Source: Candidatus Aenigmatarchaeota archaeon
GTDB lineage: Archaea; Aenigmatarchaeota; Aenigmatarchaeia; GW2011-AR5
NCBI GenBank assembly: GCA_016198685.1
Contig: JACQID010000004.1
Location: forward strand, 192,001-256,000
Reading direction: 5' to 3'
DNA length: 64,000 nucleotides
Part shown: one piece after another, positions 1 through 64,000 of the stretch
Layout: each line of letters starts with the position of its first letter
How positions within the stretch are numbered: position 1 is the stretch's first letter
The notes under the pieces: model-generated
Told to the model about the DNA's origin: nothing
The model's input: only the letters and a program-made list of their open reading frames with translations
Database searches by the model: none
Translations under genes and position numbers: made by a program

Positions 1-7
1 GGAAATT

Positions 8-571
8 TTGAGGCTATTTGTGGTAGCAAACGAAAGCGAACTTCTAAGGAAGTTAAGATATGACCCAAAGTCTATGTTTAACATAGACCGCAATATGAGA
101 ATGACACCTGCAGAAACGCTTACTTCTGTGCTGATAGATGTTGGAATTGACGACCCGCAAGTCAGGGTATACATAAAATTAAAATTATACAAAGACTTAC
201 AAACCGACATAAAAGCGGTTACAATGTTTAATCAAATGAGATATGATAAAAAATACACACGACTTAAAAATGTCTTTCTGAAAGTAGTTGACGACATGAT
301 AGCCAATGGCATGCCAAAGGCGCCATTGCCTAAAGATGTGCAAAGGCATATACTCAACAAGCTTATTTGGACATATAATCTTTTGGAGTTGTCGGACGAT
401 AAGAAATTTGTTTACCTTACGCCTATAGGAACAAGTCTTTACCACCCTCTTGAATTACAGAAAAAATGGACGAAACCACTGAAAAGGTTTGACAAAGATG
501 CTTTTGATTCTGGTTTAAGAGCCGCCATTGAAAAGTATCTGCAAGAAATAGGAAAAAATAGTATAAATTGA
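8..571 (+). CDS. Hypothetical protein, probably 5'-truncated by the window edge
   Basis: 187-aa ORF whose frame stays open to position 2; no motif recognised. Confidence 0.6.
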   Translation: MRLFVVANESELLRKLRYDPKSMFNIDRNMRMTPAETLTSVLIDVGIDDPQVRVYIKLKLYKDLQTDIKAVTMFNQMRYDKKYTRLKNVFLKVVDDMIANGMPKAPLPKDVQRHILNKLIWTYNLLELSDDKKFVYLTPIGTSLYHPLELQKKWTKPLKRFDKDAFDSGLRAAIEKYLQEIGKNSIN

Positions 572-617
572 AGTGCGGCGCCCAGTCCGCCCTTTAGTAG
601 GAAAAATCCGTCACATT

Positions 618-1103
618 ATGACTATTCAAGAAGCTATCATAGACAGAAGGCGTAAAGTCCTGAGCCTTTATATGAATAGATTCACGGTTACCGAAATAGC
701 CCGCATACTCGGCTGGAACAGGGACACGATAACTGGCGACCTTAACTGGATTCGCCGGGAGCACGAAAACGTAGACCTGAAAGGCGAGAACCCTATTACC
801 GACTTTCTACTCAGGAACGCCGACCAGTATAAGCGAGCAGTGAAAGAATACAGGCATGCCGATAAGTCAATGGAACGCCTCCATGCCATCCGTATTATGA
901 AAGAGTTGGATAGGGAAAGAATAGAGACAATCAAAAGTATAGGGATAGAGCTAAAGGTACCACAAACATTGGAAACACTGCGAAAAGAGAGTTTAGCGGA
1001 AATAATACCTAAATTAATGGCAGATATACAAAAAGAGGAAGAGGAATGGCAACGAAAGAGGCAATCCGTCTTAGAAGGCAAAAGGTTCTCGCCCTGTCGC
1101 TGA
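618..1103 (+). CDS. HTH protein, terminase-small-subunit-like; paralogue 1 (ORF track start 573, likely ATG 618)
   Basis: N-terminal HTH RRRKVLSLYMNRFTVTEIARILGWNRDTITGDL followed by a helical region; aligns by eye with the next gene. Confidence 0.65.
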   Translation: MTIQEAIIDRRRKVLSLYMNRFTVTEIARILGWNRDTITGDLNWIRREHENVDLKGENPITDFLLRNADQYKRAVKEYRHADKSMERLHAIRIMKELDRERIETIKSIGIELKVPQTLETLRKESLAEIIPKLMADIQKEEEEWQRKRQSVLEGKRFSPCR

Positions 1104-1492
1104 ACAAGGTCAGCATAGACCAAATAGCCCAAAGGCTCGGCTGGGACAGGCATACCATCTGGAACGACATCGTGGCCACCCGTCGGGAATACGCCAAGAA
1201 GGAGCTGGAAGGCGAAGACCCTGTTACTGACTACCTAATGACGAATGCCGAGCTTTACAGAAAAGTGGCTAAGATAGAGAGGGAAGCCACGGACGACAAT
1301 GTAAGGCTCCGGGCCATAAGGGAGATGCGGGAGCTCCAGAAAGACCGCTTTGAGAAGCTGCTAATTACTGGCATAGTGGACAAGAAGAAACCTGAACTGC
1401 CAGCGAGGAAATATATAATTCAGTGGGAAACTGACCCGAAAGAGAAAATGAAGGAAATTGTAACTGATGCCGAGAAGAGAGGAGAGATATAG
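1046..1492 (+). CDS. HTH protein, terminase-small-subunit-like; paralogue 2
   Basis: RRQKVLALSLNKVSIDQIAQRLGWDRHTIWNDI; shares GE(N/D)P(I/V)TD(F/Y)L..NA..Y and RL.AIR.M.EL with paralogue 1. Confidence 0.7.
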   Translation: MATKEAIRLRRQKVLALSLNKVSIDQIAQRLGWDRHTIWNDIVATRREYAKKELEGEDPVTDYLMTNAELYRKVAKIEREATDDNVRLRAIREMRELQKDRFEKLLITGIVDKKKPELPARKYIIQWETDPKEKMKEIVTDAEKRGEI

Positions 1493-1552
1493 GCACTTTT
1501 CACTTTCTTGACGCTCTCTCAACACATAAAAAGCCTTTTTCCCAGTAATTTT

Positions 1553-2221
1553 ATGGCATTCCAACTCTCTCCTTCTTCTATCAACCTCATGTTTGAATGC
1601 GAAAAATGCTTCTGGCTCCAGATAGTCAAAAAGGTTAGGCGGCCTGCTGGCATATTTCCTTCTCTTCCATCCGGGATGGACAGGATTCTCAAGCAGCATT
1701 TTGACCGCTTCGCAGCCAAAGGCAAACTGCCGCCGGAACTGAGGGACAACGAGCATACAAAAGGCATTGCACTGTTCAGTGATATGGACGCCTTGAACGT
1801 ATGGCGGAATAACAGGAAAGGATTGACCTATACTGACTCTGGCACAGGCATCCTACTCAGAGGAGCAGTAGATAATATTCTGACGAAAGACGGCAAGCTT
1901 ATAGTTCTGGACTACAAAACCCGCGGCTATCCGTTGAAAGACGATACCCATGAACATTATGCCAGCCAGATGCATCTGTATAATTACCTGCTGAAGCAGA
2001 ACGGCCACGATACCGAGGATTTCGCCCTTCTGCTTTTCTATCATCCTAATACTGTAACAGAAGCAGGAGAAGTAATCTTTAACACAGATCTAATAAGAAT
2101 GTCATCAAACGCCCAAGAAGGCGAGAAAATCTTCCAGAAAGCGATAGGCGTCCTGCAAGGAGAGGAGCCGGACGCCTCAAATAACTGCGGATTTTGCGAG
2201 TTTCGGAGTAATGGCAACTGA
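1553..2221 (+). CDS. PD-(D/E)XK nuclease, Cas4/RecB-like (ORF track start 1508)
   Basis: LSPSSI..FECEKCFW, GAVD, VLDYKT, Q...Y and terminal CGFC. Confidence 0.85.
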   Translation: MAFQLSPSSINLMFECEKCFWLQIVKKVRRPAGIFPSLPSGMDRILKQHFDRFAAKGKLPPELRDNEHTKGIALFSDMDALNVWRNNRKGLTYTDSGTGILLRGAVDNILTKDGKLIVLDYKTRGYPLKDDTHEHYASQMHLYNYLLKQNGHDTEDFALLLFYHPNTVTEAGEVIFNTDLIRMSSNAQEGEKIFQKAIGVLQGEEPDASNNCGFCEFRSNGN

Positions 2222-2311
2222 TTAAACTTAAGACAAACCGTAATTATAGTGATTTAGATAGCAAGGCGAAAAAGTTAAAGGAAGTTTGTAGAGGCTATAG
2301 AAGAGTGAATA

Positions 2312-4330
2312 ATGAGGAGAGCAGAAGTGAATAATTTTCAGGAAAAAGTAACGTTTATTTGGGACTTGGCAGATTTACTGAGAGGAGTTTATAAAAGAAA
2401 CGAATATCAGAAGGTGATACTGCCTTTTACTGTATTAAAAAGATTCGATTGCGTTCTTGCCCATTCAAAAAAGACACTTCTCGAATCTTACAACAAATAT
2501 AAGAACCAGTTTGAAAACTTGGAGCATATTCTTCAGGATTCTGCCAAAGATAAAGACGGAAATCCTCTTGGCTTTTACAACTATTCAAAATACGATTTTA
2601 GAACGTTGCTAGAAGATCCAGAGCACATAGAACAGAATCTTTTGCACTATCTTGATTCTTTCAGCAAAAATGTTCAGGATATATTTGAGAACTTCTCCAT
2701 AAAAACCCATATAGCCAATTTAGCCAAGTCTGACTTACTGTTTATTTTAATCAAAAAGTTTTCAGACTCAAAAGTTGACTTGCATCCAGATATTGTTTCT
2801 AATCATGAGATGGGCATGATTTTTGAGGAACTGATACGAAAATTTGCAGAACAATCCAACGAAGAAGCAGGAGAACACTTTACGCCAAGAGACGTTGTTG
2901 AAGTGATGACTAAACTTATTTTTGTAGAGAATGGAGTTCATCTGAAGAATAAAGACATTATTAAGACAGTTTACGACCCAGCATGTGGAACAGGAGGTAT
3001 GCTGACAAGCTGCAAGGAGTTTATCAAAAAGCTGAATAATTCTGTTGAAATTGTTTTGTATGGGCAAGAAGTCAATCCAGAGATATACGCAATATGCAAG
3101 GCTGACATGCTAATGAAGGGCGAAAATGACGACAATATTAAAGGAGCTTACAGCACGCTTTCAAAGGACAAGTTCAGAGACATGAAATTTGATTTTATGA
3201 TTTCTAATCCTCCTTACGGTAGAAAATGGGAACAGGATGAAGCAGATGTAATCAAAGAAGCTGAAAGAGGCTTTGAAGGAAGATTTGGAGCAGGACTTCC
3301 ACGTATAAACGACGGGCAACTCCTCTTTTTACAACACATGGTTTCAAAAATGAAAGTCAAGGAAAAATCAAGAATCGCTATTATTACAAATGGCTCTCCT
3401 TTATTTACAGGCGATGCTGGTTCTGGGGAAAGCGACATCAGAAAGTGGATGATTGAAAATGATTATATTGCTCTTCCAGACCAGTTATTTTACAACACAG
3501 CAATAAAAACTTACATCTGGGTATTGACCAACAAGAAGCCAAAAGAAAGAATTGGTAAAATCCAGCTCGTAGATGCAACTTCGAGATTTAAGAAAATGCG
3601 TAAAAGCTTGGGCTTCAAAAGACATATTTTAGGGGAAGACGATATTAAAGAAATACTCCAGTTTTATGAAAAGTTTGAAGCTGGTAAACATGTCAAGATA
3701 TTCAATAATGAGGAATTTGGGTATACTAAAGTAATCATTGAAAGACCCACGCAGTTAAACTACCAAGTCAGTGATGAACGGCTTGAGGATATGTATTCTG
3801 TCAGTGCCTTTGTAAAGCTTGCCGAAAGCAAAAAAGAAAACCCAGAACTGAAACTAAAAGAAGAGGAAGAAGGCAAAAAGAAGCAGAAAGAAATAATAGA
3901 AGCTCTAAAGACAGTCGGCAATAAACTGTATAAAAATTTGGATGAATTTGAAGCGAAGGTAAAACAAGCATTACATATATTTGACTTGAAACCAAACTTT
4001 ATCAAGAGCATAATTTTGGCGTTGTCCGAACATGATGATACAGCAGAATATGTTCTGGACGTCAAAGGCAAAAGACAGCCTGATTCTAACCTACGGGACT
4101 CTGAAAAAATACCGTTGGGGCAAGATATAGAGAAATATTTTGTAAAAGAAGTCAAACCATATTACCCAGATGCATGGATGGACAGGAGCAAGGACAAAGT
4201 TGGCTATGAAATAAACTTCACACAGTATTTCTATAAGTATCAACCCCCAAGACCTCTTGAGGAGATAGAAAGAGACATAAAGAAAGTGATTAAAGAGATA
4301 CAGGAACTCATTAAGGAGGATGTTGAATGA
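2312..4330 (+). CDS. hsdM: Type I R-M methyltransferase subunit (m6A)
   Basis: GEHFTPRDV, YDPACGTGGML, YGQE, ISNPPYG. Confidence 0.96.
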   Translation: MRRAEVNNFQEKVTFIWDLADLLRGVYKRNEYQKVILPFTVLKRFDCVLAHSKKTLLESYNKYKNQFENLEHILQDSAKDKDGNPLGFYNYSKYDFRTLLEDPEHIEQNLLHYLDSFSKNVQDIFENFSIKTHIANLAKSDLLFILIKKFSDSKVDLHPDIVSNHEMGMIFEELIRKFAEQSNEEAGEHFTPRDVVEVMTKLIFVENGVHLKNKDIIKTVYDPACGTGGMLTSCKEFIKKLNNSVEIVLYGQEVNPEIYAICKADMLMKGENDDNIKGAYSTLSKDKFRDMKFDFMISNPPYGRKWEQDEADVIKEAERGFEGRFGAGLPRINDGQLLFLQHMVSKMKVKEKSRIAIITNGSPLFTGDAGSGESDIRKWMIENDYIALPDQLFYNTAIKTYIWVLTNKKPKERIGKIQLVDATSRFKKMRKSLGFKRHILGEDDIKEILQFYEKFEAGKHVKIFNNEEFGYTKVIIERPTQLNYQVSDERLEDMYSVSAFVKLAESKKENPELKLKEEEEGKKKQKEIIEALKTVGNKLYKNLDEFEAKVKQALHIFDLKPNFIKSIILALSEHDDTAEYVLDVKGKRQPDSNLRDSEKIPLGQDIEKYFVKEVKPYYPDAWMDRSKDKVGYEINFTQYFYKYQPPRPLEEIERDIKKVIKEIQELIKEDVE

Positions 4331-4426
4331 TGACAAAAAGACAAACTACCCATAGACAATTAACAAATTTAGCAAGAGGAAGGCAGATATTGTTTCAAAA
4401 TCAATTAAGACGGAGCGGAAAAGAAA

Positions 4427-5710
4427 ATGAAACTCAAAGCCTATTCTAAATATAAGAAATCTGGGATTCAGTGGATTGGCGATATACCTGAAGGCTGGTC
4501 ATTAGAAAGGTTTAAGCTTAGATTTAAAAGTAAAAAAGGAAAAATACCCGATAATCTCGATGTTACCAATGGCGAGGGTTACTTACCCTATTTAAGTATG
4601 GAATACTTAAGGGGCAAAGAAGAAAATGCTCAGTTTTCAAACGATCCTACTGCATTAAAAGTTGAAGACCATGATTTATTGTTATTATGGGACGGATCAA
4701 ATGCAGGGGAATTTATTTCTGCTAAAAAAGGGATCCTATCTTCTACAATGGTGAAACTTAACATACAAAGAATGAATACTCAATATTGCAAATATTTATG
4801 TTCAGGTTTTGAACCCATGCTAAGAGATTTAACTGTTGGAATGGGAATTCCTCATGTAAATGGTGATGTTTTGGGTAATATTCAAATCCCAATTATAGGT
4901 ATTGGAGAACAAAAAAAAGCAACTTCTTTTCTCGACTCCAAAACCTCACAAATCTCCAAAACAATCTCAGCCGACAAACAACTTATAGAGCTTCTCAAAG
5001 AAAAAAGAACTGCTTTAATCAATCACGTTGTAACGAAAGGCCTGAATCCTAAAGCAAAAATGAAAGATTCTGGGATTGAATGGATTGGAGAAGTGCCTGA
5101 AGGGTGGGAAGTTAAAAAAATTAAATTTATTGGAAATATTGTTTTAGGGAAAATGCTTACCGACAAAGAACATGATGGTCATATACAAAAACCATATCTA
5201 CGAGCACAAAATATTCTATGGGAGAAGGTTGATGTTTCTGATGTCAAAGAAATGTGGTTTTCATCTGGAGAGTTAAAAAGATTTAGATTGAAAAATAATG
5301 ATTTACTTGTATCGGAAGGTGGGGAAGCTGGAAGAACAGCTCTATGGAAAGGAGAAATAGATGAATGTTATATTCAAAATTCGGTGCAAAAAGTAACGTT
5401 AGATGAAGGATGTATTCCAAATTATTTTCTGTATTTATTTGAGTCTTATGGTAAAAGGGGCATTTTTGATTCAGTTGTGAGTAGGGTTAGCATAGCTCAT
5501 TTAACAAGAGAAAAACTAAAAGAGATAATTTGCACAGTCCCTCCAAAACAAGAACAAGCCCAAATAGCAAAATTTCTCGACAAAGCAACCTCAAAAATAG
5601 ACCAAACTATCCAGAAAATTGAGGCAAAAATAGAGCTTCTTGAGGAATTTAAAAAATCATTAATACATCATGTTGTTACAGGCAAGGTAGATGTAAGGTG
5701 TGAAATATGA
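4427..5710 (+). CDS. hsdS: Type I R-M specificity subunit
   Basis: Two target-recognition domains bounded by conserved repeats SGIQWIGDIPEGW / SGIEWIGEVPEGW and coiled-coil spacers; C-terminal SLIHHVVTGK. Confidence 0.95.
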   Translation: MKLKAYSKYKKSGIQWIGDIPEGWSLERFKLRFKSKKGKIPDNLDVTNGEGYLPYLSMEYLRGKEENAQFSNDPTALKVEDHDLLLLWDGSNAGEFISAKKGILSSTMVKLNIQRMNTQYCKYLCSGFEPMLRDLTVGMGIPHVNGDVLGNIQIPIIGIGEQKKATSFLDSKTSQISKTISADKQLIELLKEKRTALINHVVTKGLNPKAKMKDSGIEWIGEVPEGWEVKKIKFIGNIVLGKMLTDKEHDGHIQKPYLRAQNILWEKVDVSDVKEMWFSSGELKRFRLKNNDLLVSEGGEAGRTALWKGEIDECYIQNSVQKVTLDEGCIPNYFLYLFESYGKRGIFDSVVSRVSIAHLTREKLKEIICTVPPKQEQAQIAKFLDKATSKIDQTIQKIEAKIELLEEFKKSLIHHVVTGKVDVRCEI

Positions 5711-7245
5711 AAAAGAAATTAAAACAAGTCGCTGAACTAGAAAATCAGGAGCAAGAATCCGATTTTTCTGCCATTAGTTCTAAACTAGATATCAAAGAGC
5801 CGACTAAGAGAAAAATGAAAGATGTTCATAGAGATTTTAAAGAGGGCAATATAATTCTCCAACCAGAATTTCAAAGAGATTTTATATGGACAAAAAATAA
5901 GCAAGCGGAATTAATTAAATCTATATGGAGAGGGATTCCTTTACCGATGTTTTATTTTTCAGTAGAGCGTAATGGAAAATTCGAGGTAATTGATGGGCAA
6001 CAAAGATTAACTACTATATTTGGATACATTTCATCTCAACTGATAAAAGACAGAAGGATAAGGGATAAATTAATAAAAAAAATAAAAATTAAAGATGAAA
6101 ATAAAAATAATATTTCCAGAGATGATATAATAAAAAGAGTTCTAGAGGATACAAACATTTATTGCGTAGAAATTCCTGAAGTTGGTTTGAATACAAATGA
6201 TAAGTTTGAAATATTTAGATCGTTAAACCTTGGAGCCACTCCTCTTAAATTTCAAGAAATAAGAAATGCAATTTTTCAAAAAGAAATACCTCATCTTAAT
6301 AAATCATTAAAGAGCGGAGCACAAAAAATAGAAAGATTGACAGGTATGAAAAATTTTAGAATGACTTTTGAGGACCTTGTTTTACGATTTTATATCATAA
6401 ATGAGAAAGGATATGATAAAAGAGTATCTGACCAGCTTAAAAACAATGTTGAGCTAAAGAACATATTTACTGAAGAAAAAATTAAAACAATAAATTCTAA
6501 ATTTAATAGATTTATTAATTATATGAACAAAGTCTTTGGTAGAAAATCCTTTCAAACTTTATCTAAAATAAAAGAAAATAAACGGCTTCCAGATAATAAA
6601 TGGGAGAAACACGCTTTTTCCGCTAAGATTAATCAAGGTTTATTTCACTTGTTTTCATATTATATCCCTAAATATTCTAAGCATCGATTAAATAAAAAAA
6701 GTGATAAAAAGATTAGAGAAGAATTTGTAAAGTTATTAAAAAATTCAAGGTTCCTGAATTTAATAACTGGTTCTGGAACAGATTCTACAAAAAATATTAA
6801 AAAATCGTCATCTCTTTTTGAAAAGTTATTCTTAAATGTATGTTTCGGGGACTGGTACAAAATCGATAAAAGAAATATCCCAAGAGAGCTTAAAACGACC
6901 ATGATAGAAAATGTTCCATTTTGCTATCTGTGTTATGGTAAACTAAAAAGGATTGAACATATAGAAAATTTTTCTGATATTCATGGAGAACACATAAAAT
7001 CTTTCAAAGAAGGGAACAAATCAACTTACAGAAATATTCTCTTAGCCCATAAAAAATGCAACTCTGAAAAGTCTGCAAAACGCCTTGAGGATTACAGAAA
7101 ACAGGATAAATCAATCCTAAAAAGAAAGAAAAATAAACAAAATATTAAAGAATACATAAGGTGTTTAAAAGAATGGAATACATATTACCCACTACACGCC
7201 TACAAAAAATTAGTTAAATATGCTAAGCGAGATAAAAAACTGTGA
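5707..7245 (+). CDS. DUF262 (ParB/Srx-like) + HNH nuclease, GmrSD-like
   Basis: QPEFQRDFIW, PLP, VIDGQQRLTT, F..LN.G..L; C-terminal CYLC..HGEHIKSF..GNKS...NILLAHKKCN. Confidence 0.85.
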   Translation: MKKKLKQVAELENQEQESDFSAISSKLDIKEPTKRKMKDVHRDFKEGNIILQPEFQRDFIWTKNKQAELIKSIWRGIPLPMFYFSVERNGKFEVIDGQQRLTTIFGYISSQLIKDRRIRDKLIKKIKIKDENKNNISRDDIIKRVLEDTNIYCVEIPEVGLNTNDKFEIFRSLNLGATPLKFQEIRNAIFQKEIPHLNKSLKSGAQKIERLTGMKNFRMTFEDLVLRFYIINEKGYDKRVSDQLKNNVELKNIFTEEKIKTINSKFNRFINYMNKVFGRKSFQTLSKIKENKRLPDNKWEKHAFSAKINQGLFHLFSYYIPKYSKHRLNKKSDKKIREEFVKLLKNSRFLNLITGSGTDSTKNIKKSSSLFEKLFLNVCFGDWYKIDKRNIPRELKTTMIENVPFCYLCYGKLKRIEHIENFSDIHGEHIKSFKEGNKSTYRNILLAHKKCNSEKSAKRLEDYRKQDKSILKRKKNKQNIKEYIRCLKEWNTYYPLHAYKKLVKYAKRDKKL

Positions 7246-7251
7246 AGAAAA

Positions 7252-9837
7252 ATGACAACTGACACATCAGAAAAAGCATTTCAGAGGGATATTGTTGCTC
7301 ACTTGGTTAGTACTGGCTACCATGAAAGAAACACCCATAATTTTGATAAAACCGTTTGCCTCGACCCGGAATTGGTATTGAAATTCATTCAAGATACACA
7401 GGAAAAGGAATGGACAAAGTTCCAGAAAATCTATGGTGACAAAGCTGGGCAAAAGTTCTTTTATCGGCTTGTAACAGAAATTGAGAAAAAAGGCACTATA
7501 AATGTCCTAAGAGATGGGTTCAAGGATGTCGGGTGCTATTTCAAGCTTTTCTATCCAAAACCTAACAATAAGAAAAACCCTGATTTATTTGAGAAGTTTG
7601 GCAAAAATATCTTCTCGGTTGTTGATGAATTGGAATACGAAAAGAAAGAAAAAGGAAATAGGCTGGATTTGGTCATTTTCATAAACGGGCTTCCTATAAT
7701 CACAATAGAGCTTAAAGATACGTTCTCTCAGGGCGTGGAAATAGCAATAAAGCAGTATAAGGAGAATAGAGACCCAAAGGAAAAAATATTCCAAAATTGT
7801 TTTGTCCACTTCGCTATGAGCGATGAAAAGATATTCATGGCGGCAAAGCTGGAAGGCTGGAAAACGAGATTCCTGCCTTTCAATAAGGGCATTGAAAATC
7901 CGACAGTCCAAAACGACTACAAGACTTCCTACTTGTATAACGATATTTTACAGATAAATAAGCTGTCGAAGCTCATAGCCAATTTCATCTATGTGGAGAA
8001 AGATGGCGATGAAGACAAACCAATTTTCCCAAGATACCACCAGCTTGACTGTGTTAATAAACTTCTGGAGGATGCAAAACCAAGCAAAAACTATCTCATT
8101 GAACACAGTGCGGGAAGCGGGAAAACAAAAACTATCGCATGGCTCGCTCATGGATTGATAAACAAATTTGACCAGCAGGATGACAGAATCTATGATATGG
8201 TTATTGTCATTTCGGACAGAAGGGTTATAGATAAACAGTTACAGAATCAAGTCCAATCTATTGAAAAGGTCAAAGGAATTGTAGACGTAATTGATGAGAA
8301 AAAGACTTCGCAAGACCTTAAAGAAGCCCTGAAGACTGGAAGCAATATTGTAGTAACAACGTTGCAGAAGTTCCCTTACATACTGGAAGAAGTCAAGGAT
8401 TTGCCGAAAAGAAAATACGGGGTTATCATTGATGAAGCCCATTCATCCCAGTCAGGGACTTTGGCAAGAAAAATGAAGCAGATTTTGAGCACGAACAGTC
8501 TTGAAGAAGCCGAATCTATGGAAAGGGATATTGATGACGAGGTTGAGGATGAGATTCTTGAGGAAGTCGAATCATTCAGAAATTTAAAGAACATAAGTTT
8601 CTTCGTTTTTACGGCAACCCCAAAGAATAAAACTCTCGAAATGTTTGGAGTAAAAGATAATAGAGGAAAATATCACCCATTCCACACGTACTCAATGAAA
8701 CAGGCTATAGAAGAAGGGTTTATTCTCAATGTCCTTGATAATTATCTCACTTATGAGACATATTTTAAGCTTGTCAAGAAAATTGTAGACGACCCAGAAT
8801 ATGATGAAAAGAAAGCAAAAAGACTTCTAAGGAATTTTGTTGAAAAGCACCCCCATGCTATAATGAAAAAGACGGGGATTATGCTTGACCATTTCATGAA
8901 TTCTACAATCAATAAAATAGGGGGCAAAGCAAGGGCAATGGTAGTTACACGGTCAAGATTGCACGCCGTTCTTTACAAAAGGGCTTTTGACAAGGCAATA
9001 AAAGAGAACAATTTACCAATAAAAGCTTTGGTTGCTTTCACTGGCGTTGTAAAGCATGACGAGCAGGAATATACAGAAAGCTCGATGAATCAACTACCCC
9101 CAAAAAAGACTATTGAAAATGCCTTTGAGGAAGAACCCTATAGAATCCTGATAGTTGCAAATAAGTATCAGACTGGATTTGACCAGCCTCTTTTGCATAC
9201 TATGTATGTTGACAAGATGTTAAATGGAATTACGGCAGTTCAGACATTATGCAGAATCAACAGGATTCATCCTCATAAAAATGATACACTGATATTCGAT
9301 TTTGCGAATAAAACGGAAGTTATACAGAAGGCTTTCCAACCATACTATGGAGAAACTTACCTCAAGGAAGGTACAGACCATCATAAACTATACGAATTAC
9401 AAACAAAACTTCTCGATTATCAGGTTTTTGATGAGTCGGATGTCGATGCCTTTGTAAGGGCTTGGAAAAAAGAAGAATCACAGCCAAAATTGCACAATAT
9501 TTTAAGTCCTGTCGTTGAGGAATTTAAGAAAAAGGAGAAGAAAGGGCAAGTAGGATTCAAAAAAACTATGAAGAGGTATCAAAGTATATACGCATTCCTG
9601 TCTCAATTGATTCCGTTTTCTGATGTACGCCTTGAGAAGATATACATATTTAACAAATTCTTGACCAAAAAACTTCCTTCAATAAATAACCCTCTGCCTT
9701 ATACAGTTTTGGAAGATGTTGATATGGATTCCTATAAAATTGTCAGTAAAGGGAAGAAGGAATTCACGCTTCAGATTGAAGGTGAATTGACGCCCATATC
9801 CGCGGGAGCTGGGAATATGCTCCTAATGTCAACATGA
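7252..9837 (+). CDS. hsdR: Type I R-M restriction subunit, main part (frameshifted near the C-terminus)
   Basis: RLDLVIFINGLPIITIELKD nuclease motif, HSAGSGKT, IIDEAH, QTGFDQP. Confidence 0.93.
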   Translation: MTTDTSEKAFQRDIVAHLVSTGYHERNTHNFDKTVCLDPELVLKFIQDTQEKEWTKFQKIYGDKAGQKFFYRLVTEIEKKGTINVLRDGFKDVGCYFKLFYPKPNNKKNPDLFEKFGKNIFSVVDELEYEKKEKGNRLDLVIFINGLPIITIELKDTFSQGVEIAIKQYKENRDPKEKIFQNCFVHFAMSDEKIFMAAKLEGWKTRFLPFNKGIENPTVQNDYKTSYLYNDILQINKLSKLIANFIYVEKDGDEDKPIFPRYHQLDCVNKLLEDAKPSKNYLIEHSAGSGKTKTIAWLAHGLINKFDQQDDRIYDMVIVISDRRVIDKQLQNQVQSIEKVKGIVDVIDEKKTSQDLKEALKTGSNIVVTTLQKFPYILEEVKDLPKRKYGVIIDEAHSSQSGTLARKMKQILSTNSLEEAESMERDIDDEVEDEILEEVESFRNLKNISFFVFTATPKNKTLEMFGVKDNRGKYHPFHTYSMKQAIEEGFILNVLDNYLTYETYFKLVKKIVDDPEYDEKKAKRLLRNFVEKHPHAIMKKTGIMLDHFMNSTINKIGGKARAMVVTRSRLHAVLYKRAFDKAIKENNLPIKALVAFTGVVKHDEQEYTESSMNQLPPKKTIENAFEEEPYRILIVANKYQTGFDQPLLHTMYVDKMLNGITAVQTLCRINRIHPHKNDTLIFDFANKTEVIQKAFQPYYGETYLKEGTDHHKLYELQTKLLDYQVFDESDVDAFVRAWKKEESQPKLHNILSPVVEEFKKKEKKGQVGFKKTMKRYQSIYAFLSQLIPFSDVRLEKIYIFNKFLTKKLPSINNPLPYTVLEDVDMDSYKIVSKGKKEFTLQIEGELTPISAGAGNMLLMST

Positions 9838-10175
9838 AGTTGTCCAAGATTCTCAAAGACCTGAATGACGCATTCGGGACAGACTTTACAGAAGATGATA
9901 GAGTATTTTTGGGTAGGGTAAAGGATAATATGCTACAAAATGAGGATTTGCTCAATAAAATGGAGCACAACTCTAAGGAAAATGTAAAGGCAGTTTTTGA
10001 CAAATATTTCAATCAGGAAATGACAAAGCTACTAAATAGTAATTTGAAACTTTACAAAAGAATAGTAGAAAATGACAAATTGAAGACGAAGCTTAAATCA
10101 GACTTATTTAGTTTGGTTTATTTTGAATTTAATAAAAGAAAAAAGAAAACTCTCAGAGAGGAAGAAGTAAAATAA
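9834..10175 (+). pseudogene. hsdR: Detached HsdR C-terminal domain in a shifted frame
   Basis: KLSKILKDLNDAFGTDFTEDD matches the usual HsdR tail; overlaps the upstream stop in another frame. Confidence 0.7.
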
Positions 10176-10189
10176 TTTAGGTGTTTTTC

Positions 10190-10402
10190 ATGGGCGGAAG
10201 AAGTGTAGGCGGCCGGGCGGCGAACATTCGTTTACGCCAGAGAATCGCCCACCAGTCAATGAAGGAGCTTATGGAAGAGGCGGCGGTACGGGAAAAAACG
10301 CCGCCGTCACGGGACGTTAATAAGTGCGAGGCGTGCGGGTTTAAGGCGCGGTATAAATTTATACGATGTCCTGAATGTGGGGAAGTGAGGAAGAATGGCT
10401 AA
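10190..10402 (+). CDS. Small Zn-ribbon protein
   Basis: CEAC..CPEC; GGTG SD-like site before ATG 10190. Confidence 0.65.
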   Translation: MGGRSVGGRAANIRLRQRIAHQSMKELMEEAAVREKTPPSRDVNKCEACGFKARYKFIRCPECGEVRKNG

Positions 10403-10562
10403 AGATGATACGATATCAGGCGCTGGCATACTCCTTGGGGTTTTGGGACTCCTATTTTTAGCAGACGCATTAGATAAGAAAAGATGTTCTCATTGTGGGA
10501 ATTATAATACTAAACAAAATACAATATGTAATTATTGCGGATGGGGCTGGACGATTTTATAG
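10395..10562 (+). CDS. 55-aa membrane-anchored Zn-ribbon protein (not in the ORF track)
   Basis: Manual translation: MAKDDTISGAGILLGVLGLLFLADALDKKRCSHCGNYNTKQNTICNYCGWGWTIL. Confidence 0.65.
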   Translation: MAKDDTISGAGILLGVLGLLFLADALDKKRCSHCGNYNTKQNTICNYCGWGWTIL

Positions 10563-10813
10563 GCAAAAACGCTACCCCGACAGCACGGCTGGCTTCTACA
10601 TTCATAAGCATCGCTATCGTATTATTTATATTTTTCAACGCTATGCCTACGGAACTTAGAAACGGAGCGTTCTACTTTCTCCTGTTCCATTTAGCAAACC
10701 ATATATATGTCGGGTATTCAGACCTTAAAATTCACACATGTTATCGTTGTGGTGAAGAATTAAGGCCGAGAGTTAATTATAAAAAACACATCTGTAAAAA
10801 GCATGGAGCTTAA
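10541..10813 (+). CDS. Small two-TM protein with C-terminal Zn-binding motif
   Basis: Two hydrophobic segments, then HTCYRC..HICKKH. Confidence 0.6.
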   Translation: MGLDDFIGKNATPTARLASTFISIAIVLFIFFNAMPTELRNGAFYFLLFHLANHIYVGYSDLKIHTCYRCGEELRPRVNYKKHICKKHGA

Positions 10814-11028
10814 GCTGATATGTTTCTTGCGGCTGCTGGTATAAAGAAAACTAACCATGCGGCGATGCCTATCAGAAAAAGCGCTATGCCCCATGTAGTA
10901 AAAAAGTTAGACATTTCTGCGATAAAAGGCTTTGAAATTCCACCGGTGAATAAGAAAAATATACCACTAGCAATAAGTAGACCTCCTATACTCTTTGGTT
11001 GAAATATGACTTTTAGCCAATCAGACAT
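10810..11028 (-). CDS. Small two-TM membrane protein
   Basis: 72 aa with two hydrophobic helices. Confidence 0.55.
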   Translation of the reverse strand: MSDWLKVIFQPKSIGGLLIASGIFFLFTGGISKPFIAEMSNFFTTWGIALFLIGIAAWLVFFIPAAARNISA

Positions 11029-11052
11029 TTGATTATTCGTCTATAAGTCTTT

Positions 11053-12249
11053 TTAAGTCTTAGCTTCACTGAACAGCCCCTCATACTTCTTCTTTTCGGC
11101 TATCTTGGTGAAACGCTTCTTGATGTGCGGGAACTCCTCGCCTAATGCGCTTAGCGTCTCAAAGAGATAGTCGTCCAGAAGGGCTTTTTTGTTCGGTTCG
11201 TCTAACGGCAGGTAGCATTTGCCGCACAGCTTTGAGGCCGGGTCATTCGGCTGCCCGCAGCGCTCGCATGGCTTTACAGAGATTACTGGTTTGCCATTGC
11301 TTCCGTTTAGGGTTATGCCGTGCTGCTTCAGTATGGCTTCGTCCATGCTTTTTCCGCTCAGGTGGGTGTAAGTGCTTATGGTATCGGATTTGCGCCAGCC
11401 GAAGAATTCCTTCATTTGCCTGTCTGTGAATGTGCTGGCCATGAACGTGGCTCTGGCATGGCGGAAGGCATGTGGATTTACGCTCTTGTGTATATCCGCT
11501 TTTTGGGAAGCTTCTTTCAGCATCTTACGAATTAAGCCGTATGTCAGGTATCTGTCACGGCCTCTCACTCTTTCATGAACCCACAGATATGCTTCAGGGT
11601 CGTTCTTGTATGGATGGCTGTCCAGCCAGTCTTTCAGCGCCGGCGTGGAAGCTACTATGCGTATTCTTCTGTCGCCTGTTTTCCCAGAGACTCGCAGGAC
11701 GGCTCCGTATTCGTCAAATGCTACGTTCTTCATTTTAAGGGGCAGAAACTCGCCTACCCTTGTGCCAGACTCGTAAAGGCAAAGAATGAAAGCCCTGTCC
11801 CTTATGGTTCTTGCGTTTATGGCTATCGCCTTTATCTCGTCTTCCGTCAAAACGTCGTCAGGCAGCAGCGTCTTGGAACTGTTCTTTATCTTAATCCATG
11901 ATACGTCTTCCGTATCCTTGCCCCTGAGAAATTTGTAGTATTTCCGTAAAAAGACTTTGAAATCCCGTTTTGTCCAGTCTGCCCATCTGGTGCTGGCTGA
12001 TATGTCCGCCACGAGTTGGATTATGTCACTCTTGTTAGCGTTTCGTAGTGGTTTCTTCAACATAGTGGAAAGTGTTTTCATACTGTAGAAATACTTGGTT
12101 ATCCTGCCTTGTGTTATGCCCTCTGCCATCAATTGGGTATAGAAGCGTTGTGCATCCTCTTTGTCTTCCTCGTAAAGCGGGGAATCGCTTCCGAGGTATT
12201 GTTTCGCCACTTTGGCCAAGGTCTTCTCGTAATTGTGTATGTTTCCCAT
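11053..12249 (-). CDS. int: Tyrosine recombinase/integrase with C-terminal Zn ribbon
   Basis: Catalytic set LYESGTRVGE, GKTG, HAFRH, FFGW, TYTH; CERC..CGKC. Confidence 0.95.
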   Translation of the reverse strand: MGNIHNYEKTLAKVAKQYLGSDSPLYEEDKEDAQRFYTQLMAEGITQGRITKYFYSMKTLSTMLKKPLRNANKSDIIQLVADISASTRWADWTKRDFKVFLRKYYKFLRGKDTEDVSWIKIKNSSKTLLPDDVLTEDEIKAIAINARTIRDRAFILCLYESGTRVGEFLPLKMKNVAFDEYGAVLRVSGKTGDRRIRIVASTPALKDWLDSHPYKNDPEAYLWVHERVRGRDRYLTYGLIRKMLKEASQKADIHKSVNPHAFRHARATFMASTFTDRQMKEFFGWRKSDTISTYTHLSGKSMDEAILKQHGITLNGSNGKPVISVKPCERCGQPNDPASKLCGKCYLPLDEPNKKALLDDYLFETLSALGEEFPHIKKRFTKIAEKKKYEGLFSEAKT

Positions 12250-12305
12250 CGTTTCATCCTCTCCTCACTGCTCTTTAAGGAGAGGCATTAGGAATAGCCT
12301 TATCA

Positions 12306-12418
12306 TCCCCTGACTGAGATTTGAACTCAGAACCTCACCGTTTCTGGCAGAGTGCTGACATTCTTGCGCATTCAGCGCATGACTACAGCGGTGCGCTCTA
12401 CCGTTGAGCTATCAGGGG
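12306..12418 (-). tRNA. tRNA-Tyr(GTA) with 41-nt intron at 37/38 (intron 12342-12382)
   Basis: Cloverleaf CCCCTGA/TCAGGGG, GCTC/GAGC, CACCG/CGGTG, CTGAG-TTCAAAT-CTCAG; anticodon GTA. Confidence 0.93.
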
Positions 12419-12444
12419 TGTCTTACAAATAAGATAGTGAAGGA

Positions 12445-12457
12445 ATTAAAGGTTTTC
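12445..12457 (-). promoter_or_regulatory. BRE/TATA promoter of tRNA-Tyr
   Basis: Minus strand GAAAACC-TTTAAT, 27-32 nt upstream of the tRNA 5' end. Confidence 0.55.
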
Positions 12458-12534
12458 ATAAAGGCCCTACAGTCAGAAATACGGTCTCCTATATATTGGT
12501 AGGTCTTGCCTAATAATTAAACGGAAAAACTTAC

Positions 12535-13935
12535 TTAGTTGCGTTCAACCTTCTTCTTGGGAACGTGGCCGAGAAGCGCTTCTTCGCTGAGGGATCGCAT
12601 CAAGTTCTTGCCGAGTAAGTAGGCTGCAGATGCCTTAGGCAGCGCAAGCGAGCTATTCAGGCCGAATATAGGCACTATTTTGTAGCTGACTATGCGCTCA
12701 TCTCTGTTGTTCATGTCTTTGAGCTTCCATGTAAGGTCAGTGCCATAGGCATGCTTTCTCTTGATGAACTTGGGTCCGACCGAGTCCTTGACAACGAATA
12801 CCGGAGGCACAAAGTCCTTGATCGTTACAGAATCTATTTTCCTGCCAGTTGCGTTCTTTAATTCAACACCTACTGTGAATTCCGTGCCTTCGCTTATGAC
12901 CTTCTTCTGCATTATGTATTTTCTTACCCTAAGCACGCGCATCTTGTAAAGATAGTACCATGCGCCTGCAACTAGTGCCGCAAGAAGGAGAACTAGCGGT
13001 AAATAGTCTATTTTCTGTTCTATCACGGCACTTTTGCCGGGTTCAATGTCATTAAGATGCCATAAATATGAGCCTTTGTCAGAGGAAGAATATTTGGTGC
13101 CTGCAAGGAACCACGCTCCGGTTCCTGAAATGTTTCTTGCTATTGTGGCATTTCCTGCTATATTGCCGGCATTCTTTACTTCTATTTTTTCTCCGTGACC
13201 CGTGATCATCAAAACAGGCGAAACTTTTTCGATCATTACGGCTTTCTCATAAATTTCAAATTCCTGTTTTGCCGAAAGCTGCGAGTCCTTGGAGCTTAGA
13301 GCAACATCAATCCAATAGACGCCGGCAGGCATGTTCTCCGGAACCCTGAAGTTTATCTCCGCTATTTTGCTTTCGGCGGGTGCTATAACAGGTATTCTGG
13401 TGCCTTCAACTTTTATCATGCCGTTCATACTTGCAAATGTGACGTTCACATTGACGTTTTGAACTGTTGTACTTCTGTAGTTCTTGACGTATATCTTGGC
13501 ATTGATGTTGCCTGTAGGGAAGAAATCACCGCTTATCGAGGTTTTGTCTATGTCAACGACATCATCCCTGCTTACAAAAATGTAAATGTCCTTCGAATCT
13601 TCTCTCTGGGTATTCAGGCCTTTGGCCGTCAGGGTAAGCTTGTAATTTATTCCTGAAACCACCTCTCGCGGCGGGGTTATGTAAAGCGTAACATTGTCCT
13701 TTCGAGCTTCAACAGTTTCTATAGAATATGCGCTGAGTATGGTCCATGTCTTCTCGCCATTAAGGCTCAAGATTACGGTTTCTTTTCCGTCACCTGTTAT
13801 AAAAATCGGTATCGCTTCTGTCGAGCCTACTGAAACCCTATAAGATGTCTTCTCAATGTCAAGGGATAATGCAAATGCAGGAGCTGCGGAAAAAACTGCA
13901 GCAAGAAACGCTATCAATATCGCCCGGTTGAGCAT
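12535..13935 (-). CDS. Secreted, membrane-anchored Ig-like (CARDB/DUF11-like) surface protein
   Basis: Signal peptide MLNRAILIAFLAAVFSAAPAFA, beta-rich domains, late TM helix. Confidence 0.7.
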   Translation of the reverse strand: MLNRAILIAFLAAVFSAAPAFALSLDIEKTSYRVSVGSTEAIPIFITGDGKETVILSLNGEKTWTILSAYSIETVEARKDNVTLYITPPREVVSGINYKLTLTAKGLNTQREDSKDIYIFVSRDDVVDIDKTSISGDFFPTGNINAKIYVKNYRSTTVQNVNVNVTFASMNGMIKVEGTRIPVIAPAESKIAEINFRVPENMPAGVYWIDVALSSKDSQLSAKQEFEIYEKAVMIEKVSPVLMITGHGEKIEVKNAGNIAGNATIARNISGTGAWFLAGTKYSSSDKGSYLWHLNDIEPGKSAVIEQKIDYLPLVLLLAALVAGAWYYLYKMRVLRVRKYIMQKKVISEGTEFTVGVELKNATGRKIDSVTIKDFVPPVFVVKDSVGPKFIKRKHAYGTDLTWKLKDMNNRDERIVSYKIVPIFGLNSSLALPKASAAYLLGKNLMRSLSEEALLGHVPKKKVERN

Positions 13936-14013
13936 AACTTTATCTACTGATTAAATTATATAAGGTGATTTTTGCGCAAAGGGCGTTTAAATTTCCTGCC
14001 CCAAATACAATTC

Positions 14014-14529
14014 ATGGAAGTATGGAGGCGGTTTGCGTGGGTTCCTGGAATATTGGCTTTAGTGGCGCTTTATGCATTGAATCTGCTCCCCATACTGTTT
14101 CTTGCGGCGCTTAGCTTGGCCACGAGCTTTGTGATAAACCGGATACAAATCCGCTCTTTAGGCGTGGAATTTGCCCTTTTTACATCGGTCATCGCAGGCA
14201 TAGCATATGGCCCCTGGGCAGGAGCGCTCACTGCGCTTGCGCTTATGTCCTTTCATATCGCCGTTGCAAATTACATAGGTCCCTATATAATATGGGTGAT
14301 ACCGGAATATGTTCTGGCAGGCTTTCTCGCAGGGTTTCTGCAATGGGATCCGGTCACACTGGGCGTTTCTTTGGCATTGATGGTCAATGCCATAGGATTA
14401 TTCTTCACTTTCATCTTCAACCGCAACTTTCTGGGCCATTATCTGCCTTATGCCATCACGAATGTGATTTTTAATTTTCTTGTATTTCGCGCAGCTGCAC
14501 ACGGAATTCTTTCTTGGTTCATGCCCTAA
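14014..14529 (+). CDS. Multi-pass membrane protein, ECF S-component-like (ORF track start 13972)
   Basis: About six TM helices; GIAYGPWAGAL resembles the S-component motif. Confidence 0.55.
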   Translation: MEVWRRFAWVPGILALVALYALNLLPILFLAALSLATSFVINRIQIRSLGVEFALFTSVIAGIAYGPWAGALTALALMSFHIAVANYIGPYIIWVIPEYVLAGFLAGFLQWDPVTLGVSLALMVNAIGLFFTFIFNRNFLGHYLPYAITNVIFNFLVFRAAAHGILSWFMP

Positions 14530-14840
14530 AAGTTGAAATAGGAAATTAAGATAATTGCGATGACAATCAGAACAATTATAATTTCCATTGTTAGATATAA
14601 TCTGTATCCTCTTCCCATTGTCATATTGACAAGCGTTCTTCCTTTCAGCTTTGCGGGATTTTTCGGGTTTTTAGGCACATGGGCCAAAGAAACTTCCGGA
14701 AACAGCATTCCTCTATGCCCGCAATGATGGCATTCCTTGAAAATATGTCCGAATCCTGCCATTAAAGGATTTGAGAAATCGGCTGAGATGTCTTTGCTGT
14801 TGCACAGAGGGCAAATAATAACTTTGTTTCTTTTAGACAT
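14526..14840 (-). CDS. Zn-ribbon protein with C-terminal TM anchor
   Basis: CPLC..CHHC and a hydrophobic tail. Confidence 0.7.
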   Translation of the reverse strand: MSKRNKVIICPLCNSKDISADFSNPLMAGFGHIFKECHHCGHRGMLFPEVSLAHVPKNPKNPAKLKGRTLVNMTMGRGYRLYLTMEIIIVLIVIAIILISYFNF

Positions 14841-14902
14841 TAATATTTTTTCATCTATGAGAATAAAAGCTAAATATACCCTCAACAATTATATCTCGGA
14901 AC

Positions 14903-15346
14903 ATGACTAAAATATACATAGGCTCGGATCATAACGGTTTTCTTCTCAAGCAGGAAATCAAAAAATACCTGAAAGAAAAAGGTTTTGACTTCGAAGATCT
15001 TGGAAACGCGATCATGGACAAGAACGATGATTATCCTGAATATGCGTTTGCAGTTGCAAAGAAGGTTGGAGAGGGAGCGACAGGCATTCTTCTCTGCGGG
15101 TCGGGCCATGGAATGGCGATAGCCGCAAACAAGATTGCAGGAGTGCGCGCCGTTTGCGTCAGCAGTGCTGACGATGCAAAGAGCGCAAAATCAGACGACA
15201 ATGCTAATCTTATATGCCTGTCAGGCTGGGCATTGGGCCCTTCCAAGGCAAAAGAAATATTGAATGCATGGTTCTCGACTGAGTTTAGCGGCGCCGAGCG
15301 CCACAAGAGGCGGCTTGCCCAAATTGAAAGGATGGAAAGAAAATGA
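14903..15346 (+). CDS. rpiB: Ribose-5-phosphate isomerase B
   Basis: IGSDHNG, DDYP, LLCGSGHGMAIAANK, RH.RRL. Confidence 0.96.
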   Translation: MTKIYIGSDHNGFLLKQEIKKYLKEKGFDFEDLGNAIMDKNDDYPEYAFAVAKKVGEGATGILLCGSGHGMAIAANKIAGVRAVCVSSADDAKSAKSDDNANLICLSGWALGPSKAKEILNAWFSTEFSGAERHKRRLAQIERMERK

Positions 15347-15954
15347 AAATTATTCCCTCCATAATAGCCAAAGACCAGAAGGAACTTGATATCCGTCTGG
15401 GCAGAGTAATAAGATATTCCAATCTTTTTCATCTTGATGTCATGGACGGCGAGTTTGTCAGGAATACTTCACTGCAATTCAATCTTGCATTGCCCAACGC
15501 CTGCTATGAAGCTCATCTGATGGTCAAGAATCCTGTCAAGTGGCTCGATGATAACGCAAAGAAAATGGATAGGGTCATATTCCACGCCGAAAGTCCGTCA
15601 CTTTCCCGTCTCATAAGCGACGCCAAAAAGCTTGGCAAGAAGGTGAGTTTAGCCCTGAACCCAGAAACTGAGATAAGGGACATCGAGCCGTTTCTTGAGT
15701 TGGTAGACCGAGTTCTTGTCATGACCGTAAGTCCAGGCGCATACGGAGCTCCATTCCTGCCGGAAACCCTGAGGAAGATAAAGAGGCTCAAAGAGCTTTA
15801 TCCTGGCATCGAAATAGAAACTGACGGCGGGGTAACCCCTCAGACCATCAAAAGCATGAAGATGGCTGGGGCGGGGTTATTTGTCTGCGGGTCTTACATT
15901 CAGGATAATGATGCCGGGAAAGCGATAGCGGAAATGGAAGCATTAATTCGATAA
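15343..15954 (+). CDS. rpe: Ribulose-phosphate 3-epimerase
   Basis: HLDVMDG, EAHLMV, LVMTVSPG..G, ETDGG. Confidence 0.96.
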   Translation: MKIIPSIIAKDQKELDIRLGRVIRYSNLFHLDVMDGEFVRNTSLQFNLALPNACYEAHLMVKNPVKWLDDNAKKMDRVIFHAESPSLSRLISDAKKLGKKVSLALNPETEIRDIEPFLELVDRVLVMTVSPGAYGAPFLPETLRKIKRLKELYPGIEIETDGGVTPQTIKSMKMAGAGLFVCGSYIQDNDAGKAIAEMEALIR

Positions 15955-16015
15955 TTTCATTAGTTTCGATCGTTCTATATATAAAAGGCGCTGCCAATAT
16001 TTATCACGTGATTTA

Positions 16016-17839
16016 ATGGCCGACAAAAGGCAGCTTGCGGATATATCTTCTATATTACGTATTGATTCATTAAAGATGACCTCAGAGGCAGGAAGCGGTC
16101 ATCCTACATCTTGCATGTCATGCGCCGAAATAATGAGTGTTTTGTTTTTCCATGAGATGGCTTACGATACAAAAAATCCCTGCAATCCAGATAACGATGA
16201 ATTCATTTTAAGTAAAGGCCATGCCGCGCCTATTCTCTATTCGAGCCTCTACAGGGCAGGGTGCATACGCGATGATTTGATGTCGCTAAGAAAAATGTCA
16301 AGCCGCCTTGAGGGGCATCCTGTGCCTTCTTCCCTTCCATGGGTAAAGGTAGCCACCGGCTCGCTCGGGCAAGGGTTGTCAGTCGGCGTTGGTATGGCGC
16401 TTGCATCCAAGATGCAGAGCAGAAAATACAGGACATACGTCCTGATTGGCGACAGTGAAGCTGCAGAAGGCTCGGTATACGAGGCTCTGCAAATTGCTTC
16501 CCATTACAAGCTCAATAATCTTTGCGTCATAGTCGACGTCAACCGTCTCGGCCAGAGAGGCGAAACCATGCCAGGCCATGACACGGACTATTACGCAAAA
16601 AGATTTGGATCTTTCGGATGGCAGACAATAGTGATAGATGGCCATGACATCACGGCAATCATACAGGCTCTTGGAGAATCCAGATCTTCTATGCCCACAG
16701 TGATAATAGCAAAAACATTGAAAGGCAAAGGCGTTTCATTTCTTGAGAACAAAGAAGGATGGCACGGCAAGGCTCTTGACAAGGATGCATTGGCCCAGGC
16801 GTTGGCCGAAATTCCTCAGGCACCAATGCCATCAATTGCAATAAGAAAGCCCATGGCTTGCAAAATTATTGCAAAGTCTCCAAGCAAGCCTGCAAGTCCC
16901 TCTTACGCCTTGGGGACAGAAGTGGCCACGCGTCAGGCATACGGAACGGCGCTTGCAAAGCTCGCTAAAGCCGACAGTTCCGTGATTGCAGTCGATGCAG
17001 AAGTGAGCAATTCAACATATGCCGAGCAAGTGAAAAAGTTATCACCATCGCAATTTATCGAAGCCTACATAGCAGAGCAGAATATGGTAGGCATGTCGTT
17101 GGGCCTTTCGGTCAAAGGCTTCAATGTCTTTGCGTCCACGTTCGCTGCATTTCTTTGCAGGGCGCATGATCAGATAAGGATGGCATCCCTTTCTTCGGCT
17201 AACATGACGTTCTCAGGCTCCCATTGCGGCGTCTCCATAGGCGAAGACGGAGCTTCTCAGATGGGGTTGGACGACATAGCCATGTTCCGTGGCTTGCATG
17301 GAAGCGTGATTCTTTATCCTTCTGACGCCGTGTCGACAGAGAAGCTTGTCTTTCTCGCGGCACAGAACAAAGGAATAAAATACATAAGAACCACAAGACC
17401 TGCAATACCGGTCGTTTATGGTAATAATGAAGAATTCCCGCTTGGCGGATTCAAGGCCGTCAAAAAGAATGCAAAAGATAAAATCGTATTGGCCGGTGCC
17501 GGCATAACGCTGCATGAGGCATTGAAGGCCTATGATGATCTGCAGAAGCTTGGAATAAGTTCTGCGGTTACAGATCTTTACTGCATAAAACCGTTCGTCG
17601 CAGAAAAGTTTGCGGATTTCGTTAAAAAGCATGGAAACTGTCTGATAGTATCTGAAGACCATTATGCCGCGGGAGGCATAGGTGAGATGATAATTTCTTC
17701 TCTGAAGAACACCGGAATAAAAATCGAGTGCCTGTCGGTCAAAGGAATGCCGCATTCTGGCAAGAAAGATGAGCTTTTGGATAAGTGCGGCATTAGTTCA
17801 AAACATATTATCAAGGCAGCGAGGAGGCTTTTGGAATGA
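16016..17839 (+). CDS. tkt: Transketolase
   Basis: GSGHPTS, LSKGHAAP, TGSLGQGL, GDSE..EG..N TPP motif, GEDGASQ. Confidence 0.96.
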   Translation: MADKRQLADISSILRIDSLKMTSEAGSGHPTSCMSCAEIMSVLFFHEMAYDTKNPCNPDNDEFILSKGHAAPILYSSLYRAGCIRDDLMSLRKMSSRLEGHPVPSSLPWVKVATGSLGQGLSVGVGMALASKMQSRKYRTYVLIGDSEAAEGSVYEALQIASHYKLNNLCVIVDVNRLGQRGETMPGHDTDYYAKRFGSFGWQTIVIDGHDITAIIQALGESRSSMPTVIIAKTLKGKGVSFLENKEGWHGKALDKDALAQALAEIPQAPMPSIAIRKPMACKIIAKSPSKPASPSYALGTEVATRQAYGTALAKLAKADSSVIAVDAEVSNSTYAEQVKKLSPSQFIEAYIAEQNMVGMSLGLSVKGFNVFASTFAAFLCRAHDQIRMASLSSANMTFSGSHCGVSIGEDGASQMGLDDIAMFRGLHGSVILYPSDAVSTEKLVFLAAQNKGIKYIRTTRPAIPVVYGNNEEFPLGGFKAVKKNAKDKIVLAGAGITLHEALKAYDDLQKLGISSAVTDLYCIKPFVAEKFADFVKKHGNCLIVSEDHYAAGGIGEMIISSLKNTGIKIECLSVKGMPHSGKKDELLDKCGISSKHIIKAARRLLE

Positions 17840-18528
17840 AAGAAACTATAGATAGCATATTGCAAGCCGATAGGCGAATATTTAGAGTGGCGATTTTCGG
17901 CTCTGCGAGGATCAAAAAAAACGATGCCAATTACAGGATGATTTACAGGCTCGCGAAAATGATAGGCAAGGAGCATGTCGATATCGTGACTGGCGGCGGC
18001 CCGGGAATAATGGAAGCTGCAAATAAAGGGCATAAGGCAGGAAGCAATGGTAATGGCGCTCACTCGATGGGGCTTCTCATAAAGCTGCCTAACGAGCAGA
18101 AATCAAACAAGCATATTGACATAAAGAAAGAGTATAGGCATTTCTCCGAAAGGCTTGATAATTTTATGATGCTTTCAAGCGCGGTAGTAGTCGCGCCTGG
18201 CGGATTAGGGACTCTGCTTGAACTTGTATATGCATGGCAACTGATGCAGGTCCGGCATACATGCGAGATACCGCTTATCGTCATAGGCGATATGTGGAAA
18301 GAATTTGTGGCATGGTCGAAAAAATGGCAATTGAGAAGTGCCTACATGAAGCCCGAGGATTTTGATTCTATCTATACTGTGGCTACGGCAGATGATGCCA
18401 TGGAAATATTGAAGCAAGCTCATGAACAGTATCTGAAGGCCGGCAAGAATGCGTGCTTCAATACTGTAAGATATGGCAAAAAGCTGCATGTGAACGGAAA
18501 AAAAGCGGTATTGCGAAGGCTGTCATGA
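17836..18528 (+). CDS. LOG-family nucleotide phosphoribohydrolase
   Basis: FGSAR, TGGGPGIMEAANKG, PGGLGTLLE. Confidence 0.9.
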   Translation: MKETIDSILQADRRIFRVAIFGSARIKKNDANYRMIYRLAKMIGKEHVDIVTGGGPGIMEAANKGHKAGSNGNGAHSMGLLIKLPNEQKSNKHIDIKKEYRHFSERLDNFMMLSSAVVVAPGGLGTLLELVYAWQLMQVRHTCEIPLIVIGDMWKEFVAWSKKWQLRSAYMKPEDFDSIYTVATADDAMEILKQAHEQYLKAGKNACFNTVRYGKKLHVNGKKAVLRRLS

Positions 18529-18639
18529 TGATGATATTGCCTTCTTGCCTGGAACAGTGGAATATACATCAATACGGCAGGATGCGAATAAGCACTGCAA
18601 ATACGGGAAAGCTTAAATAGTTTTTGTTACTATTTTTTA

Positions 18640-19356
18640 GTGAGAATTATGCCTATAAGAATAGACAGAGAAGGTATCCATATATCCGTCAGACTCGGCC
18701 CTATTTTACCGCAGAGGAATAAAAAAATAGAGCGGGTTGCTATTGACCAACCACCTGCAACAGAAAGAGAAGCTTCTGCTGACGCGCAAACGACAGCGCC
18801 TTCTTGCGGTGATGATGTAGGAAAATACAGCGGCATAGCGCTTAAGGGCTGGCTATCACAGAATTATGCCGTAAGCCCTGTTGAAACAAACGATAATATG
18901 GTTATAGTTACAGGAAGGGATTTTGAAACCAATAGTCCTAAGTTTGAGTTGATACCTCGTTCTTATCGTGCAGCAAGGCAAAAACGTCCCAAACATCATA
19001 AAGAGGACAGCGGACGTTCAGTTACCGAGATACCCGATTCTGCTTACAGAGAAAGCACCTCTTACACGGGTCCTGTTATTGTTCATGCATACGCCGAGCT
19101 TGCTGACATGCTTGTGGAAAATGGAGAACTTTTCATCGATAAAAATCAACGGCTCGCAGGAAAACGCGTAGTAGCACGGGGGAACGGTATAGCGAAAAAT
19201 CTCAAACGGATGCTGACGGCGTATCTTCATGCCAATGGCATAGAATATGATGTCAGAATAGATTATAGAAACGATGGAGCAATGCTGACAATAAACCCAG
19301 AAGCCCGCGCGGCCTACAATGCACTGGGTCAAATAAATGCAGGCAGGCATTATTGA
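18640..19356 (+). CDS. Hypothetical protein
   Basis: 238-aa ORF with no recognised motif. Confidence 0.55.
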   Translation: MRIMPIRIDREGIHISVRLGPILPQRNKKIERVAIDQPPATEREASADAQTTAPSCGDDVGKYSGIALKGWLSQNYAVSPVETNDNMVIVTGRDFETNSPKFELIPRSYRAARQKRPKHHKEDSGRSVTEIPDSAYRESTSYTGPVIVHAYAELADMLVENGELFIDKNQRLAGKRVVARGNGIAKNLKRMLTAYLHANGIEYDVRIDYRNDGAMLTINPEARAAYNALGQINAGRHY

Positions 19357-19418
19357 TTAGATGCGTGGTTTTACAACACTTTTATATAACCTGTTGCCCT
19401 CTATTTATTGGTGGCTGC

Positions 19419-20243
19419 ATGAAAATTTTCATAGATACCGGGAGCTTGGAGGAAATAGAAGAGGCTTATTCTTCCGGGATAATGGACGGCATCACTACCA
19501 ACCCCTCTTTGATGAAGAAGGCTGTTGAGGAACTCAAGAAATCCGGCCAGATGCTTGACATGGAAGATTATATCAAGCGAATATTGAAAGCCGCACGCGG
19601 AACGCCCGTGAGTTTGGAAGTCACATCGTCTGATTATGAAGGAATGGTCAAAGAGGGCATTGTGCTTTTCAAAAAATTCAACCCTGTTGCCGGGAACGTA
19701 GTCATCAAGGTGCCCTGCAATACGTCGATTGAAGGGCAAAACAGGCATTTTGACGGTCTCAAGGCCATAAAAGCGCTTTCCAGCGAAGGAATTCCGGTTA
19801 ATTGCACCCTGATATTTACGCCTGAGCAGGCTCTGCTTGCAGCCAAAGCAGGAGCAAAGATGGTCAGCCCTTTTGCAGGAAGAATTGACGATTTCATACG
19901 GTTAAAGAACTCTATGCATTTTGGAAAATCCGATTATTTCCCGGTCCAGGGAATCGAAAAGGACGGAAAGAAACTCGAAGATAATGGAGTGACATCAGGC
20001 ATTGACTTGGTTGCACAGTGCGCCGAAATATTCAGATATTACGGGATAAATGCCGAAGTTCTTGCGGCAAGCATAAGGAATACCCGCCAGCTGAGGGACG
20101 CCTCGCTTGCAGGCGCGGATATAGCGACAGCACCTTTGGAAGTTATAAAAGCTGCAATGCGGCATCCCAAGACAGTAGAAGGAGTCAAAGTATTTTCAGC
20201 GGATGTGGTGCCAGAATATGCTGCGATGGGTAATGGAAAATGA
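19419..20243 (+). CDS. tal: Transaldolase, small TalC type (ORF track start 19353)
   Basis: IFIDT, GITTNPSL, VIKVP catalytic Lys; SLEV (Glu) and TLIF (Phe) fit transaldolase rather than FSA (Gln/Tyr). Confidence 0.92.
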   Translation: MKIFIDTGSLEEIEEAYSSGIMDGITTNPSLMKKAVEELKKSGQMLDMEDYIKRILKAARGTPVSLEVTSSDYEGMVKEGIVLFKKFNPVAGNVVIKVPCNTSIEGQNRHFDGLKAIKALSSEGIPVNCTLIFTPEQALLAAKAGAKMVSPFAGRIDDFIRLKNSMHFGKSDYFPVQGIEKDGKKLEDNGVTSGIDLVAQCAEIFRYYGINAEVLAASIRNTRQLRDASLAGADIATAPLEVIKAAMRHPKTVEGVKVFSADVVPEYAAMGNGK

Positions 20244-21544
20244 AGGATGCGTCTTTTTTCTCGTTGGATTCCCTTGCCAAAGAAGGTCTTCCTATAATAA
20301 AGGAAAGGCTGCGTGTCGAGATTAAAACCATGGAAAGAGCGTTATCGGTTAATTCTGCAGACGGTCGTGAGTTTGCAAGATTGCCGTTTGATAATGATAT
20401 GCTTGGTGCTGTCAAGAATATGATAAAGGAGAAACGGGCGCTTAAGCCTGAATACGTTGTAGTCATAGGCATAGGCGGCAGCAGTCTGGGGACAGAAGCA
20501 GTTGGCCAAGCTGTGGTTTTGAAAGGCAAAAGACCCAAGTTACTATATGCCAACACTGCAGATTCCTTCACTCTCCAGTCAATTATGGAAAAAATCGAAG
20601 AGGTTTTGGCCAAGAAAAAGACTATCATTCTAAATTGTGTAAGCAAGTCCGGAAGCACCGCCGAAACCGCTGCAAATTTCCAGATACTTCTTGCTATCCT
20701 GAAAAGATACAGGAAAGATTATGCTAAATTTGTCGTCATAACTACTGATAAGGATTCGCGGCTTTGGCATGCCGCACTGACGCAGGGATTCTCCGTGCTT
20801 GAAATACCTTCAAGAATCGGCGGAAGATATTCCGTCTTCTCGGCTGTCGGACTTTTCCCGCTTGGAATGGCAGGAGTCAATCTGGATGGACTTCTTTCAG
20901 GCGCAGCTGCTATGGCGAAGCGTTGCGTTGAGAGAGATGTTGAAATGAATCCCGCCGCCATGTCAGCCGCCATTCTCTACTGGCATCTGCAGAGAGGCAG
21001 GAAAATTCATGATACGTTCCTGTTTTCACCGGCCTTCGAGTGTCTTGGTAAATGGTACAGACAGCTCATGGCAGAAAGCGTAGGCAAGGCCCTTGACAAG
21101 AACGGGAAGAAAGTAAGTGCAGGCATGACACCGACAGTTTCTCTTCCTCAGGATCTTCATTCCATGGCGCAGCTCTATCTCGGAGGTCCGCAAGACAAAT
21201 TCACAACCTTTGTCAAGTCTGAGGATAACGGGGCTGCAATAAAAGTTCCGTCAATGAAAGAATATTCGGGGTTATCAGAAAACATACAGGGCAGGTCGCT
21301 TTCTGAAATTACAGACGCTCTTTATGGAGGCATAGTTGCGGCTTATAGAGACGGAAAGCGCCCATTTGCGGAAATTCATATTCCAGACAGATCCTCGCAA
21401 TCGATCGGCCAGTTCTTGCAGATGAAGATGATGGAAATGTGCTATCTTTGCTATCTGATGAATGTCAATCCTTTTGACCAGCCAGCTGTCGAATCGTACA
21501 AATTCAATGCGAGGCAGATGCTCGGCGAGAAAAAGGGGCAATGA
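20240..21544 (+). CDS. pgi: Glucose-6-phosphate isomerase, PGI family
   Basis: IGIGGSSLG, SKSGSTAET, GGRYSV, QLMAES.GK, NPFDQPAVE.YK. Confidence 0.95.
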   Translation: MKDASFFSLDSLAKEGLPIIKERLRVEIKTMERALSVNSADGREFARLPFDNDMLGAVKNMIKEKRALKPEYVVVIGIGGSSLGTEAVGQAVVLKGKRPKLLYANTADSFTLQSIMEKIEEVLAKKKTIILNCVSKSGSTAETAANFQILLAILKRYRKDYAKFVVITTDKDSRLWHAALTQGFSVLEIPSRIGGRYSVFSAVGLFPLGMAGVNLDGLLSGAAAMAKRCVERDVEMNPAAMSAAILYWHLQRGRKIHDTFLFSPAFECLGKWYRQLMAESVGKALDKNGKKVSAGMTPTVSLPQDLHSMAQLYLGGPQDKFTTFVKSEDNGAAIKVPSMKEYSGLSENIQGRSLSEITDALYGGIVAAYRDGKRPFAEIHIPDRSSQSIGQFLQMKMMEMCYLCYLMNVNPFDQPAVESYKFNARQMLGEKKGQ

Positions 21545-22206
21545 TTATGAATGTATTTGTCGGGATAGACAGGGACGGAACGATAATCAAAGATACCGGC
21601 AACAGGCAATATCTTGGAAGATCGGAAGGCTGGGAAAACGAAATAGAATTCCTGCCTGGCGTGACAACCGGCATAAAAGCGCTGAGAAAGATTCAAGGCA
21701 TAAAAATTTATATGATAAGCAACCAGACAGGCATCGGGATAGCCGACTTTTCTGATCTTACTGAAGAAAGGGCGCACGATGTTTGCAAGGAAATACTAAA
21801 GCGCCTGGATAAAGAAGGCGCCGCTCTTGACGATTATCTGTTCTGCCCGCATATCTCAAAGCATTACATTACGAAACATCCGGAGAGGAAATTTGACCCT
21901 GCTTATGTTCGCGAATGTGACTGTGCGAAGCCCAATCCCGGCATGCTTTTCGCGGCGATGAAGAAAGATGGCATGGCTAAAGGGAAAGCGCATATCTACA
22001 TGATCGGTGACAGGGATAGTGATGTAGAAACAGGCTTGAATGCCGGAGGAATAGGCATACTCGTGCCTTCTGAGAGCCAGCCGGGCCATGACAAGAAAGT
22101 TTTGGCGATGAAAAATCCCTCCGCTTTTGTAGCTAAAAACTTTGAAGACGCTGCAAACCTCATATTGAACAGAGAATCACTGTCTGCCGGAAGAGTTCCA
22201 GAATAA
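21541..22206 (+). CDS. HAD-IIIA phosphatase, GmhB/HisB-like
   Basis: DRDGT, SNQ.G, CPH..CDCAKP..GM, IGDR.SD. Confidence 0.85.
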   Translation: MIMNVFVGIDRDGTIIKDTGNRQYLGRSEGWENEIEFLPGVTTGIKALRKIQGIKIYMISNQTGIGIADFSDLTEERAHDVCKEILKRLDKEGAALDDYLFCPHISKHYITKHPERKFDPAYVRECDCAKPNPGMLFAAMKKDGMAKGKAHIYMIGDRDSDVETGLNAGGIGILVPSESQPGHDKKVLAMKNPSAFVAKNFEDAANLILNRESLSAGRVPE

Positions 22207-22239
22207 TTCTTTTTATATTGTAGGAGCAAATACAAGCTC

Positions 22240-23511
22240 ATGGCTCAGCTGAAAAAAGAGCTTTCTCTTGTGACCGCCATATTCTACGGCGTTGGCATTA
22301 TTCTTGGCGCGGGAATCTATGTGCTGATAGGTCAGGGCGCTGCCGTTGCAGGAAATGCGCTCTGGCTCTCTTTTGTCGTGGCGGCGGTCATAGCTTCCTT
22401 CACAGCAATGAGCTATGCCGAGCTTGCAGGAATGCTTCCCAAGACCGCGGCAGAATACGTATATACGAAAAAAGCCTTTGGCAAGGAATGGCTGGCGTTT
22501 GCCGTCCAATGGATAATGATATTTGCTCTCATCATTAGCGCAACAACCGTGGCATTAGGGTTTGGAGGATACTTTTCTTATCTATTTGGTATCAATCAAG
22601 TATGGGCGGCGGCAGGCCTTCTCATAGTTCTTTCTCTTATCAGCTACACAGGAATCAAGGAATCAGTCCGCTTCAATATTCTGGCAACTATCATAGAAAT
22701 GATCGGGCTTTTGATTGTCATAATTCTCGGGATAGGCTTCATAGGAACGGTTGATTACTTTGCCGCGCCCGCAGGGATGACCAGCATACTCATGGCAACA
22801 GCTCTTCTGTTCTTTGCTTACATAGGCTTTGAAGAGGTTGTCAACCTGTCGGAAGAAACAAAGAACGCGAGCAAAGTTATACCGAAGGCGCTCCTAATTT
22901 CAATAGCAATAACCACCGTGCTTTACATACTTGTGGCAATATCCGCGGTTTCGATAATGCCTGCAGGGGAACTTGCCAAGGCAAAAGCCCCGCTCACGGA
23001 AGTCGTAAGCAGGGTGATGCCGCAGGCCGGATCCATCATGACAGTGATTGCATTGTTTGCGACTTCAAACACGGTATTGGCTATTCTTGTTGTGGCTTCG
23101 CGTATGCTCTACGGCCTCGCAAGGAATAACGTCCTTCCTAAGCTCTTAGCCAAACTCGGAAAAAGCCGGACACCGTATGTTTCCGTGTTTCTTGTAATGC
23201 TTGTGTCGCTGGCTTTCCTGCAGTTCGGAGCCATCGGCACCGTGGCGCTGCTTACGGATATCGGCATATTTGCCGTTTACCTCTTCATCAATGCCGCTGT
23301 CATATGGCTGAGATACAAGGAACCGAAGGCCAAAAGAACGTTCAAGTCTCCGCTCAATATAGGCCGATTTCCGGCCCTTGCCGGTCTTGGGATAGTGAGC
23401 TCACTGCTAATGCTGCTGCATTTTGAGTCTGTCCTTATCTTTTACGAGATTCTTGTAGTCCTTGCCGGATTTTTGATATATAAAGCATTCCGCTTTATGG
23501 CAGGTAAATGA
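22240..23511 (+). CDS. APC-family amino acid permease
   Basis: GIILGAGIY, YAELA, FFAYIGFE; about 12 TM helices. Confidence 0.92.
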   Translation: MAQLKKELSLVTAIFYGVGIILGAGIYVLIGQGAAVAGNALWLSFVVAAVIASFTAMSYAELAGMLPKTAAEYVYTKKAFGKEWLAFAVQWIMIFALIISATTVALGFGGYFSYLFGINQVWAAAGLLIVLSLISYTGIKESVRFNILATIIEMIGLLIVIILGIGFIGTVDYFAAPAGMTSILMATALLFFAYIGFEEVVNLSEETKNASKVIPKALLISIAITTVLYILVAISAVSIMPAGELAKAKAPLTEVVSRVMPQAGSIMTVIALFATSNTVLAILVVASRMLYGLARNNVLPKLLAKLGKSRTPYVSVFLVMLVSLAFLQFGAIGTVALLTDIGIFAVYLFINAAVIWLRYKEPKAKRTFKSPLNIGRFPALAGLGIVSSLLMLLHFESVLIFYEILVVLAGFLIYKAFRFMAGK

Positions 23512-23576
23512 ATAGAATCAATAATATGTTATAAAAAAAAGAAAACTGTCTTGTCTATACTAGTTAATCAGAAGAA

Positions 23577-23750
23577 TTAGAACTTCCTCTTCTTAGCATA
23601 GCAATCTTTGCAGAAAACAGGCCTGCCTTCTGTGGGCTTGAATGGTACTTCGCATTCAGCGCCGCATTCAGAGCAAGTTGCTTTGTGCATTTCACGGGGA
23701 CCGAAATCCTTGCGGAAGCCGCCACCGTTTCTGCCGAAACCTTCTCTCAT
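23577..23750 (-). CDS. CxxC-x17-CxxC domain protein, 57 aa (not in the ORF track)
   Basis: Manual translation: MREGFGRNGGGFRKDFGPREMHKATCSECGAECEVPFKPTEGRPVFCKDCYAKKRKF. Confidence 0.9.
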   Translation of the reverse strand: MREGFGRNGGGFRKDFGPREMHKATCSECGAECEVPFKPTEGRPVFCKDCYAKKRKF

Positions 23751-23879
23751 GTTTTATTCCTCCTTAAAGTATAACGAGCGGAAAGCTTATAAATTGCTCT
23801 AAAATCAGGAAAAATTATACTATTGTTACTACTTAATAACAATTTAAATAGATTTCTGTCTTTGACTTTTGGGATAATC

Positions 23880-24077
23880 ATGTCTATAGCAGATAAAGTA
23901 TATCTATCAGATGGGTTCGTATTAAAAAATGTAGCTGCTGCGTACATTTTCATGAAAGTTCGACAAGAAGGGGATGTTCCGCCTTATCCTACTACCCCTA
24001 ACTCACAGAAAGCAACACTATGTGCAGCTATGCGACTAGGATACCGACCAGAATATCGGGATGCTATGTTTGCATAA
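23880..24077 (+). CDS. Hypothetical protein (ORF track start 23823)
   Basis: Short AT-rich ORF, no motif. Confidence 0.4.
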   Translation: MSIADKVYLSDGFVLKNVAAAYIFMKVRQEGDVPPYPTTPNSQKATLCAAMRLGYRPEYRDAMFA

Positions 24078-24144
24078 TTAGACTATTTTATAGTAAAATA
24101 ACTACTTTATAGTAATTTAAATATACTTCTATCTTAGCATTCAT

Positions 24145-24624
24145 ATGGGATACAGACTGCCGCTGGAAACTCCGGAAACAAAAGAAGATGTGTTCTTCTA
24201 TGCGCCAACAGGAACATCCAAGAGCATGGTAGCGTTCCCTGAAGGTTATAGGGTCGATTATGATACGTTCCTGCTTAATAATGCAATGAACAATTTCGAA
24301 GCGAACTATTTTGGCAGTGTCCCTCACAGGAGATTTCTTCCCGAAATCAAGGAAGCTCTTATTGTCATGGAAAAAGAATACCCTGGCTTGAGAGAAAAAA
24401 TGGACAAATTAAAAGACCGTGTGGATGCCCTTGCGGAAGAGAGAGTGGATTTAATAGGAAATCTGTATAGGGTCAGGACTCCAATGGAAGAGATATTACA
24501 GAACGAGCAGGTACTGGAACTCAACGCCAGACAAAATGCTCTGGAAGAAGTTCTGAAACCGGCGCTTTATACTGCCTACAAATTCGTACAGCACTACCTG
24601 CCAAAGCATAGTATCATCATATGA
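24145..24624 (+). CDS. Hypothetical protein with a coiled-coil region
   Basis: 159-aa ORF whose stop abuts the tRNA-Thr 3' end. Confidence 0.6.
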   Translation: MGYRLPLETPETKEDVFFYAPTGTSKSMVAFPEGYRVDYDTFLLNNAMNNFEANYFGSVPHRRFLPEIKEALIVMEKEYPGLREKMDKLKDRVDALAEERVDLIGNLYRVRTPMEEILQNEQVLELNARQNALEEVLKPALYTAYKFVQHYLPKHSIII

Positions 24625-24725
24625 AGCCCCGGGCGAGAGTTGAACTCGCGACCTTTACCTTACCAAGGTTTAGCGACGATGTCTTATGGCATTCGTTAAC
24701 GCTCTACCAACTGAGCTACCGAGGC
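24625..24725 (-). tRNA. tRNA-Thr(GGT) with non-canonical 28-nt intron at 28/29 (intron 24670-24697)
   Basis: Removing the intron gives TTACC-TTGGTAA-GGTAA. The central BHB helix AGCG(23-26)/CGCT is perfect and flanked by 3-nt bulges. Confidence 0.92.
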
Positions 24726-24778
24726 ACCTGCTTTACTTTGGAAGAAAAGCTTTTATTATTCCACCGGCATTTAGCAAC

Positions 24779-25141
24779 GTGATAAAATACCATCATTCTG
24801 ATGCCGTGAAGACCCGTATAAGCGAAATAGCCGCTAAATTAGGCATCAAGCATGACCTGTCCCGCGTAGCGTGCGTTGAAAGCGTAGGTTCAAAAAGCAA
24901 GCGAACTCTTGCGCGTTGCCACGCGTTGCCGCGCATAATGCAGGTGGCACTTGGAACAAAGGCCCATTACGTCATAGAGGTCATAACTGAGAATTTCTCG
25001 CGCTTGCCAAAGGCAGAGCAGGACAAGACCTTGATTCATGAGCTCATGCACATACCCAAAAGCTTCGGAGGCGGGTTCCGGCATCATGATTACGTCTGCA
25101 GGAAGAACATTGATGAGATGTACAGGAAGTTGGGGGAATGA
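24779..25141 (+). CDS. Putative zinc metallopeptidase (true start probably GTG 24779)
   Basis: LIHELMHIP HExxH motif; the ORF-track start at 24686 overlaps the tRNA; TATA-like TTTTATT about 25 nt before the GTG. Confidence 0.8.
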   Translation: MIKYHHSDAVKTRISEIAAKLGIKHDLSRVACVESVGSKSKRTLARCHALPRIMQVALGTKAHYVIEVITENFSRLPKAEQDKTLIHELMHIPKSFGGGFRHHDYVCRKNIDEMYRKLGE

Positions 25142-25144
25142 CGC

Positions 25145-25432
25145 TCAAGCTTTCGCTTTCTTCATGTCTCTCTTGAACTGCTGCTTCAGTTTGGGCACTC
25201 CTAATTTGGCTCCGCAGCCCCCGCATTTGACAGAAAATGGCCTTTTCCATTCCTGTTCAACATATGATTCATGGCCGCATTTTGGGCACTTGTACTCGAC
25301 GCGCGCAATGCCGTCGGATTTTGGAACGAGAACGCGTATCTTCCCCTTGTCTTCAACATTTCTATTCGTATGATAAAGCGTACTTGAAGGCTTTAGCGAG
25401 TTTGCTGCGATATAATCATCTATCTTGCCCAT
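25145..25432 (-). CDS. Zn-ribbon protein
   Basis: CPKC..CGGC. Confidence 0.75.
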   Translation of the reverse strand: MGKIDDYIAANSLKPSSTLYHTNRNVEDKGKIRVLVPKSDGIARVEYKCPKCGHESYVEQEWKRPFSVKCGGCGAKLGVPKLKQQFKRDMKKAKA

Positions 25433-25475
25433 GTCATCACATATAGTTAGATATGCTTCTCCTTATAAACGTTTA

Positions 25476-26282
25476 CTAAGCGACTCCAGCAGCGCCAAAT
25501 GCAATGGCCATCAAAACCGCGGAGAAAGCCGTGATTATCACGGCGTTTTTATGGAAACTTATGGCCATTAACAGGAGCATGTCGGCGGCAAGCGCAAAGA
25601 AGACATAGATATAGCCTTCAATGCCAATCCCAAATGGCACGAAGCTGATTGCAATAGCCAGAAGTAAAAACGCTGCGGCAATGGTTCTCGCCCGATTTAC
25701 ACCGTATTTTTCAGCAATGGATGTTGTGTTCTTCCCGTTCATCATCGCAGCGACTCCGTTGTATATGTCTGCTCCTGCCGCCGCCAAGAAGAGAAAAGAC
25801 GCAAGAAACAAGCCCGGTAATGGATTGACGCTTAAAAGAGCGCCAAATATGAAAGGCCCCACCACAAGAGCTGCAAATGCAAGATTGCCAAGCAGGGTCA
25901 CGCGCCTGAGTTTCCAGAAATAAATAAGAGAAAACAAGAAAGCTGCTATTGATATTAAGGCCATGTTGGCACCAAGAGGGAAGGCAGATAGTGTTGCTGC
26001 CACAAAGAACGTGATGGATGCTGCAAGTGCAGTGTGCGGCAAAATGCCGTCTTGTTCTTGTGAAAAATAACGTAATAACGACATTATGCCAGCGCATATA
26101 AGCAGGGCAGAAAGCGCGGCAAATGTCACGGCATTTGCAGGATTCGTGCCGCCTGAAACCATAGCTGAAGTATAAACCGCACCTGCGGTCAAAGCGCATA
26201 TTTCAGGGCGGATTAAGGCCGCATAATCTGCAAAGCCCGGATTTCTCATGGCAGGCAGAGGCGGGGTGATGTTTGATCTCAT
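25476..26282 (-). CDS. UbiA prenyltransferase-fold membrane protein with degenerate active-site motifs
   Basis: LIRP N-terminus, GN..A motif and UbiA-like TM pattern; both Asp-rich motifs absent. Confidence 0.7.
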   Translation of the reverse strand: MRSNITPPLPAMRNPGFADYAALIRPEICALTAGAVYTSAMVSGGTNPANAVTFAALSALLICAGIMSLLRYFSQEQDGILPHTALAASITFFVAATLSAFPLGANMALISIAAFLFSLIYFWKLRRVTLLGNLAFAALVVGPFIFGALLSVNPLPGLFLASFLFLAAAGADIYNGVAAMMNGKNTTSIAEKYGVNRARTIAAAFLLLAIAISFVPFGIGIEGYIYVFFALAADMLLLMAISFHKNAVIITAFSAVLMAIAFGAAGVA

Positions 26283-27064
26283 CCTTTAAGCCACCGTGTT
26301 ATTTCTTTCATGAGGGCCGGTTGCTCGGCAAAAAGGTTGGTTCCATGCGCTGCGGTATCGTAAGTTCTAGTTTCCTTATTCTTGATTATAGATCCGAGTT
26401 TGCCGGCGGTGCCGCTGGATGATATGTCCGAAGACCCCTCTGCCATGAAAACGTACTGGTTCTTTCTTAGCATGCGGGCTGCAGGCTCGGTCAGGACGCC
26501 CCTATATGCGAGCCCGGCCGAAAGCAGGACGGTTTTTTCGATTTCAGGATGCCTACACTGATAAATCAACGCAAGATTAGCACCTATTGAAGCGCCTGAA
26601 ATGAATGTTTTTTCAATTCCTCTTTTCTTCAGATATTGTATTCCATCTTCAACGTCCTGCAGGGAACTTTGATGTTCTGCATCCGAGAATTTTCGAAAAT
26701 CGAGTTTTTTGTTGCCTTGTTTCGTGCTTTCTCCATGACCGCGAAGGTCGATGGCGAGAACAGAAAATCCGTTTTCATTCAAGATTTTCGCAAAATTATT
26801 CCAGCTTTGTTTTGTGGATGGCATCATGTGCAGAAGAAGAACTCCAGTATTCGAGCCCGGCCAGTAATTGCCCTCTATCGTAATGCCGTCGCTGGTAACG
26901 AAAGAAACTTTCTCCATTTTATCAATAGGCGGCGGATGCTTATAAAAATAATGCCCTAAAAAATCAATCGCTATTATTATGATGATGGCGGAATCTGGGA
27001 ATAAGAATAGAAATACAATCCTTTGCTTCCTTGCGAACATACATATCTGTAAGGGAGCCGGCAA
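26279..27064 (-). CDS. Alpha/beta hydrolase (start uncertain)
   Basis: LLLH, IDLRGHGES, GASIG nucleophile elbow, AAHGT. Confidence 0.88.
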   Translation of the reverse strand: MPAPLQICMFARKQRIVFLFLFPDSAIIIIIAIDFLGHYFYKHPPPIDKMEKVSFVTSDGITIEGNYWPGSNTGVLLLHMMPSTKQSWNNFAKILNENGFSVLAIDLRGHGESTKQGNKKLDFRKFSDAEHQSSLQDVEDGIQYLKKRGIEKTFISGASIGANLALIYQCRHPEIEKTVLLSAGLAYRGVLTEPAARMLRKNQYVFMAEGSSDISSSGTAGKLGSIIKNKETRTYDTAAHGTNLFAEQPALMKEITRWLKG

Positions 27065-27067
27065 GGC

Positions 27068-27238
27068 CTATGGCGAAAAGGCCTCAGACAACGCCGCCTT
27101 TTCATATTCTCCTGCCCGTAGAAAGTTGAAAGCCGTAGTTGCAAAGGCGTTCGCTGAATATAGAAAAGTAGTTTCATACTTGATATTAGAAGGAGTGATG
27201 TATTTTACTCGATTTATGACTTGCATAGCTTTCTTCAT
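27068..27238 (-). CDS. Small hypothetical protein
   Basis: GGTGAT SD 7 nt before ATG 27238, directly after rpl40e. Confidence 0.45.
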   Translation of the reverse strand: MKKAMQVINRVKYITPSNIKYETTFLYSANAFATTAFNFLRAGEYEKAALSEAFSP

Positions 27239-27258
27239 CAAGGATATCACCCGTGTGA

Positions 27259-27444
27259 TTATACCTTGGCGCCGCGCCTTTCCTTGGCCTTGAGCCTTAA
27301 ATCCTTAGAACCGCACTTCCTGCATTTTGACTTTCTCAGGGCCACCTTGGCCTGCGTAGTCCTGAGTTTCGCGTTGCAGTTCATGCAAACGTATACGTTC
27401 AGATAATTCCTTTTCAGTACCATTTCGTTTAGTTTCTTAGGCAT
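27259..27444 (-). CDS. rpl40e: 50S ribosomal protein L40e
   Basis: VCMNCNAK..KCRKCGSKDLRLK. Confidence 0.9.
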   Translation of the reverse strand: MPKKLNEMVLKRNYLNVYVCMNCNAKLRTTQAKVALRKSKCRKCGSKDLRLKAKERRGAKV

Positions 27445-27483
27445 AGCTAATCATAGTTCCATAACTTTCTTAAATCCCATACC

Positions 27484-28311
27484 TTATACAGACATGTGCC
27501 TTAATATAGATATTCTTTCCTCGACGGGCGGGTGCGTAGAAAATAATTTAGCCAAAAAATTGGGCGCAAAGGGATTGATTATAAAAAGCGCTGACATGGA
27601 AGGATCCCCTTTTGCCGGCTGAGCGGTTGCTGCGGCCGATATTTTTTCCAAAGCGCTTGCCAGATCAAGCGGGTCGGAAATATGCGCCCCGAACTTGTCA
27701 GCTTCAAACTCGCGGCCGCGAGAAATAGCAAGCTGGATGATCGTTGCAGCAAGGGGCGCAACTATCAAAAGCAGCAAATAACTTGCAGCGCTCCGCTCTT
27801 CGTTGCTACTGAATATGAACATGTGGGCGAACCATGTTATCGCCCCTGCAAGGGTAGCTGCCATGGCGCTTATGAGAGTGTCCCTGTTCTTTACATGGCC
27901 TATTTCATGAGCCAGAACGGCTTCGATTTCTTCTGTATTAAGATGTGCAAGCAGACCCTTGGTCACAGCTACAGCGGCATGTTTAGGATCCCTGCCTGTA
28001 GCAAAAGCGTTGGGGACGTCGGCATTGACATAATAAAGGGGCGGGACCGGTATGTCGGCCTTTTTGGCTATTTTCTCAAGCGAGGCATAAACTTCAGGAT
28101 AATCATTAGTCTTGACCTTCTTCGCGCCATATGCCATAAGAACGAACTTGTCAGAATACCAGTATGCAAGCAAATTGGCGCCTAATGCCATAAGAAATCC
28201 CAGAGCCATCCCTGCAGCTCCTGCAAAATAGTATCCTACGCCAAGGAAAAGAGCTGTCAATATGGTCAGTGGAATCAGGGTTCTGAAAATTGAAGACATA
28301 ATCTTATACAA
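27484..28311 (-). CDS. htpX: M48 membrane zinc protease HtpX
   Basis: PNAFATGRDP, LAHEIGH, SRGREFEAD, STHPP. Confidence 0.95.
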   Translation of the reverse strand: MYKIMSSIFRTLIPLTILTALFLGVGYYFAGAAGMALGFLMALGANLLAYWYSDKFVLMAYGAKKVKTNDYPEVYASLEKIAKKADIPVPPLYYVNADVPNAFATGRDPKHAAVAVTKGLLAHLNTEEIEAVLAHEIGHVKNRDTLISAMAATLAGAITWFAHMFIFSSNEERSAASYLLLLIVAPLAATIIQLAISRGREFEADKFGAHISDPLDLASALEKISAAATAQPAKGDPSMSALFIINPFAPNFLAKLFSTHPPVEERISILRHMSV

Positions 28312-28316
28312 CGTCC

Positions 28317-28874
28317 TCAGATATTAAAGCGTTTGAACTCCGCATCCAACAAATAATTGCCGTATTTTTTTGTCCAGTTTATGGATCCGGGATTGTATTT
28401 TTTCCCTATTTTCCCTGAAATCATGTTTTTTATTATGAGTGCCGCTTCTTTACCGGATTTTTTTGACGTGTCTATTTCCACAACTTTCCGGCGCTTGCCG
28501 AGGGCTTCAATAGTTATAGTATCAAGAATTTCGGCCTGCACGTTCTCTCTTATCTTACGGGCGCTCCATTTGCGCGATTTCAGCCGTTTTTGTATTTCTG
28601 TAGGATTGCAGCGCAGAACTACGATAATATCCGCCTTAAGCAGATGGGACAGCATTCCTTCGATTATCGAATCGCCTTTTATCATCTTATTTACGGCTTT
28701 CTGCAGTTTAGTAGGATCTACTATCATAGCTTTTCTCATCGCATCTCTACCGCTGACTGCGCCGTGCAATGCCGCGCTTTTTGTGCTTATAATCTTGAAC
28801 CCTGTGATTATCGAGAGCGCTTTAGCGACCTGCGTCTTTCCTGTTCCCGGGGTTCCTGCTATTGCTATGATCAT
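28317..28874 (-). CDS. Archaeal AK6-type adenylate kinase
   Basis: IAGTPGTGKT, VLRC.P..RL..R.W...K..EN..AE. Confidence 0.9.
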   Translation of the reverse strand: MIIAIAGTPGTGKTQVAKALSIITGFKIISTKSAALHGAVSGRDAMRKAMIVDPTKLQKAVNKMIKGDSIIEGMLSHLLKADIIVVLRCNPTEIQKRLKSRKWSARKIRENVQAEILDTITIEALGKRRKVVEIDTSKKSGKEAALIIKNMISGKIGKKYNPGSINWTKKYGNYLLDAEFKRFNI

Positions 28875-30628
28875 CCGAAAATACCTTTGAGGAGCGATTC
28901 AAAGAATGCCAATATGGCGCTTATAATATTCCCGTTACCTTCCGGTGCATTGCTTTTTATTTCGAGAATGCCGTCATAACTGTATATTCCATTGCTCGCA
29001 ACAGAGACTTGCACAGCATGCTTGCCTCCGGTGGCAGCAAAAGTAAAGTTTGCCTGTGCATTGCGGCCCGAGTTTATTGTGATATCCTGTTTTTTTGAGT
29101 TCGAGCCCAGCGCAACTGAAACCACTGCAGTTCTTGAGGAATTAGCGATATTGGTCACGCCGATAGATATTGTGACATTCCCTTCAGATGCGTTTTCAGG
29201 CATTCTTACATTGATTATGAATTCTCTTTCCCTGGACACCTTGACTGTTTTTATATCAAGCCCCCCATCGGAGTAGAGATAGAAAACATTATTGCCGGGC
29301 CTTGGGAAGGAAAACTCCCATTCTTTGATTGTGCTCGCGCCAAGATCATCGTTGTAAAAGATGAAATCCTCTTCTGAATCCGCAACAAGGTATATTTTCT
29401 CGCCCGTAGCGGCCGTTTCAGGCCCGCTTATTGAAGGTGTTGCATAAACTTTTTCTTCGCCCGATATGCTTATTGTTTTTTGTGCCGAGCTTCCTGTCTG
29501 GCTGTATATGGTCACAGGACATGAGTACACGAATGTCGGCTTGAGGGATTCAGAAACGTTGAAGAACCAGTAGAGTTCACGGCTTCCGCATGCGAATACC
29601 TTTTTGGAAGGCTCATAAGGCAGCAAAACCTGGCCCCCTTCGCTGGCGCATGCGTTCATGCGCAATTCAGCTATCATGCATGTGCCTGTTGTGATGTTGG
29701 CTTTTATGTAACCTTTTTCTCCGGCGTTGAAATCTTTTGTTTCTATGCGTATGTGCGATACGTCGGACTCAGAATAATCAGCAAGGTCAAGAACATCGTC
29801 ATTTCGCACCCATTCAGCTTTCCCGCCATAGGTGCTGTATGTGAATGTCTCGCTCTGATTGGCATCCTGCTGATATGCGGTCACGACGTGCGTGGCATCA
29901 AGATAGCCCACTTGATTCCATGTGGGGTCAATAGGTATCCATGTGCCGTCTTCGGCCAGAATCTCAACCCATGTGTGACCGACAAGCTTGTTCTCTATTG
30001 ATGAATAGGCATATCCTATCACGTATCTTGTAGGTATGCCGGAAATTTTCAGGAGTGAAGAAAGCAAGTTTGCGAATTCTACGCATACTCCGCGTCTGTT
30101 ATCCATGACCCAGTCGCTGGGCTTCAATTCTCCTGCAAGGCTCAAATCATACGTAAGATAATCATGAACAAACATGGCAAGTTGGGATGCTCTTGTCAGC
30201 GTTCTCTCGTACGGGAATGCTGCATCCCGCATCTTATCATTGAACGTTATTTGTGCATTGCCTTTCAGGTAAGCGTCATTTGAGCCTAATTTCTTCATTG
30301 AAGTGTATATTGCGTTGTTTTTGACCGTGATTTCAACTTTATACGGTACATCCGCCGACCTGCTGCCCCATTCAAGAAGCAGCAGGCGGTTTCCATTGCT
30401 GTCATTTATGAGTCTCCAATTTTCTGCGTCAACTTTCAACGATTCTATGCCTTTCTGCGGTATTGAAACCGTGAGATTTGCGGATGCTATGCCGCCGTTC
30501 ATCTTTATTGTGCCGGACTTGATTATATGAAAAGTGGCTTCTGTAATGCGTTTTGGGTTGATGGATTCCTCTGCCAATGAAAATGGCAGACATAAGAGAA
30601 GCGCGATCAATAATGCGGCTTTCATCAT
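28871..30628 (-). CDS. Secreted transglutaminase-like domain protein
   Basis: Signal peptide; Cys-His-Asp triad GVCVEF / GHTWVE / IDPTW; C-terminal amphipathic tail. Confidence 0.85.
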   Translation of the reverse strand: MMKAALLIALLLCLPFSLAEESINPKRITEATFHIIKSGTIKMNGGIASANLTVSIPQKGIESLKVDAENWRLINDSNGNRLLLLEWGSRSADVPYKVEITVKNNAIYTSMKKLGSNDAYLKGNAQITFNDKMRDAAFPYERTLTRASQLAMFVHDYLTYDLSLAGELKPSDWVMDNRRGVCVEFANLLSSLLKISGIPTRYVIGYAYSSIENKLVGHTWVEILAEDGTWIPIDPTWNQVGYLDATHVVTAYQQDANQSETFTYSTYGGKAEWVRNDDVLDLADYSESDVSHIRIETKDFNAGEKGYIKANITTGTCMIAELRMNACASEGGQVLLPYEPSKKVFACGSRELYWFFNVSESLKPTFVYSCPVTIYSQTGSSAQKTISISGEEKVYATPSISGPETAATGEKIYLVADSEEDFIFYNDDLGASTIKEWEFSFPRPGNNVFYLYSDGGLDIKTVKVSREREFIINVRMPENASEGNVTISIGVTNIANSSRTAVVSVALGSNSKKQDITINSGRNAQANFTFAATGGKHAVQVSVASNGIYSYDGILEIKSNAPEGNGNIISAILAFFESLLKGIFG

Positions 30629-30673
30629 GTTATTTGGCTGGCGCTTATAAATATTGGCTGCATAGTATTAGCC

Positions 30674-31624
30674 ATGAACGATATATGGACTGAGAAGTAC
30701 AGGCCGCGTCTTTTGAAGGATATGCGCGGCCAAGAAAGCATAGTTTCTCGGCTTTCGGCCTTCATAAAGGAAGGCTCTCTGCCCCATTTGCTCTTTGCCG
30801 GTCCTGCAGGATCGGGCAAGACGACTGCATCTTTGTGCATTGCCCGCGAACTATATGGCGAAAGGTGGCATTCGAATTTTCTTGAATTGAACGCCTCTAA
30901 CGAGCGGGGGATCGACACGATCCGGGTCAAGGTGAAGGATTTTGCGAAGACGATCCCCATGGGAACGAAATTCAAGGTCATATACCTTGACGAAGCCGAT
31001 GCCTTGACACAGGATGCCCAGCACGCGCTTCGCAGAACGATGGAAAAATACTCAGAAACCACGCGTTTCATACTTGCATGCAATTACATGTCCAAGATAA
31101 TACCTCCCATACAGTCAAGATGCGCTGTTTTCCGTTTCTCACCGCTTTCTCGCGATGAAACCAAGGCTTTTCTCAAGGATATAGCAATTAAGGAAAACGC
31201 GGATGCCGAGGATTCTGCTTATGACGCCATACTTGACATTGCCGAAGGCGATATGCGTCGGGCGGTCAATGTCTTGCAGACGGCTTCAATTCTCAAGAAG
31301 AAAGTCACTGAAAAAACTGTCAATGAGGTGGCAGGAGGTGCAGATCCTGCTGCGGTAAAAATGATGCTCCAAAATGCTGTTTCTGGTGATTACAAGAAGG
31401 CAAGAGAAGCTCTTCTTGACCTAATACTCAAGCAAGGCTTCCAGGCAGAGGACATAATGAAAGAAGTATACCGGCAGATTCATTCGCTTGATGTTCCGGA
31501 CGAGCGAAAGCTTATTCTCATGGAAAAAGCCGGAGAATATGAGTTCCGCCTGACCGAAGGCTCTAATCCTAGAATACAGTTAGAAGCCATGCTGGCGAGT
31601 TTTGCCATCTCAAGAAAGCTATAA
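30674..31624 (+). CDS. rfcS: Replication factor C small subunit, intein-free
   Basis: WTEKYRP, GPAGSGKTT, ELNASNERG, LDEAD, SRC. Confidence 0.97.
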   Translation: MNDIWTEKYRPRLLKDMRGQESIVSRLSAFIKEGSLPHLLFAGPAGSGKTTASLCIARELYGERWHSNFLELNASNERGIDTIRVKVKDFAKTIPMGTKFKVIYLDEADALTQDAQHALRRTMEKYSETTRFILACNYMSKIIPPIQSRCAVFRFSPLSRDETKAFLKDIAIKENADAEDSAYDAILDIAEGDMRRAVNVLQTASILKKKVTEKTVNEVAGGADPAAVKMMLQNAVSGDYKKAREALLDLILKQGFQAEDIMKEVYRQIHSLDVPDERKLILMEKAGEYEFRLTEGSNPRIQLEAMLASFAISRKL

Positions 31625-31653
31625 AAAATGTATTTTCAGTTATAAAGTAGTAA

Positions 31654-31788
31654 GCCGGGGTAGCTCAGCGGTAGAGCGCCAGACTCATAATTCGTCCGAA
31701 AAAGGCGATTAACACTATGAGTTTCGAGCCCGAAAGGGCTGTGACATGGGATATCTGGAGGTCGCGAGTTCGAAACTCGCTCTCGGCA
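31654..31788 (+). tRNA. Elongator tRNA-Met(CAT) with 63-nt intron at 37/38 (intron 31690-31752)
   Basis: G1:C72 pair (not initiator); CCAGA/TCTGG anticodon stem; BHB helix CTCA/TGGG. Confidence 0.92.
31690..31752 (+). ncRNA. Putative intron-encoded box C/D-like guide RNA for Cm34 of tRNA-Met
   Basis: TATGAGT (31716-31722) is antisense to the anticodon loop and is followed by a k-turn: TCGA-GCCC-GAAA-GGGC-TGT-GA. Confidence 0.6.
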
Positions 31789-31926
31789 TTCAAACTCATA
31801 TTATTCCCTTATCATATGAATTATAATTCTCTCTATTAGATGCACTGCTTAAGCGTTGTCAAGGCTCTTGCCATTCTTTAATCATGCGATTTTCTTTTAA
31901 ATTAATAATAATTATTTAATTAATTC

Positions 31927-32676
31927 ATGGTGCTTCTTGAGAATCCGAGACTTCAGGATGCGGAGCAAGTGATAACCGAAAGCATACAAGCCGGCCGCAT
32001 GACGATAATTGTTGGAAAGTGCGTTGTTAATTATTACGGCCGTGCCGGTTCAGTGCTTCCTGAAGGCGAGAGGTTGATTATAATCAAGGAAGACGGCTCG
32101 GTTCTTGTTCATCAGAAGGACAAGTATACGCCTGTGAATTATCAGCCGACTGGCTGTAATGTTCAGTGCATCATCAAAGGCGATTCACTCGCCATAATGT
32201 CGCAGCGTAAGAGACCTAAGGAAGTTCTTCATGCATTTTTCAGCTCTATTCAATGCATAGCAAGCTTTGAGCTTCTTGATGATGAAAATATTACTCTGGT
32301 GGGATCAGAGCGGGATCTTGCTCTTCAGATATTCCAACAGCCTGATATGATAGAAAAAGGACTTAAGATCACAGAGATAGAAAAAGCGGTGAGTTCAGGA
32401 GAAATTGATCTTTTTGGAGAAGATTGCGAGGGTAAGCTTGTTATTATAGAACTCAAAAGAAAGAAAGTAGGCCTTGAATCAGTAAGCCAACTCAAGCGTT
32501 ATACCGACGAGATACGGGGTGCCTATGGCAATAGGGCTGTCAGGGGGATGCTTTGTGCGCCAGCTCTTACAAAAAATGCGATGAGGCTTCTGCAAGCCGA
32601 CGGTCTGGAATTTATAGAAATAAAACCCAGCATCATGACGTTCAAGAACGGTACGATGGGCGCCGGGAAACAATAG
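31927..32676 (+). CDS. nucS: Endonuclease NucS/EndoMS
   Basis: Y.GRA.S.L..GERLIIIK.DGSVLVH, PVNYQP, GEIDL, IELKR, QL.RY. Confidence 0.93.
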   Translation: MVLLENPRLQDAEQVITESIQAGRMTIIVGKCVVNYYGRAGSVLPEGERLIIIKEDGSVLVHQKDKYTPVNYQPTGCNVQCIIKGDSLAIMSQRKRPKEVLHAFFSSIQCIASFELLDDENITLVGSERDLALQIFQQPDMIEKGLKITEIEKAVSSGEIDLFGEDCEGKLVIIELKRKKVGLESVSQLKRYTDEIRGAYGNRAVRGMLCAPALTKNAMRLLQADGLEFIEIKPSIMTFKNGTMGAGKQ

Positions 32677-32709
32677 CTTTTTTTATATTGCGGCCGTGCA
32701 AATAATCGC

Positions 32710-33507
32710 ATGGACGTGACCAAGGCATCAGGCGAGCGCCAGCGGTTCCGGCCTGGCAAGATATACAACACGTGCAGGCGCGCAGGTGCTTCAAAAGAAA
32801 TTACCGACAAAATAGTTCAGGAAGTAAAGTCGAAGCTCTACGATGGCATGCCTACAAGCGAAATATCAAAGATAGTTCTCAGGATGCTGCGACCGGAGGT
32901 ATGTGCAGCTGCCAAATATCGCCTCAAGCAGGCGATAATGGAACTCGGTCCGGATGGCTTTGTCTTTGAGGAGTTCATAGCGTCGCTACTGCAGAGCTAT
33001 GGATTCAAGGCGCGGGTGGGGAGGATTTTCATGGGCAAATGCGTGGGGCATGAAGTTGACGTGCAGGCCGTGAAAGACAAGCGCTATATGGTGGAATGCA
33101 AATACCATAACTTTCGCGGTATCCATACTGACGTAAAGGTCGCAATGTATACAAATGCGCGTTTCCTTGATCTTTCGGAAGATTTTGACGCACCGTGGCT
33201 CATATGCAACACGAAGTTCACACCCGATGCCATAGCTTATGCCGAGTGTCAGGGGATAAAAATTACAGGATGGCGATATCCCGAAGGGTCTGGTCTGGAA
33301 TCCATGATAGAAGAGAAGAAGCATTATCCGGTGAGTGTATTACGTTCGGTTGACAGGAAGACAAGGAGTCTGCTGGCAGCAGCCGGCATAGTGACTGCCA
33401 GGGCCATTCTCGACAGCGGAGAGTCAGCGCTCAAAGAAGCAGGCATAGCTACTGACAAAACGCGGGCAATCATATCAGAAACCGAAAAAATCTGCGAATT
33501 ACAGTAA
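32710..33507 (+). CDS. ATP-cone + Mrr-like restriction endonuclease domain protein
   Basis: DVTKASGERQRF.P.KI ATP cone; HEVDV..MVECKYH. Confidence 0.85.
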   Translation: MDVTKASGERQRFRPGKIYNTCRRAGASKEITDKIVQEVKSKLYDGMPTSEISKIVLRMLRPEVCAAAKYRLKQAIMELGPDGFVFEEFIASLLQSYGFKARVGRIFMGKCVGHEVDVQAVKDKRYMVECKYHNFRGIHTDVKVAMYTNARFLDLSEDFDAPWLICNTKFTPDAIAYAECQGIKITGWRYPEGSGLESMIEEKKHYPVSVLRSVDRKTRSLLAAAGIVTARAILDSGESALKEAGIATDKTRAIISETEKICELQ

Positions 33508-33581
33508 AGCAGATATAACAAAATTAAGATGAAAAAAATTCCGGGCGGTGCCTTGCGGACCGCCCTGGAAAAGAAGAATCC

Positions 33582-34613
33582 TTATGACAGGATGTCAACG
33601 CCAAGTTCGCTATTGGAGTTCTTGGATGCGCGTCTTGCGCCCTGTCCAAGTATGTATGGCGACTTCACGCCTGTCACGATGGTTATCACATGGATTTTGC
33701 CCTGATATTCGGGCAGTATCCTTGCGCCCCACATGACCATGGCATCCTTGGACATGTTCTTGGATACAGTTTCGCCTATGGTATTAATCTCCTCAAGCTT
33801 CATGTCATCTCCACCGATGATCTGGATAAGGGCACCGGAAGCGCCGGAATAGTCAACGTCAAGCAATGGATGCGCCATGGCTTTGTTGATCGCTATCTGC
33901 GCTCTGTTGTGGCCTGCATCGCTTTCAGCTTCGCCTACGCCTATTGTTGCAACGCCGCCTGATCGCATTATTGTTCTCACGTCTGCATAGTCAAGGTTGA
34001 CAAGGGAAGGCTGGGAAATTGTTTCTGTTATGCCTTTTATCATCGTGGCTATCAGGTTGTCTGCGACGCCAAATGCCTCTTTAAGAGGCCTGTTCCCTAC
34101 CATTTCCACGAGTTTCTGGTTTTCTATTACGATGACGGTGTCACAGAATTCTCTAAGCTTGGCAAGGCCTTCTTCAGCTTTTACTATCCTTGCGCCTTCT
34201 ATCTTGAATGGCAGGGTGACTGTAGCTATGACAATTGTGCCCTGTTCCTTGGCTATGCTGGCTATGACTGGAGCAGAACCTGTTCCGGTTCCGCCTCCAA
34301 GACCGCACGTGAGGAACAGAAGGTCGCATCCCTGCAAAAGCTGCTTTATTGTCTCCTTTGATTCTTTGGCTGCTTTCTCGCCGACGTCAGGGTAGCCGCC
34401 TGCTCCCAACCCTCTGGTAAGATCCTTTCCAATCAATATTCTCTTGTGGGCTCTTGTCACGTTCAGGTGCTTAGCGTCTGTATTAGCTGCTATAGTGTTA
34501 GCGCCCTCTATGTTGAGGTCTGTCAATCTTGTTATGGTGTTGCAGCCTGCGCCTCCACAACCGACCACAACTATCCTCGCTTGATCCATTTGTATGTCAA
34601 AATCGTCTGCCAT
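33582..34613 (-). CDS. ftsZ: Cell division protein FtsZ
   Basis: [27 protein letters not shown]. Confidence 0.97.
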
Positions 34614-35021
34614 GCATATTTCGCCTCCTATGTTTATTGAAATATATGTTGCAGTATAAAAATACTATTTATACCGGAAGCATATACTTCGCTTAAGGAG
34701 CTTCAAAAATAGTAACAACCAGAAGTTCATGCATGCTTGTTCAAATCTCTTGGTCGGGCTTTGAACAAGCTTATTTTTCTCTCCTACATAATATACTTTT
34801 CTATGCTCGAAGATTCATTTTAATAAAAGCCAATCCAATATCACTTATTCGAATCTAAATTTGGCGTTATTTATAGGCGAGATGTATTATAATGATGTGA
34901 AAAACGCCGAAAGAATAGAGAAACAATCAGCAGAAATGATGTCTATGCTTGTAGAAATGGAAAATTACATACATAAAGTTGTGAAATAGGATAGAAAGCT
35001 TCTTGAAAAATTGGCAAAATA

Positions 35022-35452
35022 TTAACCTATATATCCGTTTTTTAGCTCCTCTTCTATATGAATATCCATATCTTTATCTAGGTTTTCACTTTTCTGGCGG
35101 AGCCATGCTTCTATTTCTTCGCGGGTTTTCAAGCCTGCGGCGACTTCCACTATGAAATGATAGTCTTTAGCATAGTTCGTTTTCAAATGGAATTTATTTG
35201 TATAAAGTATGATTTTGATGAGAATGTATGTAGTTCTTTTGTTACCGTCAACAAATATATGATAATTGTATGCCATTTTGAGAAAGAAGCCGGCAAGTCC
35301 GGGAAAGATAGTGCATAATATGGCAATAAATGCTACTTCCCATCGCCAGAAAATCAGAAGGTTGCCACCGGCAGAATCAATGAAGGCAATCTTAATTTTG
35401 CTGCTTGGGAGATGGCAGAAATTATAAAAAACTTACACGAAGGAAAAGCCAT
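35022..35452 (-). pseudogene. Disrupted Fic/Doc toxin gene; intact 3' half is 35022-35276
   Basis: HIFVDGNKRT Fic motif; the N-terminal part appears inverted (see findings). Confidence 0.7.
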
Positions 35453-35577
35453 CAGAAAAATATCGCGTATTTTTTGTAGAAGCTCCTTTTGACTTGATGT
35501 CGTTATCTAAATATGATCATCGTTGTATAAAAGTCGTTGTAGGGAACCTATTTATTCAGCCGCGCAGAATTTTAAAT

Positions 35578-35955
35578 ATGAATAAGGTTTTGCCATCAAT
35601 AATATTCATAGTTCTGATATCCTTGCTTTACTTTACAGGCGGTTCTTTGAATTGTGTTTCAGTTGCAGGGTCGACAGAATGCTGGTCGTTTTCAGACAGA
35701 AATATAACCTCTGAATTTTGTGCTAATAATGCAACAACCTGTTTTGCAACGGTTAACGATCAGAGGTATAACGCCCATATATCTGTACTTCTGAAAGCCT
35801 GCGATAAAGCCAGAAATGAAAATTATGCAGTTGAGAGTACAAATGATGCTATAGAGAATACTTTGACCGGCCTATTTAATGAATCTATTGAAACAAGAAA
35901 TCTATGCGATAATGCTGCTCCCTATTTAGTTTATCGGGAATACGGCTTTTCCTGA
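35578..35955 (+). CDS. Secreted Cys-rich hypothetical protein (ORF track start 35494)
   Basis: Signal anchor MNKVLPSIIFIVLISLLYF followed by six Cys. Confidence 0.65.
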   Translation: MNKVLPSIIFIVLISLLYFTGGSLNCVSVAGSTECWSFSDRNITSEFCANNATTCFATVNDQRYNAHISVLLKACDKARNENYAVESTNDAIENTLTGLFNESIETRNLCDNAAPYLVYREYGFS

Positions 35956-36000
35956 AACATAAACTAATTTTAATCTCAAAATAGCAACTTGCATAAAGAT

Positions 36001-36252
36001 CTAACGTCTCTTATGTCTATCTTCTGGTACCGCGTCAAATTCTTTTTGTCTGCTTTTAATCCATTTTTTCATTGTATCAGGATTATTCATACCATCTTTC
36101 ATTTTTTTCATTGCTTCTATATGATCTTTATCATGCTTTTGATACATTTCCATGCCATGATTTTTGCTCATTTCGGCGATTTCATCAAATGTTTCGGCAT
36201 GAAACTCTTTCTCACAAGTTCCTCCGAGTTGCTTACATGTCATTGTTTTCAC
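36001..36252 (-). CDS. DUF1059-like small metal-binding protein
   Basis: MTCKQLGGTC..F.AET..E......H. Confidence 0.8.
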   Translation of the reverse strand: MKTMTCKQLGGTCEKEFHAETFDEIAEMSKNHGMEMYQKHDKDHIEAMKKMKDGMNNPDTMKKWIKSRQKEFDAVPEDRHKRR

Positions 36253-36354
36253 AGTATATCACCTTTCATTTGGCTAATGGATGTTGATTTTTAATATATA
36301 TTTACGTAGTGGTATTAAGCACAGGTTTTTATAAATTCGTCCCGAAGTCTTTAT

Positions 36355-37029
36355 ATGAAGATACTAGTTTTCTCGGCGCATCCTGATGATGCAGATTTCG
36401 GCTGCGGCGGGACGGTTGCAAAAAAAGCTGCTGAAGGCCACGAAATCCATTATGTAGTTGCGACTGGCGGCCAAAAAGGCAAACACGGTATAGACGCGTC
36501 TTCTGAACAGTTTGCCCTTATGCGGGAGGAAGAACAGCGAAACTCTGCTGCCATATTAGGCGTGAAAAGCGTGATGTTCCTGAAGTTTGTTGATGGCGAG
36601 CTCGAAAATAATGATGAGCTGAGGCGCTGGCTCGTCCATGCGATAAGAGAGAAGAAGCCTGACATTCTTATGTCCATGGATCCTTCTGCCCAAAAATTTG
36701 ATAGTGTCTACCGTTATCATAAAGATCATAGAACCATAGCTATGGCGGTATTTGATGCCGGATATCCTGCAGCCGGGAACAATAATTTTTATCCTGAGAC
36801 GGGAGAGCCTTGGACACCGAAGGAATTCTGGTTTTTTGGGGGAGAACCTAATCATCATGAAGATACGACAAGCTTCATCAATACAAAAATAATGGCATTG
36901 CTTTGCCATAAATCGCAGGTCAACCCTGAAGAAATGGAAAAATGGGTCCGGCAATGGGCAGAAGATACGGGAAAGAACGCCGGAATGCCATATGCAGAGG
37001 CGTTTAGAATATTAAGTTTCAATAGATAA
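36355..37029 (+). CDS. PIG-L/LmbE family N-acetylhexosamine deacetylase
   Basis: AHPDD, GQKG, REEEQ, HKDH. Confidence 0.92.
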   Translation: MKILVFSAHPDDADFGCGGTVAKKAAEGHEIHYVVATGGQKGKHGIDASSEQFALMREEEQRNSAAILGVKSVMFLKFVDGELENNDELRRWLVHAIREKKPDILMSMDPSAQKFDSVYRYHKDHRTIAMAVFDAGYPAAGNNNFYPETGEPWTPKEFWFFGGEPNHHEDTTSFINTKIMALLCHKSQVNPEEMEKWVRQWAEDTGKNAGMPYAEAFRILSFNR

Positions 37030-37061
37030 AGCTTAATTAGAGAGCAAAAGAGAGGATATAG

Positions 37062-37490
37062 ATGGAAAAGCTGAAGAGCAAGATAGTAGTGCTCAATTCG
37101 CTTCGATCCCATTTCTTTCTTGTTTTCAACGTGCCATTGCTCTTGATAATGCTTTATCTTGTAGCTTATGCGCCGAACGGCCATATACCCGGACTTCTTT
37201 TGATAGCAGGATTGTGGATTGTCATGATGCTTGTAATAAACAAGGTCGAAATACTTCAGAATTATGTGATTATAGAACCATGGGCGAGCGCGCTTTCTAA
37301 GGCCGGACTGAAATCCATAATAGAAAAGAAGCAGATAAAATCGGTTGAATATCTTCCTGGTGGCAGGTTCACAGGCGAGATGATAATTAAATATGTCGAT
37401 GATAGCAAGGAGAAGAAACTTTACGTGGGCATAACTGAGAATGGCGCAGGCGACATAAAGGTCATCCGGCACTTCTTCAGGAATAAATAA
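37062..37490 (+). CDS. Two-TM membrane protein with a small soluble domain
   Basis: Two hydrophobic helices; GAGG SD-like site. Confidence 0.6.
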   Translation: MEKLKSKIVVLNSLRSHFFLVFNVPLLLIMLYLVAYAPNGHIPGLLLIAGLWIVMMLVINKVEILQNYVIIEPWASALSKAGLKSIIEKKQIKSVEYLPGGRFTGEMIIKYVDDSKEKKLYVGITENGAGDIKVIRHFFRNK

Positions 37491-37517
37491 TAATTCATAC
37501 GACGGTGAAAATAAGCC

Positions 37518-38597
37518 ATGAAAGAAAGAATAAAGAAGATTTTTTCCTCGTCAAACGCCGATGCGTTCATAATAGTCAATGGTTCGCATCCGTCCCTTGA
37601 TCCTAATTTCTTCTATGCGAGTGGCATACTTTCAGGGGTATTCGAGCACTCGATGATAATTGCGCAAAAAGCCGGCAAGGCAACGCTGCTTACTTCCCGG
37701 CTGGAAGAGGATATAGCGAGAAAGGAGACATCTCTTGATGTTCAGGTCTTTGAGTCAAAAGAAACGAAGGAAGCTGCTATAAGGAGCCTGCTTTCCGGCA
37801 CAAAGGCAGTAGGACTGAGCGGCAGTTTCATCTCTTATAGGGATTTCAATCGGCTGTCTAAAATAATCAACGTGAAAATGAAAGATATGACAGCGGCCTT
37901 TGCCCATGCCCGTTCGATTAAAGACCCGAGGGAAATAAAATCAATAACTGCAGCCTGCAGGATATCTGCAAAGGCGGCAGAAGAGTTTCCCGGTTATCTC
38001 AAAGAAGGCGTCACGGAAAGGGAAATGGCAGCAAAGCTTGCCGAACTTCAGTACGCGTTTGGCGCGACAAGCATAGCATTCCCTCCTATAGTGGCTTTTG
38101 GCGAGAACGCTTCAAGGCCGCATCATACGGCTTCATTGCGGAAATTGAAGAAAAACGAATTTGTGCTGATAGATTTCGGGGCTGAATACATGCGATATGC
38201 CTCCGATCTTTCACGGACTTTTGTGTTTGGAAGGGCGTCTGAGACAATGAAATCGATGTATATGGCCGTGAAGGAAGCCCAGGATGCTGCGATGGATATC
38301 ATCCGAGAAGGCAAAAATGGAAGGGATGCTGACAGAGAGGCCCGCAGGATAATTGACAGAAATTTCAAAGGCAAATTCATCCATTCCTTAGGGCATGAGG
38401 TCGGCCTTGAAATTCATGACGGCGGTGTTCTGGGACCGAACGGCAGTTTCCCCCTTAAGAAAAACATGGTAGTCACGAATGAACCCGGAGTATATATCCC
38501 GCAGATTGGCGGCGTACGAATAGAGGATACGGTTCTTGTCGGCAAAGGCCGTCCGAAAATACTTACGGCTTCAAGCACGGATTTGCAGGAAATCTAA
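37518..38597 (+). CDS. pepQ: Xaa-Pro aminopeptidase/prolidase (M24B)
   Basis: PHH, IDFG..Y.SD..RT, HSLGHEVGLEIHD, TNEPGVY, GVRIED. Confidence 0.93.
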   Translation: MKERIKKIFSSSNADAFIIVNGSHPSLDPNFFYASGILSGVFEHSMIIAQKAGKATLLTSRLEEDIARKETSLDVQVFESKETKEAAIRSLLSGTKAVGLSGSFISYRDFNRLSKIINVKMKDMTAAFAHARSIKDPREIKSITAACRISAKAAEEFPGYLKEGVTEREMAAKLAELQYAFGATSIAFPPIVAFGENASRPHHTASLRKLKKNEFVLIDFGAEYMRYASDLSRTFVFGRASETMKSMYMAVKEAQDAAMDIIREGKNGRDADREARRIIDRNFKGKFIHSLGHEVGLEIHDGGVLGPNGSFPLKKNMVVTNEPGVYIPQIGGVRIEDTVLVGKGRPKILTASSTDLQEI

Positions 38598-39791
38598 TTA
38601 TCTGCTGGTCACTATTTCGACAACATCGCCGGATTTCAATGCATGTTCCTTTCCTACTACCATTCTTGTCTTGACGTCTATGGCGCGGATGAAGGCCTTG
38701 CCTATATCCGTGTGTATTTTGTATGCAAAATCAAGCGCTGTAGATTTTGGCGGAAGAAGGAAGCAGTCGGGAAGAACATTGCCCTCCCTGTCCTGAAGCT
38801 TGTTGAGTCCGCCGGGGAATATATACATATATTGCAGCATCCCGAACACGGCTTCATTAAGCACGTCCTGAACTCCTGTCGTTCCGTATTTCTCAAGAAC
38901 GTTCTTTCTTATGAATTCAAGTGCCGCTTTCTGCTTTTCATTCATAGATTCGGGCTTCCTTAGGACAAAGTCATTTTCACCTGGTATGTAATTTATCATC
39001 TCAAGCCTGTGCGCTTCTCTCAAGGCCAGCTCAGACTCCGCCGAGCATGGTATTATTTTTAGGTGCGGGAACTGTTCCTTCAGCCTTAGAAGATTTTTTT
39101 CAGCGTCTCCCTTGTCCATCTTGTTCGCGGCAATTATCATGGGCTTTGTCTTCTTTCTAAGATAGCTGGAAAGCGCAAGCATCTGTTCGTCAGTCCATAA
39201 CGACACGTTTTCGGTGTCAAGCCTCAGTGCGGTGACGGCTTCGTTCATAAGCTCTTCCTTGACGCTGAATGCCGACATTTGCTCTGCAAGCTCTTTTGCA
39301 ATCTCCTTTTCGCCGTGCTGTAATGTGCGGGAAAACTTGGCCCAACCCTTCTTGAGTATGCCAAGATACCAGTAGTCGAGTTCTTCTTCAAGAAATTTCA
39401 CGTCTTCCGCAGGATCATAGCGTTGCGTGCGCTCGCCTTTCTCGTTTGTTGTGCCGGAAGCATCTATGACATGTATGAGAACATCAGCCTGGTTCAAGTC
39501 ATTAAGGAACTGGTTGCCCATGCCTTTGCCTTCGTGCGCGCCTGGAACAAGGCCGGCAACGTCTATCATGTCTATAGGCACAAACCGCGTGCCGCTTATG
39601 CAGTATCCGTAGCGCGGATTGCACTTGACGTTGAAATGTTTTTCAGCGCATGTGACTTTGACAAAGCCAACGCTGTGATTGGGTTCGATCGTTGCGAAAG
39701 GATAATCCGCTATTTTAACTTCGGCAAGAGTAGATGCCTTGAAGAAAGTGCTCTTCCCTACGTTTGGCTTTCCTACAACCCCGACTAACAT
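38598..39791 (-). CDS. ychF: OBG-family ATPase/GTPase YchF with TGS domain
   Basis: [31 protein letters not shown] tail. Confidence 0.95.
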
Positions 39792-39840
39792 GACTACAGA
39801 CTCTTTGGATATTTTAAATAGGTTGTATGCGCAGGATTTT

Positions 39841-40341
39841 TCAGATATTATCCAGTTCCGCCATATTTTTTATGATATCACTGAAAGCAGAAGGCGGTTC
39901 CTTGATAGAAGGAAGGATATTAAAATAATACGCAAGTTCTGTGACGGCATTGGGATTCTTGGAGGGGGATAGTATTCCGAAATGGCCTTCTTCATCCAAT
40001 ATCGCCAGCCTTTCATCCTTGTTATTATATACAATCCTAAGGGTCATGTTCCCGTTTTCCGTGTAAATGCCGACTTCGGTTATTTCATAATTCGGCGGAA
40101 GCTGGCGCCATGCTTTGCCTATATCAGTGCCATTGTGGCGCTTATCTAAAAACAGCATATACCACGGATCCCTGTGAAGTTCATCGATATTGCCATCTGC
40201 GGGAACATAGAGCCCGCAGGCATGCGGCACGTAATTGTGGCTTTTTGCTATACGATAAGCCGTGGGACTCATGCCGGCCTTTGCCATTTCTGTTAAAACT
40301 CGGCTTTTATTATTGTCCAAATCCTCGACCAATTTTAGCAT
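39841..40341 (-). CDS. Hypothetical protein
   Basis: 166-aa ORF, no motif. Confidence 0.55.
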   Translation of the reverse strand: MLKLVEDLDNNKSRVLTEMAKAGMSPTAYRIAKSHNYVPHACGLYVPADGNIDELHRDPWYMLFLDKRHNGTDIGKAWRQLPPNYEITEVGIYTENGNMTLRIVYNNKDERLAILDEEGHFGILSPSKNPNAVTELAYYFNILPSIKEPPSAFSDIIKNMAELDNI

Positions 40342-40374
40342 TTATCATTATGCCTGCTGAATATAATAAAGCTT

Positions 40375-42930
40375 TTATCTTATTTTTTCTAAGCCTAAAA
40401 AGTAATCCACGATCGCCTTCTTGTTTGCATGGAGCCATTTGGCAGAGCGTTTGAGACGTTCAAATGCCCTGTCCGTTACTGCCTTGTATTTTACGGGATG
40501 CGATGCAAAGAAATCCCGGAGATGCTGTTCTTGTGTCACATGGGCATTGATGAAATATTCTATTATGTTAAGAAACACGGGGCCGGATTTGCTGTATTTT
40601 TCTATAGAAGCCCAATTTTTCTCCATCCATGCAATAAGTATTGTTCTTGAAGACGGATTCGCGGCAAGGGATGCAAATACCGCAGGCAAGTCCTGAATTC
40701 GTGCCTTTCCAGAAACTGAAAAATCCAACAATTTATTCAAGAGTTTCGGATCTGTAAACTGGCCCATCGCAAGCAGTGCGTTTGATCTTTCTTCCGGATT
40801 CCGGGTTTCTTGGCATATATGCATCATGGCATTATGCCTCTGTTCGCCGCCGGCTAGAGCCGCTGCATACATGGCAGGATAGCGAAGGTCCGGGGGAATT
40901 GACGAAATACTGGCCGCATTCCTGTCGAACATTTCAACTGCTTTCTTCATTGTGCCTTCATCTTTGACAAAAATCAGGTATCGTATTGCAAGTTCGCGCA
41001 TTAAAGCATCTTCTTGCGGCTCGTTTCTTCGTGCGTTCCATGTAAGTTTCTCCAAATTTCTTCTGTAAGGCTCCATATAGTGCTTGGAGAATCCGTGCCA
41101 TGCCTTTTTCCATTCAGGTTCTTCTGAAAAGACCGAATGTATGCTGCGCATGTTGGCAGATATGCTTCCGAGTATCAGGTATGTATCTTCATTTCCGTAT
41201 GATCCCAAGATTTCAAGGTATTCCTTCAACGGCATCATGCCGTTAAGCGAGAGCCTGAAAATATCATCTTGTAAACCCCAGCGGTCTAGCGGATCTAATT
41301 GCTTGTTTTGGACAAGCATCATCATCTTGGCAGAGTTTTCCTTGTCATAGCTGACCCTGTAAAATCCTGTTTGGCCGTAGTTGGCTTTGAACCATCCTGC
41401 GCTGTCGAGATTCATTTCTACGGTTTTGTTGCTTATCATATGCCTTACTGGAGCTTTCAGCCCCTCTGCCATGACTATAAGCGGTATCTTCCATGTCGTT
41501 GCGCCGTCCTTGCCGCCGAATACAAAACGTTTCTGCATGACGTGGAGCTTGCCTCTTTTCATCGATGCCTCAACCATCGGGTAGCCTGCCTGCTTTATCC
41601 AGCTTATTACGATATCCTTGGCCGGTTTCTCCGAGACTGCCGCAAGCGAGTCCCAGAGATCCTCTGAAGATGCATTGCCGTATTTATGGGCCTCAAGATA
41701 TCTGCTGACCCCTATTCTGAATGCATCATGCCCCAAATAATCCTCTATCATCCTCAGTATGTTGCCGCCTTTGGCATAACTTATTGCATCAAAAAGCTGT
41801 TCGATTTCGTGAACATTCTTTACATTCGCTTCTATAGGATGAGTTGTCTTGAGAGAATCATCGTCCAGTGCCCTCACAGTTTCAAGCCTGAGAAAATCTT
41901 CCCACATGTTCCATTCGGGGAACATATGATCGACTGCCTTGTATGCCATGAAAGTGGCAAAGCTCTCGTTAAGCCACAGATCATTCCACCATTTCATGGT
42001 CACAAGATCTCCTGACCACTGATGCCAGAGCTCGTGCGCAACTATCATGGCTATGAATTTCTTGGTTGATGTCGAAGTTTTCTTTTCATCGTACAGAAGG
42101 TATATTTCCCTGAATGTGACAGCGCCCCAATTCTCCATTGCACCGCTGGAGAAATCCGGCAATGCTATCATGTCGAGTTTCGGAAGAGGATACGGAATGC
42201 TGGAATATTTCTCAAAGTATAAAAGAGCTTTTTTGGCAACATCAAGCGCAAACTTAGCTCCACCTTTCTTGTTGCCTACTGTCGCAACACGTATTAGGGT
42301 GTTATCAGCCCTGGTTTCTTCGAAGTCAAACTCCCCGATACCAAGATAAAGAAGGTATGTGGACATTACCGGCGTTTTTTGGAACAAAATTATCTTCTTT
42401 TCGTTTTCAAGCGTCTCCTTTTTTGCAGGCATATTGGATATACCCGTGAACTTTTTTCCCATCTTCAGCGTCACATCAAAACTTGCCTTATAATTTGGCT
42501 CGTCAAAGCAGGGGAACGCGCGTCTCGCATAAGGCGCCTCAAAATGCGTTGTCGCAGCGTATCTTAATGATCCATCCGGCATCACTACCTTGGTTCTGTA
42601 GAATCCGACCAGGCTATCGTTTAATTTTCCCCTGAATTCCAGCAGGATTTCGGCTTTGCCTCTTATTTTTTCAGGCAATTTAAGAATCAATATCTGGTTT
42701 TCCGGCTGCATTTCAACGCGTGCAGGAAGTATTTTGTTGTTCACTAATATGGCGGCTGTTGTTATTTTCAGATCCAGCGCATTAAGAATTATGGCTTTTG
42801 CGGGAGCAGATATGTCTATTGCTATTCTCTCCTTTCCGGAAAAGGAGAAATTTTCCATATCAACGTCAAAGATCATATCGTAATTGGACGGTTGAACAGT
42901 ATCCGGAAGCCTGTGCATTATTTTAGGCAT
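40375..42930 (-). CDS. M1 aminopeptidase, tricorn-interacting-factor/PepN-like (ORF track start 43005)
   Basis: GAMENWG, HELWHQW-x18-E, ARRAFPCFDEP. Confidence 0.95.
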   Translation of the reverse strand: MPKIMHRLPDTVQPSNYDMIFDVDMENFSFSGKERIAIDISAPAKAIILNALDLKITTAAILVNNKILPARVEMQPENQILILKLPEKIRGKAEILLEFRGKLNDSLVGFYRTKVVMPDGSLRYAATTHFEAPYARRAFPCFDEPNYKASFDVTLKMGKKFTGISNMPAKKETLENEKKIILFQKTPVMSTYLLYLGIGEFDFEETRADNTLIRVATVGNKKGGAKFALDVAKKALLYFEKYSSIPYPLPKLDMIALPDFSSGAMENWGAVTFREIYLLYDEKKTSTSTKKFIAMIVAHELWHQWSGDLVTMKWWNDLWLNESFATFMAYKAVDHMFPEWNMWEDFLRLETVRALDDDSLKTTHPIEANVKNVHEIEQLFDAISYAKGGNILRMIEDYLGHDAFRIGVSRYLEAHKYGNASSEDLWDSLAAVSEKPAKDIVISWIKQAGYPMVEASMKRGKLHVMQKRFVFGGKDGATTWKIPLIVMAEGLKAPVRHMISNKTVEMNLDSAGWFKANYGQTGFYRVSYDKENSAKMMMLVQNKQLDPLDRWGLQDDIFRLSLNGMMPLKEYLEILGSYGNEDTYLILGSISANMRSIHSVFSEEPEWKKAWHGFSKHYMEPYRRNLEKLTWNARRNEPQEDALMRELAIRYLIFVKDEGTMKKAVEMFDRNAASISSIPPDLRYPAMYAAALAGGEQRHNAMMHICQETRNPEERSNALLAMGQFTDPKLLNKLLDFSVSGKARIQDLPAVFASLAANPSSRTILIAWMEKNWASIEKYSKSGPVFLNIIEYFINAHVTQEQHLRDFFASHPVKYKAVTDRAFERLKRSAKWLHANKKAIVDYFLGLEKIR

Positions 42931-43035
42931 TCTATGATATTGTTCTTTTGAGCATAAGAATGCAGGAATTACGAGACTCCTGTGCCAGTCTTCGCAATCA
43001 TGCAATATTAGAGGTTTAACGCCATTATAATTACC

Positions 43036-43671
43036 ATGAAGATAGGAATTCTAGGTTCCGGCGTTGTTGGCCAAACACTGGGAATCGGGCTTATGGGCCA
43101 AGGGCATGAAGTTACTATAGGAACTAGAGACTCTGGAAAACTGAACGAATGGCTTTTGAAAGCCGGCAGTAAAGCTTCTGTAGGTTCATTTTACGATGCG
43201 GCAAAGTTCGGGGAAGTTATATTCATAGCTACAGTATGGACAGGCACCGAAAATGCCATTAATCTTGCAGGGAAAGAAAACTTTGCAGGTAAGATAGTCG
43301 TAGACGTCACTAATCCTCTGGATTTTTCAAAAGGCACTCCTGCCCCTGCAGTCTCTTATCCTCTTTCGGCATCCGAACAAATACAGAACTGGCTTCCGGC
43401 CGCAAAGGTTGTTAAAGCATTCAACATAGTGCCTGCGCATGTTCAGGTAACCCCGAAATCCCTGGGCGATGCCGATCTTTTCATTGCAGGAAACCACAAA
43501 GACGCCAAGGAATTTGTGCGTGAAACCGCAAAACGCTGGGGCTGGTCAGATGTCATAGACATGGGCGACATCAAAGCTGCATATTGGGTAGAGATGCTCG
43601 GCTTGGCAGTAATAAATTACGGCTTCAAGCACAACGATTGGAATTTCGCACTGAAGCTCTTGAGGAAATGA
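43036..43671 (+). CDS. NADP oxidoreductase, F420-dependent (Fno) family
   Basis: IGILGSG.VG, VDVTNPL, VVKAFN, D.G. Confidence 0.85.
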   Translation: MKIGILGSGVVGQTLGIGLMGQGHEVTIGTRDSGKLNEWLLKAGSKASVGSFYDAAKFGEVIFIATVWTGTENAINLAGKENFAGKIVVDVTNPLDFSKGTPAPAVSYPLSASEQIQNWLPAAKVVKAFNIVPAHVQVTPKSLGDADLFIAGNHKDAKEFVRETAKRWGWSDVIDMGDIKAAYWVEMLGLAVINYGFKHNDWNFALKLLRK

Positions 43672-43681
43672 TATGATTCTA

Positions 43682-46249
43682 TTATCTTTCCGGAATTAAA
43701 TGAAGAAGATTCAGGCGCCTAAATTCTTGATATAACTCATTATCACTTTTTCTCAACTCGCGTCTGGTTGCATTAGTGTGGTTCATAAGAAGCCGCAAAA
43801 GTAAATCTTCCACTACAGCCTTGGGCTCATAAAGTGTCATATTCCTTGGCATTGTTATGGTGATATATTCATTTCCATCGATAGTTGTTGCAGGTAGGCT
43901 CTCTAGAATCGTTTTCATATTTGTTCTTAAGTTAGTAAAAAGATAACGGGACACAGTATCCTGCAGGTCATCTAATCCGCTTTCGTGCTGGAAAGCGAAT
44001 TGCGTGCAGATCTCATGATTTGTTTGGCCATCTATGGATGCATCGGGCTTTCTTTTGCCCCTTTTTGATTCCATCACATTTCTATCTACGTTAAATTCGA
44101 AGTATTCTTTAGGTATTTCAAGGACCGGGTCGGTATATTTTCTAGAGGTGATTACGTAGACAGAGAATTTGCTGTCCTTAGGCTCTGTAGCCATTACCTT
44201 TCCTGACAGTTCCGGTATCACTTCAAATCCCGCAAGTTTCATTCCGGCGTATAACTTGTCTAAATCGAGGTCAAGGTAAGCCGGAAGCGCTTGTATATTG
44301 AATGCACGTTTTCTTGATACGCGATTCTGCTCCTTTATCGACATCTCCCTTTCCCTTATTATGCGTCCGGTCATGTCCGTTCTTTCCAGTTCCGTATGGT
44401 TCAAACCCAGAGAGCACAAAACAAGATCGAACTCGTCATTTGTAAAGGGAAGTGCATGCAAATAGCCCTTGTGATATTCATTATCAGGATGGGCGCCCAT
44501 GATTTTTGCCTTTTCAAAATTGGCAATATTTATGTCAAGACTTACCGTAGGTATTCCCATCGCCATTGAGAGGATGGCGGGTCCGGAGGGGGCATCAAGT
44601 ATTCTTGATATCTTCTCGCCGCTTCCTTGCAAGCCTTCAATTATTCTCTTGTATACTTGTGCAGTTTTTCCAGAGTAAGACATAGGCCAATTATGCATAT
44701 AATAATCTGCAAAATCCGAGGCTGTCCTGCCGTCATTAGCATAGATCAACCTTTCGTTGGATTCAGCGCTTCTACCGGCCATCACAGTCAATATCCTTCT
44801 TACGTGCTGGGCGGGCGTATAAATCACGTCAAGTATAGGTCGTTTTGTATGAACGGGCGAATCTGACACCAGTTTGCCGTCCTCAAGCTTTACCCTTCCG
44901 CCCCTCATGGCAATATCTATAATTCTCTTCTTATCTGACACAAGATGATTTATGCCTGCATCGATGGAGCCTCTGGGATGCATAGGGTAATTGACAACGA
45001 GTTGCGTGATGCGTACCGGCTTTTCCTGACCTCTTCTGTCTATCCTTTTTGTCATTTGATATAGCGGGCCATAACTATATGGAAGATCGAGAAGGAATTC
45101 CTGCGATGCTGCAACCAGTGGAAGCGACTCGCCCATGGTATGCGGATTCGATATCAAGACACAATGCTCCGGGGAATTTTCAAAAAGATGCCTCACAATC
45201 TCGCGTTCGCTTTCTTTGCCCATCCGACCAGTCGGTACGCTGCCGTCTATCCTTAGCGCCTTGTGCTTCTTGTAACGTTCTTCGAGTTTCCGTGTGACAC
45301 CGTTCACAAATCTTGAAGAAAATACAACGCATTTTTCCCCATTTGCTATCGCGTTGCCTACAAGGCGGTCAAGCTCAAGGTATTTCGATGATTCTATATC
45401 GTTTAATTTTTCGCGTAGTACCGGATCTGTTATCATGTCTGGCTCTACAAGAGACGGGTCCAGCGAAGCCTTCCTAAGTTGGTCAAGCTTTTCGGTAGGT
45501 GATATGTCTTCATAGGCAAGAACTGCAGCATAGACTGCTGCATGATCTGGATTCATTTCCACAAAGCAGGTGCTTATCTCAGGTAATTCGACATCACCTC
45601 TCCTCAGCATTTTCCTGTTCAGGACGCTTCCGAGAACAAGAGGATTTTTTTGATATGCTCTTGCCACATGCCATGGCGTTGGGTAATTTTCAGGCTCAAG
45701 CATGCTTATGAGGTTGAACATATCGGACATGCCGTCCGGCACAGGAGTTGCGGTAAGCAGTGCAAGATATTTCGCCCTGTCCGTTAACCTTCTCATATTA
45801 TACCGGTGCGTCTTGGGGTCTCCTGTATGATGCTCCTCATCAACAATAACATAGTCGGGCTTGAAGTTTTCAAGCGCCTGAGTTACTTTATCCCGCGTAG
45901 TCTTGACGCCAAAAACGTCATGATTGACTATGATGGCATCCGAGTCCAAAACGACCCTATCAAGAGATCGTGTGCCATAGTCATTCAGAAGCGTGGTCCT
46001 TAGCCGAGGATAATTGGTGCCCAGTTGTGACTTCCAGTATTCAAGGCCAGAATTTGGCACTACAGCTAGAGTCTTAGGCATACGGCCCGTGCCTATCTCA
46101 ATGAGCCTGATAGCGCCTATGGCTTGCTGTGTCTTCCCAAAGCCGCCGCCGTCTGCTATGAGTATTCTGCCTTCATCATATATCTTGAAAGAGCCGTACT
46201 CCTGCTGTATATTGGGCCTTATGACCGAGACTTCCCTGTAAGTTGTCAT
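43682..46249 (-). CDS. Divergent SNF2-family helicase/ATPase fused to a class I SAM-methyltransferase-like domain
   Basis: ADGGGFGKT, IVDEEHH, LTATP, S..RIDG, R.DRRGQ; then ILDAPSGPA..SLDIN..LPF....FDLVLCS. Confidence 0.8.
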   Translation of the reverse strand: MTTYREVSVIRPNIQQEYGSFKIYDEGRILIADGGGFGKTQQAIGAIRLIEIGTGRMPKTLAVVPNSGLEYWKSQLGTNYPRLRTTLLNDYGTRSLDRVVLDSDAIIVNHDVFGVKTTRDKVTQALENFKPDYVIVDEEHHTGDPKTHRYNMRRLTDRAKYLALLTATPVPDGMSDMFNLISMLEPENYPTPWHVARAYQKNPLVLGSVLNRKMLRRGDVELPEISTCFVEMNPDHAAVYAAVLAYEDISPTEKLDQLRKASLDPSLVEPDMITDPVLREKLNDIESSKYLELDRLVGNAIANGEKCVVFSSRFVNGVTRKLEERYKKHKALRIDGSVPTGRMGKESEREIVRHLFENSPEHCVLISNPHTMGESLPLVAASQEFLLDLPYSYGPLYQMTKRIDRRGQEKPVRITQLVVNYPMHPRGSIDAGINHLVSDKKRIIDIAMRGGRVKLEDGKLVSDSPVHTKRPILDVIYTPAQHVRRILTVMAGRSAESNERLIYANDGRTASDFADYYMHNWPMSYSGKTAQVYKRIIEGLQGSGEKISRILDAPSGPAILSMAMGIPTVSLDINIANFEKAKIMGAHPDNEYHKGYLHALPFTNDEFDLVLCSLGLNHTELERTDMTGRIIREREMSIKEQNRVSRKRAFNIQALPAYLDLDLDKLYAGMKLAGFEVIPELSGKVMATEPKDSKFSVYVITSRKYTDPVLEIPKEYFEFNVDRNVMESKRGKRKPDASIDGQTNHEICTQFAFQHESGLDDLQDTVSRYLFTNLRTNMKTILESLPATTIDGNEYITITMPRNMTLYEPKAVVEDLLLRLLMNHTNATRRELRKSDNELYQEFRRLNLLHLIPER

Positions 46250-47943
46250 GCCATAGCCTCCTTTTCAGGCATTAATTTCCTGGCTTTCCTTGTGAGCGTT
46301 AAGAATCTCTGGAATTCGTCATAAAGGGTTCCGTGAAGCCATTTCAAGGGTTCGTTACCTTCTGCGATAGCTTTTTCCTTTATCAAGCCGAGCAGGGTTT
46401 CTTCATCCTCATGCGAGGGATATTCATCATTTCGGAGCAGAGACATGTAATAATCCCTTCCTATCTTGAGGAAGCCTTCGCGGAGCATCTTATCGTTGTT
46501 TATTATTGGCATAGGTATGCTCCCTATAACGTCGCCGCCAAAGCCGGACAGGTCCGGTCTTTTGAATCTGCCTATGTAAGGACCCAATGAGGGCAGATAT
46601 TCATATGCCACCTCTTCGTCGACTATGCCAGGATAATAAAGGGCCAGAATCCTCGCGGCAAGCATGTCTATCATGCCACCTGCTGTGCTTCCATGGTAGA
46701 ATAATGACACAACCCTTTGCGCATCTTCATGCGTCTCGACAAACTCCCTGAAGGATGGGGCGTCGTTAATTTTAACGACGGAATTTATACCTCTGCCATT
46801 ATCAAAATTAAAGTTATGCGCTTCTGCTGGTGTCATCGGTGTTATTCCAGCTCTTAATAACCAACGTCTTGCACGAGTATTCTTAATTCCTAAGTATTTT
46901 CCAAGATAATTCGCACTTCTGTAACCAGGATTTTGCTCAACAAGCTTCGCCAAATCCCCATCTGCAATCATTTTGACACCGGTTCTTATTTCATGAGACA
47001 ATAACAAAGCTTCTTGTTGTGTCATCGGTGTTATTCCAGCTCTTAATAACATGCCTTTGGCGCCTGTAGGACTAATTCCCAAATATTTTGCAAGCATACT
47101 TTCACTCGCATATTCAGGGTTTTCTTTAACAATATCTACAAGTTCCTGATCAGTGAGCATTTTTACATCGGGCGAGAAGATAATATGTCTAGATTCAACT
47201 CTAGACATTGGTTCTATCCCAGCTTTTCTCAAATATCTTGCCGCTGCTCCATTACCAATATTTAAGTATGTACTTAGTATGAGAGCACTTCTATACTTAG
47301 GTTCCCGCTCTACAAGTGCTACTAACTCCTGACTTGTTAAAATTTTTACATTAGAGCCATTATATTTGACTAATTTACCTTCAGACAGATTCATAGGTTG
47401 TATGTTTGCAGCGTTCAAATAGTTTCTTGCAGTGCTAGGGCTTACACCTAAATAGCCAGCTAGAATAGTGGGGCTTCTCATGGCAGGATCGTCCTCAATG
47501 AGTTCTTTTAACGCCTCCTCGCTTGGCTTATTCTTATAATGTCCTCCAAGATGCTGTACCAACTTGGCCTCGCTGATAGTCATTGTTTTTATGCCAGCAA
47601 GCAATAGATATCTTGTTGCGGCAGCAGGACTTACACCCAAATGTTTAGATAAAATACTAGGACTTCTCATGGCAGGATCGTCCTCAATGAGTTCTTTTAA
47701 CGCCTCCTCGCTTGGCTTATTCTTATAAGGTTGTTTAAAATGTTGAACCAATTTTCCTTCAGTAATATTCATTGGCTCTATGCCTGCAGATAACAAATAT
47801 TCTCTAGCAGCACTTCTACTCATATTCAAATATGTTGCAAGTGAAGTGCTGCTTCTATACTCAGGATGGTTTTGTACCAGCATTCGCAACGCTTCATTAC
47901 TAATTCTGGTTTTATAAGATGGCATACTTTCATCCTTAACCAA
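46246..47943 (-). CDS. Protein with six tandem ~63-aa HTH-like repeats and a C-terminal helical domain
   Basis: Repeat consensus L..L(V/I)...P.YRS...L..YLG(V/I)S...A..YL..AGI.PM. Confidence 0.85.
   Translation of the reverse strand: MVKDESMPSYKTRISNEALRMLVQNHPEYRSSTSLATYLNMSRSAAREYLLSAGIEPMNITEGKLVQHFKQPYKNKPSEEALKELIEDDPAMRSPSILSKHLGVSPAAATRYLLLAGIKTMTISEAKLVQHLGGHYKNKPSEEALKELIEDDPAMRSPTILAGYLGVSPSTARNYLNAANIQPMNLSEGKLVKYNGSNVKILTSQELVALVEREPKYRSALILSTYLNIGNGAAARYLRKAGIEPMSRVESRHIIFSPDVKMLTDQELVDIVKENPEYASESMLAKYLGISPTGAKGMLLRAGITPMTQQEALLLSHEIRTGVKMIADGDLAKLVEQNPGYRSANYLGKYLGIKNTRARRWLLRAGITPMTPAEAHNFNFDNGRGINSVVKINDAPSFREFVETHEDAQRVVSLFYHGSTAGGMIDMLAARILALYYPGIVDEEVAYEYLPSLGPYIGRFKRPDLSGFGGDVIGSIPMPIINNDKMLREGFLKIGRDYYMSLLRNDEYPSHEDEETLLGLIKEKAIAEGNEPLKWLHGTLYDEFQRFLTLTRKARKLMPEKEAMA
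46831..47050. repeat. 31-bp exact direct repeat with 189-bp period (46831-46861 and 47020-47050)
   Basis: TGTCATCGGTGTTATTCCAGCTCTTAATAAC occurs twice and encodes repeats 5 and 6. Confidence 0.95.
47474..47728. repeat. 66-bp exact direct repeat with 189-bp period (47474-47539 and 47663-47728)
   Basis: CTTCTCATGGCAGGATCGTCC...TTCTTATAA occurs twice and encodes repeats 2 and 3. Confidence 0.95.
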
Positions 47944-48121
47944 TTAGGAAGGAAAGTATAAATACTTTACTATTTATAAGTAATAAATATTTAAGTTTCT
48001 AAATATACTAACGAATGGATGTATGAGTTCGTGACTTTCTATATATTGGGAGATACAAATATAGAAAGTATATGTTCTATTTACTATATTAATCACAATA
48101 AAAATGATATCAAAATTTTAA

Positions 48122-48194
48122 AGCCGCCTGAGGGGATCGAACCCCCGACCTGCAGTTTACAAAACTGCCGCTCTACCAGCTGAGCTAAGGCGGC
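48122..48194 (-). tRNA. tRNA-Thr(TGT), no intron
   Basis: 73-nt cloverleaf with GCAGT-TTTGTAA-ACTGC anticodon arm. Confidence 0.97.
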
Positions 48195-48226
48195 GCTTTT
48201 AGAAATAAGGAAAGAACTCTTTTAAT

Positions 48227-48646
48227 TCATATGTCCAGAAGCTTCAGGCCGGTTTCTGCGTCATATTTTCTCTCGACCTCGAATGGCAATACTTTCAGAA
48301 ATACTTCGAGCGTGCCTGCGGCAACCATTTCCATGACATGGCCGCCAAAGGCATGAAATTTCTCATCTGCTATCGTGGCATGGGCGTGAATTATCGGCCT
48401 GCCTTCGTGCATCGAAGAATTGCCTATGAGACCGGTAACTTCGAATTCGCCTTTGAACGTCTTGCGATGGTACTGCTTGTCTTTAAGGGAATAGAACGCA
48501 AGCTCCGCTTCCGTCACCGCACCTATTGCATCGAACTTGGAAAATTTTATCTTATTCTCGCCCAAAAAGTTAAGCAGAGTTTCCGCCAGCCTGTCGCCTT
48601 TCTCAAGTTTTATGAGATAAGAGTCCGATTTCTTTATGCACTTCAT
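48227..48646 (-). CDS. PPC/DUF296 domain protein (ORF track start 48706)
   Basis: AIGAV, FEV..L.GN, HAH, GGH. Confidence 0.92.
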   Translation of the reverse strand: MKCIKKSDSYLIKLEKGDRLAETLLNFLGENKIKFSKFDAIGAVTEAELAFYSLKDKQYHRKTFKGEFEVTGLIGNSSMHEGRPIIHAHATIADEKFHAFGGHVMEMVAAGTLEVFLKVLPFEVERKYDAETGLKLLDI

Positions 48647-49731
48647 TTTTTCACACGTTCTTTTGTAAGATGAACAACCTGCGTCGGATACGCAAATTCT
48701 ATGCATTCCTCCTTGAATTTTTGCATGATGCCTATGTTTATTTCCTGTTGTATGTCCATGTAGATGTTGTAGTTTGCAGATTTTATATAATAAACAACTT
48801 CAAATACAAGGCTAAAATCTCCAAATTTCTGGAAATGAGCCCTGTCAATTTCAGCATCATTGATTTTGCGTATTATGTCAAATATCATGACCGGTATCTG
48901 CTGTATTTTTTCCACCGGCGTCTCGTATTTGATGCCAAAATTGAAAACAACCCTCCTCTTCTCCATTCTCTTGTAATTATTGACCCGTGCTTCAGTAAGT
49001 TCCTTGTTTGATATTATCAGTTCCTGACCCTGAAGCGTCTGCATCCTTGTTGATTTTATGCCTATATTCTTCACTACACCCATGTCATTTCCCACTATTA
49101 TAAAATCCCCCTTCTTGAAGGGTCTGTCAAAAAATATCGAAAACGAAGCAAAGACGTCATCAAGGACATTCTGGAGAGCGAATGCCACAGCCACTCCGCC
49201 TATGCCAAGCCCTGCTATGAGCGGTGTTATGTTGAAGCCTAGGTTAATTAGAACAAAGAAAAATCCAAGTATCCAGAGGGATATATTGAAAATCTTTGAC
49301 AATATTTCTATCATTTCTGTATCAGAATCGCCTTCCTGCATGCGTTTAGCTGATATTTTTTGTGCTCCATATTCTATTATTCCGTTGAGTATCACGATAG
49401 TATAATAAGTCCCTATTATTGTAATCCCAGAAAACATCAGCATACGGATTATGTCGGGTATCTTTACAAAGTGTGTGGCAAGATAGAGGGATATGAACAG
49501 ATAAAGCGGGAGACCGATCTTGTCTGCCATGCTAACAATAAGATCATCAAACTGCGTTTTTGTGGACTTAACAATGACTTTGAGTTTCAACAATACCAGA
49601 GCCTTGAACACCTTTAGTAATATGAAGGAAATAAAGAATACTGCAGTTGCTGCAATGTAATCTTGCGCAATATTGCCGGCAAATTGTTGATTGAGGAAAA
49701 ATTCTAATTCCATGTTATAATAAGAGATCAA
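48643..49731 (-). CDS. mscS: Small-conductance mechanosensitive channel
   Basis: AGLGIGGVAVAFALQ, DRPFKKGD, IGIKST, FAYPTQ. Confidence 0.93.
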   Translation of the reverse strand: MISYYNMELEFFLNQQFAGNIAQDYIAATAVFFISFILLKVFKALVLLKLKVIVKSTKTQFDDLIVSMADKIGLPLYLFISLYLATHFVKIPDIIRMLMFSGITIIGTYYTIVILNGIIEYGAQKISAKRMQEGDSDTEMIEILSKIFNISLWILGFFFVLINLGFNITPLIAGLGIGGVAVAFALQNVLDDVFASFSIFFDRPFKKGDFIIVGNDMGVVKNIGIKSTRMQTLQGQELIISNKELTEARVNNYKRMEKRRVVFNFGIKYETPVEKIQQIPVMIFDIIRKINDAEIDRAHFQKFGDFSLVFEVVYYIKSANYNIYMDIQQEINIGIMQKFKEECIEFAYPTQVVHLTKERVKK

Positions 49732-49793
49732 ATGATATTTAAGTTATTATAAAAACGCATTTATAGCTCAATGGCTAAATAACGTAGGATTTT

Positions 49794-51185
49794 ATGAACA
49801 CTGCCCATATAGAGATTTCTGACCGCGAAGAAGCAGGATGTGTTTTTCTTATCTCCAAAGAGGAAGCATCAAAGCTTGGTATTCCTGAGTTCGCAGGCGA
49901 GGAAGGAGAAAGTTATGTTTCTCTGAAAACACCTATTCCAAAGATATATGCCGGGATGGGAGAAGAAAAATCGCTGTCCCTTGAAGGTGTCAGAAGGGGG
50001 GTTTCTTCTGGAATCGACCGGGCGCTTTCCATGAAACTTAAAACTCTGTCAATAGGTTTTCAGAATGCATGTCTTGGTGAGGTTGCAATGGTTGGCGCAA
50101 TCGCTGATGCGTCTGTGCTTGCAACTTATGTATTCTCGAAATACAAACCCCCGAAAAATGTAATTGAAAGAATTTCGATAAAGGCGCGAGATAAGCATCA
50201 GCCAGTCCTCAAAAGAGCTATTCTAACTTCTGAAAATGCTAATTTTCTCAAAGAATGGATAAGCGAAAGCCCGACTATCATGAACACCGCAGAAATGGAG
50301 AAGCTATGCAGGGAAGTATGTGAAAAGGCAGGCCTGAAAGTCACGGTATTTGGGGAAGAAAAGCTCAGGGAGATGGGCATGGAGATGATACTTGCAGTTG
50401 GCCGTGGCGCGTCTTCAGGCCCGCGCATGATACTTGCAGAGTATAACGGCGGTGCTTCCGGCAAAAAGAAAATAGCTCTTGTCGGCAAAGGCATCACTTT
50501 TGATTCCGGGGGAATGAACCTGAAGCCTACAGGTCACATAGAGACCATGAAAATCGATAAAGCTGGCGCCCTTACAGTGCTTGCGGCCATGAAAACTGCA
50601 GCAGAGTTGAAACTTAACGTCAATATAATAGGCATAATGCCTTTCTGCGAGAATATGATAGGCCCCAATTCCTATAAGCCCGGTGATATACTTCGTTCAT
50701 ATTCAGGGAAGACCGTTGAAATTACGAATACAGATGCCGAGGGAAGGCTGATTCTTGGAGATGCGCTTGCTTATGCTGTTGAACAGAAGCCTGATTGCAT
50801 AATTGACCTTGCCACCCTCACAGGCGCCTGCGTTGCAGCCTTAGGCGAATTCACTGCAGGCTTGTTCTCGAGCGACAAGGAACTTGTCAAAAAGCTTTAT
50901 GAATCCGGCGAAATCACAGGCGAAAGAGTATGGCACCTGCCCCTGCACAAGGACTACAGCAAGGAGATGGAAGGAAATATATCAGACCTTAAGAATGCCC
51001 TGACAGGCAGGGTGCCCGGGGCAGTCATGGGAGCGGCGTTCCTCCAGAATTTTGTTGGCAAAACCCCTTGGGCGCACCTCGATATTGCCGGCACTGCATG
51101 GTGGGACAAAAAAAGATATTATGTTCCTCAAGGACCTACTGGCTGGGGAGTCAGGCTCCTTGCTGATTTTCTTGAGAAAATGTAA
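49794..51185 (+). CDS. pepA: Leucyl aminopeptidase (M17)
   Basis: GKGITFDSGG..LK, NTDAEGRL, ATLTGA, WAHLDIAG. Confidence 0.95.
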   Translation: MNTAHIEISDREEAGCVFLISKEEASKLGIPEFAGEEGESYVSLKTPIPKIYAGMGEEKSLSLEGVRRGVSSGIDRALSMKLKTLSIGFQNACLGEVAMVGAIADASVLATYVFSKYKPPKNVIERISIKARDKHQPVLKRAILTSENANFLKEWISESPTIMNTAEMEKLCREVCEKAGLKVTVFGEEKLREMGMEMILAVGRGASSGPRMILAEYNGGASGKKKIALVGKGITFDSGGMNLKPTGHIETMKIDKAGALTVLAAMKTAAELKLNVNIIGIMPFCENMIGPNSYKPGDILRSYSGKTVEITNTDAEGRLILGDALAYAVEQKPDCIIDLATLTGACVAALGEFTAGLFSSDKELVKKLYESGEITGERVWHLPLHKDYSKEMEGNISDLKNALTGRVPGAVMGAAFLQNFVGKTPWAHLDIAGTAWWDKKRYYVPQGPTGWGVRLLADFLEKM

Positions 51186-51289
51186 CTTCTTTTACGTCAT
51201 CAAAATCCGGATGACTTCGGCTTTAAATATTCCCGGCCTTATGGCAAAATATAAAAGCCTCCGGGCTTAACACATTGCAAGGTAATGTG

Positions 51290-53098
51290 ATGGCTGACAA
51301 GACGCTTAACGATTTTTCATGGAAGGTGGCAGGCGAGGCTGGTCACGGTATACTCAACGCCGGTCTCTCGATGTTTGCGAAGACCTGCCTGCGTTCCGGC
51401 CTTTACGTTTATGCGACTGCCGAATATCCTTCTCTTATACGAGGAGGGCACAACAATCTTGATGTCCGTGTGTCGGACAAACCTATAGAATCACAGAACA
51501 AGCATATAGATATGCTGGTTGCCCTTGACAAGGCATCTGTAGAGAAGCACGCAGGCAAGCTTTCTCAGGGCGGTGCAGTCATCTATGATGGAGAGAAAAT
51601 AACCCTAGACAGGAGCGGGATACGGGACGACGTAAAGCTCTATTCTGTTCCTCTTTCCTTGATTGCAGAGTCTTCCGGCGGTCAGATCATGCGCAATACC
51701 GTTGCCATAGGAGCTGCGATGGCACTGCTCAATTTCGATCTTTCGGTTCTTGAAGGCGTCTTGACGGAGTCTTTCAGGAAAAAAGGTGACGACATCATAC
51801 AAGGCAACATAAAAGCTGCCCGTGACGGCCATGCTTATGTCAAAAAGAACTTTGCCGATGATTTTGGCCACATGCTCAAGGGCCATGGCAAGCACAACAA
51901 GATGTTCCTTTCCGGTCATGATGCTCTTGCAGCAGGGGCAATAAAGGCCGGATGCAAGTTCTATGCAGCTTACCCAATGACTCCGGCATCGTCGCTCCTT
52001 GGCAGCATGGCAGCAAGTGAAGGCAGGTATAACCTTGTAGTCAAGCAAACTGAAGATGAAATAGCCGCAATAAACATGGCCATAGGCGCAGGATATGCAG
52101 GCGTGCGCAGCATGGTAGGCACATCCGGAGGCGGTTTCTCATTGATGGTTGAAGGATTCGGTCTTGCTGCAATGACAGAAACGCCGCTTGTAATTGTGGA
52201 ATCCCAAAGACCCGGCCCTGCAACAGGCATGGCAACGCATACAGGTCAGGCAGACTTAAGATTCATGCTTCATGCATCTACCGACGAATTTGAAAGAGTG
52301 ATCATAGCTCCGGGAGATGTGCAACAATGTTTCTATGAGACGATAAAGGCTTTCAATCTTGCCGACAAATACCAGATGCCAATCGTGATAATGACTGACA
52401 AGTATCTTGGCGAGAGTTATTTCACTGCCGATGAATTTGAGACCAAAGACGTGAAGATAGATCGTGGTAAGATGCTTACTGATTCTGAACTTGCTGGCAT
52501 GACGGAATACAGAAGATACAAAGTCACTGAAGATGCCGTTGCGCCCCGTTCCATACCAGGACAGAAGAACGGCTGCTTTGTTGCGACGAGCTACGAGCAC
52601 GATGAAGCAGGGTTTGAACGCGAAGAAGAGGAAATCAGAGTTACCATGCATAACAAGCGCTTCAGAAAATTTGCCTTGGCATCCAAGGAACTTGTCAACC
52701 CTGGACATTTGGGAGATGCAAATGCTGATATCATGATAATCGGCTGGGGCTCGACAAAGGGTCCTATACTGGAGGCCATGAAACTGCTGAAGGCAAAAGG
52801 CATCAAAGTTGCCTATCAGCAGGTCCTTTATCTTAGCCCATTTCCTGCATCTCTTATAAAAGAAACCATAGCCAAAGCAAAGCGCGTAGTCATAATTGAA
52901 AACAACAAGATGTCCCAACTTAATAGTGTGATAAGAGAGCACTGCCTTGTGAGCGTTGATAACAAGATTTTGCGTTACGATGGCAGACCTTTCTCGCCGC
53001 AGGACATAGAGGATGGTGTGCTGAAGATAGTGAGGAGCACTGCGCCACGCGTGTTGGAATATGCAACTTTCGGCATTGTTAATGAGGTGAAAGCATGA
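51290..53098 (+). CDS. korA: 2-oxoacid:ferredoxin oxidoreductase alpha subunit (gamma-alpha fusion)
   Basis: GEAGHG, YPMTPAS, EDEIAA, TSGGGFSLM, QRPGPATG. Confidence 0.95.
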   Translation: MADKTLNDFSWKVAGEAGHGILNAGLSMFAKTCLRSGLYVYATAEYPSLIRGGHNNLDVRVSDKPIESQNKHIDMLVALDKASVEKHAGKLSQGGAVIYDGEKITLDRSGIRDDVKLYSVPLSLIAESSGGQIMRNTVAIGAAMALLNFDLSVLEGVLTESFRKKGDDIIQGNIKAARDGHAYVKKNFADDFGHMLKGHGKHNKMFLSGHDALAAGAIKAGCKFYAAYPMTPASSLLGSMAASEGRYNLVVKQTEDEIAAINMAIGAGYAGVRSMVGTSGGGFSLMVEGFGLAAMTETPLVIVESQRPGPATGMATHTGQADLRFMLHASTDEFERVIIAPGDVQQCFYETIKAFNLADKYQMPIVIMTDKYLGESYFTADEFETKDVKIDRGKMLTDSELAGMTEYRRYKVTEDAVAPRSIPGQKNGCFVATSYEHDEAGFEREEEEIRVTMHNKRFRKFALASKELVNPGHLGDANADIMIIGWGSTKGPILEAMKLLKAKGIKVAYQQVLYLSPFPASLIKETIAKAKRVVIIENNKMSQLNSVIREHCLVSVDNKILRYDGRPFSPQDIEDGVLKIVRSTAPRVLEYATFGIVNEVKA

Positions 53099-55050
53099 AG
53101 ACTACATTGAAGGAACTAACAACAAAGGAAATGCCTTCATGGTGTCCGGCATGCGTGATGCCTGGAACGCTTATTCATACCAATCCTTCGGCAAAAAAGA
53201 TAGAAGAAATAAAGGAAGGGGACAGGGTGCTCGGCAAGGACGGAAAATACCACGATGTCACCGAAATAATGATTCACATGCACAAAGGCGATGTATTCAG
53301 GATAACCGCCAAGTGCTTCGGGGAGACAGTAATAACAGGGGAGCATCCGGTTCTCATTTCAAAAAGAAAAGCCAAGCCGTACAATAATTCCGTTTTTGAT
53401 CTTGAATGGGCGGAAGCAAAGAACGTACGGGAAGGAGACTATCTCCCGTATCCGATACTCAAAGAGGTCAAGGACACTGGGGAAATAGAGCTTCCGGCAA
53501 AAAGAAAAGAGATGGATAGGAAACATATTGAGATTCCAAAAACCGTAAATATAGGAGCGGACTTTCTGAGACTGGCGGGTTATTATATCGCCGAAGGTTA
53601 CTGCCATAGCAGAGAGGCGTGCCTCACTTTTGGCAGCGCCGAGATGAAATATGCAGAAGATGTAAAGGATATAGTTCAACGATTGTTCGCATTGAAGGCG
53701 GCGATAAAGGCAAAAGGAAGCAAAATAAACGTTGAAATACGTTCTTCGCTCTTGGCAGAGTCCTTCGCGGAATGGTTCGGTCGGGGTGCGCAGAACAAGA
53801 AGATACCGCATTTTATGATGCTTCTACCAGCAGAGAAACAAAAAGAACTCATCAAAGGTATGTGGAGGGGTGACGGGTGGCTGGACAGAAAAGTCAATCG
53901 GGCAAGCTACAAGACCATATCGCCGATTCTAAAGGAACAGATTAAGCAACTCTTGTTAAGGCAGGGAATAGTGCCTACAGTGAGCATAAACAAAGCATAT
54001 GATATTCACAAGGAGTCATATTCAATAGAGGTAGTAAGCTTTGATGACATGGCCAAGTTATGCAACGCATTGGAAATGGTCTTTGAAGCGCGCCGTTCCG
54101 AGTCTCACAAGCCTCCAATACAGAGGGATGAGAATTACGCTTATTTGCCTATAAGACGGATAACAAAGGAGTTTTACGATGGGCCTGTCCATAACATGGA
54201 AGTGGCTGAAGTAAATTCCTACGTAAGCGGCAGTGCAATACTTCACAACTGCGGAGATTTTAACATACTTTTTGCTATAAAGAACGCCCTAACAGAGCTT
54301 GATACCGAGCCTGAGAATATAGTAATTGTGTCAGGGATCGGGTGTGGTTCCAAAACCCCTCACTTCATCAAGACTTACGGATTTGAAGGTCTTCACGGCA
54401 GGGCCGCGCCCGTGGCCACGGGAATCAAATTAGCTAACAAAGGTTTGAAAGTCATAGTTGTCGGCGGAGACGGCGACGGTTATGGAATAGGTGCCGGCCA
54501 TTTACTCCATACGATGAGAAGGAATCTTGACATAACTTATCTTGTTCAGAATAATGCCGTTTACGGCCTTACGAAAGGCCAGTACTCGCCTACGAGCAAG
54601 AAGGGATTCAGGTCGCCTTCAACGCCATCGGGCAGCCTGGAAAATGAAGTTAATCCCATGTTATTTGGTCTTGCAATGGGCGCAACTTACGTTGCAAGAG
54701 GCTATGCTTATGAAGTCAAGCATTTGCAAAAACTGATAGTCGATGGCGTTCGTCATAAAGGTTTCTCCATCATAGACATATTCCAGCCCTGCTCAACATA
54801 TAACAAGATCCAGACTATAGCATGGTACAAGCAGAACCTTGTCAAGATGGAAGACATAGGCCATGATGCAAATGATTTCAATGAAGCCCTGAAAAAAGCG
54901 GCAATGACTGAAAAGCTGCCGATTGGATTGTTCTACAAGACCGAAAAACCCACGTATGAGGATGGCATACCGCAAGTAAGTTCACTGCCTTTAGTGAAGC
55001 ATGATATAAACAATATTGATATAAAACCTTTGCTGGGCAAATTCAAGTGA
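53095..55050 (+). CDS. korB: 2-oxoacid:ferredoxin oxidoreductase beta subunit, intein-containing
   Basis: Exteins WCPA|CGD, SGIGC, HGRA, GGDGD, NNAVYGLTKGQYSPT. Confidence 0.93.
   Translation: MKTTLKELTTKEMPSWCPACVMPGTLIHTNPSAKKIEEIKEGDRVLGKDGKYHDVTEIMIHMHKGDVFRITAKCFGETVITGEHPVLISKRKAKPYNNSVFDLEWAEAKNVREGDYLPYPILKEVKDTGEIELPAKRKEMDRKHIEIPKTVNIGADFLRLAGYYIAEGYCHSREACLTFGSAEMKYAEDVKDIVQRLFALKAAIKAKGSKINVEIRSSLLAESFAEWFGRGAQNKKIPHFMMLLPAEKQKELIKGMWRGDGWLDRKVNRASYKTISPILKEQIKQLLLRQGIVPTVSINKAYDIHKESYSIEVVSFDDMAKLCNALEMVFEARRSESHKPPIQRDENYAYLPIRRITKEFYDGPVHNMEVAEVNSYVSGSAILHNCGDFNILFAIKNALTELDTEPENIVIVSGIGCGSKTPHFIKTYGFEGLHGRAAPVATGIKLANKGLKVIVVGGDGDGYGIGAGHLLHTMRRNLDITYLVQNNAVYGLTKGQYSPTSKKGFRSPSTPSGSLENEVNPMLFGLAMGATYVARGYAYEVKHLQKLIVDGVRHKGFSIIDIFQPCSTYNKIQTIAWYKQNLVKMEDIGHDANDFNEALKKAAMTEKLPIGLFYKTEKPTYEDGIPQVSSLPLVKHDINNIDIKPLLGKFK
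53152..54249 (+). mobile_element. 366-aa intein with LAGLIDADG homing endonuclease
   Basis: Block A CVMPGT, block B TGEHP, LAGYYIAEG and IKGMWRGDG, terminal HN followed by +1 Cys. Confidence 0.95.
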
Positions 55051-55054
55051 GTCT

Positions 55055-56257
55055 ATGGCAAAAAATTATGATGTAGTTGTAGTCGGTGGCGGTCCGGGCG
55101 GAAGCACCTGCGCAGCTCTTTTAGGCAAGGCAGGCAAGGCAGTAGTTTTGCTTGAAAAAGCCCGCTTCCCAAGAGACAAGACCTGCGGAGACGCAATATC
55201 AGGTTCCTTGAGAGTGCAGAAAAGCCTCAACATCATAGAAAAGATGAAAGAACAGCCGCATGCTCAAATAACAGGAGTTGAATTTTCTTCTCCTGAAGGC
55301 GTCATACTTGATATACCTTTCGGAAGCCCTGGCTTCTGCTGCAAGAGGTTTGTTTATGACAATATTGTCTTTCAGGAAGCTCTGAACAATGCCGATGTGA
55401 TTCAGGAATTTGAAGTGAGCGATCTCATAAAACAAGACGGCAAGGTTGTAGGCGTTAAAGGCAAGCACAATGATGGCAGAGAAGAAGAAATATATGCCAA
55501 GCTCGTTATTGGCGCTGACGGCGCTTATTCTGTTGTTGCGCAGCAAACAGGATGCCTTGATCTCGATGAAAGGCATACGATAACTGCTGTGAGAGCCTAT
55601 TACAAGGGCATCAAGAATTTACGCAACATGATAGAATTGCATTTTGTCAATGAAATACTTCCAGGATACTTCTGGATATTCCCTGTCGGCGATGGCGTTG
55701 CCAATGTCGGCGTTGGAATGGTGGACAGCTTCATGAAAAAGAAGAAACAAAACATGCCTAATGCGATGATGAAAATAATAAAGGAGAATGCTATTTTCAA
55801 GCAGCGTTTTGAGGGCGCAGAGCTTCAGCCAGGTTCCTTGAAAGGATGGCGTTTGCCTGTGGGCTCAAAACGCAGAACCATACACGGCGATGGCTTCATT
55901 CTTGTCGGTGATGCTGCGGCCCTTATAGATCCGTTCACAGGCGAAGGCATAGCCAATTCCATGGTATCAGGCGAGATAGCTGCCGAGTGGGCGGTCAAGG
56001 CTTTGGAGGCAGCCAACTTCTCAGGTGAATTCCTGCGAGGATACGAGGATGCGGTGTGGCAGGAGCTTGGAGGCAAAATGAAAGCATCCTACAGGCTCCA
56101 GAAAATAGGCAACATCAAGTTCCTGACAAACATGATAATAAAGAAGGCTGCAAGAAACGAACAGATAAGGAACAGCCTCAAGAGCATGGTAGAAGATATA
56201 GAACACAGGAATAACATAATCAATCCTGCCTTTTATCTGAAGCTGCTGCTGGCTTAG
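55055..56257 (+). CDS. Geranylgeranyl reductase-family flavoprotein
   Basis: VVGGGPGG, RDKTCGD, GYFWIFP, VGDAA..DPFTGEGI. Confidence 0.92.
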   Translation: MAKNYDVVVVGGGPGGSTCAALLGKAGKAVVLLEKARFPRDKTCGDAISGSLRVQKSLNIIEKMKEQPHAQITGVEFSSPEGVILDIPFGSPGFCCKRFVYDNIVFQEALNNADVIQEFEVSDLIKQDGKVVGVKGKHNDGREEEIYAKLVIGADGAYSVVAQQTGCLDLDERHTITAVRAYYKGIKNLRNMIELHFVNEILPGYFWIFPVGDGVANVGVGMVDSFMKKKKQNMPNAMMKIIKENAIFKQRFEGAELQPGSLKGWRLPVGSKRRTIHGDGFILVGDAAALIDPFTGEGIANSMVSGEIAAEWAVKALEAANFSGEFLRGYEDAVWQELGGKMKASYRLQKIGNIKFLTNMIIKKAARNEQIRNSLKSMVEDIEHRNNIINPAFYLKLLLA

Positions 56258-56263
56258 AAACTC

Positions 56264-56626
56264 CTAAACCCGCGTTTTATGCCCTATTTCCCTGACTAGA
56301 AGCATTTTCTCATCCATCCATTCGCTTATGCCAACAGCTTCACCCATGCTTAGGATGCGTTTTTGGCCGGTAGGAAGAAGATCCCAACAGTGTTTGGCTT
56401 CTATATTTACTGAAAACGGAGAGTCTATGGCTTCAACTTCCAGGACATCGGGCATTCCGGCATATCCTCTTATTGCCCTCATATTTGCTATCGGTTTTCT
56501 GCCTTCAGGAGAATTGTAGAATATTGTATAGCTGTTATTTCCAGGATAGCCGCGGACTGGCGAATGCCCTATAGCGAACTTGTGAGGGCCTTCGGGCGCC
56601 CTATATTGTAAACAAGGAATATACAT
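56264..56626 (-). CDS. Hypothetical protein
   Basis: 120-aa ORF, no motif. Confidence 0.5.
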   Translation of the reverse strand: MYIPCLQYRAPEGPHKFAIGHSPVRGYPGNNSYTIFYNSPEGRKPIANMRAIRGYAGMPDVLEVEAIDSPFSVNIEAKHCWDLLPTGQKRILSMGEAVGISEWMDEKMLLVREIGHKTRV

Positions 56627-56691
56627 TTCAGCCTCTTCTACTAAGTGAATAAAACATAAAAATATCTTTTCTGAAAAAAATCAGAACAAAA

Positions 56692-56973
56692 TTATTGTGC
56701 ATCATGCCAGAATCGTTTGTGTATAGAAGGAAATTCCGATTTTATTTCAAGACTTAATCCGCACGATAAATCCACAGGCGCATAAATTATCCTTTTGCCT
56801 ATATCAAACGCAAATTGATTTCCGGCATAACTTAAGACTCCTGTTTGTATGCATATGTTGTGTTCTTTCTCGTTGAGTCTGCCATTATTATACAATGCTT
56901 TAGCCACTATTTCCTTTACTTGACGTAGATCATCAATTTCCGAAGTTCCATTGGATTGGTAATCGGCCGTCAT
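56692..56973 (-). CDS. Hypothetical protein
   Basis: 93-aa ORF, no motif. Confidence 0.5.
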   Translation of the reverse strand: MTADYQSNGTSEIDDLRQVKEIVAKALYNNGRLNEKEHNICIQTGVLSYAGNQFAFDIGKRIIYAPVDLSCGLSLEIKSEFPSIHKRFWHDAQ

Positions 56974-57022
56974 TTTATGCTTATACTTAAGGGGGAAAAA
57001 ATAAATATGGCTGGCTACCGGG

Positions 57023-57646
57023 TCACTTTTTCCTGTTGCGTAGCAATCCTATCACTGCCGGCAGCACGGAAAGCGCAACTATAGCAAGAACCATGACTTC
57101 AAGATTCTCGCGGACAAATGCGATGTTCCCAAGGAAATATCCAAGGGTTAGGAAAGACCCTACCCAGAGTATCGCGCCAATGACGTTATACGCAACGAAA
57201 GTTCTGTATTTCATTCCGGCGACGCCTGCAACGAACGGGGCGAAGGTGCGAATGACAGGTAGGAATCTTGCTATTACTATAGTCTTGCCGCCGTGTTTTT
57301 CGTAGAACTCGCGGGTCTTCTGCATGTGTTCTTCTCTGACGAAGGGTATTTTGCCGTGTAATGCCTTGCCTCCAATGCGGCTTCCTATATAATAATTAAC
57401 AGAATCACCAATGATCGCGGCGGAAGCCATTATTCCGAATAGAGTTACCATGTCCAATGAACCCATCGCGGCAAATGTTCCCGCCAGAAATATAAGGCTA
57501 TCGCCAGGGAGGAAAGGAGTTACAATGAGACCGGTTTCAAGAAATATTATGAGGAATAAGATGAGATATACCCATATTCCATATTCGCTTATGATTGATG
57601 CAAGAAATTCATCAAGATGAAAAAACAAGCTTACTAAATCCATCAT
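57023..57646 (-). CDS. dedA: DedA-family membrane protein
   Basis: FLETGL..PFLPGDSL, ARFLPVIRTFAPFVAG. Confidence 0.95.
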   Translation of the reverse strand: MMDLVSLFFHLDEFLASIISEYGIWVYLILFLIIFLETGLIVTPFLPGDSLIFLAGTFAAMGSLDMVTLFGIMASAAIIGDSVNYYIGSRIGGKALHGKIPFVREEHMQKTREFYEKHGGKTIVIARFLPVIRTFAPFVAGVAGMKYRTFVAYNVIGAILWVGSFLTLGYFLGNIAFVRENLEVMVLAIVALSVLPAVIGLLRNRKK

Positions 57647-57687
57647 ACAATATCGATGGGTTTAGTATTTATTTCTATCCAAAGAGC

Positions 57688-58059
57688 TTATCGCCTGTAT
57701 CGGTCTTCCATAGCGCTCAGCCTTCTTTCAATTCTCTGAAGCGTTCTTTGTATGTCTTCTGTAGTATCTTTTGAGTTGGCGCTCCCTCTATGTATCAGAA
57801 CCGCGCTCAGCACAACAAATGTGAATAACTGGAGGAATTCTGACTGCCAATTCTCAAATGTTGCCGCCCAGAAGGCGGGAATAAACTTGTCCGTATTGGG
57901 AATCTCGCCATGGTCAATGGAGTCATTGATGAATTCGTGCCACTGAAAAAACATCTGCCCTCCCCAGCTAATAATGAATAATATCGCAAGGGCAATGCTA
58001 AGGCCGTGATTATCCCATATGTTCCGTAGATCGTTTTCAGCGGTTCCTGCATACGTCAT
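57688..58059 (-). CDS. DUF6766-like small membrane protein
   Basis: NHGLSI, TFENWQSEFLQ, GS..SKD. Confidence 0.75.
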   Translation of the reverse strand: MTYAGTAENDLRNIWDNHGLSIALAILFIISWGGQMFFQWHEFINDSIDHGEIPNTDKFIPAFWAATFENWQSEFLQLFTFVVLSAVLIHRGSANSKDTTEDIQRTLQRIERRLSAMEDRYRR

Positions 58060-58140
58060 ATCATCACTTCCGCCTGGTATTATAGCGTCTTTCCATGGGT
58101 TTGAACCTTTCCCGTTCTTCCATTTGGTTCGTGTTTGTTA

Positions 58141-58302
58141 TCATAGGGATCTTCTAAGTATGCTTATTGCAAATAGTATCAGGAATATGACAAACATGAC
58201 CCTGGCAATCCATTCAGCAGTTCCTGCTATGCCGCTAAAGCCGAATATCCCTGCGATAATCGCTATTATGAGGAATAATACCGACCAGCTCAAAAATCCC
58301 AT
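58141..58302 (-). CDS. DUF1328 (UPF0391/YtjA-like) protein, copy 2 (not in the ORF track)
   Basis: [44 protein letters not shown]...; GAGGTGAT SD. Confidence 0.88.
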
Positions 58303-58316
58303 GCGATCACCTCATC

Positions 58317-58490
58317 TTATAGTAGCGATATTCCGAACAATATCAGCAATATGCTGAAGATGAATAGCAAAAGGAATGCCACGAATAATATTTTTGCTAT
58401 TGTCGCTGCTGTGCCGGCAAGACCCCTAAATCCCAAGGCGCCGGCTATCAATGCGATTATGAAGAAGGCGACTGCCCATTCCAAAACCAT
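58317..58490 (-). CDS. DUF1328 protein, copy 1 (not in the ORF track)
   Basis: [40 protein letters not shown]...; GGTGAT SD. Confidence 0.88.
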
Positions 58491-58727
58491 TTGATCACCA
58501 TGAAACTAATGCATAAAATCGAAAATAAATGGTAAGGAACAAAAATTGTATTAATTACATATAATGCGTCCAAATTATAAATAACTATCAGCCTTTCTGC
58601 ATAAAAAAATATTTTTACGACGAATGGATAAATCCAAGCTTTATATTTTACAAAGGACTATAAGTATTATACTTCTGCAACTTTGTCGTTCATAATATTG
58701 AAAGATGCAAGCTAAAGGGGGGATTCA

Positions 58728-58886
58728 ATGGCTAAGATGAAAACTACGCGAGGAAGAAAAGCCGATCCTATAAAAAAATCAATGAATAGGATTGGGGCAA
58801 AAATTGCAGCTGCAAAGAGAACTGCAACTTCAATCGTGAAGCGAAGAAAAAACGGAAAGAAAAAAAGCAAAGGTAAGCGCAAGTAA
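58728..58886 (+). CDS. 52-aa highly basic protein (not in the ORF track)
   Basis: MAKMKTTRGRKADPIKKSMNRIGAKIAAAKRTATSIVKRRKNGKKKSKGKRK; G-rich SD-like site. Confidence 0.7.
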   Translation: MAKMKTTRGRKADPIKKSMNRIGAKIAAAKRTATSIVKRRKNGKKKSKGKRK

Positions 58887-58929
58887 ATTGCTGCTTATCT
58901 TTAGTGCTGGTGCAAGGAGGTGATGCTCT

Positions 58930-59100
58930 ACGGTAAAGTGCGTTTTTTGCGACGAAGAAACTATCATAGGCAATGACGATGGCCTCTTTGCAACGCCTAT
59001 AGGCAAAAAAGCTATATGTGACGGCTGCCTAGCCGAGCTGAAAGAAATTCTAGAACGTGAACTTGCAACTTCCTTCGAGCCTTCAACTGAAGAATTATGA
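58930..59100 (+). CDS. C4 zinc-finger protein with apparent ACG start (not in the ORF track)
   Basis: (M)VKCVFCDEE..ICDGCLAELKEIL; AGGAGGTGA SD 6 nt upstream. Confidence 0.6.
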   Translation, partial: TVKCVFCDEETIIGNDDGLFATPIGKKAICDGCLAELKEILERELATSFEPSTEEL

Positions 59101-59231
59101 TATTGCCAAAGCTCTTGCTTTATCCTAAACAGGTAAAGCTGATATAACTGACTATAAAGCTATGAGATAGTTCTTTTTCTACGCGTAAGCTTGCAACATT
59201 AAAATAAATGCGACAATCGCCAGAAGATTAA

Positions 59232-59281
59232 TTTTAAATATGTTGGTTAATAGACATAGTAACATGTCAGTTGACCGACAT
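59232..59281 (+). promoter_or_regulatory. TATA box plus two tandem ATGT-N10-ACAT palindromes (putative PadR operator)
   Basis: TTTTAAAT at 59232-59239; ATGTTGGTTAATAGACAT at 59240-59257; ATGTCAGTTGACCGACAT at 59264-59281. Confidence 0.65.
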
Positions 59282-59680
59282 ATTGAGGATATTACATTCA
59301 CGGCGCCCACGGCAGAAGAGATATTTGGACGAAGCAAGATAAGCGAAATCGAGCTTGGGCTTCTACAGATGCAGATACTCTGGATACTTAATAGGCAAAG
59401 TACCCATGGATATGAGATAATGAAGATGCTTTCGGAGCTCAAGAACACGAAAATAACGCAAGGGACGCTGTATCCTACCATGCAGAGGCTTGAAAGCCTT
59501 GGATATGTCAAGAGACGCGAAGAGGAGAGGAAAATAATGTATGATATCACCGCTGAGGGCAAGACTACACTGGACAACGCCTGCGCTTCCTTTACGCGGA
59601 CTTTCTTTGGGATATTCCACGATTACGTCTGCGGGAAATGTGTGACGCGCGATCTTGTAAATATAGGTGGTAAAAAATGA
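59264..59680 (+). CDS. PadR-family regulator with C-terminal Cys residues (ORF track start 59240)
   Basis: HGYEI, QGTLYP.MQRLE..GYV, RK.MY.IT..G; C...CGKC tail. Confidence 0.9.
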   Translation: MSVDRHIEDITFTAPTAEEIFGRSKISEIELGLLQMQILWILNRQSTHGYEIMKMLSELKNTKITQGTLYPTMQRLESLGYVKRREEERKIMYDITAEGKTTLDNACASFTRTFFGIFHDYVCGKCVTRDLVNIGGKK

Positions 59681-60411
59681 GTGAATTGATGATAGACGAT
59701 CTTCATGCTGAAATTGACGGCAAACAGATACTCAAAGGCGTGTCGCTGTGTATAAAGAGCGGCGAGACACATGCGATCATGGGGCCAAACGGAGCCGGAA
59801 AAAGCACGCTATCGCATGTGATAATGGGCCATCCTCGTTACACTATCACGAAAGGCGACATTAAGCTCGATGGGGAAAGCATATTGGAGCTTTCCCCTGA
59901 CAAGAGGGCGAAAAAAGGCCTATTCATGTCTTTTCAGTATCCGGCAGAAGTGCCTGGCGTAAGCATAGGCAGCTTCCTAAGAAGCGCTTATAATGCGGTT
60001 TCGGGCAAGGAAATGCCTGTTCTTGAATTTCAGAGACTTGTGAAGGATAGAACTGAGATGCTGGGCATAAAGCAGGATTTCATAAAACGCGGCCTGAATG
60101 AAGGATTTTCGGGCGGAGAGAAGAAGAAGTGCGAGATACTGCAACTGGCCGTGCTGAATCCAAAGATGGCGATACTTGATGAGACGGATTCCGGATTGGA
60201 TGTTGATGCGCTTAGAATAGTTTCGGATGGCATCAACAAGATAAAATTGGCGACAGGAATGGGCATCATGCTGATAACTCATTACAGCAGAATACTAAAG
60301 CAGGTCAAGCCGGATTTCGTTCACATAATGTCTGACGGCAAAATAGTGCAGTCTGGAGAAGGGACACTCGCGGTCCAGATAGAGGAGAGCGGATATTCTT
60401 CTTTAAAGTGA
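59677..60411 (+). CDS. sufC: Fe-S assembly ATPase SufC
   Basis: [40 protein letters not shown]. Confidence 0.97.
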
Positions 60412-60415
60412 AAAT

Positions 60416-61831
60416 ATGGCAGAAGTTTCAAAAGAAATCCTTGAGATAAAGGAAGGCTATGAACAGAAGTACGGGTTCAGCGCCCCGGAAAACTATACGT
60501 TCAGGGCCCAAAAAGGATTGAATGAAGAAATAGTCAGGAAGATATCGGAAATCAAGGGCGAGCCCCAATGGATGATCGATTTTCGCCTGAAGGCGTTGAA
60601 GATATTCTTCTCAATGCCTATGCCAGTATGGGGAGCTGATCTTTCTCCAATAGACTTCAATAATATATTTTATTATATTAAGCCCACAGAAAAGCAGGGA
60701 AGAACATGGGATGAGATACCCGCGGAGATAAAAAATACATTTGATAGATTGGGCATACCTGAAGCCGAGCAAAAATTCCTTGGGGGCGTTGGCGCCCAGT
60801 ATGAAAGCGAATCTGTCTATCATCATATTAGAAAAGACCTTGAGGAACAGGGAGTAGTATTCCTTGACATGGATTCCGGTCTTCGTGAATATCCGGAGAT
60901 AGTAAAGAAGTATTTCGGCAAGATAATCCCGCCAGCGGACAATAAGTTTGCAGCTCTCAACAGCGCCGTATGGTCAGGAGGCTCCTTCGTTTACGTTCCC
61001 GAAGGCGTGAAAGTGGCTACGCCTCTGCAGGCATACTTCCGCATAAACGCCAAGAACATGGGGCAGTTTGAAAGAACTCTTATAATCACGGAACCCAATT
61101 CTTCTGCACATTATACCGAGGGATGCACCGCGCCGTCATATTCTACGGATTCGTTGCACGCGGCAGTAGTGGAAATACTTGCAAAGGAAAATTCAAAGCT
61201 GCGCTACACGACGATACAGAACTGGTCAAACAATGTTTATAATCTTGTAACCAAGAGGGCGCATGCACATAGAAACGCGGTAGTGGAATGGATTGACGGG
61301 AATTTGGGCTCAAAGATCACGATGAAGTATCCGTCCGTTTATTTGCTCGGCGAAGGCTCGCAGGCGAATATAGTTTCCGTGGCTTACGCTGGCAGAGGCC
61401 AGCATCAGGATGCCGGAGGCAAGGCAATACATATGGCAAAGAACACTTCGTCAACAATACTTTCCAAGTCCATAAGCAAGGACGGGGGCAAGACGACTTA
61501 CCGTGGTCTTCTTAAGGTGGCAAAAGGCGCAACAGGCGTAAAATCAAACGTCAGATGCGATGCCCTGATATTGGATAACAAGTCCGCTTCAGATACTGTG
61601 CCTTATATGGATGTCGCTGAAAAGAACGTCAGCATAACTCATGAAGCAACTGTCGGCAAGATAAGCGAAGAGCAACTGTTCTATCTGATGTCGCGCGGCC
61701 TTAGCGAGACTGAAGCTATGGGACTTGTAGTAAGAGGCTTCATAGAGCCGTTCACAAGGGAACTTCCTATGGAATATGCAGTTGAACTCAACCGCTTGGT
61801 GCAAATGGATATGGCGGGAGCAGTCGGGTGA
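60416..61831 (+). CDS. sufB: Fe-S scaffold SufB, intein-free
   Basis: [32 protein letters not shown]-type THEA. Confidence 0.97.
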
Positions 61832-61835
61832 TCTA

Positions 61836-62969
61836 ATGTTTACGTTAGAAGAGTCAACAAGGATCGCTGCAAGCGAACCTCAATGGGCAGCTGCAAAAAG
61901 AAAAGAAGCCGCGATAGCTTTTCTTTCCCAGCCTTCGCCTTCTGAAAGAGAAGAGGCATGGAGATATACCCTTATAGATAATTTTGATATAAACAAATCC
62001 ATATCATCCAAATCTTCTATAATATCGCACAGTCCTTTTGTCATTAAAATGGAAGACGCCCTCAAACAGAATAAAGAAGTGCTTGACACTATCTTCAGAG
62101 AAAAAAAACTGAATTGCGACAAGTTCGACTTCCTTAATGCCGCTTTCTGGACTTCAGGATATCTTGTATATATTCCGGAGAACACAAATGCGGGTTTCAT
62201 AGAAATAATCTTGCAATCCGGCATATCCCGTAATTTTATAATCATGGGAGCAAACTCCTCTGCAGAAATCTTGGAGCATATTGCGGGCGGAAACGGTCTG
62301 AATTCCAATTTTACTGAAGTCCATGCTCCGAAAGACGCCAAGCTTACTGTTCATTCACTTCATGATGTAGCTGATGATGTGAATGAATTCTCGTACAAGC
62401 GTGCATACATAGGAAGAAATTCAACAGTCAACTGGAACATTGGGCAGTTCGGAGGTTCGCTTAACCGGATAAAGGTTGAGAATTTTTTTGTCGGGCAAGG
62501 TGCGCATTCCCAAACCGTCGGAGTATTTTCCGGCGCAGGAAAGCAGCACATGGACCTTTCGACGAATGCATTCCACTCCGTACCCAATACATCCAACAAT
62601 ATTATAATTAAAGGGGCGCTGAAAGACAGCGCTTCAGAAGTCTACCGGGGCATGATAAAGATAGAAAAAGGCGCCCCGTCAACGTCATCTTATCTCTCTG
62701 ATCACGCTATAATGCTGGGCGAAAATGCTGTTTGCAACAGTATACCAAGCCTTATGATAGACAATAGCGACGTGCAATGTTCTCATTCGGCTTCAGCCGG
62801 CCAGGTTGATGAAGAAAAAATGCTTTATATGATGAGCAGGGGATTGTCGCGCGAGCAGGCAGAAACGATGATAGTTGAAGGCTTTTACGTTCCCATCATA
62901 AACGCAATACCTTCGCATGCCGTCAGGGAAAAAATGATGGACATGATAAGAAAGAGGATACTGTCATGA
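61836..62969 (+). CDS. sufD: SufD (ORF track start 61776)
   Basis: Beta-helix; YRGMIKI, SIPSL.I...DV.CSHSA. Confidence 0.92.
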   Translation: MFTLEESTRIAASEPQWAAAKRKEAAIAFLSQPSPSEREEAWRYTLIDNFDINKSISSKSSIISHSPFVIKMEDALKQNKEVLDTIFREKKLNCDKFDFLNAAFWTSGYLVYIPENTNAGFIEIILQSGISRNFIIMGANSSAEILEHIAGGNGLNSNFTEVHAPKDAKLTVHSLHDVADDVNEFSYKRAYIGRNSTVNWNIGQFGGSLNRIKVENFFVGQGAHSQTVGVFSGAGKQHMDLSTNAFHSVPNTSNNIIIKGALKDSASEVYRGMIKIEKGAPSTSSYLSDHAIMLGENAVCNSIPSLMIDNSDVQCSHSASAGQVDEEKMLYMMSRGLSREQAETMIVEGFYVPIINAIPSHAVREKMMDMIRKRILS

Positions 62970-64000
62970 ATATTGAGAAAATAAAATCGGATTTCCCTTT
63001 ACTTTCCCGCAAAGTGAATGGAAAACAACTTGTTTATCTTGACAGTGCCGCGACTTCGCAGAAGCCAAAGCAAGTCATAAGCGCCATAACTAATTATTAT
63101 GAGAATCATAATGCCAATGTGCATCGCGGAGTGCACAAGCTCAGCGAAGAGGCAACCGAAGCTTACGAAGGGTCGCGCAAGAAAATCGCAGACTTTGTCA
63201 ACGCAAAAGCGAATGAAATGATATTTACCAGGAACGCGACAGAGGGCATAAACCTTGTCGCCCAATCCCTTGGCTTTCGCAAAGGGGACGAAATAGTCTC
63301 CTCTGTAATGGAGCACCATTCAAATATAGTCCCTTGGCAAATGCTGAAGAGCAGGGGGGTAACCACTAGATTTGCCGACATAGATGAGGATGGAATCCTG
63401 AAGATGGATGATTATGAAAATCTTATAACAAAGAAGACGAAGCTCATTGCAGTTACTCACGTTTCGAATGTCTTAGGTACGATAAATAACGTGAAGAAGA
63501 TAGCTAAAATTGCACATGATGCAGGCGCGCTGCTGCTGGTAGATGCGGCTCAAAGTGTGCCGCACATGCCTGTAGATGTCAGGAATATAGAAGCGGATTT
63601 TCTCGTATTTTCCGGCCACAAAATGCTGGGCCCGACAGGGATAGGATGCCTTTACGGACGATCAGAGCTTCTTGATGCAATGCCGCCTTTCATGGGAGGA
63701 GGCGATATGATAAAGGACGTCAAGCTTGAGGGCACAATATACAACGATGTGCCTTACAAGTTCGAAGCTGGGACTCCTCATATAGCAGGAGCTGTAGGGC
63801 TTGGCGCTGCGGTGGATTATCTTGTTAAAATAGGAATGAAAAACGTGCATGAACATGAGAAGAAGCTGGTGAATTTTGCAACAACGGAACTGCAGATTAC
63901 GGAAACTTACGGTAATGCTCCGGAAAACGGCGGGATTGTGGCATTCAATGTCCATGGTCTTCATTCGCATGATGTTGCAAGCATGCTCGACGAAAACGGC
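62966..64000 (+). CDS. sufS: Cysteine desulfurase SufS, 3'-truncated by the window edge (not in the ORF track)
   Basis: ATG overlaps the sufD stop; YLDSAATSQKP, NANVHRGVH, MEHHSN, DAAQS, FSGHKM, FEAGTP. Confidence 0.95.
   Translation, partial: MNIEKIKSDFPLLSRKVNGKQLVYLDSAATSQKPKQVISAITNYYENHNANVHRGVHKLSEEATEAYEGSRKKIADFVNAKANEMIFTRNATEGINLVAQSLGFRKGDEIVSSVMEHHSNIVPWQMLKSRGVTTRFADIDEDGILKMDDYENLITKKTKLIAVTHVSNVLGTINNVKKIAKIAHDAGALLLVDAAQSVPHMPVDVRNIEADFLVFSGHKMLGPTGIGCLYGRSELLDAMPPFMGGGDMIKDVKLEGTIYNDVPYKFEAGTPHIAGAVGLGAAVDYLVKIGMKNVHEHEKKLVNFATTELQITETYGNAPENGGIVAFNVHGLHSHDVASMLDENG

Follow-up and report, generated by a model that had tools for sequence, protein, structure and literature searches.

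A tRNA-Met intron of an Aenigmatarchaeota archaeon as a probable single-kink-turn guide for methylation of its own wobble cytidine

The 63-nt intron of a tRNA(CAU) gene in the genome of a Candidatus Aenigmatarchaeota archaeon (assembly GCA_016198685.1, contig JACQID010000004.1) probably serves as a minimal, single-guide box C'/D'-type methylation guide for the wobble cytidine (C34) of the very pre-tRNA that carries it, with 2'-O-methylation (Cm34) predicted to precede splicing. We place the probability of this reading, which is built on sequence comparison, at about 0.78. That the intron is a kink-turn (k-turn) guide aimed at its own C34 had been proposed from the bare letters of the 64,000-nt stretch of DNA analysed here (the window), and the proposal is now supported by the anatomy of the intron, by conservation and covariation of its parts across archaea, and by a natural guide swap in tRNA-Trp.

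Results

The host gene is probably an elongator tRNA-Met

The Rfam tRNA model aligns to positions 31654-31788 with an insertion of 63-65 nt inside the anticodon loop, and ARAGORN, run in intron mode, returns tRNA-Met(cat) with the notation i(37,63), i.e. a 63-nt intron after position 37 (Table 1). The anticodon CAT occupies 31686-31688, and the anticodon loop reads CUCAUA, intron, A. On rereading, all coordinates that the sequence-only reading had given for the gene, the intron, the module and C34 proved correct to the base.

Initiator identity was ruled out by sequence, as the tRNA has neither an A1:U72 pair nor a GGG/CCC anticodon stem. The acceptor stem (GCCGGGG/UCUCGGC, followed by A73) belongs to the GCC type, as does that of the homologous elongator tRNA-Met gene of Nanoarchaeum equitans, and not to the GGGCC type of Ile tRNAs. 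Because of its acceptor and anticodon stems and its homology to the N. equitans gene, the tRNA is probably elongator tRNA-Met rather than tRNA-Ile2(CAU). Neither an initiator nor an Ile2 CAU tRNA was found in the genome by two regex scans. We note that this 93.7%-complete genome yields only 27 Rfam tRNA matches, and that many of its tRNA genes probably escape detection because they contain several introns or non-canonical ones. A search of Rfam around the intron, with E values up to 10, returned no curated family that covers it; sR23 and sR44 scored 10 bits where the cut-off is 45, and these matches, like one to a human lncRNA, lay on the opposite strand at chance level and were set aside.

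Table 1. Features of the intron-containing tRNA(CAU) gene in the window and of the related tRNA-Trp gene elsewhere in the genome.
Feature	Position	Strand	Basis
tRNA(CAU) gene including intron	31654-31788	+	Rfam RF00005, 54.5 bits, full model 1-71; ARAGORN intron mode
5' exon (nt 1-37)	31654-31689	+	cmscan alignment, direct reading
Target strand A31-A37; C34 (31686) is the predicted 2'-O-methylation site	31683-31689	+	pairing with 31716-31722
Canonical 37/38 intron, 63 nt	31690-31752	+	anticodon stem CCAGA/TCTGG closes around the intron
5' intron hairpin, variable spacer between splice site and guide	31692-31708	+	MFE and constrained folds
Guide UAUGAGUU, antisense to nt 37-30	31716-31723	+	direct reading
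D'-like box UCGA, supplies kink-turn G2n and A1n	31724-31727	+	direct reading
C-stem hairpin GCCC/GAAA/GGGC	31728-31739	+	direct reading
C'-like box: bulge UGU (31740-31742), tandem GA (31743-31744), then CAU	31740-31747	+	direct reading
Splice-conformer elements: UGGG (31747-31750) and A-U-A 3' bulge (31751-31753) with the 3' splice site	31747-31753	+	direct reading
3' exon (nt 38-73)	31753-31788	+	direct reading, cmscan alignment
tRNA-Trp(CCA) gene with 80-nt intron	contig C6 153949-154101, outside the window	-	same one-k-turn module

Anatomy of the intron

UAUGAGU (31716-31722) forms seven Watson-Crick pairs with A31-A37, and U31723 stands opposite G30 as a G.U pair. The guide abuts the D'-like box in such a way that G31719, the fifth base upstream of UCGA, is the partner of C34 (N+5 register). 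From 31724 to 31744 the layout is that of a kink-turn, with the non-bulged GA abutting the C-stem and the other GA coming after a 3-nt bulge, the sheared pairing itself not being visible in sequence; the boxes follow one another as D' then C', as in an internal box C/D motif. Direct reading thus confirmed each part that had been claimed for the module (antisense stretch, D'-like box, C-stem hairpin, 3-nt bulge and tandem GA) as well as the application of the N+5 rule to C34. The guide duplex is intramolecular and 7-8 bp long, the usual length being 10-12, and its register is exact; the boxes are degenerate (UCGA, GUGACAU), with a C.C apposition at the 3b.3n position.

Neither a second k-turn nor a terminal pair of box C (RUGAUGA) and box D (CUGA) is present in the intron, whose first part (31690-31715) is devoid of any UGA, and the intron holds no second box pair or antisense stretch that could form a second guide for U39. 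Judged by its sequence, the intron is best described as a single-k-turn, cis-tethered box C/D-like variant, and it fails as a canonical two-motif sRNA; the absence of a second k-turn or terminal C/D pair makes the earlier label of a 'minimal one-guide variant' the right one. The 5' intron hairpin lies outside the conserved core, since the corresponding segment ranges from 2 to 97 nt in relatives. We also note a second perfect complement of the 8-nt guide, AACTCATA, at 31793-31800, 5 nt beyond the 3' end of the tRNA; it is not present in the trailers of two relatives and is probably a product of chance, though it might act as a decoy or switch.

The module is conserved in tRNA(CAU) introns across archaeal phyla

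Introns of 37-130 nt were found in the tRNA(CAU) genes of close relatives (BLAST, followed by ARAGORN or direct reading), and they contain in this order an antisense hexamer, two bases, an NNGA-like box, a hairpin or short loop whose sequence is not constrained, three bases and GA. A pattern scan of 185,579 species genomes gave at least 120 matches, and the named archaea among the matches listed are Micrarchaeota (dozens), Aenigmatarchaeota, Nanohaloarchaea, Woesearchaeota/Nanoarchaeota, an Iainarchaeum and Hadarchaeota. Altogether, a parser detected the full module in 133 of the 138 archaeal tRNA(CAU) genes examined, which belong to Aenigmatarchaeota, Micrarchaeota, Nanohaloarchaea, Woesearchaeota/Nanoarchaeota and Hadarchaeota. 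Two carriers of the module can be grown in co-culture, N. equitans (with Ignicoccus) and Micrarchaeum A_DKE. Among the matches listed, 22 chance matches in bacteria served as negative controls; three of them passed the parser, all three with long loops, and 2% of shuffled sequences did so. Genes selected by their exons alone gave a similar picture: an exon-only pattern run over 371 genomes of Aenigmatarchaeota matched in 51 genomes, and a strict parser recovered the module in 48 of the 51 genes, the remaining three having a module with an irregular or very long stem. The sequence-only reading had named lack of conservation of guide and k-turn as grounds for its refutation; instead, almost every sampled tRNA(CAU) intron retains both, with compensatory changes, and these introns represent five or more phylum-level groups.

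Within 127 unique modules, TATGAG or a one-mismatch variant of it is always present. The D' family consensus is N-Y-G-A, with G at position 3, which the search left free, in 121/127 and A at position 4 required by the parser; the UCGA box itself was found again in seven homologues. A hairpin directly follows D' in 110 modules, and the other 17 homologues have a stemless k-loop. The distance from stem to GA is exactly 3 nt throughout, the bulge and both GA dinucleotides being part of the homologue search pattern. Inside the bulge, a purine occupies L2 in 120/127 and U occupies L3 in 119/127, which amounts to the RUGA core of box C, and the first C-stem pair (-1 pair), on which the search made no demand, is G:C in 86/110. 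The family consensus is therefore NYGA ... RUGA, and some relatives carry the consensus boxes CUGA ... AUGAUGA. Because the spacing from guide to D' is invariant, the N+5 base pairs with C34 in every module. Conservation of the guide is confined to the 8 nt matching tRNA nt 30-37, with flanks that vary freely, and the shortest homologous introns (23-46 nt) offer space for one motif only.

The smallest tRNA-Met introns (23-30 nt; four cases, in other families) amount to hardly more than a guide followed by a UUGA box, a loop of 2-3 nt and (G)AUGA, and could represent the module in its minimal natural form, although one of them (L046) is possibly degenerate. Matches in Heimdall and Promethearchaeati genomes have the antisense hexamer with other spacing and no clear module, and were not counted. 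An uncultured archaeon has a tRNA(CAU) of the GGGCC type, probably an Ile2, whose 29-nt intron bears the antisense hexamer without a D'-like box, which fits the module being specific to elongator tRNA-Met.

Many introns of relatives share a hairpin of the type CCCTTTCTT-loop-AAGAAAGG, located in the 5' part of eight tRNA-Met introns and in extra T-arm introns of four genes, one gene having both; it may represent a mobile intron cassette or a preferred inner helix of the bulge-helix-bulge (BHB) motif. In eight relatives the same tRNA-Met gene contains a further intron in the D arm or T arm, a D-arm intron being betrayed by an upstream sequence that becomes tRNA-like only just before GGTAG.

Guide and target covary

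Foremost among the compensatory changes are those between tRNA nt 31 and guide position 7, which in the 127 unique modules are A:U in 88, G:C in 32 and U:A in two, with five non-pairs. The A:U and G:C states both occur within the Aenigmatarchaeota family of the source genome and within Micrarchaeota, and U:A occurs in two separate lineages; this mixing of states within groups indicates several independent switches, with the proviso that relatives are not independent samples. In an alignment of 75 sequences (A1) the guide helix is 98.7% paired, pair 5:44 being AU in 59 and GC in 14, and the three closing pairs of the C-stem, each of which shows changes on both sides, are 96.3% paired. Covariation scored 0.240, compared with 0.097 in shuffles (0/500 reached 0.240) and at most 0.058 in slid registers. 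An extension into the NC-stem (4b:4n, 5b:5n) was rejected as a family feature; it looks covariant in the source order but is only 48.6% paired over all lineages.

The tRNA-Trp intron provides a natural guide swap

The 80-nt intron of the tRNA-Trp(CCA) gene of the same genome consists of a guide ending in UGGAGCU, the box AAGA, a 5-bp GC hairpin with a GCAA loop, the bulge GAU and GA. This guide is the complement of the tRNA-Trp anticodon loop, and once more C34 pairs with the fifth base on the 5' side of AAGA. The tRNA-Trp(CCA) introns of 10 relatives carry the same module, likewise with C34 at N+5. That two anticodons are each matched by their own intron in the same register is a strong argument for guiding as opposed to a by-product of splicing.

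Guide fold, splice fold and the proposed mechanism

In the splice conformer, C32-A35 pair with 31750-31747 to form the central 4-bp helix of a BHB, with U36-A37-A(+1) and A-U-A38 as its bulges; the motif is a relaxed one, since its inner helix h' is weak (1 bp). Guide fold and splice fold are mutually exclusive because U36 and A37 are paired in the guide helix and bulged in the BHB. Constrained folding gave -50.0 kcal/mol for the guide conformer, which equals the unconstrained optimum, and -48.5 kcal/mol for the splice conformer, so that by prediction hardly any energy separates the two. These models are most simply read as a switch out of the guide fold into the splice fold, and competing folds are known for the Haloferax pre-tRNA-Trp, as summarised in PMC7994747.

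The genome encodes fibrillarin (275 bits; contig C3 63104-63820), Nop5 (134 bits; contig C3 61540-62478) and L7Ae (96 bits; contig C1 248935-249207). At 313 aa, with its Nop domain at 161-311, Nop5 is a short protein, and a short coiled-coil region might bear on the assembly of a one-k-turn RNP. We note that an ORF for a HAD-family hydrolase lies between nop5 and the fibrillarin gene (contig C3 61540-63820). A plausible course of events may be outlined as follows. In the primary transcript, nt 31-37 would pair with the intron's UAUGAGU(U), and UCGA, the 4-bp hairpin, the 3-nt bulge and GA would fold into a kink-turn. L7Ae would bind this k-turn, Nop5 would dock on the L7Ae-RNA surface, and fibrillarin would then methylate the ribose of C34, which pairs with the guide base five positions upstream of the D'-like box. 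Methylation would likely come first, with refolding and splicing after it. Action in trans by the RNP of the excised intron is a further possibility, raised by the abundance of the homologous N. equitans intron.

Alternative explanations

Kink-turn-like patterns by themselves say little. This 0.93-Mb genome holds 190 instances of the pattern NYGA + hairpin of at least 4 bp + NRUGA, and shuffled versions of it hold 165-186; because of this chance-level frequency the pattern is neither evidence on its own nor usable on its own for finding more half-guides; a strict regex for two-motif C/D sRNAs (one match, compared with 0-1 in shuffled genomes) was uninformative, since degenerate guides escape it. 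Chance resemblance in a single intron could draw on the first of these counts, but an antisense 7-mer (nt 31-37) at fixed spacing from the module has a joint expectation of only ~3-4e-7 per intron (the product of 57 positions, 4^-7 and ~1e-4), and conservation with covariation across phyla excludes chance as the origin of the module, leaving this explanation with a negligible probability. The genome scan found no other antisense-plus-module site, RF02163 (sR-tMet) had no match in this genome, and no other candidate guide for C34 was thus found by either approach. Alternatively, the excised intron could be a stable RNA that works chiefly in trans, with rRNA or some other RNA as its target, and its match to the anticodon loop would then be a by-product of splice pairing. 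The abundance of the N. equitans intron after excision would suit such a role; yet conservation stops at the 8 nt facing the tRNA, guide position 7 tracks tRNA nt 31, and the guide is no splicing by-product because the BHB helix uses the 3'-terminal segment of the intron and needs U36 and A37 unpaired. We regard this explanation as extremely unlikely.

A role in the folding or timing of pre-tRNA processing deserves more attention. The antisense stretch and an L7Ae-binding k-turn might mask the anticodon, hold the transcript in a non-spliceable form until protein binds, or shield C34 (for instance from tRNA-Ile2(CAU) agmatidine synthase), all of this without methyl transfer. The mutual exclusion and near-equal energy of the two folds are what such a device would display, and a single k-turn and a short duplex are atypical of active guides. 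A masking helix, however, has no need of an invariant 2-nt spacing, and C34 sits at N+5 in more than 120 homologues and in the tRNA-Trp introns; moreover, methylation guides have the same RUGA/NYGA box cores, and other archaea are known to place Cm34 on tRNA-Met and tRNA-Trp by C/D guidance. We therefore hold a pure folding device to be unlikely. It might also be envisaged, by analogy, that the module brings an enzyme other than fibrillarin to C34, such as a cytidine acetyltransferase. C34 of bacterial tRNA-Met is known to be acetylated. Yeast box C/D snoRNAs guide base acetylation (cited in PMC7994747). Against this, the N+5 register is specific to the placement of fibrillarin, nothing found here points to an acetylating partner, and the same module occurs in tRNA-Trp, where the known mark is Cm34, so that such recruitment appears very unlikely. 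The methylation-guide reading has to accommodate some unfavourable features of its own: a duplex below the usual length, degenerate boxes with the C.C apposition, pairing at 4b:4n and 5b:5n in under half of the cells across the family, and a single k-turn where efficient methylation in vitro is reported to need two symmetric motifs (see Discussion).

Discussion

If the methylation-guide reading is true, an intron kept in very small genomes gains a concrete function, and the abundant intron RNA of N. equitans, published with 'no prediction' for a target, gains one in C34 of its own tRNA. More broadly, it is possible, at what we judge to be somewhat short of an even chance, that half-size box C/D RNPs exist naturally, that one k-turn and a cis-tethered substrate are enough for Cm34 in vivo, perhaps with one Nop5 dimer bridging two pre-tRNAs, and that methylation acts as a conformational checkpoint before splicing. 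Such half-size RNPs, if real, would explain why archaea with the most strongly reduced genomes (the DPANN, but Hadarchaeota too) have retained introns in tRNA-Met and tRNA-Trp. Natural one-k-turn guides of down to ~25 nt would challenge the rule, derived in vitro, that archaeal C/D RNPs need two symmetric motifs, and would render the minimal requirements of guided methylation directly testable. Recognition of the module would in addition improve tRNA gene calling in DPANN genomes. Cm34 of human elongator tRNA-Met is also snoRNA-guided, and both the mark and its guided mode therefore look ancient.

The closest known counterpart is the 66-nt intron of the N. equitans elongator tRNA-Met, which gives rise to a stable RNA described as 'potentially guiding RNA methylation' (Randau 2012, PMC3491384) and is represented there by 31,500 reads (supplementary file 2). 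The sequence-only reading had mentioned a proposal of this kind for Nanoarchaeum, and the proposal is real. Host tRNA, intron position and order of parts are the same as here, N. equitans having UAUGAGCU, CUGA, a 3-bp stem with a GAAA loop, the bulge GAU and GA, and the two introns are, by their sequences, evidently the same element. The N. equitans version differs in that its boxes are nearer to consensus (CUGA, GAUGA), a second GC-rich hairpin follows, and its host belongs to another phylum-level group. The available text and supplements of that study mention no C34 self-target, single-k-turn reading or wide conservation, and our literature search, which was of incomplete coverage and hence weak evidence, found no paper on a C34 self-target or on wide conservation of the tRNA-Met module.

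Guidance from within a 37/38 intron has a precedent in the euryarchaeal pre-tRNA-Trp, whose intron is a box C/D guide (Clouet-d'Orval 2001; Singh 2004; summarised in PMC7994747 and PMC4033218). According to these sources it too is aimed at its own C34, with guide and splice folds in competition, and produces Cm34 through L7Ae/Nop5/fibrillarin; it is, however, ~100 nt long and combines C/D with C'/D' and two guides (C34 and U39), whereas the intron described here has one k-turn and one guide, resides in tRNA-Met and in relatives can be reduced to 23-29 nt. Cm34 of elongator tRNA-Met is itself an established product of a box C/D RNP in haloarchaea (PMC4033218) and a predicted one in Pyrococcus (PMC7994747). 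The Haloferax volcanii sR-tMet (RF02163; Joardar 2011, cited in PMC4033218) and the Pyrococcus sRNA share with our proposal the target nucleotide and the enzyme system, but are stand-alone, trans-acting RNAs with two motifs.

Archaeal RNPs assembled in vitro are reported to need juxtaposed, symmetric C/D and C'/D' motifs for efficient methylation (Tran 2003; Rashid 2003; cited in PMC3608112 and PMC6239191). Crystallography of RNPs has nevertheless made use of engineered half-mer box C/D RNAs (Ye 2009; Xue 2010; see the review PMC6239191). Like the design proposed here, these combine one k-turn with one guide; L7Ae, Nop5 and fibrillarin bind them along with a target strand. The half-mers are laboratory constructs; the comparable design in the tRNA-Met intron is a natural one, with its substrate tethered in cis.

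Follow-up and report, generated by a model that had tools for sequence, protein, structure and literature searches.

The question raised by this locus, which belongs to a small symbiotic (DPANN) archaeon, is what a protein built of tandem helix-turn-helix (HTH) units is doing beside an SNF2 ATPase that is fused to a putative methyltransferase. A sequence-only reading of the window (the whole stretch of 64,000 nucleotides under analysis) had suggested a DNA reader that recruits a translocase or methylase, and the locus can be divided into the following features.

48122-48194, minus strand: tRNA-Thr(TGT), a neighbour lying 178 nt upstream of the pair
47926..48121, minus strand: AT-rich upstream region with a TATA-like TTTATA, an 11-nt inverted repeat and two copies of GAAAGTATA
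46246..47925, minus strand: gene 1, candidate reader/adaptor, 559 aa from ATG 47925 (ORF list and homologue starts)
46834..47925, minus strand: array of six type-A HTH units (repeat analysis, model and per-unit structure alignment)
47770-47925, 47581-47769, 47392-47580, 47206-47391, 47023-47205 and 46834-47022, minus strand: limits of the HTH units
46249..46761, minus strand: C-terminal domain (CTD) of gene 1, conserved and helical, an orphan fold (family alignments A2 and A7)
46257-46263, minus strand: AAGGAGG, SD-like, inside the end of gene 1
46246..46249, minus strand: stop/start overlap ATGA (junction sequence)
43682..46249, minus strand: gene 2, SNF2-methyltransferase fusion, 855 aa (ORF and domain searches)
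44885..46210, minus strand: residues about 14-455, SNF2 ATPase core with its motifs I-VI all intact (Pfam, alignment and family profile)
44120..44761, minus strand: residues about 497-710, predicted SAM-methyltransferase domain of class I (Methyltransf_11 type, with features like those of Rrp8/nucleomethylin)
43685..44119, minus strand: alpha/beta C-terminal tail, residues 711-855, conserved, of no known family (family alignment and model)

The gene pair and its setting

The two open reading frames stand in the ORF listing of the window at 46246-47943(-) and 43682-46249(-). The first of them is open back to TTG 47943, and ATG 47925, from which the protein begins MPSYK..., is the likelier start because the homologues P0016 and P0017 begin at the equivalent methionine. 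The genes had been described as joined by an ATGA overlap, and at the junction (...GCATGACA...) ATGA is indeed common to the TGA stop of gene 1 and the ATG start of gene 2, with AAGGAGG situated 7 nt 5' of that ATG; the overlap and the internal SD-like motif suggest that translation of the two genes is coupled. The inverted repeat 5' of gene 1 is perfect, with arms at 48034-48044 and 48059-48069.

The pair had also been taken for an island at tRNA-Thr(TGT), of which the tRNA is confirmed and the island is not supported. No att-like repeat was found, the G+C of the locus is ordinary (0.42-0.46), the single integrase gene in the genome is 32 kb off (window 11356-11853), and in the closest relative, L064, the pair stands with the same downstream genes but no tRNA within 6 kb, all of which speaks against a tRNA-integrated island. 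Downstream synteny is stable between the two species. The flanking genes in the window are housekeeping genes (peptidases, NpdG-like, PCC, and MscS), no defence island was found around the window locus, and no nuclease, other effector, transposase, integrase, or secretion signal is linked to the pair; a defence reading is weakened by these neighbours and by the lack of a nuclease or effector. Toxin-antitoxin or PIN genes and a ResIII/RE_endonuc gene are located near some related loci.

Domains of the two proteins

The array of gene 1 consists of six units of 61-63 aa with a period of 189 nt and a pairwise identity of 28-68%, and units 2 and 3 are 75% identical at the DNA level. Eight HTH families of Pfam match when summed over the repeats (top, HTH_11, 4e-11), a significance that belongs to the sum, as single units alone all fall below passing. 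Modelled with AF2, two units (pLDDT 78; unit cores 81-88) are each predicted to form a three-helix HTH and a linker helix, with the cores in an H1, H2-turn-H3 arrangement, and structure alignment of each unit (VIA) gave matches of low Z (3-5) that were almost exclusively HTH/wHTH DNA binders. The six-unit HTH-like array of the sequence-only reading is borne out by repeats, Pfam, and model, and by the Pfam matches, the two-unit model, and the structure alignments together the units qualify as helix-turn-helix domains with predicted DNA binding. The variation of the units is concentrated in helix 2 and in the recognition helix. Across related loci, arrays of 4 to 9 units combine at least four HTH module types in mosaic fashion, and the modules show a likeness, by weak Pfam matches, to NUMOD1 and to the homing-endonuclease-associated repeat. 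Against the closest relative, pN is 0.36-0.49 in the array vs. 0.04-0.07 in the CTD, 0.078 in gene 2, and 0.11-0.16 in flanking genes, so that the reader array is hypervariable and the enzyme conserved. The dN/dS ratio is about 0.1 in both the SNF2 part and the methyltransferase part, and purifying selection thus acts on the enzyme.

The helical C-terminal domain that had been noted on gene 1 is conserved in the family alignments. It gave no match in the PDB or the Atlas, and 10 matches among 1.84 billion (1.84e9) protein representatives. We propose that the CTD is the docking domain for the enzyme, with which it would make physical contact.

The N-terminal half of gene 2 is assigned by its motifs and profile matches to the SNF2 family ATPases. 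It matches SNF2-rel_dom (PF00176) at 5.5e-15, the family profile matches ISWI (2e-31) and a Sulfolobus Rad54-like protein (2e-29), and motifs I, II, III, and VI (GxGKT, DExH, TATP, and Q..KR.DR.GQ) are invariant in the family (6 sequences), which agrees with the SNF2 motifs I-VI first read from the sequence.

Residues about 497-710 of gene 2 are classed, from profile matches, as a class I SAM-methyltransferase of the Methyltransf_11 type with predicted SAM binding. The SAM-binding fold claimed earlier is borderline in the window protein, where Methyltransf_11 (PF08241) matches at 5e-4 with 21.1 bits vs. a cut-off of 21.2, and clear in relatives, six of six family members being matched (best 2e-13); the Atlas model aligns with Methyltransf_11 clusters with a target-normalised TM-score up to 0.75. 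Motif I of the window protein, LDAPSGPA, is atypical compared with D/E-x-G-x-G-x-G, and since the domain is the most degenerate in the family it may merely bind SAM. Methyltransf_8 (Rrp8, PF05148) is the sole specific methyltransferase family to recur, matching 7 of 12 members (1e-3 to 5e-8), with its cut-off of 27 bits reached in only about four relatives and no match in the window protein. The methyltransferase half is poorly modelled (pLDDT 54); the top structural match of the model is nucleomethylin 2zfu (Z 7.3, rmsd 3.9 A, 139 residues), and SAMTOR, a SAM sensor, is also among the top matches. Searches of Pfam and NCBIfam gave no match to N6_Mtase, N6_N4_Mtase, MethyltransfD12, or DNA_methylase in the gene 2 family, and the motif IV position reads CSLGL(N/H), without the DPPY or PCQ of DNA methyltransferases; by these absent families and motifs, the domain does not qualify as an N6A/N4C or C5 DNA methyltransferase. 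Methyltransferases of the present type are known from the methylation of rRNA, small molecules, and proteins, which speaks against the best explanation given below. The last 90 residues of the tail are modelled with a pLDDT of about 80-90.

Coupling and partners in related loci

The CTD is adjacent or fused to this SNF2 lineage in all 11 loci with a visible neighbour (window, L064/L011, L007, L009, L042, L045, L061, L060, L062, L041, and L040). In ten of these the CTD protein abuts the SNF2(-methyltransferase) lineage, and in the eleventh, P0029, the array, the CTD (E 2e-8 to the profile), and an SNF2 part with 37% identity to gene 2 residues 16-485 (E 7e-79) form a single chain. Gene order permutes, with the reader first in 7 loci and the enzyme first in 3. 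In G052, the SNF2 protein, the array protein, and the methyltransferase are encoded by three separate overlapping genes, and in both L045 and G319 two readers with the same CTD follow a single enzyme. The independent occurrence of the genes, named earlier as a result that would speak against a system, is thus not what the co-occurrence check found. Functional coupling of a modular DNA reader to an SNF2/methyltransferase protein is strongly supported by the invariable CTD-SNF2 adjacency, the fusions and splits, and the hypervariability of the array; this part of the earlier reading stands, and the recruitment itself belongs to the mechanism proposed below.

The distribution is sporadic, the CTD being present in 5 of 371 genomes of the class, with no relatives found on viral contigs and no pair found in 4 genomes of the same genus (completeness 70-89%). 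That the pair was not recognised earlier as Type I/III R-M, BREX, or DISARM agrees with the model searches. For DISARM, the DrmD models reached 24 and 20 bits vs. cut-offs of 610 and 950, and the flanks are unrelated; for BREX, the sole PADLOC match was a partial one to the BrxHI|BrxHII helicase model (residues 130-197, 33 bits) with unrelated neighbours; for Type I/III R-M, N6_Mtase, Methylase_S, and a nuclease domain are lacking, and only a generic ResIII helicase-lobe match (7e-5) was obtained. DrmA/B/C, PglZ, BrxC, and PglX were found neither beside the window pair nor in eleven related loci with neighbours called or scanned, no PADLOC model matched the pair full-length, and no matching named system or paper was found. 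The pair is a real, rare, and so far undescribed system.

A homologue of the AAG glycosylase is located in the operon or adjoining it in 9 related loci, whose flanks and gene positions differ, and Pur_DNA_glyco (PF02245) occurs in only 6 of 70 genomes of the order. The profile of this AAG-like family matches human AAG at 4e-34. The position of the catalytic glutamate (E125 in human AAG) is A, G, or W in all eight system-linked proteins scored, which are those with a visible N-terminus (numbering checked against 1BNK and 7XFH), and the motif is ET[A/G]A[Y/F] or ETWPY in all eight vs. E[T/D]EAY in 4 canonical proteins of the same order. The system-linked proteins also lack 9 residues over the His136 loop, and their C-terminal motif, ADNCLGYYRL, is distinct. 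The missing glutamate rules out an active AAG/MPG glycosylase as judged from the alignment, and the human AAG mutants E125A and E125Q are inactive yet keep DNA binding (PMC5363859). The partner is probably a base-flipping protein that binds or reads (methyl)purines. Neither the genome of the window nor L064 has the gene, and any argument from purines for the window system is therefore borrowed from its cousins.

Proposed mechanism, rival explanations, and likeness to known enzymes

From the observed domain identities and coupling of the genes, we infer how the array, the CTD, and the methyl acceptor might fit together and what biological role might follow. The best explanation, to which we give an even chance, is a two-subunit DNA-targeted enzyme in which an exchangeable specificity subunit directs an ATP-driven methyltransferase to its DNA sites. 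Gene 1 would be the exchangeable subunit, with six HTH modules that each read a short DNA stretch, and its conserved CTD would dock on the gene 2 enzyme. The SNF2 motor would engage or distort double-stranded DNA at reader-chosen sites, where the fused Rrp8-like domain would then methylate a target, most likely a purine base exposed by the motor. The window pair may be the minimal version of a wider DPANN system that in most cases includes an AAG-like protein with a disabled catalytic site. The system probably writes a mark at chosen DNA sites, and for its role we favour sequence-specific marking in conflict with mobile DNA over gene regulation. A bolder form, which we consider possible but unlikely, is a natural mix-and-match platform in which interchangeable HTH modules of at least four kinds, each reading a few base pairs, are joined to specify long sites and, by way of a shared docking domain, guide an ATP-driven Rrp8-like enzyme that writes methylpurines (possibly lesions of the m1A or m3A type) into dsDNA, with the dead AAG as mark reader or clamp; if true, archaea would have a new class of immune or epigenetic system, and sequence-directed DNA methylation a new chemistry.

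The targeted enzyme has to be weighed against a chromatin or transcription regulator, an unlikely alternative in which the array would bind particular promoters or loci and bring in the SNF2 motor, which would displace histones, Alba, or RNA polymerase, with the methyltransferase as a methylator of a chromatin protein or a SAM sensor gating the motor. The nearest kin of the SNF2 core are ISWI/Rad54-type remodellers and RapA, the methyltransferase type suits protein and small-molecule enzymes (as do nucleomethylin and SAMTOR among the structural matches), the window neighbours are housekeeping genes, and the inverted repeat 5' of gene 1 could be an autoregulatory operator. However, a regulator leaves the recurrent AAG-like partner unexplained, and sporadic distribution (5/371), two readers per enzyme, and extreme array turnover would be unusual for a housekeeping function.

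We think it distinctly improbable that the pair is an anti-virus or anti-plasmid weapon, whose reader would recognise the invader and whose enzyme would install replication-blocking methylpurines such as m1A or m3A, which the dead AAG-like protein would clamp or shield in relatives. Rrp8 is an N1-adenine methyltransferase, and a hypervariable modular reader, patchy distribution, an AAG-like partner without its catalytic glutamate, and the toxin-antitoxin/PIN and ResIII/RE_endonuc genes near some loci would all suit a weapon, as would the SNF2 helicases of DISARM, BREX type 3, Zorya, and Dpd, to whose models gene 2 matches weakly. Hard-wired protein recognition of an invader is nevertheless unlike the self/non-self discrimination of known defence systems, and the viral contigs on which no relatives were found, the lack of a defence island at the window locus, and the PADLOC models without a full-length match argue the other way. 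It is very unlikely that the system is a DNA-repair accessory, in which an SNF2 translocase and an AAG-like lesion binder would find alkylation damage (like CSB, Rad5, and Mfd) with the array as a general DNA clamp; the SNF2 and AAG-like genes are linked, but the glutamate is lost in 8/8 scored proteins, the window version has no AAG-like gene, and neither fast-evolving sequence-specific arrays nor a methyltransferase domain would be needed. Least credible, and scarcely to be expected, is an exported effector acting on the DNA of a host archaeon (host-dwelling being the way of life of DPANN archaea), or a selfish element of homing type made from homing-endonuclease DNA-binding modules, which the weak NUMOD1 and homing-endonuclease-associated repeat matches would fit but the missing nuclease, integrase, transposase, and secretion signal, the stable downstream synteny, and the viral contigs, where nothing was found, would not.

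For the targeted enzyme, the best functional analogy to gene 2 is Dnmt5 of Cryptococcus neoformans, which also carries an SNF2 ATPase and a SAM methyltransferase on one polypeptide. In Dnmt5 the DNMT domain stands ahead of SNF2, the reverse of gene 2, and targeting is by hemimethylation and a chromodomain. The protein is eukaryotic with a C5-cytosine DNMT domain, whereas gene 2 is Methyltransf_11/Rrp8-like, and it has no separate HTH-array subunit for targeting, unlike the gene 1/gene 2 pair. ATP hydrolysis by Dnmt5 is required for methylation, coupled to base flipping, and independent of nucleosomes (bioRxiv 10.1101/2020.01.05.895227). Type I R-M (HsdS/HsdM/HsdR) likewise has a separate, fast-diversifying specificity subunit with conserved docking parts, an SF2 ATP-driven translocase with a methyltransferase, and possibly several alternative specificity genes per enzyme; it differs in that the pair has no N6_Mtase or nuclease, the motor is SNF2 and not HsdR, and two TRDs stand against arrays of 4-9 HTH modules. 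DISARM (DrmD with DrmMI/II) and BREX type 3 (BrxHII with PglX) co-encode an SNF2-family helicase and a methyltransferase, which is of another class than that of gene 2. Rrp8/nucleomethylin resembles gene 2 through the family that recurs in 7/12 members and the top structural match on a low-confidence model, but it is not fused to a motor, and the substrate of Rrp8 is rRNA. The partner gene of the relatives is clearly homologous to AAG/MPG, with Glu125 replaced. The modular arrays of homing endonucleases (NUMOD1 and HNH_repeat) and tandem homeodomains are similar beads-on-a-string helical modules of varying number and order, whereas the arrays of gene 1, whose Pfam matches to such modules are weak, are without a nuclease and tied to a conserved CTD.

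The gene pair and its domains

Two minus-strand ORFs occupy positions 43682–47943, beside a tRNA gene on the same strand:

48122–48194, minus strand: tRNA-Thr(TGT)
46246–47925, minus strand: gene 1, the reader, with an HTH array and a C-terminal domain (CTD)
43682–46249, minus strand: gene 2, the enzyme, 855 aa
Gene 2, residues ~14–455: complete SNF2 ATPase (Pfam, 5.5e-15)
Gene 2, residues ~497–710: class I SAM-methyltransferase of Methyltransf_11 type
Gene 2, residues 711–855: conserved alpha/beta tail of no known family

The ORF of gene 1 is open from a TTG at 47943 to the TGA at 46246–46248, and its start is most likely the ATG at 47925 (MPSYK...), where the homologues begin. The ATGA junction noted in the sequence-only reading is present, with the TGA of gene 1 overlapping the ATG of gene 2 (46249), and an AAGGAGG stands 7 nt 5' of that ATG, still inside the 3' end of gene 1; to judge from these motifs, the overlap and the internal AAGGAGG are the usual signature of translational coupling. 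The spacer between the tRNA and the ATG at 47925 is 196 nt long and AT-rich, with a TATA-like box. Upstream of gene 1 there is also a perfect 11-nt inverted repeat (ACTTTCTATAT/ATATAGAAAGT, 14-nt spacer, 48034–48069), and GAAAGTATA occurs twice (47952–47960 and 48064–48072), with no further copy in the window (0.47 occurrences expected; two reached in 5 of 100 shuffles). Either the inverted repeat or GAAAGTATA may serve as an operator or as part of a promoter.

The array of gene 1, first described as six HTH-like units, bears out that description in unit length, Pfam families and modelled fold. It takes up the N-terminal 364 residues, in units of 61–63 aa (189 nt for one unit) that are 28–68% identical in pairwise comparison and match eight HTH families in Pfam, summed over repeats. 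The most similar are units 2 and 3 (75% DNA identity), which share an unbroken 66-nt identical patch over helix 1 and differ in their recognition halves. The units have diverged too far at the DNA level for Tandem Repeats Finder, which reported no repeat in gene 1; a separate repeat search recovered the 189-nt pair. An AF2 model of two units, built from 13 aligned double units, has a pLDDT of 78 overall and 81–88 in the unit cores, each unit folding as H1, H2-turn-H3, and a linker helix, with the mutual orientation of the units not fixed (pTM 0.44). This looseness in the model fits beads on a string, and it is probably why Foldseek of the two-unit model gave no match at E <= 0.001. Structural matches to a single unit are almost all HTH or wHTH DNA binders, including FapR, the HTHs of the Mos1 and SETMAR transposases, the FtsK gamma domain, Lrp/AsnC, MarR, and a phage repressor (Z 3–5, low as expected for ~45 residues). 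The remainder of gene 1 includes the CTD (last ~170 residues), which is helical, as in the first reading, and conserved, and which has no match in Pfam and nothing usable among PDB sequences or the ESM Atlas.

The SNF2 motifs and SAM-binding fold earlier ascribed to gene 2 correspond to the complete ATPase and the Methyltransf_11-type domain listed. The family profile of gene 2 matches ISWI (2e-31) and a Sulfolobus Rad54-like protein (2e-29), and SNF2 motifs I, II, III, and VI are invariant in the family.

Linkage of reader and enzyme in related loci

The coupling of a modular reader to an SNF2-methyltransferase, proposed from the window alone, recurs in all eleven loci where the neighbour of the CTD protein is visible (the window, L064/L011, L007, L009, L042, L045, G319, G351, G288, L041, and L040). 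The CTD protein adjoins an SNF2-methyltransferase of the gene 2 lineage in ten of these and is fused to SNF2 in the eleventh. The reader precedes the enzyme in seven loci and follows it in three, and the protein P0029 holds array, CTD, and SNF2 in a single chain. In a genome of the same family as the window's (G052), three overlapping genes encode SNF2, the array protein, and, on its own, the methyltransferase, whose motif is the canonical DLGCGPA, and at L045 and G319 two readers with near-identical CTDs lie behind one enzyme. Fusion, fission, and permutation with constant co-occurrence are the classic signature of physically interacting subunits, and we infer that the reader docks on the enzyme through the CTD. 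A complex prediction for gene 2 residues 14–855 with the CTD scored 0.00, the partner's own fold being uncertain, and speaks neither for nor against docking. Stand-alone relatives of the methyltransferase plus tail were not found in a word-indexed search at 219–746 aa; the split methyltransferase of G052 was recovered through genome context rather than by that search.

The system is rare. Gene 2 has only five close homologues in 5.8 billion clusters, and a search of 1.84 billion representatives with the CTD profile yields 10 proteins. Of 371 genomes in the class, 5 encode the CTD, and these are spread over four families. A metagenome scan with the CTD alignment returned one locus, L064, the closest relative of the window pair, and neither the CTD nor the methyltransferase and tail had relatives on viral contigs.

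CTD proteins differ in their mosaic of small modules. Type A modules are the window's kind (five units in P0016, four each in P0017 and P0025), type B modules resemble transposase and CENP-B HTHs and form arrays of up to 9 units, type C modules resemble sigma-70 region 4, and type D modules resemble a homing-endonuclease-associated repeat; types are mixed within P0024 and P0025. Among 15 type A units, scaffold positions are fixed, and the start of helix 2 and recognition-helix positions 2–4 and 6–7 vary. The window and L064 share 85% identity in gene 2, and their synteny extends downstream to the npdG-like and pepM1 genes. Between the two, pN is 0.36–0.49 in the array, 0.04–0.07 in the CTD, 0.078 in gene 2, and 0.11–0.16 in the npdG-like and pepM1 genes. 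The effector is thus more conserved than its housekeeping neighbours and the reader array several-fold less, a pattern that matches the behaviour of specificity subunits. In the same comparison, pS is lower in gene 2 and the CTD (0.26–0.66, mean 0.44; 43682–46761) than in the npdG-like and pepM1 genes (0.67–0.70), which could mean that codons are constrained or that lineages exchanged the operon more recently.

Proposed mechanism, possible role, and relation to known systems

[quoted passage not shown] No model or motif of DNA amino- or C5-methyltransferases matches gene 2. Methyltransf_8 (Rrp8/nucleomethylin), found in 7 of 12 family members, is the only specific methyltransferase family to recur. 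Nucleomethylin is also the top structural match (Z 7.3, from a poor model); the AF2 model of residues 455–855, from six sequences, has a pLDDT of 54 and is confident over the last 90 residues only, and fold matches for the methyltransferase are therefore leads only. Motif I of the window protein (LDAPSGPA) is the least canonical in the family, and despite this the domain is under purifying selection (dN/dS ~0.1).

A homologue of Pur_DNA_glyco (AAG/MPG) lies in or beside the operon at nine loci (L007, L009, L042, L044, L045, G319, G351, L041, and G052), upstream, downstream, or divergent and in differing flanking contexts, although, of 70 genomes in the order, just 6 have Pur_DNA_glyco at all. 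The position of the catalytic Glu125 is A, G, or W in all eight of these AAG-like proteins with a visible N-terminus and Glu in canonical archaeal copies and human AAG (numbering checked against PDB chains). Since AAG E125A and E125Q mutants are inactive and keep DNA binding (PMC5363859), the AAG-like proteins are probably non-catalytic, and most likely bind flipped purines. Together with the Rrp8-like domain, this partner points to a purine base as the methylation target. The AAG-like gene is absent from the window's genome and from L064, which makes the window a two-gene variant. The AAG-like protein of L045 (1298–1942) carries a ~45-aa insertion like the homing-endonuclease-associated repeat of reader arrays (VDEAFDELMVELGRVPTSSELEERH).

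A serious rival is a chromatin or transcription role, in which the methyltransferase domain would act on a protein substrate or sense SAM. The patchy distribution and the reader turnover fit a defence or epigenetic role. The analysis establishes the domains, the genetic coupling, and the pattern of selection; docking, DNA binding, substrate, and role are proposed. The pairing, not recognised as a named system in the first reading, fits no system model in PADLOC, NCBIfam, or Pfam, and no account of it turned up in literature searches on SNF2-methyltransferases in DPANN/Woesearchaeota, on Pur_DNA_glyco, or on methylpurine glycosylase in connection with SNF2 and defence. A motor, a methyltransferase, and a specificity subunit are already a known logic in Type I R-M, DISARM, and Dnmt5. 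What is new is which parts are used and how they are arranged, and anything more radical than that logic is improbable.

DPANN archaea have tiny genomes and keep little that is dispensable. If the proposed reading is right, they maintain a multi-subunit DNA-modifying machine on an unreported plan, with a shuffled-HTH specificity subunit and an enzyme that joins an SNF2 motor and a non-canonical methyltransferase in one chain; most lineages add a disabled alkylpurine glycosylase. The Dnmt5 principle of a methyltransferase licensed by the SNF2 motor joined to it would then extend to prokaryotes, and the system would offer a new way for R-M-like systems to diversify specificity and a natural case of modular protein-based DNA addressing. 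The system lends itself to direct tests, since it has few parts, all soluble, and its hypervariable arrays should each have target sites of their own.

Genomic setting and distant relatives

The proposal that the pair forms an island at tRNA-Thr is not supported, as the site has no att-like repeat of the tRNA end, nearby integrase, or compositional shift. The window's genome is 935 kb in 8 contigs (93.7% complete), and the pair was not found in four same-genus genomes (70–89% complete). L064 shares the pair and downstream genes with the window, and upstream a PIN gene and a ResIII/RE_endonuc gene replace the tRNA; the region around the pair is evidently variable. The latter gene (328–2871) encodes a ResIII helicase of 847 aa that includes an RE_endonuc domain; the PIN-domain gene is at 4729–5223, and the pair lies downstream of both. 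A similar PIN gene lies 3' of tRNA-Thr in the same-genus genome G004. Of the tRNA matches tried as synteny anchors in the same-genus genomes, three of four are not orthologous (two are tRNA-Thr(CGT)), and the orthologous tRNA was found only in G004, on a short contig (L038, G004:C95, 1026–1123). Compared with window 48122–48194, this tRNA-Thr(TGT), which ARAGORN miscalls as tRNA-Gly, carries 25 inserted nt in the D-arm region, perhaps a non-canonically placed intron.

'Ca. Woesearchaeota' has a remote relative of gene 2 (G028, L013 1084–4500; N-lobe 34% identical, at least 1139 aa). It has a 270-aa helical N-terminal extension, carries ~90 aa inserted between its helicase lobes, and ends in a Methyltransf_11-like part. 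The short contig shows no separate gene for a reader, and the N-terminal extension (P0022) gave no sign of homology with the CTD (hhalign probability against the CTD profile, 0.85%). On two DPANN contigs with the three-gene version (L009 and L042), a eukaryotic-type topoisomerase IB gene (Topoisom_I) lies a few genes off. The genome's only Phage_integrase-family gene (window 11356–11853) adjoins a low-G+C block at 2001–10000 (0.31–0.38, vs ~0.45 elsewhere); the block is unrelated to the gene pair and, with the integrase, may be an integrated element.
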